Source: an uncultured euryarchaeote (GTDB lineage Archaea > Thermoplasmatota > Poseidoniia > Poseidoniales > Poseidoniaceae). From it: a stretch of DNA of 48,696 nt. Shown here piece after piece: positions 1-48,696 of this stretch (position 1 is its first letter; each line of letters begins with the position of its first letter). The position numbers and the translations under genes are program-made. The notes beneath the pieces were generated by a model. The model worked only from the letters and a program-made list of their open reading frames with translations, searched no databases and was not told the DNA's origin. Where the stretch lies: contig CALDPP010000197.1 in NCBI GenBank assembly GCA_937911345.1, forward strand, positions 1 through 48,696. Reading direction: 5' to 3'.

Positions 1-1089
1 GCCAGGAGGACCGCCTCGTGATGGTCCTCTAGGAGGGCCGCCTCGTGATGGTCCTCTAGGAGGGCTTCTTGACGGTAATTGAGGTTCCTCGTCATCTTCA
101 TCTTCGAAAATGGCTCCACAATGTGGACACTCATTATCACTTTCTTTGACTAATCCATCACATATTTCACAAGCAAACATTTCTTCATCATCTTGTTCTT
201 CCTCTGATAGATTCTCTATTTCACCATCTTTTGAACGGTAGAGGTTGATTTCTGCTACAAAATCAAAGCCTTTGAGGGCAATCTCCGTTTGCACCGCATG
301 CTCAAATGCCTGCGTTAGTTCTTCTGGAGTGTCAAGCACCCGGCCATCATCAATGTAAGTGATATTTACTGTTAAAATTCCATCATCTAGTTTAGCTTGT
401 GGAGTTTCAACAGCGACTCCTCTTTTTCTTGCAACTCTTCTGACCGCAACCTCGCACATTCTTCTTAGAAAAGCATCGTTAGGTGCATCTTTTTGACCAC
501 CTAAGGCACCAGATAGGATTTCTTGTGCAGCATTAGTTTCATTTCTCAGGTGACCAGGTAGGTCTGCTCCAAGATTTGAAAGCACATTCGATGCAGAAGC
601 CTGATTCATGTTGAGCCATTGGTTACGCCTTTCACTTTTCATGGCTTTTTCAGCTTCTGCAAGTCGGTTTACCATTTCATCTGTTGGGGATGTAGATGGA
701 TTCATTGGAGTAACATTTTGAACATTTGAAGGAGGTATATTTTGCAGATTATTCATTGGCATTTGTTGATTCAACTGGTTTTGGTATCCTTGCGGAGGAA
801 AGTTTCCAACTGGAGGTATGTTTTGCTGATTTTGCATACTTTGAGCAATTTGTCTCATCAACTCGGGTGAAACTGCGTTTGGATCGGTGACAGACATCTC
901 TCTCTGATGTCTTATTGCTTCACCAGACACAACGCCGAAACTTCTGCCACCCGTTACTTCTTGACCGGAAAGACCCACTGCATTTGGGGCGGTGAAGCCT
1001 CCTGCTCTGGACAAGTCTTGACGAGCACCACATTCTGGACAAAATATACTGTCTGCTGGTATCTCTTCACCGCAAGAGCCGCACTGCAT
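1..1089 (-). CDS. Double zinc-ribbon protein with a Q/N/P/M-rich region and Arg-Gly-Pro repeats (3' end runs off the window)
   Basis: Not in the ORF track. Manual translation from ATG 1089 (GAGGGG upstream) is open to base 1: MQCGSCGEEIPADSIFCPECGARQ...FACEICDGLVKESDNECPHCGAIFEDEDDEE...PPRGPSRGGPPRGPSRGGPPG. Confidence 0.85.
   Translation of the reverse strand, partial: MQCGSCGEEIPADSIFCPECGARQDLSRAGGFTAPNAVGLSGQEVTGGRSFGVVSGEAIRHQREMSVTDPNAVSPELMRQIAQSMQNQQNIPPVGNFPPQGYQNQLNQQMPMNNLQNIPPSNVQNVTPMNPSTSPTDEMVNRLAEAEKAMKSERRNQWLNMNQASASNVLSNLGADLPGHLRNETNAAQEILSGALGGQKDAPNDAFLRRMCEVAVRRVARKRGVAVETPQAKLDDGILTVNITYIDDGRVLDTPEELTQAFEHAVQTEIALKGFDFVAEINLYRSKDGEIENLSEEEQDDEEMFACEICDGLVKESDNECPHCGAIFEDEDDEEPQLPSRSPPRGPSRGGPPRGPSRGGPPG
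4..65. repeat. 27-bp tandem repeat (about 2.3 copies visible) encoding RGPSRGGPP
   Basis: aggaggaccgcctcgtgatggtcctct (4-30), aggagggccgcctcgtgatggtcctct (31-57), aggagggc (58-65). Confidence 0.9.
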
Positions 1090-1280
1090 ATTATCCCCTC
1101 ATTCTAACGGTGGGTTAATTCCCAATAAAGCCTTACTATGATTTACCCCCTCAATTAACCCGATTGTTTATGAAAAATGATGATGTTAATTTTGTCTGTT
1201 AATTGATAGTACAGTAATTATACAATCATTCTACCATAGGGTCAAAAACGATTACTTTGTGGCACTAATCGAGGGATTTA

Positions 1281-2300
1281 ATGTCAGTACTTATCAATGA
1301 AAAGATTGACAACTTGCTAAAAAACACATCTAGGTCATTTTATCCCACCCTCAAGTACCTACCAAAAAAAGTTCGAGGCCAGATAGGACTACTGTACCTA
1401 TTGGCAAGGGTTGCAGATACGATTGCTGATTCGAAACATGGGGTAACCCAAGAACTTCTAGAATGCTTGAAAGAGTACAATCAGGTAGCGCAGGGTAACT
1501 CTTCACAACTTCCTGATTTTACAAAGTTAGCCGAAATTCAAGAAAATCCAAATGAGGCTGAACTGTTGATGAATGTAAGTGATGTCATTGAAGGATTACA
1601 GGTTTACGATGAAGGTGATAAGCAGCGAATGCTGGAATGTTTGGATATAATTATTGGTGGTCAAATACTTGACTTAGAAAGATTCGGTATAGCAAAGGAG
1701 GGTGGTAAAATATCTGCATTGAATGATAATGTAGAGATGGATGATTATACCTACAGGGTTGCGGGTTGCGTCGGAGTATTTTGGACTAAAATGTCGTTAG
1801 CTCATTTGATTTCGATGCCCGAAGAAAAGCAAGAAGTGTTTTTTGAGAGAGGCATTAGATTTGGTAAGGCATTACAAATGATCAACATTCTAAGAGACAT
1901 CCCTGAGGACTTGAGGTTTGGCAGATGCTACATACCCAAGCAAGATTTAGACAAATATGGATTGAATCCTGAAGATTTACTGAACCCAGAAAACATCGAT
2001 AAATTTAGGCCATTATATGACCAATACCTAGATTTAACCAACGAACATCTTGATGAAGCAATTGAATATATCAAGATGCTCCCTGAAACACAATTCAGGC
2101 TGAAAGCTTCTTGCATGTTACCAGTTTTAATTGGCCAAAGAACTGTTACTTTACTTAGAGAAGGTAATATCCTTGATTCTGCAGACCGAATCAAAGTTAC
2201 TCGTGATGAAATAAAATCATATGCTAGAAAATTACTCAGGGCATTGATTATTCCTGGCGGCGTAAAAAGGTTGTTAGAGAAAAATAAAGATGTTAAATAA
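1281..2300 (+). CDS. Squalene/phytoene synthase family protein (squalene synthase-like)
   Basis: TSRSF flap motif, YLLARVADTIAD, YTYRVAGCVG, GKALQMINILRDIPED, GRCYIP. Confidence 0.88.
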   Translation: MSVLINEKIDNLLKNTSRSFYPTLKYLPKKVRGQIGLLYLLARVADTIADSKHGVTQELLECLKEYNQVAQGNSSQLPDFTKLAEIQENPNEAELLMNVSDVIEGLQVYDEGDKQRMLECLDIIIGGQILDLERFGIAKEGGKISALNDNVEMDDYTYRVAGCVGVFWTKMSLAHLISMPEEKQEVFFERGIRFGKALQMINILRDIPEDLRFGRCYIPKQDLDKYGLNPEDLLNPENIDKFRPLYDQYLDLTNEHLDEAIEYIKMLPETQFRLKASCMLPVLIGQRTVTLLREGNILDSADRIKVTRDEIKSYARKLLRALIIPGGVKRLLEKNKDVK

Positions 2301-2445
2301 TGCTTTCAACAGCCTTAGTAAAGTAATACTTACATATTTCAAAAACCTGCAAATGCGATTTTTCAACTGCAATTTTTTATGTTATTTACTGATGCTTTCT
2401 AACAAAGCAATAAAAAAGGAGGACTAGCACATATGACTGATAGGG

Positions 2446-3741
2446 ATGTTGGAACGCCGGAAACCTTTGGATTTGTTGTTTCCTCTACAAGGAAATGCAA
2501 AATCCAGAGAAAACGGTGATGAAGCACCAAAAATGACTACTCTAGACAGGTTGCGTGCTGGTGTTGTTCTAGCCCGTGATGCTGTGAAAGCTGTTAGTGT
2601 GACAGCAATGGAAGCCCTAAGAGAGGGTGTTGCTTTCATAGGAATCACCGAGAAGAATGAGTTAGTAGATCCTTTTCAAAACCTTGACGCACCTATTTGG
2701 TCTGAACAACCTCCGCAAGAATTACTAAAATTAGCATACCAGTATTGCGAGAAATTGACCATTCAAGAGGCTGGAAACTTCTATCATTCGTTCAAATATT
2801 TACCTGACGAACAAAGGCTAGCAATGTGTGCAGTCTACGCATTTTGCCGAAGAGCTGATGACATTGCAGATGGCGACTGGGCTGATAGATTCCCGGGCAG
2901 TAATGGTCAAACAGACCCAGAAGCTGTGGCTTACAGACAACAATTAGAAGCACTGCAAAACAGAGGCACAATTCTCGATCAAGAATCTTACCTAAACAAA
3001 ATCACTCAACTATTTTTCTTTAGGAAGAAACTGTCAACCTGCTACACAGAAGTTTATTCTACAGACCCGGTATTTCTAGCATTGAAAGACACCGTAGACA
3101 GGTACGGAATACCAAGAAGTGTATTTGATGACTTGATATCAGGAATGGAAGATGACCTGTACAATAACAGGTATCGAACCTTTGATGAATTATACGATTA
3201 CTGCTATAGAGTTGCATCTGTTGTTGGTTTGATGTGTATTGAAATATATGGTTACAGTGACCCAATAGCAAAGAAATATGCTGAGTCTTGGGGGATTTTT
3301 ATGCAACTGACCAATGTCTTGAGAGATGTTGGAGAAGACATAGAAAGAGATAGAGTCTATCTACCACTCGACGAACTTGAAAAGAACGGTATCCAAGAAG
3401 TAGAACTAGATGGTAAAGTAGTGCTAAACAAAACTTGGGAACCTTATTGTTACCACTATGCAAGAAGGGCTAGAACCTACCTTGAAGAAGCTAGACAATT
3501 GTTACCTCTATTGCCACGTAGGACAAGATATTCTCCTGCAGCAATGATTGCTTTTTACGATAAAATCTTGCGCCAAATTGAGAAGGAACAAGGTGACGTT
3601 TTCACAAAGAGAGTAAAACTAAACAAGATTCAGAAAATGAGTCTAGCAGCGGCCGTTTATGTAAGGCACAGAATGTTGCCTAGAATACTAGATCCTATCT
3701 GGAATGGTCTAGCAAGGATAGGTCTACTACCATCAGTATGA
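2446..3741 (+). CDS. Phytoene/presqualene-diphosphate synthase (CrtB/HpnD-like) with N-terminal extension
   Basis: NFYHSF, VYAFCRRADDIAD, YCYRVASVVG, QLTNVLRDVGED, RVYLP. The start could be the later ATG at 2533. Confidence 0.88.
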   Translation: MLERRKPLDLLFPLQGNAKSRENGDEAPKMTTLDRLRAGVVLARDAVKAVSVTAMEALREGVAFIGITEKNELVDPFQNLDAPIWSEQPPQELLKLAYQYCEKLTIQEAGNFYHSFKYLPDEQRLAMCAVYAFCRRADDIADGDWADRFPGSNGQTDPEAVAYRQQLEALQNRGTILDQESYLNKITQLFFFRKKLSTCYTEVYSTDPVFLALKDTVDRYGIPRSVFDDLISGMEDDLYNNRYRTFDELYDYCYRVASVVGLMCIEIYGYSDPIAKKYAESWGIFMQLTNVLRDVGEDIERDRVYLPLDELEKNGIQEVELDGKVVLNKTWEPYCYHYARRARTYLEEARQLLPLLPRRTRYSPAAMIAFYDKILRQIEKEQGDVFTKRVKLNKIQKMSLAAAVYVRHRMLPRILDPIWNGLARIGLLPSV

Positions 3742-3749
3742 GTATGATT

Positions 3750-4925
3750 TTACTGAGTTCGGGTGAATGCCTGAATACCTGTGATGTATCTACCTAGAAT
3801 CAAGTTGTGGATATCGTGGGTTCCTTCATAAGTCTTAACTGACTCTAGATTAGCCATGTGCCTCATAACTGGGTATTCATCTAGTATACCATTTGCGCCG
3901 TGAATGTCACGTGCACTTCTAGCAATTTCTAGAGCGATATCGACATTATTCATCTTTGCTAGTGAGATTTGTTCATTGAACCATGTACCATCGTCTTTCT
4001 TTTTACCTAAATGGTAAGCGAGAAGTTGACCCTTAGTAATCTCTCTTAACATCCAAGCTAACTTGTTTTGTACTAATTGATAAGATGCTATCGGCACATC
4101 GAATTGTATTCGTGATAATGCGTAGGTCTTTGCGCTGTGGAAACATGCCATTGCGGCTCCAAGAGCACCCCAAGAGATTCCATAACGAGCATTGTTCAAG
4201 CATGAAAATGGCCCTCTAAGACCCTTGACTCCCGGCAAAATTCTGTCCTTAGGAATCTTGCAGTCTTGGAATACTAATTCACTTGTAACTGATGCTTTTA
4301 GGGAATGCTTTCCTTTCATTTCTGGAGCGGAAAAACCTTCATCACCTTTTTCGACAATGAATCCCTTAATCACACCATCTAGTTTTGCCCACACTACTGC
4401 GACATCAGCAATAGTGCCGTTCGTAATCCACATTTTTGCTCCGTTCAAAAGATAATGGTCACCCATATCTTCTGCTTTAGTAATCATGTCACCAGGGTTA
4501 GACCCATAATCCGGTTCGGTAAGTCCAAAACAGCCAATCATTTCACCTGAAGCCATTTTTGGCAGATAGTGATTCTTTTGTTCCTCACTGCCAAAATCCC
4601 AAATTGGATACATAGCAAGAGACCCTTGCACTGAGGCAAAAGAACGCAGACCGGAATCTCCTCTTTCAAGCTCTTGACAGATTAAACCGTATGCAACATA
4701 TGAAAGTCCCGGGCACCCATATCCCTTCAACGGTGCGCCTAGGACACCCATCTCTCCTAGAGCAACTCGCCACTCATCGGGAAATATCCCTTTTTCACAA
4801 GCATGCTCAATTTTTGGCAAGACTTCCTCGTCTACCCACTCCCTGACCATATCTCTGATCATTATTTCTTCTTCTGTTAGTAGGCTTTCTATATCGTAAA
4901 AATCGAGCCCTTCGAACTGCTCCAT
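3750..4925 (-). CDS. gcdH: Acyl-CoA dehydrogenase, glutaryl-CoA dehydrogenase type
   Basis: GCFGLTEPDYGSNP, NGAKMWITNG, CLNNARYGISWGALG, TYEGTHDIH. Confidence 0.85.
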   Translation of the reverse strand: MEQFEGLDFYDIESLLTEEEIMIRDMVREWVDEEVLPKIEHACEKGIFPDEWRVALGEMGVLGAPLKGYGCPGLSYVAYGLICQELERGDSGLRSFASVQGSLAMYPIWDFGSEEQKNHYLPKMASGEMIGCFGLTEPDYGSNPGDMITKAEDMGDHYLLNGAKMWITNGTIADVAVVWAKLDGVIKGFIVEKGDEGFSAPEMKGKHSLKASVTSELVFQDCKIPKDRILPGVKGLRGPFSCLNNARYGISWGALGAAMACFHSAKTYALSRIQFDVPIASYQLVQNKLAWMLREITKGQLLAYHLGKKKDDGTWFNEQISLAKMNNVDIALEIARSARDIHGANGILDEYPVMRHMANLESVKTYEGTHDIHNLILGRYITGIQAFTRTQ

Positions 4926-4988
4926 GTGTTCTCCCCAATGTTACGGGGACATAGGCGCTTCAATAACCTAACTACAACCAAGAAAAAA

Positions 4989-6164
4989 TTATTTTTTCTT
5001 TTTCCTGACAAATTGATTATATTTTCTTTGTAAAAATGGACTGTTCATGTATATTAACCCTAAAATTACTCCCGGTACAGAAACGGAGACTGCGATTAAA
5101 ATAGCCGTCGTAAGCATGGTATTTTCAATCTCAATTTGATATGGTTCAAAAGATATCAAATTGCCGTTGGAGGTAATTACAAAACCGCTATTGAAACTAT
5201 TTTCCCAAACATAGGATATTTGTCTCCCTGCAATTACTGAGTCCCAATCAGCCATTTGCTCGGAAGATATTTGCACTTTTGCAACATCGTTTAGCGGCTC
5301 ATATCTTACTGTCGCAGAAGGTGCAAGGTGAATAATTGAGGTACTGGAATAACCTCTTGACGATGAAATAAAATCACCATCAAGGGTTCGATATTCAACC
5401 ATACTTCCTACATCGGACCTAGTATGATCTATGGTGTTCAGTAGAATAGATATCATTCGCAAACCGCTTCCAAATGCAACACATTCATTCAGAGCGACAT
5501 CTGGACAATCGACATCAACCCAGGTATCTGTTTTTGTCCCGCTTATCCATGAGATATTATGTGCTTGCCCAATCACTCCCAAACCACTGGAGATAGTCGA
5601 TACTACACACAAGTCATAATTCATGTGACATGAAATTCCAGTTATTTCAGAGTCGGCATCATTACCTAGGTTCATGAATCCAGTACCTTCTGAAAATCGC
5701 CAAATTGAACCATCTTTACCTCCGAAGTATGCGTAATCACCTGCGCTTCTCCATTCTACAGAACTCATATCGCGTCCTAGAATTGCGCCTGTTCCATTTA
5801 CGATTGTGACACTATGATCTACTTTTTCATATCTCATCGCGGTACCAAAATCTCCTGCAATCAAGGCCGCCTCGCTTCTAGGATGCCACGAAATATCATT
5901 GAAATCGTTGTCTCTGGCACTATTGAGTTCTATATCTAAAGAACGATCTCCAGCATTTTTTGCAGATACTAAGTGTACATATCCTTCATTCCCCACCAAT
6001 AAAACTGATTTGCCATCGGGTGACAAGGCTCCGGTTGAGATTCCAACGTCATACTCCGCAATCGATGATTCAAGTGACAAATCGACTTGCTTGCTTTCAG
6101 CGATTACTATTGGAAGTAGTAAAATTAGTATCATGGATACTGGTAAAAGATAGTTAACTCGCAC
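4989..6164 (-). CDS. Exported WD40-like beta-propeller protein with C-terminal membrane anchor
   Basis: N-terminal signal peptide, blade-like repeats (ALSPDG, ISWHP, VEWRS), C-terminal hydrophobic helix followed by RKKKK. Confidence 0.65.
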   Translation of the reverse strand: MRVNYLLPVSMILILLLPIVIAESKQVDLSLESSIAEYDVGISTGALSPDGKSVLLVGNEGYVHLVSAKNAGDRSLDIELNSARDNDFNDISWHPRSEAALIAGDFGTAMRYEKVDHSVTIVNGTGAILGRDMSSVEWRSAGDYAYFGGKDGSIWRFSEGTGFMNLGNDADSEITGISCHMNYDLCVVSTISSGLGVIGQAHNISWISGTKTDTWVDVDCPDVALNECVAFGSGLRMISILLNTIDHTRSDVGSMVEYRTLDGDFISSSRGYSSTSIIHLAPSATVRYEPLNDVAKVQISSEQMADWDSVIAGRQISYVWENSFNSGFVITSNGNLISFEPYQIEIENTMLTTAILIAVSVSVPGVILGLIYMNSPFLQRKYNQFVRKKKK

Positions 6165-6254
6165 ATTCCTTCCACAAAGTGCTCAATCAAAACATTTCTC
6201 TAAAACCTTTTTTTGACGGTGAGCCTTATGTTCGATGGTGTTTTGGCCGTACTC

Positions 6255-6779
6255 ATGGAGAAATTCTCAGTTAAGCGTGGCCTAGTTAAACAGATTGGTG
6301 GAAATGCAGGACTTGCAAAATTAGCAACAGAATATTTTGACAATGTGAACGCAAATTCCGATGGTGAATTCACTGCATCATTCGGAATTTTGACCAAAGT
6401 TTCAGGACAATTTGACAGTGATGGGAAACTGGCTGTTGATGTTGAGCAATTGAAGGGCGAAGCATTATCCGACTTTCTAAGCAGTGATGGTGGAAGAGAG
6501 CAGGCAATGGAATCTCGAAAGCGGTGGTCTGGTTTTCTTGACCAAGCTACTGGCTACAACGCCAAACAGAGAGGCGACAAAGCCAAAGAGGAAGCAAAGA
6601 AATTCTCCAAGGCAAAGTCCGCTATCAAAATGGCTCACAAATCTATGGAAATGAGTACTAAATTAACCGATGAAGTAAAAGAAAAAGCACTATCGATGAT
6701 CGCTGAACTTGAATCAATGATTGAGAGTGGTGACGCCCCATCTGAAGGTAAAGTGAAGAAACTCAACGATTTGTTTTGA
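6255..6779 (+). CDS. DUF5611-like archaeal protein with helical C-terminal extension
   Basis: MEKFSVKRG start, ASFG, RKRWSGFLDQATGYNAKQR. ATG 6255 preferred over the ORF-track start at 6213. Confidence 0.6.
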   Translation: MEKFSVKRGLVKQIGGNAGLAKLATEYFDNVNANSDGEFTASFGILTKVSGQFDSDGKLAVDVEQLKGEALSDFLSSDGGREQAMESRKRWSGFLDQATGYNAKQRGDKAKEEAKKFSKAKSAIKMAHKSMEMSTKLTDEVKEKALSMIAELESMIESGDAPSEGKVKKLNDLF

Positions 6780-6788
6780 GGTGAAATA

Positions 6789-7940
6789 ATGGATATTGAA
6801 CAAATGTTGATTCAATATCAAGAACATTGTCCAAGATTAGCCGAATTAGATGATAATCAAAAGGCAAGAGTACACAAAATAATTGGTTCAGTTGAAGAGA
6901 CGGTTGGCCTAAATTATCTAGTTGACTGTATCGCTGACGGAGTTAGTGCTGGAGGAGATGGAGTATTGAGATGTTATGTCGGTTTTGAACCATCGGGAAA
7001 GGCTCACATTGGATGGAAGGTTTTGTCATTACAACTAAAAAGAATGCTTGATGCAGAAGTTAATGTTTTGATTTTCTTGGCTGATTGGCACGCATGGATA
7101 AACGATAAATTCGGCGGCAATATGGCACACATTCAAACGACTGCGAAGTATATGGAAGACACTTTTAGGGCTTTACTTGATTACCCTCCAGAAGGAGATG
7201 GGCCTGGTGAATTAAGGTTCTTCTATGCTTCAGAACTCATGGATAATGGTGATTATTGGGCAAGGGTATTAAGATGTTCGAAAGGTGCTACCTTAGCAAT
7301 GGTTAGGAAAACATTCACCATAATGGGAAGAGATGAAGCATCATCAGACCATGACTTGTCTAAATTCTTCTATCCTGCAATGCAGGCAAGTGACATATTT
7401 GAATTAAAAATGGATATTGCAATAGGTGGCATGGACCAAAGAAAAGCACACATGTTCATGAGAGATGTTGCGAGTAAATATGGCTGGAAAAAAGCTACAT
7501 GCCTACATACACCAATAATATCATCCTTGAAATCAAGCGGTTCAAGGATGGAAAGTTTTGACCACAAAATGAGTAAATCAGATCCTGGTGGAGCCATACT
7601 AATTCACGATGAACCAAAACGTCTAAGGAAGAAGATGCAGAAACATGCTTACCTAAACACTGAGGATGAAAATTCTCCGATATACGAACTTGCAGAACAT
7701 GTGATTTTGCCTGAATTTGGAGAAATAATTGTAACTCCTAATCCTAAATTTGGGGAACCATCGACTTGGACTAATGTTGAGGAATTTAGGAATGCTGTAA
7801 TGGATGGAACCCTTCACCCACTTGATGCCAAATTTGGAATTGCAGATGGAATTTCAAGAGGACTTGAAACAGTTGCAAACCATTTTGATGAAAATCCAGA
7901 GTTGCTTGACAGAGTCAATGAATTGATAAACAACAAATAG
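6789..7940 (+). CDS. tyrS: Tyrosyl-tRNA synthetase, archaeal type
   Basis: YVGFEPSGKAHIG, LADWHAWIN, YPAMQASD, GGMDQRKAH, KMSKS, LHPLDAK. GAGGTG ribosome-binding site. Confidence 0.95.
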   Translation: MDIEQMLIQYQEHCPRLAELDDNQKARVHKIIGSVEETVGLNYLVDCIADGVSAGGDGVLRCYVGFEPSGKAHIGWKVLSLQLKRMLDAEVNVLIFLADWHAWINDKFGGNMAHIQTTAKYMEDTFRALLDYPPEGDGPGELRFFYASELMDNGDYWARVLRCSKGATLAMVRKTFTIMGRDEASSDHDLSKFFYPAMQASDIFELKMDIAIGGMDQRKAHMFMRDVASKYGWKKATCLHTPIISSLKSSGSRMESFDHKMSKSDPGGAILIHDEPKRLRKKMQKHAYLNTEDENSPIYELAEHVILPEFGEIIVTPNPKFGEPSTWTNVEEFRNAVMDGTLHPLDAKFGIADGISRGLETVANHFDENPELLDRVNELINNK

Positions 7941-8025
7941 AGTTGTGACTCGTATTGTTTTGCTCTAATAAATTAATACAAATGTTCATCAATTGAATTC
8001 CCTAGGAGTAAATATTGGTGAGACC

Positions 8026-8763
8026 GTGGTCAACATTGCTGTACTAGTTAAACAAGTTCCAGATACTAATTCAAAAATTCAGATTTCAGGTGACAGAGTT
8101 GATTTGTCTACTGTCAAGATGGATATTAGCCCTTATGACGAGTTTGCAGTTGAAAATGCTCTGCAACACAAAGAATCGGGTGGTGGTACCGTTACTGCGA
8201 TTACCGTTGGCTCCGCTGGAGCAGACAAGGTATTGAAAGGCGTCAAGGCACTAGGTGTTGACAATATAATCAGATTAGACTGTGACAGTTACATGGACTC
8301 GAATGCACTTCAATCAATCCTAGCACAAGAGATTTCATCGGGCGGCTATGACGTTGTGTATTGTGGCAAATCCGCAGCAGACACAGGCGCTGGCTCAACC
8401 GGACCCGGTTTGGCAGAGAGACTCGGATGGGGATCTGTCTCAAACATCACAGACATCACATTTGACGGTGGTTTAACTGTTACATCTCCATCTGAAGGAG
8501 GTAACGCAATAATTTCCGTTACACTTCCAGCTGTTGTTAGTTGTGACAAAGGTTCCACAAAGGTAAGGAAATCTAATGTTAAAGGTATAATGATGGCAAA
8601 GAAGGCACAAGTCGATGTTAAAGCAGTTGCAGCACCAGTATCATCTGTTTCAATTGTTTCACACATGATGCCTCCTGCTAAGCCTGCCGGTAAGAAATTT
8701 GAGGGCGGAGAATCCGCTCAAACAGTCGCACAGCTTCTTAGAGACGAAGCAAACATAATTTGA
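8026..8763 (+). CDS. etfB: Electron transfer flavoprotein beta subunit
   Basis: VLVKQVPDT, PYDEFAVE, CGKSAAD. GTG 8026 follows GGTGAG. Confidence 0.92.
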   Translation: MVNIAVLVKQVPDTNSKIQISGDRVDLSTVKMDISPYDEFAVENALQHKESGGGTVTAITVGSAGADKVLKGVKALGVDNIIRLDCDSYMDSNALQSILAQEISSGGYDVVYCGKSAADTGAGSTGPGLAERLGWGSVSNITDITFDGGLTVTSPSEGGNAIISVTLPAVVSCDKGSTKVRKSNVKGIMMAKKAQVDVKAVAAPVSSVSIVSHMMPPAKPAGKKFEGGESAQTVAQLLRDEANII

Positions 8764-8773
8764 GGTGGAAAAA

Positions 8774-9706
8774 ATGTCAGACACAATAGTAATCGCAGAA
8801 TTATCAAAAGGAAAAATGAGCCATACTACCAATGAATTGGTAACTGCTGCAAATAAACTCGGAACCAGTTGTACAGTTATTGTACCATGTTTAGATTCAT
8901 CTGTTGCTACTGATGCAAGTAAGATTTCTGGCGTAACAAAAGTTATTGCTGCAAAATCCGATGTTTTCGCCAGCTATGATGCGGCTGCATGGGCTGAAGC
9001 AATAGATACCGTTGCTCCATCAGGAACAATGATTACATCAGCATCAGCACAATCAAAAGACCTAGCTGCGAGAATTGCCGCTAGACGTTCAATATCTGTT
9101 GTTCAAGATGTCATCTCAATCGATGGCACTACACTCTCAACTCCAATTTACTCCGGTAAAGCAATCCAGAATGTTTCAATTAACGGCGATGCAGTCATCA
9201 GTGTGAGAGCAAACATATTCCCACCATCAGACAACAACGGAAACTGTGAAATGCAAGTCATCGACACAACTGGAAATGTTTCAACTGCAATTAAAGAAAT
9301 GGTACAACGTGCTTCACAGAGACTCGATGTCTCTGAGGCAAACATAATCATCTCTGGAGGGAGAGGTATGGGTACACCTGCAAACTTCAGCCATCTGGAA
9401 GAAATTGCAGATAAACTAGGAGCCGCAGTTGGAGCATCGAGAGCAGCTGTTGATACTTGGGATGAAATCCCACACTCAATGCAAGTTGGACAAACTGGCA
9501 AAACAGTAAATCCAAATTTGTACATTGCAGTAGGGATTTCAGGAGCAATACAGCACCTTGCGGGAATGCGATCTTCAAAATATATCGTTGCAATCAATAA
9601 AGATGCAGATGCACCAATATTCCAACATGCAGACTATGGAATTGTCGCAACTTGGGAAGAAGCACTCCCTGTGTTAAGCAGTTCATTGTCCAGTTTACTA
9701 GGCTGA
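8774..9706 (+). CDS. etfA: Electron transfer flavoprotein alpha subunit
   Basis: ISGGRG, GASRAAVD, QVGQTGK, AVGISGAIQHLAGM, INKD. Confidence 0.95.
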   Translation: MSDTIVIAELSKGKMSHTTNELVTAANKLGTSCTVIVPCLDSSVATDASKISGVTKVIAAKSDVFASYDAAAWAEAIDTVAPSGTMITSASAQSKDLAARIAARRSISVVQDVISIDGTTLSTPIYSGKAIQNVSINGDAVISVRANIFPPSDNNGNCEMQVIDTTGNVSTAIKEMVQRASQRLDVSEANIIISGGRGMGTPANFSHLEEIADKLGAAVGASRAAVDTWDEIPHSMQVGQTGKTVNPNLYIAVGISGAIQHLAGMRSSKYIVAINKDADAPIFQHADYGIVATWEEALPVLSSSLSSLLG

Positions 9707-9712
9707 ATTAAA

Positions 9713-10468
9713 TCAATGATACTTTCCAAACGCAGGATTACTAGAACCAACGTAAGGGTTAGTAGATTTCTCTATACCTATTGTTGTTGTTGGACCATGC
9801 CCAGGATGGACCACTGTATCATCGTCCAAGGGCCATAGTTTACTTATGATTGAATTTGACAGGACATTAAAATCACCACCTGTATTAGGTAGATCAGTTC
9901 TTCCAACCGAACCAGCAAATAATGTATCACCAGCAAATAATTGATTAGGACCACCTTCAACTTCTACCAATATACAACATCCACCTAAAGTGTGTCCTGG
10001 GGTATGTAATATCTTGAATTTAAGTGTGCCAAGTTCCAAATTCATATTATCCTCTAGCAATTTATCAGCGATTGCTGGTTCTGGTAGAACAAAACCCCAC
10101 CTCATCCCCGATTCTTGAGCAAGACTTTGTAAAAAGAAATCGTCCTTATGTAAGTACCAACTAACATCGTATTCATCAAGCAGTAATGGTATCTCTCCTG
10201 AATGGTCAAAGTGTGCATGGGTGTTAACCAAAGCTACTACTCTTCTTTTCTTTACACCTACCTGCTCCATTTCTTCAAAATTATTAGGCCCATTAGACCA
10301 ATCCGGACCTTTTCCACTGAATTCATTTATCCACGAAATTATCCTAGCAGATTCAGAACCCCCGTCTATAATTACTGTATCACCACTTGACAAGTCTGTA
10401 ACAACAGAACACCTCATAGCAAGTGCTCCAACAAAGAATGATTCTACCCATAAATCAGTAGAGTTCAT
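9713..10468 (-). CDS. MBL-fold metallo-hydrolase (glyoxalase II-like)
   Basis: THAHFDH, HTPGHT, FAGDTLFAGSVGRTDL, HPGHG. Confidence 0.9.
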   Translation of the reverse strand: MNSTDLWVESFFVGALAMRCSVVTDLSSGDTVIIDGGSESARIISWINEFSGKGPDWSNGPNNFEEMEQVGVKKRRVVALVNTHAHFDHSGEIPLLLDEYDVSWYLHKDDFFLQSLAQESGMRWGFVLPEPAIADKLLEDNMNLELGTLKFKILHTPGHTLGGCCILVEVEGGPNQLFAGDTLFAGSVGRTDLPNTGGDFNVLSNSIISKLWPLDDDTVVHPGHGPTTTIGIEKSTNPYVGSSNPAFGKYH

Positions 10469-10469
10469 A

Positions 10470-12020
10470 TTAAATCACATCCACTTGTATTGTATCAGAG
10501 GTTGAGTTACCTTCGTCATCAGTTATTCTCAGTTCGAAACGATATCTACCTTTGTTTAATTTTACCCTAAGCTTTGGTAAATCTGATATTTCTTTTCCTG
10601 TTTCATCGACCCAAGAGTAACTTACAATACGATTTTTATCTCCTTTTGTCTCACTACTATCAAGAATAATTATTGATGATTCATCTAATCCAGCATCGTA
10701 AATACGATCTTCTCCAGCACTTGCTACAGGCATACTACTAACTGTTATTTCTTCATGTAAATCCTCTAGAATTACATCTCTATCTGAAATGTCAACAGTA
10801 TCATTATTTGGCATCGATTCAATATCATCTTCCAAAGCAGACAAAAGATTACTGAGATCTCCATCTTGTAAGTCGTTTCCAGAATTTGAGTTAGACAATA
10901 ATTGTTCAAATTTATCATCTTCAGAGTAAATATCCTCTGCATTTACAGATTCTATTGCATTAGGTGAATCAAACCACTCAGTTAATTCAGACTTATCTTT
11001 TTCAATTAACTCAGTCGACAGGTCAATAACTCCTATCGGTTCAATATTTGTGTAATCATTTTGATCGTCTCCTGCAAAATAAAACACATCTCTAAATTTG
11101 GAATATGCTGAATATTGGACAATTCCTTGGTGTTCTACCATCCAATTAGTACCATCGTTCATTATACCATGAACATAAAACCAAGACCCTGCAATTATTC
11201 CTCCATCTGTGACATTGAGGGTTTTAACAGGAAATTTACAGTCAAATATGACATCAGAAATTTCAAACTCGATGCCATCAGTTGTCTGAAGTCTACGGAT
11301 ACTACCGTTATCAAATCCCAAAAAGGAACTATTAGATGCTGGTGAAATCTTGGTTAATCTATTTTTTATTTCATTGCGCATAAGCAATTTGTTATTTTTT
11401 ATATCCCATACCTCTATTTCTAGTGCCTCTTCATCACCTGGAACTAAAGCATAACCTTCCCTACCGATAACAAGTTCACCAGACAAATTACTTCCAACAC
11501 AAGTTATAGATTCACCAACTTCTCCCCTAGGTGGCCGATTCCATATGATTTTTCTACCGTCGAAGCAGAAAACTGAACCGTCTTCCTGAACAATAATCAA
11601 TCCTAAATCACTCCGTAGAATATTGATTATTGAAGTAAATGGTAGATTATTGCTTACGATTTTCCCAAGATAGTCTACGATCACTAATCTTCCTAAATTA
11701 TCTACTACAGCGACAAATTCATCGCATTGTTCAATTATTGATGTTCCGCCGTTTATTTGGCATTCCCAAATCGCCTCAAGATTTTCATCGAAGCATCTTA
11801 TACCAAAATTATCATCTCCAGCATAAAGATGTTTTTTTCTAAAAAACAATCCTTGTACCTCACCTTCTATAGAAAATGATTTGATTTTTATTCCGTCGAC
11901 TGAAATATTTAACAATCCCATTTTCTCTGCCCATGCAAGAGAATTACCATCTTTTGAGATTGCCAGATCAACTACCGTAGATTGAGGTGTGAAAGCAATC
12001 CTCACATCATGGGTAAACAT
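10470..12020 (-). CDS. Beta-propeller protein with acidic linker and C-terminal PKD/Ig-like domain
   Basis: Beta-rich repeats, a D/E-rich region, then a PKD-like pattern PVASAGED...LDSSET...SYSW...GRYRFELRITDDEGNSTSD. Confidence 0.6.
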   Translation of the reverse strand: MFTHDVRIAFTPQSTVVDLAISKDGNSLAWAEKMGLLNISVDGIKIKSFSIEGEVQGLFFRKKHLYAGDDNFGIRCFDENLEAIWECQINGGTSIIEQCDEFVAVVDNLGRLVIVDYLGKIVSNNLPFTSIINILRSDLGLIIVQEDGSVFCFDGRKIIWNRPPRGEVGESITCVGSNLSGELVIGREGYALVPGDEEALEIEVWDIKNNKLLMRNEIKNRLTKISPASNSSFLGFDNGSIRRLQTTDGIEFEISDVIFDCKFPVKTLNVTDGGIIAGSWFYVHGIMNDGTNWMVEHQGIVQYSAYSKFRDVFYFAGDDQNDYTNIEPIGVIDLSTELIEKDKSELTEWFDSPNAIESVNAEDIYSEDDKFEQLLSNSNSGNDLQDGDLSNLLSALEDDIESMPNNDTVDISDRDVILEDLHEEITVSSMPVASAGEDRIYDAGLDESSIIILDSSETKGDKNRIVSYSWVDETGKEISDLPKLRVKLNKGRYRFELRITDDEGNSTSDTIQVDVI

Positions 12021-12093
12021 AATACAACCACACGGTTAAACATCATTAAGTTCACTACTTATTGATTATTTTTACAAACTCAACTTTGCTAAA

Positions 12094-13632
12094 TTAATTT
12101 GAGTCATTATGGATATCGAGTATTTGGTCATCATCATCGAAAGAAGATTTAGCACCATCATTGCGCTGGTTATGGAGTTCAGATAGATATTCTTCAGATA
12201 TATCTCCGGTGACATAAATTCCATTGAAGCAACTCGAATCAAATTCAATACCTTGCGAATCTATGTCCTGAGTAGATTGGATCAAATCTTCTAGAGTCTG
12301 ATAAAACAATCTATCAGATTTTATGTGTTGGTTTATTTCATCAATTGTTCTGTCATTGGCAACAAACTCGGATGTTGCAGGCATGTCAATACCGTATACG
12401 TTTGGATACCTTACTGGAGGAGCTGCAGACGCAAAATATACCTTTGAAGCACCTGATTCTCTAGCCATCTCAATAATTTGCTTACTAGTTGTACCTCTTA
12501 CAATAGAGTCATCGACTAGAAGCACATTTTTACCTTTGAATTCATTTTCTATTGTGTTTAACTTACGTCTTACAGATTTCTCTCTGAGCGCTTGGCCAGG
12601 CATTATGAATGTCCTGCCAACATAACGATTCTTAACAAATCCCTCTCTGTATGGAACATCTAATGAATTGGCCATCTGGAGAGCTGCAATTCTACCCGAG
12701 TCAGGAATTGGTATTACTGCATCTATATCGTGATCTGGCCATTCATCTAATATCCTCTCTGCTAAAATTTTACCTTGATTTAGTCTTGCTTGGTACACCG
12801 AGATACCATCAATCACTGAATCTGGTCTAGCAAAATATACATACTCAAAAATACAAGGATTACGACTTGTTTCTTCTGCGCAAATTCGAGAAAATAAATG
12901 CCCACTTGAAGAGATAAATATTGCTTCACCTGGCATCAAATCTCTTTCAATTTCGAATCCTAAAGCAGTAATTGCAACTGATTCACTACCAACTATCCAT
13001 TCTGTTCCTTCATCAGATTCTCTCTTTCCAAAGATTAACGGCCTTATGCCATGAGGATCTCGAAAAGCCAGTAGACCATATCCTGAAATCATTGATACAC
13101 AAGCATATCCTCCTTTGACATAACTATTCAACGCTGAAATAGCATTGAAAACTGTTTCAATGTCCATGTGAGGCTCGCCTTCTATGGATAAATCTGAAGA
13201 ATATTTTGTCAATTCAACTGCTAAAATATTTAGGAGAATTTCTGAATCACTTTTAGTGTTCATATGCCTAAAGTACTTATCGCGTAGAATGGTACGAAGT
13301 TCAGCAGCATTAGTAAGATTACCATTGTGAGCGATTGAGAGACCATAAGGAGAATTAACGTAAAATGGTTGAGATTCTGCTTTGGAAGAGGTTCCTGCCG
13401 TAGGATATCTAACATGGCCAATTCCAATATGACCCTGTAATCTTTGCATGTGACGAGTGTAGAAAATATTTGGAACCAGACCATTTGACTTTCTTAGCCT
13501 AAATTGTCCCTCATGTTCGGTCATTATCCCTGCAGCATCTTGACCTCGATGTTGAAGTACTGTTAATCCATCGTAAATCAATTGATTAACGTGATAACCC
13601 TTCTTACCGACAACTCCGATAATGCCGCACAC
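12094..13632 (-). CDS. purF: Amidophosphoribosyltransferase
   Basis: GTG 13632 gives MCGIIG (N-terminal catalytic Cys); [32 protein letters not shown]. Confidence 0.97.
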
Positions 13633-13700
13633 AATCTCACCACAAGTCAATTAGCAAATGATTGTTTGCTAGAATAATAACATCAAATTTGTGAGAAAAT

Positions 13701-13880
13701 TCAAGCTTTAGGGCGGTGAGTTTTCTTTGACCAACCGAACTTTCGCATCTTTGCAGTGGCTCCGTATCCACATGACGCACAGACACCTTTTTGCTTGTGG
13801 TAAGCATTTCTTCCGCATCTTCTACATCGAATGTGTGTAGTCTTTTGGCGGCGGCCCATAGACGGTGTACCCTTTGACAT
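13701..13880 (-). CDS. rpl37e: 50S ribosomal protein L37e (eL37)
   Basis: Not in the ORF track. Manual translation MSKGTPSMGRRQKTTHIRCRRCGRNAYHKQKGVCASCGYG...; GAGGTGA ribosome-binding site. Confidence 0.95.
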   Translation of the reverse strand: MSKGTPSMGRRQKTTHIRCRRCGRNAYHKQKGVCASCGYGATAKMRKFGWSKKTHRPKA

Positions 13881-13940
13881 TAACTCACCTCAGCGTCTTG
13901 GCCACCTACCAATACTTTATGAAATAAACGGAAACTAATC

Positions 13941-14426
13941 CTATTCCTCTTCAACCACTAAATAAGATTTTGATATTTTTGATGGGGCATGAGTAATTGA
14001 TGAAAATAACAACCCTAGAGCAATAAATAGAGAAAGAATCAATGCAGAAAGAGATACTATTGTATGGGCAATGTTGTAGACCATTTGAGCCCTTACAGAA
14101 CCATTGCCTTCTAACAGCATTGGACCTTGATTTATGAAAAATATCGTGGCTAATACACCGACTAAAACTGAAATTATCATAGCAAAAATTGGAGCCATTG
14201 GGCGCTTTCTCGATTCTCCATAAAAGAACATATTGCCCAGTAAAACCGTAGAAGCCAAAATGTAAGCCGTTAATGCAGAGTTAGCAATTCTGGGATTTAT
14301 TTGATCAATTCCAAAGTTCGGAATCGTACCATTAACAGAATAATCTATTGCAAATACAAGAATTATCGGAAAAATTAGACCGATTAGAACAATCTTACTA
14401 CCTGGTTTGTTCTCATTTTCAGCCAT
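13941..14426 (-). CDS. Hypothetical membrane protein (about 4 TM helices)
   Basis: Hydrophobic segments; abuts the upstream gene; GGAGGTGA ribosome-binding site. Confidence 0.75.
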   Translation of the reverse strand: MAENENKPGSKIVLIGLIFPIILVFAIDYSVNGTIPNFGIDQINPRIANSALTAYILASTVLLGNMFFYGESRKRPMAPIFAMIISVLVGVLATIFFINQGPMLLEGNGSVRAQMVYNIAHTIVSLSALILSLFIALGLLFSSITHAPSKISKSYLVVEEE

Positions 14427-15218
14427 TTAGTCCTCACCTCCAATATTTTGTTTTACTACTTCAGAAACTGTCGACAATTCATCTTTTGTTGGTGGTGAAA
14501 TGGATTCAGGCTTAGGCAGACTCTTTTCATAGACGAAAATGACTAGAGCAAATGATAGAATTGCTAGGATTGAACCTATTGCAATTCCAATTAAGTCTGC
14601 TATCGACAACCAAACATATTCTCTAAATTCATCAGCCGAAACATTTGATGAATCTAAATTCATAGCACATATTAGAAATAAAAACGATGATACAGACATT
14701 GCAAATAGATAACGTGATTCTTTCCTACGTGAGTCGCCAAATGCTAACATAGCAAGACCGCCAGCCATCGAGATTGATGATAGAGACAAGACTAGGTTTG
14801 GTAAGAATATTAACCAGTAGGGGTTTACTTCACCAGAACTCATGGTAGGAGTTATTTCCCACCAATGCATTAGTGAAAACCAAATTAATCCTAAAAGAAA
14901 AAGCAATGCGCCGAAATTTCGATCGCTTGACGGTAGTCTTCCCACAGGAACATTTCCAGAATAAGCAACCTTGAACAGGCCAATCAAAATCATAATTGTT
15001 GGCCCGGCAATAAAACCAAGTAAGTGACCCACTGCACTAGATGGTGACTCGGGGACAGTCCACGGACTAGCCAAGACTAGTGCAAGCCCAATAAGTGAAA
15101 CAAAGGTTCCTATTTTTGCGCCTATGGATGGAGGTTTAATTTGAGAAAACCATAGACCCAACGGGATAAATGCTAGTGGCAGCCAGAATAGTAAAGCTGC
15201 CTCAAGTATTTCATCCAT
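14427..15218 (-). CDS. Hypothetical polytopic membrane protein (about 7 TM helices)
   Basis: Multiple hydrophobic helices over 263 aa. Confidence 0.75.
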   Translation of the reverse strand: MDEILEAALLFWLPLAFIPLGLWFSQIKPPSIGAKIGTFVSLIGLALVLASPWTVPESPSSAVGHLLGFIAGPTIMILIGLFKVAYSGNVPVGRLPSSDRNFGALLFLLGLIWFSLMHWWEITPTMSSGEVNPYWLIFLPNLVLSLSSISMAGGLAMLAFGDSRRKESRYLFAMSVSSFLFLICAMNLDSSNVSADEFREYVWLSIADLIGIAIGSILAILSFALVIFVYEKSLPKPESISPPTKDELSTVSEVVKQNIGGED

Positions 15219-15349
15219 GACCTTTGGAAGACCAACGGATTAATTACTTCATCCCTAAATTTAAGGTTCAGTCGTCTGTTTTTAAATTCAATAACATACG
15301 GAGTTTCTAAATACCCGACCTTAGTGGGTCGAATGCTTAAGGTGATACC

Positions 15350-15634
15350 ATGGTCAAGATGCCTCGTCAAATAAAGCGATACAGCCCCTCGGCTGGTAAG
15401 CACACCATGCACACAGTTGAGCGCGTAAAGAAAAAGCGTGCTTCAGAACTGAAGTGGGGTCAGAGAAGGTTCCGTAAGGTTATGGCTGGTTACAGAGGTT
15501 TCCCTCGTCCAAAGCCAGACGGCAGAGAAAAGCCAACCAAGAGAGTCAACATACTGTTTAGATGCACAGAAACCGGCAAAGCACACTATGCACCGTGTCA
15601 AAGAGCCAAGAAATTCGAACTAGTCGACAAATGA
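15350..15634 (+). CDS. rpl44e: 50S ribosomal protein L44e (eL42)
   Basis: KHTMHTVERVKK, LKWGQRRF, GYRGFPRP, KPTKR; first gene of the conserved operon. Confidence 0.93.
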   Translation: MVKMPRQIKRYSPSAGKHTMHTVERVKKKRASELKWGQRRFRKVMAGYRGFPRPKPDGREKPTKRVNILFRCTETGKAHYAPCQRAKKFELVDK

Positions 15635-15643
15635 GGTGATTAA

Positions 15644-15814
15644 TTGTCTGGAAATTTTATCAAAGTATCATGCAAAGACTGTGGTTCTGAATCTGTAATA
15701 TTCTCTAGAGCAACTACTGTGATAGCTTGCTCTGTTTGTGGCGCAACACTTACTGCGCCATCCGGTGGAAAAGCAAAACTTGTCGGCTGCAGAATGGTCG
15801 AAGCAATTGAATGA
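15644..15814 (+). CDS. rps27e: 30S ribosomal protein S27e (eS27)
   Basis: Not in the ORF track. TTG start after GAGGTGAT: MSGNFIKVSCKDCGSESVIFSRATTVIACSVCGATLTAPSGGKA. Confidence 0.93.
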   Translation: MSGNFIKVSCKDCGSESVIFSRATTVIACSVCGATLTAPSGGKAKLVGCRMVEAIE

Positions 15815-15829
15815 GGAGGCTGAGCCTCC

Positions 15830-16615
15830 ATGAGCGACCAACTAAATACGCCTGAAGAAGGCGAACTTGTTGTTGTTACAGTAAAGAATGTAAAACAAAA
15901 CGGAGTCTACGTCGATTTCGACGAATACCCTGGTATTGAAGGGTTCATTTTTATTGGTGAAATTGCCAGTGGGTGGGTAAAGAATATTCGTACATTTGTC
16001 CGTGATGGTCAAAGATTAATTTGTAAAGTTATGAGAACTAAGAAAGATGGTTCTTCATTAGAACTGTCATTAAAATCTGTATCTGAAGAACGCAGAAGAG
16101 ATAGGTTACAAGAATGGAAGAATGAACAGAGATCTATCCAGTTGCTGAAAGTATTAGGAGAAAAAGTTGGATGGGATGATTCTGAAAGAGAATCCATTGG
16201 AGAAGATTTAGTATCTGCTTTTGGCACCCTGTATGCATCTTTTGAAGAAGCAGCAATGAATGAGGGCGCAATAGTTGACGCTGGTTTTGAGGGAGGATGG
16301 ATCAAAGAATTCGTTGAGATTGCGATTGAGAATATAATTCCACCATTCGTAGAAATCAAAGGCAGTCTAAATCTATCAATTAATGTTGAAAATGGAGTAC
16401 AGATAATTAAGCAGGCTCTCGAATCTGCTGAAGAATACACATCAGAGAAGGATGAAATATCCGTTATGTGCTTTTATGACGGTGCACCAGAATATAGAAT
16501 CGTGCTGAAAGCACCTGACTTCAAAACCGCAGAAGATCTATGGCAGGAAGTTTCCGATTCAATTGTTACCAAGATGGAAGAAAATGGTGGACAAGCAACC
16601 ACTTTTAGAGATTAA
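15830..16615 (+). CDS. eif2a: Translation initiation factor 2 alpha subunit (aIF2alpha)
   Basis: PEEGELVV S1 domain, EIASGWVKNIR, GAPEYRI; operon context. Confidence 0.93.
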   Translation: MSDQLNTPEEGELVVVTVKNVKQNGVYVDFDEYPGIEGFIFIGEIASGWVKNIRTFVRDGQRLICKVMRTKKDGSSLELSLKSVSEERRRDRLQEWKNEQRSIQLLKVLGEKVGWDDSERESIGEDLVSAFGTLYASFEEAAMNEGAIVDAGFEGGWIKEFVEIAIENIIPPFVEIKGSLNLSINVENGVQIIKQALESAEEYTSEKDEISVMCFYDGAPEYRIVLKAPDFKTAEDLWQEVSDSIVTKMEENGGQATTFRD

Positions 16616-16655
16616 TACCGAGTTAATCATAAACAATAACTACCACGCCACTTAC

Positions 16656-16892
16656 ATGGCAAGGCAGTTACTACAGCAATGTACCCAGTGCAAGGCTTGG
16701 ACATTTCTTAGAGACTGCCCACATTGCGATGGCACAGCAAATGCTGCGGCTCCTATGAAATGGTCTCCGGAAGATCAAAGAGCTAATATCCGTCGTAAAA
16801 TGTACAATGTTGAATCTGAAGAGTGGTTAAATGATTTACCAGAACTAGAAAATATTTCAGATACACGAAAAAACATGTTAGAAGAAGAGTAA
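16656..16892 (+). CDS. nop10: H/ACA RNP protein Nop10
   Basis: CTQC...CPHC and PMKWSPED...RR; lies between aIF2alpha and PAC2. Confidence 0.8.
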   Translation: MARQLLQQCTQCKAWTFLRDCPHCDGTANAAAPMKWSPEDQRANIRRKMYNVESEEWLNDLPELENISDTRKNMLEEE

Positions 16893-16979
16893 CGGATTGT
16901 TTTATCCTATTGCCAAATCGAATTTTTTGTTTGCTATTAATGTCAAACATTATACTGCTTATTGAATGATTCAATGATT

Positions 16980-17735
16980 ATGAGTTTAATGATTGAGTGG
17001 CGGAATGGTCATGAAAATCTATTGGGTGGGAAAATTTGTTTGTTTTCGTTGCCTGGTGTCGGTAACATCGGCAAAGCAGCGATAGACGCTCTAAATTCGA
17101 CCAATGATGCCACTGAAATTGCTAGATTGCATCACACAGCATTGCCACCTCTAGCAACTTTGGATGAGGATGGTTTGTTATCTCCACCACACCTTTCTAT
17201 TCGAGCAATACCAATTAGCGAAGGTGAGTATTTACTTACATTATCAGGAAACTCTCAACCGCTGGAACCAAATAATCAAGGTGTATTGGCAAGGGAAATT
17301 CTTGAACTAATGCAGGAATACCAAGTCTCTGAATTGATTGTATTGGCAGGAATGGTTGATGACGCTGCTAGAAAAGAAATCTTCATTGTCCCAAGCAGTA
17401 GTTCTTACAGAGTAGATTTAGAATCCCGAGGAGCAAATGTTAGGAGAGATGAACCAAGTTCAGGTGCAATTGGACTTGCTGCATTATTGTCTTCATTGGG
17501 CCCAGTATATGGTATCGATTCCGCCTGTGCAATTGCCACCACAGTTGGCGCTAGTGGAGACATAATTGCATCCCAGAACTTATTGCGGTCAATAGATGAA
17601 TGGTTTGGGCTAAATCTCGTAATACCCAAAGATGCAAATGAAAAACTCTTTGAAAAGCTAAAACAGATATCTCCACAAAGACAGGATGACTTGGTTTCTG
17701 AATTGACACAATCCCATGATGCATTCTACATGTAG
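16980..17735 (+). CDS. Proteasome assembly chaperone PAC2 family protein
   Basis: LPGVGNIGK, GNSQP, GAIGLAALL; conserved position after nop10. Start uncertain (16962-16989). Confidence 0.8.
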   Translation: MSLMIEWRNGHENLLGGKICLFSLPGVGNIGKAAIDALNSTNDATEIARLHHTALPPLATLDEDGLLSPPHLSIRAIPISEGEYLLTLSGNSQPLEPNNQGVLAREILELMQEYQVSELIVLAGMVDDAARKEIFIVPSSSSYRVDLESRGANVRRDEPSSGAIGLAALLSSLGPVYGIDSACAIATTVGASGDIIASQNLLRSIDEWFGLNLVIPKDANEKLFEKLKQISPQRQDDLVSELTQSHDAFYM

Positions 17736-17736
17736 G

Positions 17737-17818
17737 CGCCGAGAGAGGGATTTGAACCCCCGTGTCTGACGACAGTGGATTTCGAATCCACCGCAATACC
17801 GGGCTATGCGATCTCGGC
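17737..17818 (-). tRNA. tRNA-Ser (anticodon CGA)
   Basis: Acceptor stem GCCGAGA/TCTCGGC, anticodon arm GTGGA-TTCGAAA-TCCAC, long variable arm, T-loop TTCAAAT, discriminator G followed by CCT. Confidence 0.95.
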
Positions 17819-17870
17819 CTATTCCCGCCTTAAGCGCCATAGTCATAAGCATGATGCTATACGCATAATC

Positions 17871-18071
17871 ATGCAGATTAGGTTCTACGGTCGAGATTAT
17901 GATACGACGTTGAATTTTGAAAATGAAATCAAATTGAGGGATGCTTTGGTTGAAAGTAAAATTTTACCATCTACTGTTGTAGTTAGTTTCGAAGAACAGA
18001 TTTTGCCTCTTTCAACGATAATCAAAAATGATATTGAGTTATTAGTTACAACAGTTTCTTCTGGTGGCTAA
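17871..18071 (+). CDS. Ubiquitin-like ThiS/MoaD-family small archaeal modifier protein (SAMP-like)
   Basis: 66 aa from ATG 17871 ending VSSGG, beta-grasp pattern. The longer ORF-track start overlaps the tRNA. Confidence 0.8.
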   Translation: MQIRFYGRDYDTTLNFENEIKLRDALVESKILPSTVVVSFEEQILPLSTIIKNDIELLVTTVSSGG

Positions 18072-19945
18072 CTAGATACTACATCAAGTCGAGAATTTCT
18101 ACCAATTTGGCCGCGTAATTGGTCTGCCCAAGCATCAAGTTCTATGTTTGATAATAGTACATAGTCGCCTTCATTTGCCATATCGTACTGGTGACCCCAA
18201 TCGTTTGACCAACCTGAAACCTTGATAGATTGCTTGCTATCGAAAATTACGAGGCCTTTACGGTGCCATTCTCGACCATTTTTGCCTATTCCTGAACGTT
18301 GGAATTTATACGCTAATTTACCAACAATATCCCATCTTGCTCTAAAATTGAGCAAATTATCAGAATAATCGATATCACCAGCAACATTAGTTAATTTACC
18401 AAGAGGATCTAACTTTACCGTTAATTCACCTCTATAATTTGAGGTAATTATTACATTTTCAAGATATATCAGATCATTTTTCTTTAATCCGTTAGGATAA
18501 TTCTGCTCCCCGTCTTGATTCATTGTAACTCTAAAATCTACTGTTGCGCGATTACCATCTTGAATTATTTTAATTTCTGGAGAGTCATTTTCTCGATAAT
18601 TTATCGAATCAATATTGGCACTAAGATTGAACCTTACAGTAAGTTGGTCAAATGGCACGGTATTGGTCTCTGTTGTTTTACCAGGAAGTTGGTAAAAGCC
18701 ATTAGGTTCTACATATTCAAGACCTTGACCTCCGGAACAAAATGAATTCCAATCACATCTGTCACACCTTTTTTCCTCTTTTGGCGACGCAGTTGGCACC
18801 CCACCTTCACTAAAACCCCTAACCGGCGAGGGATTAGCAGGATGCTTTTCTATAGACGTTTTTTGACCTTTTAATCGATGCCATAATTGCTCTAATTCGG
18901 CTTCCATGTTAGCCATCTCAATCTCCGTTGGATTCTTCACTGATTTTATGACGCCTGCACCGAGGTACCAAATTTCTAAGTCGGAAACCGTTTCTTTTTT
19001 GCCATGAGTTATCCACCAAAGCATAGCGTACATTCGAAGTTGTTCAACATAATCTCCGGATCTATCTCCAATTCCCTTACTTGCTTTGATGTCAACAATT
19101 TTAATCGAACCGTCCCATCGGTAAACCAAGTCATACTCGCCCTGAAACCAATAATTTGGATGTATTGCGTTCATACTAAATTGTCCTGATTCCGGTTCTA
19201 CAAACCAAGGCCTCGCAATCTCCCAAGCCTCAAGAATTGAAATTTTACCTTCTTTTGCTAACGGATGCTTGCTATTAATGGTAAATCCAAAACCATCAGG
19301 TGCCGGCCAATGTTCACGATGACCCGCACGCCATTTGGATAATACGGATTCATCAATACTCAAAAAGCACCTATTTACCTCATCTAAATGATATTTCAAA
19401 GCATTAAAACACATCTCAAGACAGTAATCAAACTTAACATCTGACCAATCACCAAATTTTCTCTCCTGCCTCTCCCAATCCTTCTGTGCAGCTAAAAGCG
19501 CAGATTTGAGATGCAATTTCATTCTTTCTTTTGCCCATATCTCAATTTCTTCCAATGTCCCTGGAATCTGATTTTCAGGTAATGGAATAATTCGATTTGC
19601 TGGCCAAGTTAGGTTCAATTCTCTAGAGGGTTTTCCATCCATGCCAATGGGGATTTTTGACAGCGTGTCTTGTGATGCATTTGACAGCAATAGAGATGGT
19701 GATTCCTTGAATGTTCGGCATATCGCTTCCTCTACTGCCCTGCCAACATATAGCACTGGAATTTGTTTAATTTTTAATTTCAAAACCTTCTCATAAAACC
19801 ACATTCTATTGCACGAATTATATGTGTTTACTTGACTCGCTGATAATCGATTGTAAGGACCAACCCCGTCAAGTTCAGAATTGATTTCAGACACCGGCAT
19901 AGGGATATGTTGATGCCTAACCCATTTCAATTCTACCTTAGTCAA
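18068..19945 (-). CDS. PD-(D/E)XK RecB/Cas4-like nuclease (putative 4Fe-4S) fused to C-terminal OB folds, paralog B
   Basis: LSASQVNTYNSC, GEYDLV...IVDIKAS, QLRMYA, CDRCDWNSFC; OB-like C-terminus LVIFDSKQSIKVSGW...GDYVLLSN. Confidence 0.82.
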   Translation of the reverse strand: MTKVELKWVRHQHIPMPVSEINSELDGVGPYNRLSASQVNTYNSCNRMWFYEKVLKLKIKQIPVLYVGRAVEEAICRTFKESPSLLLSNASQDTLSKIPIGMDGKPSRELNLTWPANRIIPLPENQIPGTLEEIEIWAKERMKLHLKSALLAAQKDWERQERKFGDWSDVKFDYCLEMCFNALKYHLDEVNRCFLSIDESVLSKWRAGHREHWPAPDGFGFTINSKHPLAKEGKISILEAWEIARPWFVEPESGQFSMNAIHPNYWFQGEYDLVYRWDGSIKIVDIKASKGIGDRSGDYVEQLRMYAMLWWITHGKKETVSDLEIWYLGAGVIKSVKNPTEIEMANMEAELEQLWHRLKGQKTSIEKHPANPSPVRGFSEGGVPTASPKEEKRCDRCDWNSFCSGGQGLEYVEPNGFYQLPGKTTETNTVPFDQLTVRFNLSANIDSINYRENDSPEIKIIQDGNRATVDFRVTMNQDGEQNYPNGLKKNDLIYLENVIITSNYRGELTVKLDPLGKLTNVAGDIDYSDNLLNFRARWDIVGKLAYKFQRSGIGKNGREWHRKGLVIFDSKQSIKVSGWSNDWGHQYDMANEGDYVLLSNIELDAWADQLRGQIGRNSRLDVVSS

Positions 19946-21662
19946 TGAGTGTGACTCTTGTTGAACGTTGGTCTATTCTCAATTGTGGCAAACCTGAACG
20001 CCAACCCAATTCTGCGGAGACTATCTTCAATTTATTTCCCGGCCTAATAGTAAGCATTTGACTAGTTATGCTGGAACCAAAGGCGACGACCTCTGCTACA
20101 TGTTCTCCATCCCAGATGTGTAAATTTAGCATCGACCATGGTTTTTCATCAAGCCTTACACCCTCTCGAAGCCCTATAGAAAGGACTACTCCTTCCACAT
20201 TTGCCCTAGTCCTCATCAGACCGATTCTAGTAATTTGATATTTGTCTGATTGATCATTATCGCTTGATTTTATTGAAATAATTTTACTCTTATTGTCCAA
20301 ATATAATCTGGGATTACCTCGCCAGACTCCTGGAAGAGCATCAATAATCATTACTTCACCATCTGAATAATCATGCAGTGAAGGATAAGCATTTGGCTCG
20401 CTCTCTTCGATTGTTATCTGCGTGCCTGAAACGCTGACCATTGCACCTAGGACAGGTTCTGAGTAATGATTTGGTAAAGGTCCCCATTGACCTGTAAATT
20501 TACCTTTAACATTGACTCGTGACTGAATCTCACCGATTTTTTGGCTTGGTGGAGAAAGGTTAACAGTAACTTCTTCCAAACTATTCAGAAATTCTATTCC
20601 AGAGTCCTCATCTCCAAATTTACACCAAAAACAGCCAGCTGAATCATTGCATGGTTCGGGATATTCATCTGGAAGTTTGGCTGGACCTTCACCTAAATCG
20701 AGCATTAACCTGTGTGTCTGTAAATACATATCTCCAAGTTTATCCATCTCCTTTTCAGTCGGAACCTCATATTGTATTCGAGAAGAATTATCTAGGTACC
20801 ATCCCTCTATACAATCAACCATTTCCTTTTGATGGGTTTCACGCCACAACCAAGCGTAGAAGTTTAACTGATGCTTTAGAGATTCAGCAAATTTTGAGCT
20901 TGGATTACCCGATTTGATATCAACTATTCTCGTTTTACCATCCCATCTTAGAACTAAGTCTAGTTCTCCTGCAGCCCAACCATCTGGATGAAACAATCTC
21001 TGTGGTTGATGTACTCGTGGATCCTTTACCCAAGGTCTAGCAATCTCCCATGATTCTATCCAATCTACTTCACTACCAGCTTCCTGCCATTGCATTGGTT
21101 CATCTTTTGACCAATTCCTCATTCCGAAATTCCTTACTTTGTCTGGAATAGGAAACAGGGGTTCTTCCCCCCATGCCGGACTAGGGACTGAGAATGGTGG
21201 TTTTCCAGATCTAAATTGTTCTAGGTACGGACCTCCGCCGGATTCATGACAACTTTCAACCTCTTCCAAAAACATATCAAGTCCATTTTTTATTTTCCTT
21301 GATAGTTCGGCGACATCCACATCATCCCAATTTTGTCCATCTTGTTTCCACAAGGTATTGTCCCAGTCATCTTTTCCATTATGATAACATTGTTCTGCTT
21401 CATGCTCAGCCAAACTGTAGCACCAATCTCTTAACTCTTCAAGTGAGCAAATACTTACAGGCCTCCTCATTAAGATTGAGCACAGTGAATCTTCAATTAC
21501 GATACCTAAAACTTGGGAGATAGACCTTGGTGAAGATAATCCTAACTTGTTGGATAGGAAAAATTGCCGTTTACAACGTAAGAACTTAGTCAGCGAAGAT
21601 GCAGAAATCCTTGTCCTTGTTCTGCTAAGTGGACCTCCAGAAGGCGGTGTTCCCATTGGCAT
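19938..21662 (-). CDS. PD-(D/E)XK RecB/Cas4-like nuclease fused to C-terminal OB folds, paralog A
   Basis: ISASSLTKFLRC, GELDLV...IVDIKSG, QLNFYA, CNDSAGCFWC; OB-like LHIWDGEHVAEVVAFG...PGNKLKI. Confidence 0.82.
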   Translation of the reverse strand: MPMGTPPSGGPLSRTRTRISASSLTKFLRCKRQFFLSNKLGLSSPRSISQVLGIVIEDSLCSILMRRPVSICSLEELRDWCYSLAEHEAEQCYHNGKDDWDNTLWKQDGQNWDDVDVAELSRKIKNGLDMFLEEVESCHESGGGPYLEQFRSGKPPFSVPSPAWGEEPLFPIPDKVRNFGMRNWSKDEPMQWQEAGSEVDWIESWEIARPWVKDPRVHQPQRLFHPDGWAAGELDLVLRWDGKTRIVDIKSGNPSSKFAESLKHQLNFYAWLWRETHQKEMVDCIEGWYLDNSSRIQYEVPTEKEMDKLGDMYLQTHRLMLDLGEGPAKLPDEYPEPCNDSAGCFWCKFGDEDSGIEFLNSLEEVTVNLSPPSQKIGEIQSRVNVKGKFTGQWGPLPNHYSEPVLGAMVSVSGTQITIEESEPNAYPSLHDYSDGEVMIIDALPGVWRGNPRLYLDNKSKIISIKSSDNDQSDKYQITRIGLMRTRANVEGVVLSIGLREGVRLDEKPWSMLNLHIWDGEHVAEVVAFGSSITSQMLTIRPGNKLKIVSAELGWRSGLPQLRIDQRSTRVTLID

Positions 21663-21670
21663 GCTATCAC

Positions 21671-23452
21671 TTACCGGGAGTCAAATGAGTAGTAATCACC
21701 TGATGATTGTTGTTCTCGATCCTTTCTACTTTCTGGCTTGTTTATTCTTGGACGTTTAGAGTCGTGATCTCTTCTAAATGTAATATTTACATCTTTCAAA
21801 AATTGGTTCATCCCCTCACGCAGTGGGAATGGGCCATTGGCGGTGCCTTGTTCACCACCAACTCCATCAAAAACCAATAATGAATCACTCAAGATATCGA
21901 TAAAGTATACGTCGTGATCAATAACAAATGCCGACTTTTCGTTTGACTCCATAGTTCTGCGAATTGCTTTCGCAGCTTCCATTCTTGCATTTGCATCTAG
22001 ATGAGCCGAAGGTTCATCCAAAAGATATAGGTCAGCTTCCCTGCCTAGACAAATAGCAATTGATACAGCTTGTCTTTCACCACCTGACAATTTCTTGACC
22101 CGTTTCGCCAATAACTGATCAACCCCCAATGCTTTGATTACATTTACATTGAATTCGCCACTACGCCATCGAGCACCAATTTCACTGTCAAGCCATAACT
22201 GGACACTACAATCTATGTCAACATCAATGTGTTGAGGCTTGTAGGAAATTGTTGGTTGTTGTCCAACCCAACCCGAATCATATTCCATTTCACCGGCTAG
22301 TATCTTTATCATGGTGGATTTTCCAGTACCATTTGGACCTACAACGCCAACAACTTCCGAACGGTGGACTTTACCCTCGCCGCTTGAAAATTTAAAATCG
22401 CCAAGTTGCTTTTCCAAAGAGTTCCAAGAAATTATCTCGTTACCAATTTCTGGAACACGGTCTCTATGATTAAGAAACTGAATAGGTTTACTTCTTATTC
22501 TGACATTTTGTTCTGGTAGGAATCCATCTAGATATGTGTTTATTGCTTGTCTAGTAGATCGTGCCGGCGTAAATATACCAAATGCTCCTTTTTTACCATA
22601 AACAATGTGAATTAAATCTGCTAGAACGTCTAAAACGGCAATGTCGTGTTCAATAACAATTACCCGTTTAGATTCTGATAACTCTTGAATTATCTTTACC
22701 ATTCTCATTCGTTCATGTATATCCAAATAAGATGAGGGTTCATCAAAGAAATAAACATCTGCTTCTCTAAGAATTGTTGCACAAATCGCCATCCGTTGTA
22801 ATTCACCTCCAGACAACTGTTGTATCTGACGATCAAGTAGGTGGTATATGCCTAATTTTTGCGTCATTTGATCAAGAATTTTTCGCTCATCAACTTTTGA
22901 AAGCAAGTCCTTTACGCTACCTTTGACTCTTTTTGGCAATTTGTCTACGTTTTGGGGTTTTACTGCAACTTTTATTTTACCATCCTTGACAGCAATAAGG
23001 AAATCTCTTAATTCGCCCCTGGGCAATGATTCAATAATATCATCCCAATCTGGATCTTTGTTTGTCCAGTCACCGAGATTTGGCACAACTCTTCCTGATA
23101 GTGAATTAATAGCTGTTGATTTACCCATTCCGTTAGGACCTAAAATTCCAACAACACTATCCTTTGACGGTGTAGGAAGTCGAAATAATCGAAACCCATT
23201 GAGTGAGTATCTGTGAACCATATCAGTTTCCAATTCGCTTGGTAACTGCTCAATGATTAATGCATCATGTGGACATTTATTGATGCAAATACCACAGCCG
23301 ATGCAGAGACTTTCAGAAATATGAGGCTTCCCCGTCTTTTCGTCCATTACGATACATTCTTGTCCGTTTCTAACAGGTGGACAAAATACTTGACATTCGT
23401 CATTGCACTTCTTAGGTTGACAATTGTCCTCCTTTAGTACAGCAACTCTCAT
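21671..23452 (-). CDS. Ribosome recycling ATPase ABCE1/RLI
   Basis: N-terminal Fe-S domain (CQPKKC, CIGCGICINKCP) and two ABC cassettes (GPNGMGKST, LSGGE, GPNGTGKST). Confidence 0.97.
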   Translation of the reverse strand: MRVAVLKEDNCQPKKCNDECQVFCPPVRNGQECIVMDEKTGKPHISESLCIGCGICINKCPHDALIIEQLPSELETDMVHRYSLNGFRLFRLPTPSKDSVVGILGPNGMGKSTAINSLSGRVVPNLGDWTNKDPDWDDIIESLPRGELRDFLIAVKDGKIKVAVKPQNVDKLPKRVKGSVKDLLSKVDERKILDQMTQKLGIYHLLDRQIQQLSGGELQRMAICATILREADVYFFDEPSSYLDIHERMRMVKIIQELSESKRVIVIEHDIAVLDVLADLIHIVYGKKGAFGIFTPARSTRQAINTYLDGFLPEQNVRIRSKPIQFLNHRDRVPEIGNEIISWNSLEKQLGDFKFSSGEGKVHRSEVVGVVGPNGTGKSTMIKILAGEMEYDSGWVGQQPTISYKPQHIDVDIDCSVQLWLDSEIGARWRSGEFNVNVIKALGVDQLLAKRVKKLSGGERQAVSIAICLGREADLYLLDEPSAHLDANARMEAAKAIRRTMESNEKSAFVIDHDVYFIDILSDSLLVFDGVGGEQGTANGPFPLREGMNQFLKDVNITFRRDHDSKRPRINKPESRKDREQQSSGDYYSFDSR

Positions 23453-23534
23453 ACCCTCTCACCTAATCTTCGCTAACGCTATCACTTATTGAATCAATGC
23501 AACAAAGCTGCTAAAATGCAGCCTTTTAATTTGC

Positions 23535-24074
23535 TCAAACCAAGCCCTTTAGATGCTCTCGGCCCTTGACAAGTTTGATACTACAAGGTGTTGGGAACTT
23601 CATACTAGCCTTTCTAAGTGCGTCTCTAGCCGTTAGATAGAATTCTGGTGTTACTTGTATAGAAATGACTCTCTGCCCTCTTTTTACCCTTGCTGCTGTT
23701 CCAACATTCTTACCAAATGCGCACCTCATACCTTGGGAAACACGGTCTGCACCTGCACCGGTGGCTTGCTTGTTCTCTCTTAGAACATGATGGGGGTAAG
23801 TGTGTACTCTCAAAGCATAACCCTGGGCACCTGCACTCTTTCTTATTGTCGAGTTGGAAATTACACGAGCCGCTTCCAGTGCAGTGTGTCTAATCTGACA
23901 GTCATTATCTGCAGTCAATTCGATTACTACTTCAAACTGACCTGTCTCCGCAGCACGGCGGTTTCCAACGTGAAACTGATGAATTCTGTTATTTGGGACA
24001 CCGCCGATATACTTGCGTCTTGTATATGCAGGACCCTTCAATCTTCGGTACATTGATGCTGGTTTACGTGCCAT
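23535..24074 (-). CDS. rpl10e: 50S ribosomal protein L10e (uL16)
   Basis: MARKPASMYR, QIRHTALEAAR, PHHVLRENK, GAGADRVSQGMR. ATG 24074 follows GGAGGT. Confidence 0.95.
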   Translation of the reverse strand: MARKPASMYRRLKGPAYTRRKYIGGVPNNRIHQFHVGNRRAAETGQFEVVIELTADNDCQIRHTALEAARVISNSTIRKSAGAQGYALRVHTYPHHVLRENKQATGAGADRVSQGMRCAFGKNVGTAARVKRGQRVISIQVTPEFYLTARDALRKASMKFPTPCSIKLVKGREHLKGLV

Positions 24075-24222
24075 GTGATACCTCCAAGCATCCTTCCGAA
24101 TCATGCTCCCTTTATGATTTCTCCGCATGACTATATCTCAAGAAATAAGTAAAAATTCCCACATCCTCTGCAAGAATAAAATGCTAGATATTCCAACAAT
24201 GGTTTGAGGGGAAGTAATTTTC

Positions 24223-25410
24223 ATGTGGCGTAATATGCTGAAGCAGGAATCTGAGCATCAGTGGATTGCTATCGCAGGATTTTTTGTATTCATCATTATT
24301 GGAGCCATATTCATCAAAGGAACCAGTCACATACCTGGTGTGGATTTAATTGAAAACGAACTGGGTACAGAATATAGAATAATGGATTCTAAGTACGCTG
24401 ACGAAGACAATTCTTTCATGCTAACATACACAAGCGGAGAATTTGAGTATCTCGCTGTTAATTCAGGAAACAAGGAAGTGTTAATTGATTCAAATTCAGA
24501 CATTGATGCAGGCAGCATTTCCGGAATTACAATGATTGATAATGGTAGTGTGTTGATTGCTAACGGAGGAAATAACGCCTATTTGATTGATGATTCAAAC
24601 ATATCTACCTTTGAAATAAACTTTGGTCAAGATAATTTTTCCTTGGCTCAAATAGAACAATCTAATGATTACTCTGACCTATTTCTCTTGATAACCACAG
24701 AAAACGATAACCTTCAAGGCATTAGAGGATTGAATGCCTCAGGCATTACCAGTTCCAGCACTCCAAACAACGAGAATGTTCGTTGGGATAGCGTATCTCA
24801 TGTATCAACTGGCAAGTGGATAGCTACTGGAGTTTACAATACTCCAGTGACATCAGGTGACCAAAGTCCAGCTGCTCCAGACATGAAGCCTGTATGGGCA
24901 ACCATTCTTTGGGATGGCGGTCACACCGCACCAATGATTGAAAACATCAAAATTGGCCTATTTGGTGAATATCATTCAATGATAAAACTCAATCATAATC
25001 ATGTAATAATCGCCGGAACGCATGAGACTATTTTGTTAAATCATAGATCTGGAAGCGCGATAAATATCGACTATTCTAGCGTTGCGGGCCTATCTGACAA
25101 CTGCAACAGTGCTTGGTTATTCAACGGTAAAGATTCAAATTCTGTATTAAGATTTGAAGGCACCTCGTGGGATATTGAAGAACTCCCTCATCAGATTCCA
25201 ATAAACATAGAGGCCAGTGGCTTTGATGGAAATACCATCTATTTGCATGGAATGGACGATAACGGAAATTCAAAAACATTAACATTTGATACTTCTGCAG
25301 TTGGTTCTATAGAATCTGGTAGTGGATTCATAAATTTAGCATTCATTATTGTTTCATTGATAATGTTCACCATAATGGCAGTAAATGTTCTAGACAAATT
25401 TAGAAAGTAA
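24223..25410 (+). CDS. Hypothetical membrane-anchored beta-rich protein with N- and C-terminal TM helices
   Basis: Hydrophobic ends flank a beta-propeller-like N/S/D-rich region. Confidence 0.65.
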   Translation: MWRNMLKQESEHQWIAIAGFFVFIIIGAIFIKGTSHIPGVDLIENELGTEYRIMDSKYADEDNSFMLTYTSGEFEYLAVNSGNKEVLIDSNSDIDAGSISGITMIDNGSVLIANGGNNAYLIDDSNISTFEINFGQDNFSLAQIEQSNDYSDLFLLITTENDNLQGIRGLNASGITSSSTPNNENVRWDSVSHVSTGKWIATGVYNTPVTSGDQSPAAPDMKPVWATILWDGGHTAPMIENIKIGLFGEYHSMIKLNHNHVIIAGTHETILLNHRSGSAINIDYSSVAGLSDNCNSAWLFNGKDSNSVLRFEGTSWDIEELPHQIPINIEASGFDGNTIYLHGMDDNGNSKTLTFDTSAVGSIESGSGFINLAFIIVSLIMFTIMAVNVLDKFRK

Positions 25411-25493
25411 TTATCACTGAAACACTGATTATTTGTCAAATGTCTTGACAACCTTCATTTGCTATGGTCTGTGACCACTAAACCCTGCGATGT

Positions 25494-28148
25494 GTGGTGA
25501 CTCAATTGTCGAAGAGAACTATGATGGATCAATTCATGGAAATTAAGCATGAAAATCCGGGTACAATTCTTTTCTTTCGCATGGGAGATTTTTATGAATT
25601 ATTTCATGAAGATGCAGAAATCGCAGCCCCCGTACTAGGTCTTGCCCTCACCTCTCGCGATAAAAACGCAGAAAATCCTATCCCAATGGCTGGTTTTCCA
25701 TGGCATGCTTTAGAAGATAATCTTAGAATTATGCTAAAGTCAGGATTTAAGGTAACCGTTGCAGAACAAGAACAAGAGTTGAGGGAAGGTGCAAAATTAC
25801 TAGAGAGAGTTGTCACTAGAATTTATACCCCTGGTAGTTTGTATGAGGAATCCTTACTTTCTACAAATGACCGTTCCGTTCTTTGCTCAATAGTATTAGC
25901 TAAATCGTCTCTAGGCATGGCTATTATAGACTCATCAACTGGTGAGTCATGGGCCTCTACTTGGAATGATGATACACGATTCAGCAGCTTAGAAGATGAA
26001 TTGTTGCGATGGAATCCCGCAGAAATAATCATTTCACCAAAAGACTCAGAAAATGATAACTTATGTGCAATTTTCGCTAATCTAACTAATTGTGTTATCT
26101 CTCAACATAACGTAAACAAAAAGCGCAGAATAGAAAGATTAGAAACTATGCTCGAAGTTTCTGATCTGGGACACCTTGATCTAGACAGTTCACCACTGTC
26201 AATTGACGCTGCAGGGTTTGCTGCTGATTATCTTGCTCAAGTCCATTTCAAGGAAGACATACCAATCAGAGATTTACAGATTGTTGAAGATACTGGGCAC
26301 CTTGTAGTCGACCAAACAACACTTAGAAATCTTGAGATTACCAGCACGCTTTCGGGTGAATACGAAGGCAGCCTAATATCCAGCATGAATTATTGCCGAA
26401 CTGCTATGGGTAGAAGACAACTGAAAACTTGGTTACTTAGACCATTATATCAAAAAGAAGCAATAGAATTACGTCATAATGCCGTAAAAATACTGAAATC
26501 ATCATCAAAGAGATTAGATATGCTCCGTCAAAATTTAACTGGTTTAAGGGATTTAGAAAGACTAGCGACACAACTAGCATACAACAGAAGTAATGCAAGA
26601 GATTTATTGGCAACTGCACTTGCTCTAGAAAGAATGCCTGCAATTATGCAAATCTGCTCAGAGACTAATGATGTACTCCTTTCACATTTGAGCGATGAAC
26701 TTAGTTGTTTATCAGATATGGCTGAAGATATATTTAGAACATTAAATGATGAATTACCACTAAGTCTGAGAGATGGTGGTCTGATTAGGAATGGAGTGAA
26801 TTCAGAACTTGACGAGTTGAGAGTTGTTTCTTCTGGTGGCTATGAATGGTTCAAAGAACTTGAGAATAAACTTCGCAATGAATTAGAAATACCATCTCTA
26901 AAAGTTAAGTCTAACCGTCAAATTGGTTGGTTTATTGAAGTGACTAATTCTCATCTTGAGAAAGTACCAAAAGAGTGGATAAGAAAGCAACAGATGACTA
27001 ATGGGTCAAGATATACCACCGAAGAAATTGTTGAAAGAGATGATCTTTTGATGACGGCTGATTCAAAAATAAAGCAGATAGAATATACCTTGTTCCAAAA
27101 TTTAAGGGATTCATGCAGAAAAAACTCTGCAACCCTAGCAACTATTGCTGGAAAGGTTGCTGGAATCGACGTTCTGCAGTGCTTTGCAACAGTAGCAAGA
27201 AAAAGAAACTGGAGTAAACCGAAAATAGTAACAGAATCTATAATTCAAATAAAACAATCAAGACACCCTGTTCTAGAGCAGGTTCATGGTTTTGTTGCTA
27301 ATGATATCAACATGGACAAGAAGAATAGGTTTTTGTTAATCACTGGCCCCAATATGGGTGGTAAATCGACCTACCTAAGAACTGCTGCACTAATTTCAAT
27401 ACTGGCACAATCTGGAAGTTATGTTCCAGCTGAGAGTGCTAAACTAGGCCTAGTTGACCGAATTTTCACAAGAGTAGGGGCAAGTGACGACCTAAAGAGG
27501 GGGCGTTCTACTTTCATGATGGAAATGATTGAGGTTGCTCATATCTTAAAGAAAGCAACAAATAACTCCCTTGTTTTACTAGATGAGATAGGTAGAGGAA
27601 CCTCAACTTTTGATGGATTATCAATCGCATGGTCAGTAACAGAGGACATATCCAAGAGAATTAACTCGAGAACTCTATTTGCTACACACTATCATCAACT
27701 TGTTGGGTTAGAAGACGATATTGAAACACTAAAGAATGTTCATGTTCAAGTCTCTCAGGTAGATGGAAAATTGAAATTCCTACACACCATTGCTGATGGT
27801 CCATGTGACGATTCTTACGGAATTCAAGTTGCCGCTTTAGCCGGCCTTCCAAGAAGTGTAGTTGAAAGGGCTACTGACCTTTTGCAGTTTCTAGAAAAGC
27901 AGGCTAATGGTGCAAAAGCAGGAGAATCTGGTTCTCCAACTGCTAGAGATATTGGACAAACTAGTTTGATGAGTTATTTTGCTGCAGCATCATTAGCAAA
28001 CAATCAAAGTAAGGAAACACCTACATCGCTAGAAGATACGGAATTATTTAGTTACATAAAAACATTGAATTTGGACGAAATGTCACCGAAGCAGGCAATT
28101 GATGCTCTTTATGAAGCAAAATCTTTGTTGGAGGATTCTTATGATTAA
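25494..28148 (+). CDS. mutS: DNA mismatch repair protein MutS (MutS1)
   Basis: FFRMGDFYELF mismatch-binding motif, TGPNMGGKST, STFMMEM, LDEIGRGTS, ATHYH, SYGIQVA. Confidence 0.97.
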   Translation: MVTQLSKRTMMDQFMEIKHENPGTILFFRMGDFYELFHEDAEIAAPVLGLALTSRDKNAENPIPMAGFPWHALEDNLRIMLKSGFKVTVAEQEQELREGAKLLERVVTRIYTPGSLYEESLLSTNDRSVLCSIVLAKSSLGMAIIDSSTGESWASTWNDDTRFSSLEDELLRWNPAEIIISPKDSENDNLCAIFANLTNCVISQHNVNKKRRIERLETMLEVSDLGHLDLDSSPLSIDAAGFAADYLAQVHFKEDIPIRDLQIVEDTGHLVVDQTTLRNLEITSTLSGEYEGSLISSMNYCRTAMGRRQLKTWLLRPLYQKEAIELRHNAVKILKSSSKRLDMLRQNLTGLRDLERLATQLAYNRSNARDLLATALALERMPAIMQICSETNDVLLSHLSDELSCLSDMAEDIFRTLNDELPLSLRDGGLIRNGVNSELDELRVVSSGGYEWFKELENKLRNELEIPSLKVKSNRQIGWFIEVTNSHLEKVPKEWIRKQQMTNGSRYTTEEIVERDDLLMTADSKIKQIEYTLFQNLRDSCRKNSATLATIAGKVAGIDVLQCFATVARKRNWSKPKIVTESIIQIKQSRHPVLEQVHGFVANDINMDKKNRFLLITGPNMGGKSTYLRTAALISILAQSGSYVPAESAKLGLVDRIFTRVGASDDLKRGRSTFMMEMIEVAHILKKATNNSLVLLDEIGRGTSTFDGLSIAWSVTEDISKRINSRTLFATHYHQLVGLEDDIETLKNVHVQVSQVDGKLKFLHTIADGPCDDSYGIQVAALAGLPRSVVERATDLLQFLEKQANGAKAGESGSPTARDIGQTSLMSYFAAASLANNQSKETPTSLEDTELFSYIKTLNLDEMSPKQAIDALYEAKSLLEDSYD

Positions 28149-30123
28149 AGTTAACAGAATACAACAACTTGATGATGAAACAATCGGCCATATTGCTGCG
28201 GGAGAGGTCGTCGAGAGGCCGGCTCAAGTCGTAAAAGAGTTGTTAGAGAATAGTCTAGATGCTGATTCTACACATGTGGAAGTTATAATCGAAAGAGGGG
28301 GTTTTGATTCAATTCTTATTATCGACAATGGATCAGGTATAAGCAGCGATGATATTCAACTATCAGTGGATAGACATGCAACCTCGAAATTATCTAATTT
28401 TAATGACCTTAATGAAATATACACTATGGGTTTTCGCGGCGAAGCATTAGCAAGTATTGGTATGGTTTCAGAGTTAACCGTCGCCAGTAAAACACGTGAT
28501 GGTGACGGTAATAGTATAACGGTAAACTTTGGGAAAAAGGGAGATGTCACATCTCATGGCATGTCATATGGCACCACGGTATCTGTTAGAGATATCTTCA
28601 AGAATACTCCAGCGAGATTATCTTTCCAAAGAAGGCCTGCCACTGAGAGCGCAAAAATTGTTGATGTTATGATATCCCACGCAATCTCAAATAACAAGGT
28701 TGGATTTAAACTGGTTTCAGATGGAAAAACCATTCTGAACATTCCTGTATCAAATTCAACATCAGACAGATTGTATGACATTCTAGGAGGACAAGCATCA
28801 CAACTAATTGAATTAAATTCTCCAAGCCAAGATTTAGATGTACCAGGTGGAGAAAGTTGGACTGGTTGGATTAGTACTCCCGACATCACCAGAGGTAAAG
28901 GAGATGAAGTATACATCTTGATCAATGATAGACCCGTTGCATCCGGACCTTTTCATCAAGCAATCAGAAGAGGCTACAAGACGAGACTAATGCAAGGCAG
29001 ACACCCTGTTGCGGTTCTCTCCCTCAAGATACCTGCTTCTGAAGTCGATGTAAATGTGCATCCAACAAAAAGAGAAGTTCGGTTAAAACATTCATGGAGA
29101 GTTTTGGAAAGGCTTGAAAGATCAATAGCATACACATTGGAAAATGTTGCTACGGAACCAGAAACAGATGGCAGTATTATTGGATTATCATCGCTTAATC
29201 CAAATGTCAAGCCAATTCAAGATTCGCTATTTGTGAATGAAAAAGAGAAAGAAAACGAAGCAGGAGATAATATTGCAAATCCCCCTCAATCATCAGTTCC
29301 TGCATGGGCTTTAGCCGCAGGAACACAATTGAACTTGACTGGAATCAAAGCTAAAGAAGCGAAGCCATTAGCAAAACTACGCCCGATTTCACGCTCTGAG
29401 ACGCCACAAGAGACCCTGCCAGGTTTACCAGAAAAACCGATTTCAGCAGCCCTTTCTAGCGCTGAAAGGGATTTACACAGGCATTCACACAATGGAATAT
29501 CTACATCACCTTTGGAAGAAGAGAAATTACGCGGAGAGGAGAATTCTCTTGGCATCATGGAACCATTAGCCCAATTCGCTGATTCTTACATTATTGTTCA
29601 ATCTAGTGAGGAATTGTTACTGATTGACCAGCATGCCCTGCATGAAAGGGTTAGATATGAAAGACTCAAACAATCAAAAAAGGAATGGGTTGCTCAAAAT
29701 TTAATCTCACCAATCGAACTAATTCTAAATCCAGTTCAAAAACAGATTGTAATTGGGTCTATAGAACAATTATCTGAGATGGGTTTCACAATATCAATAA
29801 ACGATTCATCAATTACCCTATTATCTCATCCATTATTTATCAGTGGACAAGACATTGAGAAGGTTTTCAAAGATTTATTACAAGATTTGTCTGAAGACGG
29901 AGCACCTCTCGAAACTATTGAGAAACTAATGGATCATATGGCTTTCATGAATGCATGCCGTGGTGCGGTAAAAGCAAATCAAAGATTATCAATTTCTGAA
30001 ATGCGTAGACTAATTGAAGATATGAGAAAAATACCCAACCCATGGGCTTGTGTTCATGGCAGACCTACTGCATTGAGAATAGACATAGACTCGCTTGACC
30101 ATCATTTCGGTCGTCATGGATGA
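28141..30123 (+). CDS. mutL: DNA mismatch repair endonuclease MutL
   Basis: IAAGEVVERP, KELLENSLDA, GFRGEALAS, DVNVHPTK, DQHALHERVRYE, ACR, CVHGRP. ATG 28141 overlaps the mutS stop. Confidence 0.97.
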   Translation: MIKVNRIQQLDDETIGHIAAGEVVERPAQVVKELLENSLDADSTHVEVIIERGGFDSILIIDNGSGISSDDIQLSVDRHATSKLSNFNDLNEIYTMGFRGEALASIGMVSELTVASKTRDGDGNSITVNFGKKGDVTSHGMSYGTTVSVRDIFKNTPARLSFQRRPATESAKIVDVMISHAISNNKVGFKLVSDGKTILNIPVSNSTSDRLYDILGGQASQLIELNSPSQDLDVPGGESWTGWISTPDITRGKGDEVYILINDRPVASGPFHQAIRRGYKTRLMQGRHPVAVLSLKIPASEVDVNVHPTKREVRLKHSWRVLERLERSIAYTLENVATEPETDGSIIGLSSLNPNVKPIQDSLFVNEKEKENEAGDNIANPPQSSVPAWALAAGTQLNLTGIKAKEAKPLAKLRPISRSETPQETLPGLPEKPISAALSSAERDLHRHSHNGISTSPLEEEKLRGEENSLGIMEPLAQFADSYIIVQSSEELLLIDQHALHERVRYERLKQSKKEWVAQNLISPIELILNPVQKQIVIGSIEQLSEMGFTISINDSSITLLSHPLFISGQDIEKVFKDLLQDLSEDGAPLETIEKLMDHMAFMNACRGAVKANQRLSISEMRRLIEDMRKIPNPWACVHGRPTALRIDIDSLDHHFGRHG

Positions 30124-30130
30124 TTTCGGT

Positions 30131-31447
30131 TTAAATTCCAAGACGATTTAAAAAGTCAAAATCTGCTACACTATGCAGCCCCTTACCAATTAGATCTCCA
30201 CCATATTTGGTCATCAAAATTGCTGCAGTCATGAATATCCTGTGATCATGATAACAATCCACAGGTAAAACTGGCTTAGTTAATTTTTGACCGCCTTCGA
30301 TAATTATTTTTTGACCATCAAAAATACCTTTCAAACCAAAACTATCCATCAATCCTAGAGTACTTTCAATCCTATTACTTTCCTTGTATACAGTATGTGA
30401 TATTCCAATAATTTCACCACCACCAGCTAAAGAAATTGTAACCGCTAATGGAGTAATCAAATCATTACAATCGGTCAAATCATAACTTGCATATTCTCCT
30501 TTGTTTAGAGATTTTATTGCATTGTCATCCCAACTTATTCCCAAATATTTTGCAGAATATTGTAAGATTTCATTACCAAGTGTATCATTATTTTCGGGCC
30601 AATTCGATAACTCCAAATTACAGGTATGTAATTTGCACAATAATATTGCAAAACTGGCCATAGATGAATCTCCTGGAATGGTTATTTCATCCGGTAATGA
30701 CACTTCCCACTTATTCAATCGATAACCGTAATCTGTTGCTAAAATATCTGCTCCATACCTATTACACAACTCTTTTGTTAATATATAATGGCGATTAGAT
30801 ACCGTTGGACCTAACAACTTCAAATCAACATTACATGGGAATAAAGCACTAGAAATCATCCAAGAACTGAGAGGTTGACTTGATTTACTACAATCAAGCG
30901 TAATTAGTTTGTTAGTATCACTATCTCCAAACCATGGACCTTTAATCTTCAATGGCAGATTACTATCAGTAGTTTTCTCGACAAATACATCTGCATCCAT
31001 TAGTGAATTAATCATTGATTGATTATATCTCTTTGAGAGTGATTCATCTCCAAATAAAGTTATTTCATCCCGCATTGAGGATATTAACCCCATAACAATT
31101 CTTAGTGCTGTTCCAGAATTTCCGCAATCAACACTTGAGTTTACAGATGAAAAACCATCTTTGCCAACTCCATAAATTGTCACTATCGTAACCCGTTTGT
31201 CAAATTGTTTTGTGATATTTACACCAATCGATTGAAGTGAGCGAATCATAGACTCAATATCATCGCCCAAAATACCATTCAGTCGGATTTTGCAAACCCC
31301 TTGATTAATTGCTGCTAAAGCAAGGATTCTAATCATGTGACTTTTTGATGGTGGTAAGTAATAATTTATCGAATTGAACTCAAGTTTTGGAATATGTTGC
31401 AACTCGTCAAACGATTTGCTGAGCGTCCCACTTTGATACTCAGTCAC
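30131..31447 (-). CDS. aroA: 3-phosphoshikimate 1-carboxyvinyltransferase (EPSP synthase), divergent
   Basis: PPSKSH, CGNSGTALR, SSQ, KESNRI, DHRI. Confidence 0.85.
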   Translation of the reverse strand: MTEYQSGTLSKSFDELQHIPKLEFNSINYYLPPSKSHMIRILALAAINQGVCKIRLNGILGDDIESMIRSLQSIGVNITKQFDKRVTIVTIYGVGKDGFSSVNSSVDCGNSGTALRIVMGLISSMRDEITLFGDESLSKRYNQSMINSLMDADVFVEKTTDSNLPLKIKGPWFGDSDTNKLITLDCSKSSQPLSSWMISSALFPCNVDLKLLGPTVSNRHYILTKELCNRYGADILATDYGYRLNKWEVSLPDEITIPGDSSMASFAILLCKLHTCNLELSNWPENNDTLGNEILQYSAKYLGISWDDNAIKSLNKGEYASYDLTDCNDLITPLAVTISLAGGGEIIGISHTVYKESNRIESTLGLMDSFGLKGIFDGQKIIIEGGQKLTKPVLPVDCYHDHRIFMTAAILMTKYGGDLIGKGLHSVADFDFLNRLGI

Positions 31448-31520
31448 ATGTGCCCCAGCAACTCATTTATCATCAATGCTTGTAAAACAGTTGAATAACC
31501 TCAAACACTTAGTTCAAGAT

Positions 31521-32522
31521 ATGACGGAGGACTCCCTTGGTAGACCTCTCAAAGATTTACGCATTTCTATAACCGATCGCTGTAACTTTCGCTGTAATTA
31601 CTGTATGCCTCCAGATCAATTCTCAAATAACCATGAATTCCTGCCGCGCAGCGAAATATTGAGTTTTGAAGACATAACACTAATTGTCAAATCAATGTTA
31701 AGTCTAGGATTAAAAAAAGTAAGAATAACTGGTGGTGAACCATTACTTAGAAAAGACATCTGTACGCTTATATCCATGATTAGAGAATGTGATTCTGATC
31801 TCGATATTGCCTTAACTACAAATGGCAGTTTACTCAGTAAATTTGCTGATGATTTAGCAAAATCAGGATTAGATAGAGTTACCGTAAGTATTGATGCAAT
31901 TGATGACAAGATGGTTAGGGAGATTTCAAACTCAAACGTATCCTCACAAGAGATTGTCGATGGAATTATCGCTGCTAAAAATTCCGGGTTGAAAGTAAAA
32001 GTCAATACAGTTGTGATCAAGGATTTTAATGAAAACCAAATCATCCCGCTGGTGGAATTATTCTATAGAATGAGAGTTACTGTTAGGTTTATTGAATATA
32101 TGGATGTTGGCGGGACAAGAGACTGGAACCCTAATCAGGTTGTTTTTGGTGAAGAAATGAGACGCATTATTGAGCGAGGAATTGGAACGCTTAGTCCGGT
32201 AAAAGATTCTCAATATGGAGAGGTAGCAAACCGTTGGTGTTTAGAAGATGGTTATCAAATTGGCTTTATTGAATCAATCTCAAAACCGTTTTGTAACTCA
32301 TGTACAAGAGCACGGATTTCTGCAAATGGTAGTATCTATACATGCCTGTTCTCAGAACACGGACACGACTTGAAATCACTGATAAAAATGGGCGCTGAAT
32401 CAAAGGATTTGACTGATGCAATTGCAGCAGTATGGGGCAAAAGAGAAGATAGGTACTCGGAAATTCGACAAACTATAACCTCTAAATCAAAGCCTGTGCA
32501 AATGCACTTTATTGGTGGTTAA
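31521..32522 (+). CDS. moaA: GTP 3',8-cyclase (molybdenum cofactor biosynthesis, radical SAM)
   Basis: LRISITDRCNFRCNYCMP, TGGEPLLR, FCNSCTRAR...C, C-terminal MHFIGG. Confidence 0.95.
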   Translation: MTEDSLGRPLKDLRISITDRCNFRCNYCMPPDQFSNNHEFLPRSEILSFEDITLIVKSMLSLGLKKVRITGGEPLLRKDICTLISMIRECDSDLDIALTTNGSLLSKFADDLAKSGLDRVTVSIDAIDDKMVREISNSNVSSQEIVDGIIAAKNSGLKVKVNTVVIKDFNENQIIPLVELFYRMRVTVRFIEYMDVGGTRDWNPNQVVFGEEMRRIIERGIGTLSPVKDSQYGEVANRWCLEDGYQIGFIESISKPFCNSCTRARISANGSIYTCLFSEHGHDLKSLIKMGAESKDLTDAIAAVWGKREDRYSEIRQTITSKSKPVQMHFIGG

Positions 32523-33013
32523 TCCTCAATTAGAATTAGTTTTACGTCAAACAACAAACGGTTTGAACTTTGATCGATAAGTTTCATGCTCCAGGTGCCA
32601 TCCTTTGAGCCAATGGTTTCTGAATCAATTACGAAGTAATCTCCTTGGGTTACTGAATAACCAGCATCCCTATCGTGGAATGAAACATTGGAACCAACTA
32701 CTCCATAGACATCTGGGTCATCAACAAATCCACTATGTTCCCTAGAATTCAAATCATTTTCATTGTATATTTGGTATTCTAATCGAGCTGGATCTAAAGA
32801 TTGGTCTAGGTTGGTAATTCTCACAACATGAAATCCATTATCTAACCCTTTAACGCTAACTGAAACCTCTGGCTCTGCTTTTTCTACAGAGTTAATAGCA
32901 CCCTGCATCATAACGAAAACCATACTTGAAAGCATTACAGTAATTGCTAGTAGCAGAACTGTGGCAATAACCGGACTGACCGCTTCACAATCTCGGGTGC
33001 GGTAATTGTCCAT
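32519..33013 (-). CDS. Archaeal type IV pilin (class III signal peptide)
   Basis: EA/VSPVIATVLLLAITV N-terminal motif. Confidence 0.85.
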   Translation of the reverse strand: MDNYRTRDCEAVSPVIATVLLLAITVMLSSMVFVMMQGAINSVEKAEPEVSVSVKGLDNGFHVVRITNLDQSLDPARLEYQIYNENDLNSREHSGFVDDPDVYGVVGSNVSFHDRDAGYSVTQGDYFVIDSETIGSKDGTWSMKLIDQSSNRLLFDVKLILIED

Positions 33014-33093
33014 GCATTAGCCTGTACATCATCTAACTTGAATCAACCGGCTATTTCAGTAGATAATTTGGCAATTGTTGTCGAATTATCGAT

Positions 33094-34071
33094 TTACAAC
33101 TTACGAGTTGTGGCATATTCAGCAACATTTTCAAGCAACAATTTCGCATTGCAATCTGGAAAGATGCTGAGATGATTAATCGCTCTTTCGAAATGATTGT
33201 TGATTAATATCTTAGTGTAATTAAAGCTATCAGATTTTTCTAGCAGTCCAATTAATTCATCAAATAGTTCATCACTAAAATTATTGATTATTTCTGCTAA
33301 CCTCTCCCTATTTTTCCCATGAGACAAAGTTAACGAGTGGATAAGTGGTAAGGTCATCTTGCCTTCATGAACATCTGTACCACGTGGTTTACCAATTTGG
33401 TCATCACCGAGTAAGTCAAGTAAATCATCAACTAATTGGTAAGCTATACCTATCTCGTTACCAAATTCTTCGAGAGCCTCTAGTTGTTCTTGATTTGCTC
33501 CTGCTACAATACCTGCGCTTCGACAGCCTGAAGCAAAAGGACCGGCAGTTTTTCCTTTCACGATGCTAATATAATCCTCTGGAGACGTTTTCAAATTCTG
33601 AATGTGATCTATTTGAGAGAATTCCGAAACCGCGATACTAGAACAACAGTTTGCAATATTAGTCACAATGTCTTGATTATACTGGCCCCCCAAGGCGTAG
33701 CCTTGGACAAATAACCAATCGCCAGCGATTATCGCTTTTGATAAACCAGATGTTTCGTGAATCGTTGGTATTCCTCGCCTGTGAGTTGCCCCGTCGTTGA
33801 TATCATCATGAACCAAAGTTGCAGTGTGAAGGAATTCAAAGGCCATGGCTAATGGCATGATTTTTGATAACTCTTGACCACCAGCGATTTCGTATGATAA
33901 ACACATCATTATTGGCCTTAGACGTTTACCTCCAGCCAAGAGTACCCTCCCGGATAATTCGACTACTTCTCCAGAATCTATTCTAGAAGCAATCATCTCT
34001 TCTAAGGCAATATCGATCTGTTGACGTAGAGATTCTAGACCATGTTCGACAGCCGGCTTAATCTGCGCCAT
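33094..34071 (-). CDS. Trans-polyprenyl diphosphate synthase
   Basis: GGKRLRP, HTATLVHDDIND..RRG, KTA, YQLVDDLLD, GKMTLP. ATG 34071 chosen as start. Confidence 0.92.
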   Translation of the reverse strand: MAQIKPAVEHGLESLRQQIDIALEEMIASRIDSGEVVELSGRVLLAGGKRLRPIMMCLSYEIAGGQELSKIMPLAMAFEFLHTATLVHDDINDGATHRRGIPTIHETSGLSKAIIAGDWLFVQGYALGGQYNQDIVTNIANCCSSIAVSEFSQIDHIQNLKTSPEDYISIVKGKTAGPFASGCRSAGIVAGANQEQLEALEEFGNEIGIAYQLVDDLLDLLGDDQIGKPRGTDVHEGKMTLPLIHSLTLSHGKNRERLAEIINNFSDELFDELIGLLEKSDSFNYTKILINNHFERAINHLSIFPDCNAKLLLENVAEYATTRKL

Positions 34072-34154
34072 GAACCATCCACCTAGGGTGCCCTTCTTAA
34101 CCAATGGTCTACGCCCACAAATTGTTCGGAGCAATCTGAGCCGAGGTGTTGGAG

Positions 34155-35309
34155 ATGGAAGAAAAGCCTAGATTAGAGGTTTTAACTACTCCATCAAACT
34201 ATGATGGTGTTAGGCTTCAGGTCGAAAATTTGATTGTGAAAAATCGTGACTCATTTAATTTCAAAATGACTGAATTACCCCACATGGAGGTAGCAATTGA
34301 GAGTCTTAAATCTGGTACTGCTGATATGTTAGCAATGAGCATTGAACAGTGGAAATCTTTGGATGTTGAAGGCCTCAAAATTTCTGCCTTTTTACCAAGA
34401 AGAGAGCCAACTTGGGTCCTTGTTGGCGATGATAAACCGGAGTATTTACCACTGAATGCGACGGTTATATGTCCAAAAAAATTGATCAAGAGACAATTGA
34501 TAAGAATGAGACCGGATCTCTTGGTATATGACTTGAGAGAGTTTCTCGAGTTAGAAAAATTATCCTTGGATAGTGAAGTTGTTGATGATGGAGGAGGGCT
34601 TGAACTCCTGGAAAAATTGCGAAACGATGGCTTGATTGACGGATATGTGATATCACGCGGCCAATTTAGTCAGATTAAGTCTAGAGTCAGGCGTCACACA
34701 TTAGGAATGCAAAGAGAGAAACCCTCTCAAGAATTTGAACGTTCAACATTTATTTCTCCTCCTTTGGAGGGATTTACCGTCCTTGTATCTAGAGAAGGAT
34801 TTCCGATTTCAGTGGTTAAAAATCTCAATGATACTGCTGCAGAGACTTGCTATACTGTTGAAAACGCAATCTTTGAATCTCTGTCGGATGAGTTGAAGGA
34901 GATTTGTGGGATTTTTGTAGAACAAAAGAAATTATCGACTATCTTGAAACAATATGTCAAACTAATTGATGATTCATACGCTTTGAAAATTGGCGAGAAT
35001 TATTTGATTCCAAGTAAGAAAAAAACTAGAGATTTAAGAACTAAATGGAATCCATCAAGAAACATAATCCAAGGACCTAGAATCTGTATTTACTTTGAAT
35101 TACTCAGTAAAAACAGCAATGTATCCCTAGAATTAGTCCGAATTGAACCAATTTTGGAAAACCGATATGATAGGGGTAAAAATGTCCTAATTCAAGAAAT
35201 AAAGTTCCTAGTTGAATTATTACAACAAGATCATGATGAGTTGAAGAGGTTAATCAATGGATTGCCTGAAGAATATCGACTAGCAAGGTCCGGCCTACTG
35301 GAATTGTAG
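34155..35309 (+). CDS. Divergent porphobilinogen deaminase (HemC)-like protein, probably inactive
   Basis: LKSGTADMLAMS...EGLKISAFLPRREP, KRQLIRMRPDL and LEKL...DGYVIS resemble HemC segments; catalytic residues not found. Confidence 0.6.
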   Translation: MEEKPRLEVLTTPSNYDGVRLQVENLIVKNRDSFNFKMTELPHMEVAIESLKSGTADMLAMSIEQWKSLDVEGLKISAFLPRREPTWVLVGDDKPEYLPLNATVICPKKLIKRQLIRMRPDLLVYDLREFLELEKLSLDSEVVDDGGGLELLEKLRNDGLIDGYVISRGQFSQIKSRVRRHTLGMQREKPSQEFERSTFISPPLEGFTVLVSREGFPISVVKNLNDTAAETCYTVENAIFESLSDELKEICGIFVEQKKLSTILKQYVKLIDDSYALKIGENYLIPSKKKTRDLRTKWNPSRNIIQGPRICIYFELLSKNSNVSLELVRIEPILENRYDRGKNVLIQEIKFLVELLQQDHDELKRLINGLPEEYRLARSGLLEL

Positions 35310-35310
35310 G

Positions 35311-35883
35311 TCACTCGGATTCTGCATTGGACTTATTTTCGACTAGTTTGTCGAATCCTTGATTTGAGATGTATGTTTCTAAATCGATTAATTCTGAAGG
35401 GGTTTGGTCATCACACAAATCGGTTATTGATTGGTCAATATCTCTAGCAATCCTTTCCCAAGTACCAGCAAACCTTTGCAAATCGGAAGCAAATCTTTCG
35501 ATTGCTTCAACAGCTGACATGTTTGGATGTAAGACCAATGAGATGTCATTAGAAATTCTTTCATTTGCTTTTTTCAAACGATTGATATCACCAAACAAAT
35601 CTACCATTGTCAGACGCAATTCATCTAGGTTGTTTGTCTTGGAGAATCTTCTCTGGGCCTTTTCGACTGATTTCTTCATGCTTCCAATTCCCGCAACCAT
35701 CGCTTCTCTAGCCTTGGAGGATTCTAAAATCGCAGTTTCTGCCTCAGAAATCCGTTGATTTAATGCTTCTTCTAAGCCACTAAGATTTTTCTTGAAATCA
35801 TTCTTGACTGTCTCTGACAGAGATTCTACTAACATATTCGTTTCTTTTAAGGCACTTTTTGCAGATTTGTAACTCCTACTCAT
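35311..35883 (-). CDS. Hypothetical coiled-coil protein
   Basis: Heptad-rich helical sequence; ATG 35883 preferred. Confidence 0.7.
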   Translation of the reverse strand: MSRSYKSAKSALKETNMLVESLSETVKNDFKKNLSGLEEALNQRISEAETAILESSKAREAMVAGIGSMKKSVEKAQRRFSKTNNLDELRLTMVDLFGDINRLKKANERISNDISLVLHPNMSAVEAIERFASDLQRFAGTWERIARDIDQSITDLCDDQTPSELIDLETYISNQGFDKLVENKSNAESE

Positions 35884-36039
35884 AGCGCTCACCAATGTGC
35901 CTCTGTGCAAGGTTAAATGTCAAGTATACAATACCTTTGCGGAAGTAAAAAAACACCTCAAAAACCAAAAGAAAACTTGCTCATGATAGCGAAACCACAT
36001 ATACTGCTTTGTACGCATATCGAACAAGGTGGTAAGATT

Positions 36040-37803
36040 ATGGACAAGGTAGACCTTCTTTGCGAGTTATACCAAGCCAAATTTGATCGCTTGAAAGAAA
36101 TGGCATCTGTCAGCGATTTACCGAAGAATGGCCCAGTTGAAGTTGTTAGAGCAAGGCTGATAAAAAATCTAGTCTTATCTGAATGGGATTTATCAAAAGA
36201 AAGTATAAAATCAATAAAAAATAAACAACTCGGAGAGATTTTGGGTGTGTTTGGCCTAAAGAAGTCTGGTTCAATAAGAGAACGCCGACAGAGGTTATAC
36301 TTGCACTTATACCAAGATCCAAAACAATTAACTGCAGAAAATCTTGACAAAATGAATAAACAAGAAATACATTCTCTTTGTAAAACTCTCGAACTACCAC
36401 TGACTGGTGACAAACAAACTCTGCTCGTTAGAGTGGCTGGTGTCTTAGCTTCACAACAGGGTTCATGGGGGAAAGTGAAAAAATCTCTAAAGCGGAAAAA
36501 TGACAATGCTAAATCAAAAATCATAATTCCAAATCCTTCAGATGATGAAGATTACAATTCAACTGACATTCATGATTCAGTTGAAAAATTCATCGAAGAT
36601 CACCCGGAAGGTTGGAGTTTCGAGGATGAGTCTGAATTAAGAAATAATCTAGCTGAAGAGGGACTTGATATTTCTAGAGTCGAGGTCTCCAATACCATAG
36701 ATGATGCTTTGAAAAATGTTCACGCTAATCACGAAACTCCTGCTCCTATCCCGCAAATGAACCAAACTGCTCCAAGCATTGTAGGAGAAGATGATATCGA
36801 CACATTAGAAAAAGAGGCTGCAATCATTGAAGTTGAGTCTAGATTAGCAGAAATAGAGGCTGCTGCACGTGATTTCTTAACTGTAAGTTCATCAGCAAAC
36901 AGTGAGGACCTTGAGTTGTTTATATCTAGTTTAGGCAATCATGGATTGCCTGTTGATGTAAAGTCAGTACGTTCTTACTTGGCAGACTTAGTGATGAAAA
37001 TTGAGTTCAAAATAGAATCAGAAAATAATGCAATAAATAGCATGCCAAATTCATGGTCCGAACGTGAAGCAGTAAGACAATTTGAAAATTCTAGGAGTTC
37101 TTTAAGAGACCAATTATCTAACACAATTGATTTGCATAACGGTGACTTAGTCAAAGCTAGAATGGCTTTCGAAGAAATTGCCAAGTCAATGGGTCTTGAT
37201 TTAAGGATACCAAGTATTTCGGGAAGATTACATGCTTTATTCGACCTGCATATAGATTTGTCAGAGGCAGAAGGTTTGCAAGACCCAAATATCGCTAGAA
37301 GAAATCGTGTCTTGAAAATATTACATCATGGTTCAGTTCATGTAACACCGGAAGAAAGGCGAGTTATTGCTAGACTTGAGAGAAATATTGTTGCATTTGA
37401 ACAACTAGTTGAAACAGTTATGGAATCATCCGAGGGAACATTCACAGAATCACAACAAGCACTAATAATTAGGTTCCTTGAATCTAGAGGTTATGATGTT
37501 AACACTCCGGATTTAAGGCCGAAAGTTCTTGCTGCATCCGGAATAATTGGTGCTGAGTTAGGATATTTGTCACCATCAGAGATCCCAAAAATTGCACCAG
37601 GTGTTGTGGTATCGGATAGTGAAGTGGATTCAATAATTACTGAACTTAAATCACTTGCTAGCAGTTTCAAGCCAAAAAGTGATGACAAAACTGAGGATGT
37701 TATAGCTGCAGATGAAAATCTAAATGATGCAGGAGAAAGAGTAAAATCTGCTAGAGAAAAGATCAACCATATCGATGATATCTTAGCACGCCTAAGAGGC
37801 TAA
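36040..37803 (+). CDS. SAP (HeH) repeat-containing protein with acidic helical C-terminus
   Basis: Three SAP-like units: LKEMASVSDLPKNG..RL, LGEILGVFGLKKSG..RL, IHSLCKTLELPLTGDKQTLLVRV. Confidence 0.7.
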   Translation: MDKVDLLCELYQAKFDRLKEMASVSDLPKNGPVEVVRARLIKNLVLSEWDLSKESIKSIKNKQLGEILGVFGLKKSGSIRERRQRLYLHLYQDPKQLTAENLDKMNKQEIHSLCKTLELPLTGDKQTLLVRVAGVLASQQGSWGKVKKSLKRKNDNAKSKIIIPNPSDDEDYNSTDIHDSVEKFIEDHPEGWSFEDESELRNNLAEEGLDISRVEVSNTIDDALKNVHANHETPAPIPQMNQTAPSIVGEDDIDTLEKEAAIIEVESRLAEIEAAARDFLTVSSSANSEDLELFISSLGNHGLPVDVKSVRSYLADLVMKIEFKIESENNAINSMPNSWSEREAVRQFENSRSSLRDQLSNTIDLHNGDLVKARMAFEEIAKSMGLDLRIPSISGRLHALFDLHIDLSEAEGLQDPNIARRNRVLKILHHGSVHVTPEERRVIARLERNIVAFEQLVETVMESSEGTFTESQQALIIRFLESRGYDVNTPDLRPKVLAASGIIGAELGYLSPSEIPKIAPGVVVSDSEVDSIITELKSLASSFKPKSDDKTEDVIAADENLNDAGERVKSAREKINHIDDILARLRG

Positions 37804-37804
37804 G

Positions 37805-39043
37805 TTATCTCGTAGCGTAGAAGTTCTGGATTACTTGGGTTACGGTTTGTATGTCTCTTATATCTCTACCAACTAAGTCTTCCAATATCTTTTGCCTTTG
37901 ACTTACATGCTTTTCAAATACATCTGGTGTTATACCTGCTGCTTGACAAATAGTCTCTCTCATCTTCGATGGAATTCCTGTTTCCTCAATTCGGTCATTG
38001 GCGGGATTGTATTTCCAAATTATGTTTAATCTTGGTTTAGTTCCTTCCATACCCGCAATTTCAGCAACTTCGGTTATCTTTCTTGCTGTTTTTCCATTGA
38101 CATGTAACCTTGCTTGAATAATAATTAAATCCAAACCAGTAAGCATGATAGGTGGCACCAACATCGGAGGGTTGATCATTCTGGTCACTGTCTCTTGAGC
38201 CGTATTTGCGTGGAGTGAACCAAACGATCCATCGTGACCTGTATTCATTGCAGTAAGCAAAGTCGCAGCTTCAGGACCTCTAACTTCACCAACAATTATC
38301 CTATCTGGTCGCATTCTCAAGCTTGACTTAAGACAGTCATTCATGTCTACCTCAGGAGTTCCATCTGGTCGCTCTCGACGGGTTTCCATCCTAAGCCAAT
38401 GGTCGTGATATACTTGCAATTCAGCAGTATCTTCTACCGTTAATAATCGCCTGTGCCATGGTATGTACATACCCAAACAATTCAGTGTTGTGGTTTTACC
38501 GGAACCAGTTCCACCTGCAATAACAAAGTTTGCTGGACGACTGTCAAGACCTTCTATCCAAACCCACATCATTGCAGCAAGTCTAGAATTTACTGTACCA
38601 AATTTGATTAGATCAAGCATAGTCAAAGGGTCTTCTCTAAATTTTCTAATTGTTAATGTTGGGCCGTCAGGTGAAATTGGGGGTATCGTTCCATTAACCC
38701 TTGAACCATCTGGCAATCTGCCATCAAATATTGGTACCAGTCCCGGTCCATCACCGAGTGGGACATTGGTAAATGATGCAATGTTTTTGGCGATTTGGAT
38801 TCCACTATCATCATCAATCCAAACATTGGTTCGGCACATGCCGTGGTTTCTATGAGCAACTTTGACACATTGAGTTCCACCGTTATACATAACTTCCTCA
38901 AGATTATCATCCTCGAGTAAAACCGCTAAATCGCCATAGGGGTTAGGATCGATTGAACCATCAACGTGGTAAATTGGCGATGGGTGATTTGGTTCTGTGT
39001 ATATTGTTACTCTTCCATATTGTTCTAATATTTTTTCAGACAT
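37805..39043 (-). CDS. Type IV pilus/secretion ATPase (TadA/CpaF/VirB11 family)
   Basis: GGTGSGKTT, TVEDTAEL, LRMRPDRIIVGEVRG, AMNTGH, LHA. Confidence 0.93.
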   Translation of the reverse strand: MSEKILEQYGRVTIYTEPNHPSPIYHVDGSIDPNPYGDLAVLLEDDNLEEVMYNGGTQCVKVAHRNHGMCRTNVWIDDDSGIQIAKNIASFTNVPLGDGPGLVPIFDGRLPDGSRVNGTIPPISPDGPTLTIRKFREDPLTMLDLIKFGTVNSRLAAMMWVWIEGLDSRPANFVIAGGTGSGKTTTLNCLGMYIPWHRRLLTVEDTAELQVYHDHWLRMETRRERPDGTPEVDMNDCLKSSLRMRPDRIIVGEVRGPEAATLLTAMNTGHDGSFGSLHANTAQETVTRMINPPMLVPPIMLTGLDLIIIQARLHVNGKTARKITEVAEIAGMEGTKPRLNIIWKYNPANDRIEETGIPSKMRETICQAAGITPDVFEKHVSQRQKILEDLVGRDIRDIQTVTQVIQNFYATR

Positions 39044-39046
39044 GAA

Positions 39047-39778
39047 TTAACCTCCAATCATTTTTACTGCACCTAGATAGAGTAACATCGATGTTGACAT
39101 CCAAAATGGCACCCACCATAGCATATCCCTCATTCGTCCCATCATCCTTCCTGAAACTAATGCTCCTACTGCAGAAGCAACAGCAAAGAAGTTAGAGAAT
39201 GTTGAATTAAAATCATTGATCTGATAACCTGATTTTGCTGGAGCAAACAAACCAACAATGAATGCAATCAAAACCGGTAGCCCTATACAAACAAACATTA
39301 CAATCAAGATTCCTCTACCTGCAAGTTCTGATTCCCTTTTATTCATCAAATCATTAAGCCGTTCATAGTCCATGGCTAAGTCTGATAGTATGTTTTGTAG
39401 AGGAGCATCCTGTTGAATCGCTGTATCAATCAATACTACAACCCTTTGAACTTGGGATGAACGAGTCTTTGAAGCGAATGCAGATAATGCTGCGTCAAAT
39501 GATGAAGCATGGCTACTCTCTAGTGTTTCAGTTAGTAGTTTACCTAGGACTCCTGGGGTATTTCTGCCTTGTTCAAGCATAGCTTCTTGCAGACCTCTAC
39601 CTGCACCAACTGCGTCTGATAATGACTCTAGGAGGCCAGGAAGTTGATTCTCGATTCCTCTTCTACGACTTCTCTCAATTATTGGCGGTATTCCGCCAGC
39701 TGCACATGCAATACCAATGACAAAAAGGAATAAAACAAACATATTGTCATTAAATGCTTCCATAAAATCGAAAATCAT
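39047..39778 (-). CDS. Type II secretion system F (TadC-like) membrane platform protein
   Basis: IENQLPGLLESLSDAVGAGRGL plus C-terminal TM helices; adjacent to the ATPase. Confidence 0.85.
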   Translation of the reverse strand: MIFDFMEAFNDNMFVLFLFVIGIACAAGGIPPIIERSRRRGIENQLPGLLESLSDAVGAGRGLQEAMLEQGRNTPGVLGKLLTETLESSHASSFDAALSAFASKTRSSQVQRVVVLIDTAIQQDAPLQNILSDLAMDYERLNDLMNKRESELAGRGILIVMFVCIGLPVLIAFIVGLFAPAKSGYQINDFNSTFSNFFAVASAVGALVSGRMMGRMRDMLWWVPFWMSTSMLLYLGAVKMIGG

Positions 39779-39779
39779 G

Positions 39780-40361
39780 TCACAACCCCGGATCTTTTGT
39801 ATGTGCTTTCAGGCCAATTAACATCATTCCAATCACAGTAAATATTAATCCACCGTTAACTATTGAATTTATCATACCTTGGTCTATAGAACCTATTATT
39901 GCTTCGGCACCATCACCAAGTATCTGTGGCACGAGCCCTACAATGGCCAAGATAATTGGGCCAATCATGCCAATTGAGAGTAGTGTTTCTGGAACCCCGC
40001 CTAAATCTTCAATGTACTTGTTAACAGATTCATTTCTGTCTTCTTCCATTCTTTTACCTTGTTTTCTTAATGTTTCAACCAAATCCGTATTTTGTGTTAA
40101 GTTGGTGTACATTGTATTCAGTAATCTACGATAGCCTTCTGATTCTGCTTTATTCATCATGGCTTTCACTTCGTATTCAAGACCTCTAGATTTCCCGGAA
40201 CCTAACTTTTCCATTATTGAAGAAAAATCTTTAGAAATTATACCATAGCCTCCCTTACCTATTGTGTGTAGCGCTGCCTCAAGCCCAACACCTGATGACA
40301 TTAAGACATCTAAGGTTCTAATAACATAGAGAATTTCTTTCTTCTCATCTAATTTCCTCAA
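39780..40361 (-). CDS. Type II secretion system F (TadB/TadC-like) membrane protein, short
   Basis: MSSGVGLEAAL...GYGIISKDF and two C-terminal TM helices. Confidence 0.8.
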   Translation of the reverse strand: MRKLDEKKEILYVIRTLDVLMSSGVGLEAALHTIGKGGYGIISKDFSSIMEKLGSGKSRGLEYEVKAMMNKAESEGYRRLLNTMYTNLTQNTDLVETLRKQGKRMEEDRNESVNKYIEDLGGVPETLLSIGMIGPIILAIVGLVPQILGDGAEAIIGSIDQGMINSIVNGGLIFTVIGMMLIGLKAHTKDPGL

Positions 40362-40370
40362 GCCAATCCC

Positions 40371-40724
40371 TCAGACTATATCTTCAATAAATTCAAAAGT
40401 AAACATTTCATTTGATCCGTCATATTCCATAGAAGCAAAAACCACTTTCACATCTCTTTCTTCGAATGGGTCATGAATACATGGCTGCCCAGAGCGATAC
40501 ATAGATAGAATTTTTTTGTATTCATCAATCTTCATTTCACCAGATACGGTGTACAGAGTCGATTCAGAACCCTCGTCATGTAAGTTATCTCCTTCTTGAC
40601 CTCTAACAATAGTTCGAGTTATTCTTCTTGCAGACTTCACTTTGATATCTGCGTTTGGTATTCTTATCCAGTCTGAACTACTTGTTCCGGTTGCGGGGCG
40701 AATAAAAAAATCCATTCCAGCCAT
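40371..40724 (-). CDS. Hypothetical protein, possibly related to the phage tail-tube/Mu DNA-circularization N-terminal family
   Basis: About 117 aa with RRITRTIVRGQEGDNLHDEGSESTLYTVSG. ATG 40724 follows GGTGGAG; alternative GTG at 40745. Confidence 0.55.
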   Translation of the reverse strand: MAGMDFFIRPATGTSSSDWIRIPNADIKVKSARRITRTIVRGQEGDNLHDEGSESTLYTVSGEMKIDEYKKILSMYRSGQPCIHDPFEERDVKVVFASMEYDGSNEMFTFEFIEDIV

Positions 40725-40786
40725 TGCTCCACCTAAATTAGCCACAGACGATAGGGAACTTGAATGTGTTGGGAGAAAAGAATTGT

Positions 40787-41713
40787 CTAGACTAATCTAA
40801 ACCAACCAAATGCGGGTTCATGAACCGTGCCATCATCTGATAATTCTTCCAGTTTTTCTTCCGCAATTGTACGTTGAAATCCTCGAGCCTCCGCATTAAC
40901 TAAAATTGTCTCAAACTCAACACCATCACCTTGATCTAACTTTGTAATGATATCAATAATTGCGGTTTCTAAGTCCGACTGGCCTTCGCTTTCGCCATCA
41001 TCTTGAGATGATTCCTCAACTAGCATCCTTTGTGGAGCAGGTTTTGTTGCCGCCTCTAACTTCCCTTCCGCAATATCAAGAGCTTGCATTACATTCAAAC
41101 GATAATGTTCCAAATCAATATCACCATAATGGTTTCTTGAAGATACCAAACCTAAAATTTGATTCTCAGTGAAATCTGACTTAGATAGAGATTCAATATT
41201 AGCATCGAAATCTAAACTTGATACATAAATTGACATTCTTTCCATCAAAGATTGAGAGGTTTTTGCTAACCAAGATGCATATCTTTGTGCATCGATTACG
41301 CACATTTCTTCAGGCCTTAGTGATGTGTAAATTGCACCCTCTTCCGTTTGGTAAAGCCTGGTCTTAGCGACCATCAAAACCAACACCGGCTCACCTGATT
41401 CTAGTCTTGCAGATAGCTGAATGGTCATTTCTTTGACAGAATCTGAAACATAATCACCGACTGAGAAATAATTTATTCCTGATGGATCCCTTAATTGTCC
41501 TTGATAAATTACTGAGCCATTAGCAACATCTCTGCCTTCAATTCTCTCAAGCAAACCTGCAACAATTACTCGGTTGACCCGAGAACCAAGTTTTGTTATT
41601 ACAAATGATGGGTCAAATTCCCCGGAACCTTTCTCGGACAATGTAGATTCACCATATTCTGATGCAAACATGTGTAGCGCAGATTGGCGCTTTACTGACC
41701 TCGTTGGTTGCAT
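40787..41713 (-). CDS. RPA-associated/RPA32-like protein (OB fold plus C-terminal winged helix)
   Basis: TKLGSRVNRVIVAG, LRDPSG, SLRPE; C-terminal LEELSDDGTVHEP. Overlaps the rpa stop. Confidence 0.82.
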   Translation of the reverse strand: MQPTRSVKRQSALHMFASEYGESTLSEKGSGEFDPSFVITKLGSRVNRVIVAGLLERIEGRDVANGSVIYQGQLRDPSGINYFSVGDYVSDSVKEMTIQLSARLESGEPVLVLMVAKTRLYQTEEGAIYTSLRPEEMCVIDAQRYASWLAKTSQSLMERMSIYVSSLDFDANIESLSKSDFTENQILGLVSSRNHYGDIDLEHYRLNVMQALDIAEGKLEAATKPAPQRMLVEESSQDDGESEGQSDLETAIIDIITKLDQGDGVEFETILVNAEARGFQRTIAEEKLEELSDDGTVHEPAFGWFRLV

Positions 41714-43401
41714 CAGTTAACCCCCCATTGCGCTCTTACTTCTGTCGCAAGCATGGCTCCATCATCTGGCTTTAAACCTGCATAGTCAGCTAAAATCATA
41801 GCTCCCTGCTCATCGACTATTGTTCGACCTTTTACTTCTAGTTCTCTTCCAAGAAGGAAATCTCTCAAAGATTGGACAAATTCCATCTTTCCCTCTGAAT
41901 CTATGTCTGAAGCCATCTTTTCTTCGGTAGTATTGATTAATTTGAGTGCAGCATCTTTGTTAATCAAAAGAGATGCCGTTACTTGACCATTATCGACCAC
42001 TAACCGAAGCCTAACATCTTGTTGTGATTCTACCTTACCATGTATGCTACATTCTCCGTCCCTTAGCACCCTCCTACATTCCGAACAACGCATAATGATT
42101 CCAGAATCTTCTCGAACGCTGACAACTGTCCCAGATGTTGAAATCCCGACTCTGCTAGATGAATTAACCAAATCAGTAAGTTCAACTTCTACCACATGAT
42201 CTTGTAGGTCTAGGTCATCATCCCATGGCGGAGACTCCAAAATTTCAATCTGTTCGGCTTTGTCAACGGTTATGTCTGGTATACCTTGCCAAGCCCTAAC
42301 TCTTACCCCGGTTAGCTTAACAGTTATCGGGAGGTCTTTATCTGAAATAGGTAATTCTTCCCAAGCACTCATCCTGCATCTACCAGTTGGGTCAGCAATT
42401 TGTCCGGACCAGAGAAATCTTTCTTCACCATCTTTAGTGAAACTTCTCTTTTGCCATTCAGTAATCTGTACTATTGCTTCTACATCTCTTGAACCGTCAG
42501 TCAATTGAGATATTGTTTTCATATTGTGCGAATTTAATTTCTCAATGTTAGCAAAATTAGCATCGTGAAATGATTCTATCTTGGTAGTCCTGCCAAAATT
42601 AAGTTCTGGAGTATCGCGAAAAGTCCTTACCTGAGCGCCATCAATCTTGATTAGGCTACCAACTTCATGGCTAAATGGCTCCCAAGATAGGAACCCAATC
42701 GTTCCTGTTTCGTCGGCAATTCGACCCCTTACGACGTCTATAGAACCAGAACCGTCTTTTCGATGTATTTGGTCTGGCCTAGAAGATAGTACTCTTCCAA
42801 CTACGCAGATATATCCGTCATTTGGTATACTATCTATGTCAATAGGCTCTCCTGGTTGATGCACTGGCCTAGTACCTTCTCGTAATACAGCAACTCTTGC
42901 TCCTTGGTTTATGTTTAGCGACATTTTTCCTTGATACTCATTTACCGATGCACCCTCTATTCTGATGACAGATCCGGGTGTAATGTTTGTATTGGGACCC
43001 CAATCCTTGTATTCCCATCTAACTCTACTACCACCTTCTTCCCATGGATTATCTTCGATTAATCCAAAAGCGATCTGCTTTTGTTCACCTCTGATTGTTT
43101 GTTCTCTGAGATTATGTGATACTACCTCAACTTCAATCTCTATGTCTCTGTCAGTTCCAGATAGTTCGGATAATGAACTCACCTTCTTTGTCTGTCTAGT
43201 AGTTTGACTACTTGACTTAGTTGAGTTTGCTGGAGTTTTATCTCCTTGAAATCGCCTGATTATAGACCTGAGTGCATCTTGTGGAGGTATGTAAAATTCT
43301 TCCTCATATTTCACAAAAGCAGCCTTTATCTCATCAGTATCTGCTTCAGGGCATTCTGATAATACTGCTTTGATATGAGATTCATACTTGTCATCTGACA
43401 A
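41713..43401 (-). CDS. rpa: Replication protein A large subunit (multiple OB folds, Zn finger)
   Basis: IADETGTIGFLSW, IADPTGRCRMSAW, RCSECRR...CSIHG. TTG 43401 follows GAGGTG. Confidence 0.88.
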   Translation of the reverse strand: MSDDKYESHIKAVLSECPEADTDEIKAAFVKYEEEFYIPPQDALRSIIRRFQGDKTPANSTKSSSQTTRQTKKVSSLSELSGTDRDIEIEVEVVSHNLREQTIRGEQKQIAFGLIEDNPWEEGGSRVRWEYKDWGPNTNITPGSVIRIEGASVNEYQGKMSLNINQGARVAVLREGTRPVHQPGEPIDIDSIPNDGYICVVGRVLSSRPDQIHRKDGSGSIDVVRGRIADETGTIGFLSWEPFSHEVGSLIKIDGAQVRTFRDTPELNFGRTTKIESFHDANFANIEKLNSHNMKTISQLTDGSRDVEAIVQITEWQKRSFTKDGEERFLWSGQIADPTGRCRMSAWEELPISDKDLPITVKLTGVRVRAWQGIPDITVDKAEQIEILESPPWDDDLDLQDHVVEVELTDLVNSSSRVGISTSGTVVSVREDSGIIMRCSECRRVLRDGECSIHGKVESQQDVRLRLVVDNGQVTASLLINKDAALKLINTTEEKMASDIDSEGKMEFVQSLRDFLLGRELEVKGRTIVDEQGAMILADYAGLKPDDGAMLATEVRAQWGVN

Positions 43402-43553
43402 ATAAAACACCTCTACATACTCTGTTTGTTCTTGGTTTTCCTAATGTTGGAAAACATGCGGGCCTTTGTGCGGTTTGGTTAAGACAATACACTCCCTTTT
43501 CCTCCTGTAACTCCTCACCGAAGCCGAAAGGAAATAAATTATGCTATCGAATA

Positions 43554-44957
43554 TTATGCTGGATTTACTCGTAAGCCTTGATTTAGCAACACGCTTGGAA
43601 GATACATTGTTCCTGAAGAATAAGACCCTTGGGGCCTTACATCATCACCAAGAATTACGTTTTCAGAGAGTGCTTTTGCCATGTTTCCTGATAATCCAGC
43701 TTGTTTTACCGAACCGATTATTTCCCCGTTTTCAACCCTAAGGATTGAACTTGTTGTAACAGAAAAATCGCCGCTTGTTGGATTAGCAGTGTGAGCCCCC
43801 ATCACGCTATTCACTACGTAACCATCAGCCATTGATTCTACCATAGCATCAAATTGTTGGATTTTACTATCTGTTGTAAGGAATAAATTACTACATCCTG
43901 ACACAGGTGGAGATTGATGCCCAGAACGTATTGCTGAACCTGTAGTCGTTGCATCAATTATTCTACCCTCTGCAATCTGTTGTGCAGCATCTCTAGTTGA
44001 CCAAAGAGAACCGAGCAACTTACCAGACTCAATCAACAAATTTTTCCTAGTTGGTACGCCCTCATCATCTCTTGAACCCGAAGACCGGCAACCATCTACT
44101 GTTGCATCATCTATCAAACTAAGATCTGAGGAGATTACTGTTTGATTCATTTTTCCAGACCAAAAGGATTCACTTCTGGCTAATTTTTCACCCTTTACCG
44201 CGTTTGGGACTACGACCGAAAATAATGGTGAAAAGCCCTCACTTGTCATCAGCACTGGCGATTCATCTTTTACTGAATCTACCTTAATTGGGTCCCTTGT
44301 TAGTTTGGCCCATTCTACTGCTCTAGCAACACAACTTGGTATTTCAGGTAACTTACTACGAGAAGAATTACTTTGCCAGGAACTAGTCAGTTGTCCATTT
44401 TCCTCTATAGAAACTTGTACTCCAACTCCATGAGAGGTTGTTAGACCCGCAGACTCAATTCCTTCACTGGTCAAAATTGCACTGGCACTGGCGCTAACAC
44501 CAATCCCCCCTCCGGTCACAACAGCTCGATTATCGAGCGATGCTACTTCTGAAATAATCATATCAGCCTGAGTAAGTAGACTCTCTGAATCCATTTGAAC
44601 TATAGATTTGTCATAAAGTCCACCAACCTGATTTGCTTTTTGCTCTGATGGTAAAACAAAACCCTCAATTGAAGGAGACATTCTTGCAATAGATAACGCA
44701 CTGCTGATTGCTTTGTCAGCTGATTTTACATCCACAAGGTATGCAAAACCAAACTTGCCGTCTTCAATTACTCTGATTCCGTAACCTCCCTCGCCACCGC
44801 CTGCGGCTAGGGAAATTTTCCCGCCCTCGATATCTATTTGGTGGCCGTATGATTGAGTAGCGACAATTTCCCAACTAGAGACTCCGAGAGATTGACATCT
44901 TTCACCAATTGATTTACAGCCAGACTGGAGTCTGTCCAGAGCGTCATTTGGTAGCAA
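43554..44957 (-). CDS. tldE: TldE/PmbA metalloprotease subunit
   Basis: DDEGVP, LIESGKL, HTANPTSGDFSV, VENGEI; no HExxxH motif. Confidence 0.88.
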   Translation of the reverse strand: MLPNDALDRLQSGCKSIGERCQSLGVSSWEIVATQSYGHQIDIEGGKISLAAGGGEGGYGIRVIEDGKFGFAYLVDVKSADKAISSALSIARMSPSIEGFVLPSEQKANQVGGLYDKSIVQMDSESLLTQADMIISEVASLDNRAVVTGGGIGVSASASAILTSEGIESAGLTTSHGVGVQVSIEENGQLTSSWQSNSSRSKLPEIPSCVARAVEWAKLTRDPIKVDSVKDESPVLMTSEGFSPLFSVVVPNAVKGEKLARSESFWSGKMNQTVISSDLSLIDDATVDGCRSSGSRDDEGVPTRKNLLIESGKLLGSLWSTRDAAQQIAEGRIIDATTTGSAIRSGHQSPPVSGCSNLFLTTDSKIQQFDAMVESMADGYVVNSVMGAHTANPTSGDFSVTTSSILRVENGEIIGSVKQAGLSGNMAKALSENVILGDDVRPQGSYSSGTMYLPSVLLNQGLRVNPA

Positions 44958-44959
44958 AT

Positions 44960-46402
44960 TTATCCCACCAATGCTTCACTAATTCTCATTATTGGGCCGC
45001 CATCTCCAACCGGTACGGTTTGTCCTTTACCGCAAAAACCCGGTGCTGCAAGTCTGGAATCTTTTGTAAGACCATCAACATCTTTGAGGATTTGGAGGGT
45101 TAAGCCACTAACACTGACATCTTTTAATGGAGCCGTTATTTCGCCATTCTCGATTAACCAAGCCTCTTGAGCTGCAAATTGGAACGATCCTCTTCCCGTG
45201 TCAACTTGTCCGCCTCGTGAGCCACAAGCATATACTCCATACTCAATATCCTCAACCAGTTCGTCCAAATCTGAATGAGTCCCACCGTGAATTAGGGTAT
45301 TTGACATTCTAACCAATGGATGATGTAATCCATCTTGTGCTCTAGCCCCTGCATTCGGTTTTATGCCAAAGTGTTCTGCGGTTTCTCTATGGTTTAGATA
45401 TTCGGTTAATACACCGTTTTTTATTAGACATTTCTCAGTTGTATCGAGTCCTTCATCATCGATAGGGTGTGCTCCATAGCCTCCTCTGATAGTCGGGTCA
45501 TCGATTACTGTAACTATGTCACTTCCAATCTTCTGTCCAAGTTTGCCATCAAGACATGAATCCCCTGCTGCGACTAGGTCTGCCTCACATGGATGACCTA
45601 ATGCTTCGTGTATGTAGACTCCTGTTAAGTCTCTGTCAGCAATCAACGGCATCTTTCCTGATGGCGCTCTTGTTGCTTTTAACAATCGCAATGCTGAAAC
45701 TTTTGCATTATCTCCGAGTTGGTTGATATCACACGATTCGATTAACTCTAATCCTCCCTCTCCACCAAATCTAGTACGGTATGAGACTACTTCTGATCCA
45801 TCTCTTGCTGTAACCATACCATTAATCAAGGATCTTTGGAAACTCCAAGTACGATTCATACCCTCGGTACTAAGGAACTCAGTGTGAATATGTTCATCAT
45901 GCCAGCCACAATTGACTGAAACGATATTGTCATGGCCTGAAGCAGAAGAACTGAATAGTTTCATATGCTCCAATCTTTCGTTTAATTCCGTATTTCTTAC
46001 ATCTTTCTTGGGCTTCCAGTGAATTGTGTCTTCTATTATTGGAACCTCGGCCAAGCTGATTGGCTTATCTTTTGGAGAACGTCTTGCGGCAACTGACCTT
46101 GCTAACTTAAGGGTTGGATTCATTTGTTGTTCAAGTGAAGCAATATCAGTGGTAGAATGAACACCCCAAGCCCCATCAGCAAGTACCCTTATTGTTGCGC
46201 CAATTTCTTGACCTGGGATAGCCTTCTCTAGTTTTCCATCCCTCATAGACACAGAGTAGTCTGTGTAAGCAACTAGTCTCACTTCTGCATATGTCGCTCC
46301 GTTTTTGGCTACATTATCCAAACTCTTGTTAATCTTGTCAACATTTAGATATCGACTACTCGCATCTTGGACATTCGAATCGGGAGATTTAGCAATCACC
46401 AT
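44960..46402 (-). CDS. tldD: TldD metalloprotease subunit
   Basis: HEALGHPCEAD, DDEG, VRMSNT, GGQVD, CGKGQTVPVGDGGP. Confidence 0.93.
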   Translation of the reverse strand: MVIAKSPDSNVQDASSRYLNVDKINKSLDNVAKNGATYAEVRLVAYTDYSVSMRDGKLEKAIPGQEIGATIRVLADGAWGVHSTTDIASLEQQMNPTLKLARSVAARRSPKDKPISLAEVPIIEDTIHWKPKKDVRNTELNERLEHMKLFSSSASGHDNIVSVNCGWHDEHIHTEFLSTEGMNRTWSFQRSLINGMVTARDGSEVVSYRTRFGGEGGLELIESCDINQLGDNAKVSALRLLKATRAPSGKMPLIADRDLTGVYIHEALGHPCEADLVAAGDSCLDGKLGQKIGSDIVTVIDDPTIRGGYGAHPIDDEGLDTTEKCLIKNGVLTEYLNHRETAEHFGIKPNAGARAQDGLHHPLVRMSNTLIHGGTHSDLDELVEDIEYGVYACGSRGGQVDTGRGSFQFAAQEAWLIENGEITAPLKDVSVSGLTLQILKDVDGLTKDSRLAAPGFCGKGQTVPVGDGGPIMRISEALVG

Positions 46403-46447
46403 AATTAAGCCAGTTATTGGTGGTGTTTGAATGCTTCTTACAATTGA

Positions 46448-47026
46448 CTATGAATTCAAGTCCGATGAAATGACAAAACCAATGATGATGTCCTCTGTTA
46501 TTTCATCTAATTTTGTAACTTCTATGCCTAGTTTATCTAATCCATCTAGAGTTATTTCCGGTCGACTTTCAATCGGTTGAATTCCTAACTTTTCTGCGAT
46601 TTCAACAAATATTTCTTTCGATTGGACGAAATCAATAACCGGGTATAACTCATCATCGTTTTCTTCATATTCTGGTAAATAGACAATCCATGCCCTATCA
46701 TGAGATTTCTGTATTCCTACTTTTTTGAACGCTTCCGATACGTGATGAGTGCCAGCGATATAACGCAAAAATTCTGCATCTATCGAGCGAGCAAGTGCCT
46801 TACCTTTTGCAAATGCTCGCTGAGATAATAACCATGCAGTCCACAGTTGATGATCGGTCAGTGCTGCATAATCAGCCAACATTAACCAATTTTGACTAGG
46901 CCTTTTCGTTAGAAAATCACCTATCAAGTCATCTTGTCGTGTTGAGATATCAACCATGAAACAAGGGAATGGCGGCATCTCCATGTTACCCGCTATGGCA
47001 ATTGGTTTTTCAATAATCCGTTTCAT
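46448..47026 (-). CDS. cgi121: KEOPS complex subunit Cgi121
   Basis: ARSIDAEFLRYIAGTHHVSEAFKKVG; overlaps the 3' end of the helicase gene. Confidence 0.82.
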   Translation of the reverse strand: MKRIIEKPIAIAGNMEMPPFPCFMVDISTRQDDLIGDFLTKRPSQNWLMLADYAALTDHQLWTAWLLSQRAFAKGKALARSIDAEFLRYIAGTHHVSEAFKKVGIQKSHDRAWIVYLPEYEENDDELYPVIDFVQSKEIFVEIAEKLGIQPIESRPEITLDGLDKLGIEVTKLDEITEDIIIGFVISSDLNS

Positions 47027-48696
47027 TTTCACTCTCGAGGGGAATGTCATCCTGTCTTTGCTTGATACTTGATTTTCCTGACTTTCTCATGACCTTATTC
47101 ACTTCATGCATTATTTTATCAAGCAACTGTGGACCCCAACCCCTCATTCTTAGAACCTCGGATTTTTGCTTTTGGGACATATTTGCCACATCTGTAGGAT
47201 TCCTTATACCCTTGGTAGACAACTCTCTTGCCCGCATTCTGCCAACGTTTGGAATATTTACCAATGATAGCAAATCTTGCTTACATCCATGTCTCACTCT
47301 TAATCGTAAAATATCAAGCATTTTTACTATCTCTGCTATGTCTTTCATATGTTCATCGGAAAAAACATCATCTGTCAAAATTATTTCTCTTGACGCATGA
47401 ATTAGCCATTCCATTATGTCAACTCGATAATGTATGTCACCTGGATTAACATCAAGTTCTTTCTCTATAGAACGTATGTTATCTTCATTAGCCCACATCT
47501 CAACCATCCAAGCAGACTTAACATTACCAAGTAGCATTTCATCATAACTAGCATCAGAAAGTAATTCCTTTTCCACTGAATTTGTTTTAATCCATAAATT
47601 TGAATTGGCATCCATCTCAGAGTTTTTAGCCCACAGAGAAGTAAAATCCGGAGTTGACGTTGCGAGATGGAGTAGTCCAAAGTTAGTTACTGGCCCAATC
47701 TCTCTAACCTTTCTTCTAACAGCCCTTCGAAGACCGGTCCTAATCAAGGAAGCTGATAATGGATCTAAATAGAGTTGAGTTATTCTCTCTCCCATTGTTG
47801 TTGATTCATATTTCATACCTTCCGGATTTGATTTAGTTTCATGATGCCAAGCACCCGTATTACTGAGATTAGTTGCAATTGAAAAACCAAAGGCAGGTTT
47901 TGTGAAGGCAGATTTTCTGATTTTCTTCTCTGGTTGATTATTTTCTAAAATCTCTACACCTGGGACATTCTGAGCAGTGGTGGCCCAAATTGGAATATTA
48001 TCATCCCAGTCATCTGCGCCATCAACTCTTGAATCGGCTCGTTTTGCAGTATAAACTTCGTCAATACCCAGTTTACGTATGAAGCGTTCATCAATTAACC
48101 AGTTTAGCGTTTGGTCGATTTTTTCGGTCAGAATGTGTTTTGGAGTTGAATGACCTAAAAATGTTGATTCGAGAAAATCTCCAATCTCTCCCCGATGATT
48201 AATTCCCCCGGTAGATATTATTGACAATATATGGGTTCTAAGTGCTGGCTCACCGGAGAGTTTAGAGATTATCGGTTCTACATCTCCAAAGAAGTATTTC
48301 TCACTAACTAAATCTGCAACTTCCCAGCCATCTGTGCCTTTGCAAAGTATCCATGCTTCCCCGTAATCATCATACTTTGGCCGACCGGCTCTGCCAAGCA
48401 TTTGTCTTATTTCCATAACAGGCAATGGTCGGCTCATACCGTCATCCCATCGTTTTATGTCTCTAACTAGAACCCTTCGTGCAGGTAAATTTACGCCAGC
48501 TGCCAGTGTAGGGGTTGCTGTTAAACAATAGATAATGCCATCCTTAAACGCCTTTTCGATTGTCTTTCTTTGGCTGTGAGTTAACCCTGCATGGTGAAAT
48601 GCAGTACCGCCTTTCAAACATTCGACCAATTTATCAGCCATTGCAGATTGCCTATTACCCTCTATAGATGCGGCTAAAGAGTTTAGTTCCTGTAAT
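47010..48696 (-). CDS. hel308: Hel308/Ski2-like SF2 DNA helicase (5' part outside the window)
   Basis: AFHHAGL, ATPTLAAGVNLPARRV, QMLGRAGRP, LYLDP, HhH region GRMRAREL. Confidence 0.92.
   Translation of the reverse strand, partial: LQELNSLAASIEGNRQSAMADKLVECLKGGTAFHHAGLTHSQRKTIEKAFKDGIIYCLTATPTLAAGVNLPARRVLVRDIKRWDDGMSRPLPVMEIRQMLGRAGRPKYDDYGEAWILCKGTDGWEVADLVSEKYFFGDVEPIISKLSGEPALRTHILSIISTGGINHRGEIGDFLESTFLGHSTPKHILTEKIDQTLNWLIDERFIRKLGIDEVYTAKRADSRVDGADDWDDNIPIWATTAQNVPGVEILENNQPEKKIRKSAFTKPAFGFSIATNLSNTGAWHHETKSNPEGMKYESTTMGERITQLYLDPLSASLIRTGLRRAVRRKVREIGPVTNFGLLHLATSTPDFTSLWAKNSEMDANSNLWIKTNSVEKELLSDASYDEMLLGNVKSAWMVEMWANEDNIRSIEKELDVNPGDIHYRVDIMEWLIHASREIILTDDVFSDEHMKDIAEIVKMLDILRLRVRHGCKQDLLSLVNIPNVGRMRARELSTKGIRNPTDVANMSQKQKSEVLRMRGWGPQLLDKIMHEVNKVMRKSGKSSIKQRQDDIPLESENETDY

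Follow-up and report, generated by a model that had tools for sequence, protein, structure and literature searches.

Two co-oriented open reading frames lie on the minus strand of the window (the whole 48,696-nucleotide stretch of Poseidoniales DNA that was analyzed), where the first-pass annotation had placed them. Gene A (19938..21662, minus strand; stop codon at 19938-19940) encodes 574 aa according to its open reading frame and translation, and gene B (18068..19900, minus strand) encodes 610 aa when read from the ATG at 19900, the start from which B residues are numbered here. Each product is comprised of a predicted Fe-S nuclease of the RecB family followed by two OB folds. Only 8 nt (21663..21670, minus strand) separate the stop codon of ABCE1 from the ATG of A, and comparison of upstream sequences places a Shine-Dalgarno-like motif ahead of A at this site, where relatives carry a GGTGA-like motif. 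The spacer between the A stop codon and the B ATG is 37 nt long (19901..19937, minus strand) and holds a TATA-like element.

The two genes had been described as overlapping by 8 nt and as translationally coupled. The letters of the proposed overlap, TTGACTAA, are present, but TTG is unlikely to be the start codon of B, and homologs do not use it. For instance, 11 of 15 B-type cluster representatives start at the residue matching M16 of the long ORF, the nearest homolog (96% identical) is 610 rather than 625 aa long, and seven of ten related loci have no in-frame start codon upstream of the conserved B ATG. Beginning B with the TTG at 19945 probably makes its ORF, at 625 aa, too long, and the ATG at 19900 is preferred on the basis of homolog starts. 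Translational coupling does not hold, since the ATG of B lies 37 nt beyond the A stop codon and has a conserved promoter-like element in front of it. This element (TTGAAAT at 19924-19930, or -30 to -24 from the B ATG) is conserved among ten Poseidoniaceae loci and is a candidate promoter of B. No Shine-Dalgarno-like motif was found in the A-B spacer among the upstream sequences of ten Poseidoniaceae loci.

As had been proposed, A and B are paralogous from end to end (BLASTP E 1e-25; 22% identity, 130/599), and the motifs SAS..C, WEIARPW, HP..W..GE.DLV.RWDG...IVDIK and QL..YA all occur in both. Both proteins also match Pfam PF12705 (PDDEXK_1) above its curated gathering cut-off of 22 bits, with scores of 50.8 bits for A and 53.9 bits for B. 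The PD-(D/E)XK catalytic residues are retained in each paralog and are invariant across 22 A-type sequences (E57, E233, D235, D248, K250, Q265 and Y269) and 27 B-type sequences (E57, E255, D257, D270, K272, Q287 and Y291). Within these sets, the (D/E)xK motif corresponds to D248-I-K250 in A and D270-I-K272 in B, and the QxxxY motif to Q265xxxY269 and Q287xxxY291, respectively.

The pattern of a RecB-family nuclease with QxxxY and a split set of four cysteines is present in both proteins. In A, the set is C30 plus C338-x5-C344-x2-C347, of which C30, C344 and C347 are kept in at least 90% of the 22 A-type sequences and C338 is kept in this clade; in deep branches of A, the arrangement is CxxCx5C. 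All four cysteines are missing together from one representative of A (P0128). In B, C30 is kept in at least 90% of the 27 B-type sequences, and C379-x2-C382-x5-C388 is invariant among them. On this pattern, the four cysteines of each protein are predicted to bind an Fe-S cluster.

The nuclease domain, as delimited by VIA-align and invariant columns, spans about residues 16-365 of A (20568..21617, minus strand) and about residues 9-393 of B (18722..19876, minus strand). Compared by VIA-align with AdnA, ACE1, Dna2, AddB and Cas4, the two domains gave Z scores of 10.7-15.7. The top match of the A domain was AdnA (9np6_A; Z 14.5, 223 aligned, rmsd 3.4), followed by Dna2 (5ean_A; Z 13.7), ACE1 (9iab_B; Z 13.4), AddB (3u44_B; Z 11.6) and Cas4 (8d3l_I; Z 11.1). 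For the B domain it was ACE1 (9iab_B; Z 15.7, 238 of 266 residues aligned, rmsd 3.3), followed by AdnA (Z 14.1), AddB (Z 12.2), Dna2 (Z 10.8), Cas4 (Z 10.7) and Exo5 (Z 9.1). The Dna2 alignments with the two paralogs cover 240-245 residues.

The suspicion that both C-termini consist of two OB folds was borne out by the models, Foldseek and VIA-align, with matches to RPA70 DBD-A/B, Teb1 and Pyrococcus RPA. By DSSP, the OB topology of a five-stranded barrel with a helix between strands 3 and 4, occurring twice in tandem, fits both models, and single-OB VIA matches reach Z 9-13 for A and B. The first OB fold of A occupies about residues 370-478 (20229..20555, minus strand; DSSP and Foldseek), and DSSP on the model gives the order b1-b2-b3-helix-b4-b5 at residues 383-463. 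The best Foldseek matches to the A C-terminus are tandem-OB proteins (200-300 columns aligned, E 4e-8 to 1e-5), for example 4gop_C (3.9e-8) and 1jmc (4.4e-7). The second fold, at about residues 479-574 (19941..20228, minus strand), is identified by VIA rows limited to residues 478-574, such as those of SSBs (Z 9.6-10), and by a weak sequence match of P. abyssi RPA to residues 484-567. P. abyssi Rpa1 matches A in VIA-align with Z 12.2 and 28% identity over 100 aligned residues, and the A-family profile gives a weak match to RPA/SSB OB folds (E 0.015). In B, the first fold (about residues 406-512; 18365..18685, minus strand) is recognized from model strands at residues 423-505 and from VIA, the OB matches of which cover residues 405-610. 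The second fold (about residues 514-610; 18071..18361, minus strand) has VIA rows limited to residues 514-609, and the B-family profile matches this last OB to P. abyssi RPA (8aa9, E 6e-7), 2k50 (4.4e-5) and Sulfolobus SSB 1o7i (3.5e-4).

AlphaFold2 models are confident for both A (pLDDT 88, pTM 0.88) and B (pLDDT 92.2, pTM 0.87), which indicates a fixed packing of the domains. No helicase family was detected in either protein by Pfam, and the models contain the nuclease and two OB folds only. These findings support the assignment of A and B each as a RecB-family nuclease fused to two RPA-type OB folds, without a helicase domain. While the modules are known, their combination is not described outside this Poseidoniales family, and no characterized member was found, in agreement with the initial view that the family is undescribed.

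Several known systems share parts of this architecture. Mouse Dna2 (PDB 5EAN), in the portion of the source drawn on here (PMC4716839), resembles A and B in having a RecB-family nuclease with a four-cysteine iron-sulfur "staple" and in carrying OB or beta-barrel modules on the same chain as the nuclease, and it acts on ssDNA ends together with RPA. In contrast to A and B, Dna2 carries a C-terminal SF1B helicase in the same chain and has one OB fold before the nuclease and a beta-barrel after it, rather than two RPA-type OB folds after the nuclease; membership of A or B in the Dna2 family is not detectable at the sequence level. AddB, AdnA and AdnB (PDB 3U44, 6PPU, 9NP6) have the same nuclease fold class and cysteine pattern as A and B (Z 11.6-14.5), and AddAB and AdnAB are likewise encoded by two related nuclease genes in tandem. 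However, their nucleases share a chain with a helicase of the SF1 (UvrD-like) type or a domain resembling one. Also unlike them, A and B are separable in evolution and share their organism with a separate AddAB-like operon.

Cas4 and ACE1 (PDB 4IC1, 8D3L, 9IAB) are depicted in the consulted portions of PMC5704561 and PMC12094033 as small, stand-alone RecB-like Fe-S nucleases that carry C...CxxCx5C and QxxxY, as in A and B. The latter differ in having about 200 more C-terminal residues, which form the two OB folds, about 100 more residues of loops and helices inside the nuclease domain, and no cas or Argonaute neighbors. The Cas4 cut-offs are not reached by A or B, which score 25.7 and 22.7 bits against 65 for TIGR00372 and 14.2 and 13.6 bits against 22.7 for PF01930. 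The tandem OB module is common to RPA70 DBD-A/B and archaeal RPA/SSB (PDB 1JMC, 4GOP, 8AA9, 2K50, 1O7I), but in A and B it is fused to a nuclease, and no zinc-finger OB or trimerization helix of RPA is seen. The OB-OB orientation in A also differs from that of solved tandems (rmsd 13-20 Å over the pair, Foldseek). Away from CRISPR loci, fusions in which a Cas4-like pfam12705 nuclease is joined to a module that handles DNA, for example UvrD-Cas4-like proteins, are reported by Hudaiberdiev et al. 2017 (PMC5704561); the partners are SF1 or SF2 helicases, and the portion of that paper drawn on here does not mention an OB-fold fusion.

Full-length relatives occur only in Poseidoniales. Among 151 genomes of this order with completeness of at least 85%, 99 have both genes, 48 have B alone and one has A alone. 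B is thus present in 147 of the 151, including all 64 of high quality. Three further genomes (G023, G006 and G008) show a clean absence of B between A and a downstream small ORF, and in G396 B is absent after A as well; three of these four A-only assemblies are incomplete (69-85%), and the absence of B in them refers to its usual site. The claim that the genes are co-conserved therefore holds for the 99 paired genomes and not for the 48 B-only genomes, the A-only genome or the three syntenic deletions of B. The surviving single copies keep all 11 residues checked, and their active sites are intact. In the tree, B-only proteins fall within the B clade (100/99) as sister (98/96) to the B proteins of paired genomes, and A-only proteins occupy three separate positions within the A clade. 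Judged from these sequences, the duplication that gave rise to A and B is older than the radiation of Poseidoniales, and the single-gene genomes reflect secondary, repeated losses.

Wherever both genes are present, they are direct neighbors on one strand, A preceding B, and the spacer measures 35-140 nt (39 of 39 paired genomes compared by eye). This order predates the MGIIa/MGIIb split and has persisted, and an order this old is also what interacting subunits would show. The neighbors are stable housekeeping genes (L10e, ABCE1, tRNA-Ser and PAC2). In 14 of 14 Poseidoniaceae loci with the flank included, and in six of six genomes of families f2 and f3, the gene immediately upstream of A is ABCE1, at a distance of 8 to about 20 nt. 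In B-only genomes, ABCE1 is not beside B (0 of 2 within 2.6 kb). The window was correctly said to hold neither CRISPR nor cas1, as Tandem Repeats Finder revealed no CRISPR-like array and cas1 (PF01867) was found in none of five genomes (that of the window plus four relatives), with positive controls that worked. No defense genes were found among the neighbors of A and B, and PADLOC gave weak nuclease-core matches only.

The reading that we narrowly favor is that A and B are self-sufficient, motor-less ssDNA nucleases, independent of each other rather than obligate heterodimer partners and partly redundant, with a core housekeeping role in trimming ssDNA. Independence and partial redundancy are suggested by the fact that both genes are intact, are apparently expressed separately and can each be lost; near-universal B and the stable housekeeping locus favor a core, non-defense status. 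The N-terminal domain would act as a nuclease of the RecB family, in the class of Cas4, AddB, AdnA and Dna2, with an iron-sulfur cluster that would be bound by one N-terminal cysteine and three C-terminal ones. By analogy with Dna2 and AddB, this cluster may tie the ends of the domain together and close the active site into a tunnel through which a DNA end threads. Dna2 is described as threading ssDNA through such an Fe-S-stapled tunnel (PMC4716839, in part), and ACE1, which is among the nearest solved nuclease folds, as an ssDNA endonuclease (PMC12094033, in part). The tandem OB folds, similar to RPA70 DBD-A/B, would confer preference for ssDNA by holding about 8-10 nt of it and would supply the active site with a free tail, flap or gap end. 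The probable job is the trimming of ssDNA in replication or repair. A would be transcribed behind ABCE1 and B from its own promoter-like element, and the two perhaps differ in polarity or substrate. A bolder version, which we regard as rather doubtful, is that the family unites the equivalents of the Dna2 nuclease and of RPA in a single chain and represents a new class of ssDNA nuclease, motor-less and end-threading, that arose in Marine Group II. Here, the OB module would set polarity, and A and B would cut opposite polarities (5′ and 3′ tails) and cooperate transiently at the same ends downstream of AddAB.

The first-pass annotation had instead proposed that A and B may form a heterodimeric two-nuclease complex resembling AddAB or AdnAB, but with OB folds where these have motors. 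Such a complex would process both strands, or both polarities, of a DNA end. The strict A-then-B order and short spacer in 39 of 39 genomes would suit such a complex, as would the retention of both paralogs since before the order radiated, the active sites kept in both as in AdnA and AdnB, and the rank of AdnA as the top nuclease-fold match of A. We nevertheless consider it unlikely, given the 48 B-only genomes, the A-only genome and the three syntenic B deletions, with survivors whose active sites are intact and losses that are secondary and repeated. The genes also have no start-stop overlap, and B has a promoter-like element of its own. No natural A-B fusion was found, an apparent 1187-aa fusion being a 100-N scaffold gap; the absence of relatives above 1005 aa among those found is weak evidence in the same direction. 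The associated idea of OB folds standing in for an AddAB-type helicase is weakened, since A and B do lack a helicase but the genomes hold a real AddAB-like operon. In the genome of the window, this operon encodes a PDDEXK_1 protein of 957 aa and a UvrD-type helicase of 1612 aa with a match to AddA (E 6e-23), and an AddB-like protein occurs in 147 of 151 Poseidoniales genomes; the end-resection role is therefore not vacant. The same operon makes it improbable that the pair is the Poseidoniales stand-in for NurA in double-strand-break end resection with a separate helicase. NurA (PF09376) was indeed found in none of 71 Poseidoniales genomes, compared with 77 of 230 others of the phylum, with control genomes positive, and the Rad50 zinc hook in none of five genomes. 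However, NurA is also missing in many Thermoplasmatota families without the A/B family, for example f15 (0/38) and f18 (0/15).

Two further readings of A and B both seem very unlikely. A role in antiviral or anti-plasmid defense, or in guide or spacer processing like that of Cas4 or Argonaute-associated ACE1, would fit ACE1 as the top fold match of B, the sub-threshold Cas4 profile matches and a "Cas4" label on relatives in one source. Against it, the gene is near-universal, single-copy and held at one fixed housekeeping locus, cas1 and neighboring defense genes were not found in the searches described above, and the TIGR00372 scores of A and B remain below the curated 65 bits. The conserved link between A and ABCE1, together with the capacity of OB folds to bind RNA and proteins too, could point to RNA-directed nucleases in ribosome recycling or mRNA surveillance. 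Yet the close structural relatives of both domains all act on DNA, and B, the more widespread paralog, lies away from ABCE1 in B-only genomes. Unrelated housekeeping genes of archaea also commonly keep a conserved order, which counts against this reading.

Poseidoniales rank with the most abundant surface-ocean archaea, and, because they are uncultured, sequence is the only source of knowledge on their DNA metabolism. In A and B, a near-universal but lineage-restricted family joins two well-understood modules, an Fe-S nuclease of RecB type and a tandem OB like that of RPA, and so provides a simple natural test of how ssDNA binding can replace a motor in feeding a threading nuclease. Since both proteins are small, soluble-looking and confidently modeled, these questions are directly testable in vitro. 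A and B are also part of a repair set that is unusual for archaea: NurA was not found, and a bacterial-type AddAB-like operon occurs together with MutS/MutL.

Genes A (19938–21662, minus strand; a 574-aa ORF) and B (18068–19945, minus strand; as called, a 625-aa ORF from a TTG) are arranged head-to-tail. The first-pass annotation had regarded them as paralogs on the basis of a set of shared motifs, all of which are present in the full-length BLASTP alignment of A with B (E 1e-25, 22% identity). Both proteins match Pfam PDDEXK_1 (50.8 bits for A and 53.9 for B, against a cut-off of 22), and both score below the Cas4 profile cut-offs. Labels given to close homologs assign the organism to Candidatus Poseidoniaceae (Marine Group II). 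Residue conservation was computed over 22 A-type and 27 B-type sequences. The catalytic set is invariant in each, comprising E57, E233, D235, D248, and K250 in A, and E57, E255, D257, D270, and K272 in B (numbered from its ATG), as is the QxxxY motif (Q265 and Y269 in A; Q287 and Y291 in B). The cysteines of B follow the canonical Cas4/AddB pattern, with C30 and an invariant C379-x2-C382-x5-C388. In A, C30, C344, and C347 are kept in at least 90% of sequences, and the position of the fourth cysteine varies with lineage. In the alignment of A residues 338–353, it lies upstream of the CxxC in Poseidoniaceae (C338; C-x5-C-x2-C) and downstream in deeper branches (C-x2-C-x5-C). In one A representative (P0128), none of the four cysteines is kept, a joint loss that fits their acting as one unit. 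Searches with PADLOC and PHROGs yielded weak nuclease-core matches and nothing more.

Whole-protein AlphaFold2 models, built with a 49-sequence alignment, reached a pLDDT of 88.0 and a pTM of 0.88 for A, and 92.2 and 0.87 for B. In VIA-align comparisons, the N-terminal domains resemble AdnA (Z of 14.5 for A and 14.1 for B), ACE1 (13.4 and 15.7), Dna2 (13.7 and 10.8), AddB (11.6 and 12.2), and type I-C Cas4 (11.1 and 10.7). The C-terminal ~200 residues are modeled as a pair of beta-barrels whose elements follow the OB order b1-b2-b3-helix-b4-b5, and the individual OB folds gave Z values of 9–13. The best Foldseek matches of A are all tandem-OB proteins, led by RPA70 DBD-A/B (4gop_C, 3.9e-8; 1jmc, 4.4e-7) and including HIN-200, Teb1 AB, POT1, and Pyrococcus abyssi RPA. 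At the profile level, the B family matches P. abyssi RPA (E 6e-7) and Sulfolobus SSB (E 3.5e-4); the A family gives a weak sequence match (E 0.015). The earlier reading of each protein as a nuclease followed by two OB folds is thus borne out by the models, by Foldseek and VIA-align, and by the B-family profile matches.

The same reading had the two genes overlapping and translationally coupled. The overlap letters TTGACTAA do occur in the window sequence, but the apparent overlap probably stems from the ORF call rather than from the genes themselves. M16 of the long B ORF is the start position in 11 of 15 B-type cluster representatives, the closest B homolog (96% identical) has 610 residues, and seven of ten related loci have no in-frame start 5′ of the conserved B ATG (MPV...). 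The most likely start of B is accordingly the ATG at 19900, which leaves a spacer of 37 nt after the A stop. No Shine-Dalgarno-like motif was found in this spacer. A TATA-like element, conserved as TTGAAAT, TTTGAATA or TTTAAGAA, lies there at roughly −30 to −24 relative to the B ATG. The ABCE1 stop is separated from the A start by 8 nt, and a GGTGA-like motif precedes A in relatives. Judging from these signals, B may be transcribed from a promoter of its own into a near-leaderless mRNA. Four metatranscriptome runs supplied short contigs that map on both genes (90–100% alike); one contig stops at 19904, 4 nt before the B ATG, and 19905–19934 is covered by none. Since such contigs are blind to starts, strand, and level, and RNA libraries can contain DNA, no conclusion about transcription units is drawn from them.

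The family is narrowly distributed. When 1.84 billion cluster representatives were searched exhaustively, 150 matched at E ≤ 0.001, 30 of them with at least 500 residues. The single long weak match in this search, P0272 (967 aa, E 6.9e-4), is probably the AddB-like protein. Among 301 sampled Thermoplasmatota genomes, full-length matches are confined to the order Poseidoniales, with none in the eight genomes of f4, a sister family in the same class, and no genome outside the order beats 5e-14. Likewise, look-alikes in the ESM Atlas are limited to Thermoplasmatota PDDEXK_1 clusters of ~611–614 aa, with none from other phyla. Fused relatives of A (1006–2870 aa) were absent at E ≤ 1e-5, which is weak evidence. 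An apparent A-B fusion in genome G377 (a 1187-aa open frame) was rejected as an artefact of a 100-N scaffold gap (locus L029, 3414–3513, on contig C13); a gene caller would report such a run between A and B as a fusion. A literature search, mostly outside subscription journals, found no description of a RecB-family nuclease with tandem OB folds. The sole Poseidoniales nuclease paper found concerns an ExoIII-type AP endonuclease (bioRxiv 10.64898/2026.10.16.759439), and the accessible portion of Hudaiberdiev et al. (2017, PMC5704561) describes helicase fusions of pfam12705 nucleases and no OB fusion.

Within the order, a census was taken of 151 Poseidoniales genomes at least 85% complete. B occurs in 147 of these and in all 64 of the high-quality ones. 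Of 109 matches to the A profile, nine (1e-81 to 1e-86) fall on B ORFs, and the other 100 are true A genes. Both genes are present in 99 genomes, B alone in 48, A alone in one (G396), and neither in three. A was not found in any genome of seven genera of Thalassarchaeaceae (g5, g6, g7, g8, g10, g142, and g143; 48 genomes), and a full search of five of these genomes found a single family member in each. The reverse situation is seen in G023, G006, and G008, three Poseidoniaceae genomes outside the sample (69–85% complete), where the gene order is ABCE1, A, small ORF, and PAC2; the usual site of B is empty, and B was found nowhere else in these assemblies. In G396, 3.4 kb 3′ of A is without B. 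All 11 residues checked are intact in these four A-only genomes. Where both genes occur, A precedes B on one strand in 39 of 39 genomes compared. ABCE1 lies immediately 5′ of A in 14 of 14 Poseidoniaceae loci and in six of six genomes of families f2 and f3, and upstream of B in neither of two B-only genomes. Adjacency and order hold in paired genomes, and co-conservation of the pair across the order is incomplete.

A maximum-likelihood tree of 42 proteins, with the root assumed at the midpoint between A and B, separates the two with 100/100 support, and Poseidoniaceae part from f2/f3 inside both clades. B-only proteins form one clade (100/99), sister (98/96) to the B of two paired genera (g9 and g141), while A-only proteins occupy three separate positions within the Poseidoniaceae A clade. 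The AddB-like nuclease domain was rejected as an outgroup, being too distant for reliable rooting. If the midpoint root holds, the duplication would be older than the order, and at least one loss of A and three or more losses of B would have followed.

Domain content, nearest folds directed at single-stranded DNA, and a fixed housekeeping locus point to A and B being motor-less single-strand DNA nucleases. ACE1 is described as a ssDNA endonuclease (PMC12094033), and Dna2 as threading ssDNA through a Fe-S-stapled tunnel (PMC4716839). In A and B, DNA would be gripped by the tandem OB module. An obligatory heterodimer is less favored given the reciprocal losses among genomes, the intact single-copy survivors, and the separate start signals. 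These same observations favor two independent, partly redundant enzymes. The strict adjacency of A and B where both occur is compatible with a facultative complex. A complex prediction with the last OB of each removed (A 1–478 plus B 1–512) scored 0.00 and 0.00 and gave no answer, weighing neither for nor against a complex.

HerA-NurA is the usual archaeal resection system. NurA was not detected in any of the 71 Poseidoniales genomes searched; elsewhere in the phylum, 77 of 230 genomes have it. Neither the Rad50 zinc hook (five Poseidoniales genomes) nor Cas1 (five genomes) was detected. The usual HerA-NurA/Mre11-Rad50 set may be absent from the order. Poseidoniaceae, in which NurA was not found, do have an ORF of ~824–837 aa with DUF87 (HerA/FtsK-like ATPase), seen in the window's own genome (C198:4714–5055) and in G072 and G016. 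On a different contig (C12), the window's own genome also carries an AddAB-like operon (locus L030, 1213–8921, minus strand). There, an ORF of 957 aa, in an open frame of 1241 aa, has PDDEXK_1 at its C-terminal end and overlaps by 4 nt the gene for a 1612-aa UvrD-type helicase. The latter matches addA models at 3.5e-60 (below cut-off) and Bacillus subtilis AddA (3u44_A) at E 6e-23. The AddB-like protein was found in 147 of the 151 genomes of the census, so that the order already has an enzyme for motor-driven resection. Roughly 4 kb from the A/B pair, the window encodes a bacterial-type MutS (884 aa, all five MutS domains) and a MutL (674 aa) at 25494–30123, in ORFs that partly overlap as called.

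On the other side of the pair, tRNA-Ser(CGA) (17735–17818, minus strand) overlaps the 5′ part of a 98-aa ORF (17775–18071, plus strand). The real small ORF is probably 17871–18071 (plus strand), with 66 aa and a Gly-Gly end. It is convergent with B and kept beside B and PAC2 across Poseidoniales. A Pfam search of the 66-aa product (17871–18068) gave no match; a small ubiquitin-like modifier is one possibility. The window opens with a tandem repeat (4–65) whose 27-nt unit occurs in 2.3 copies, with 97% matches.
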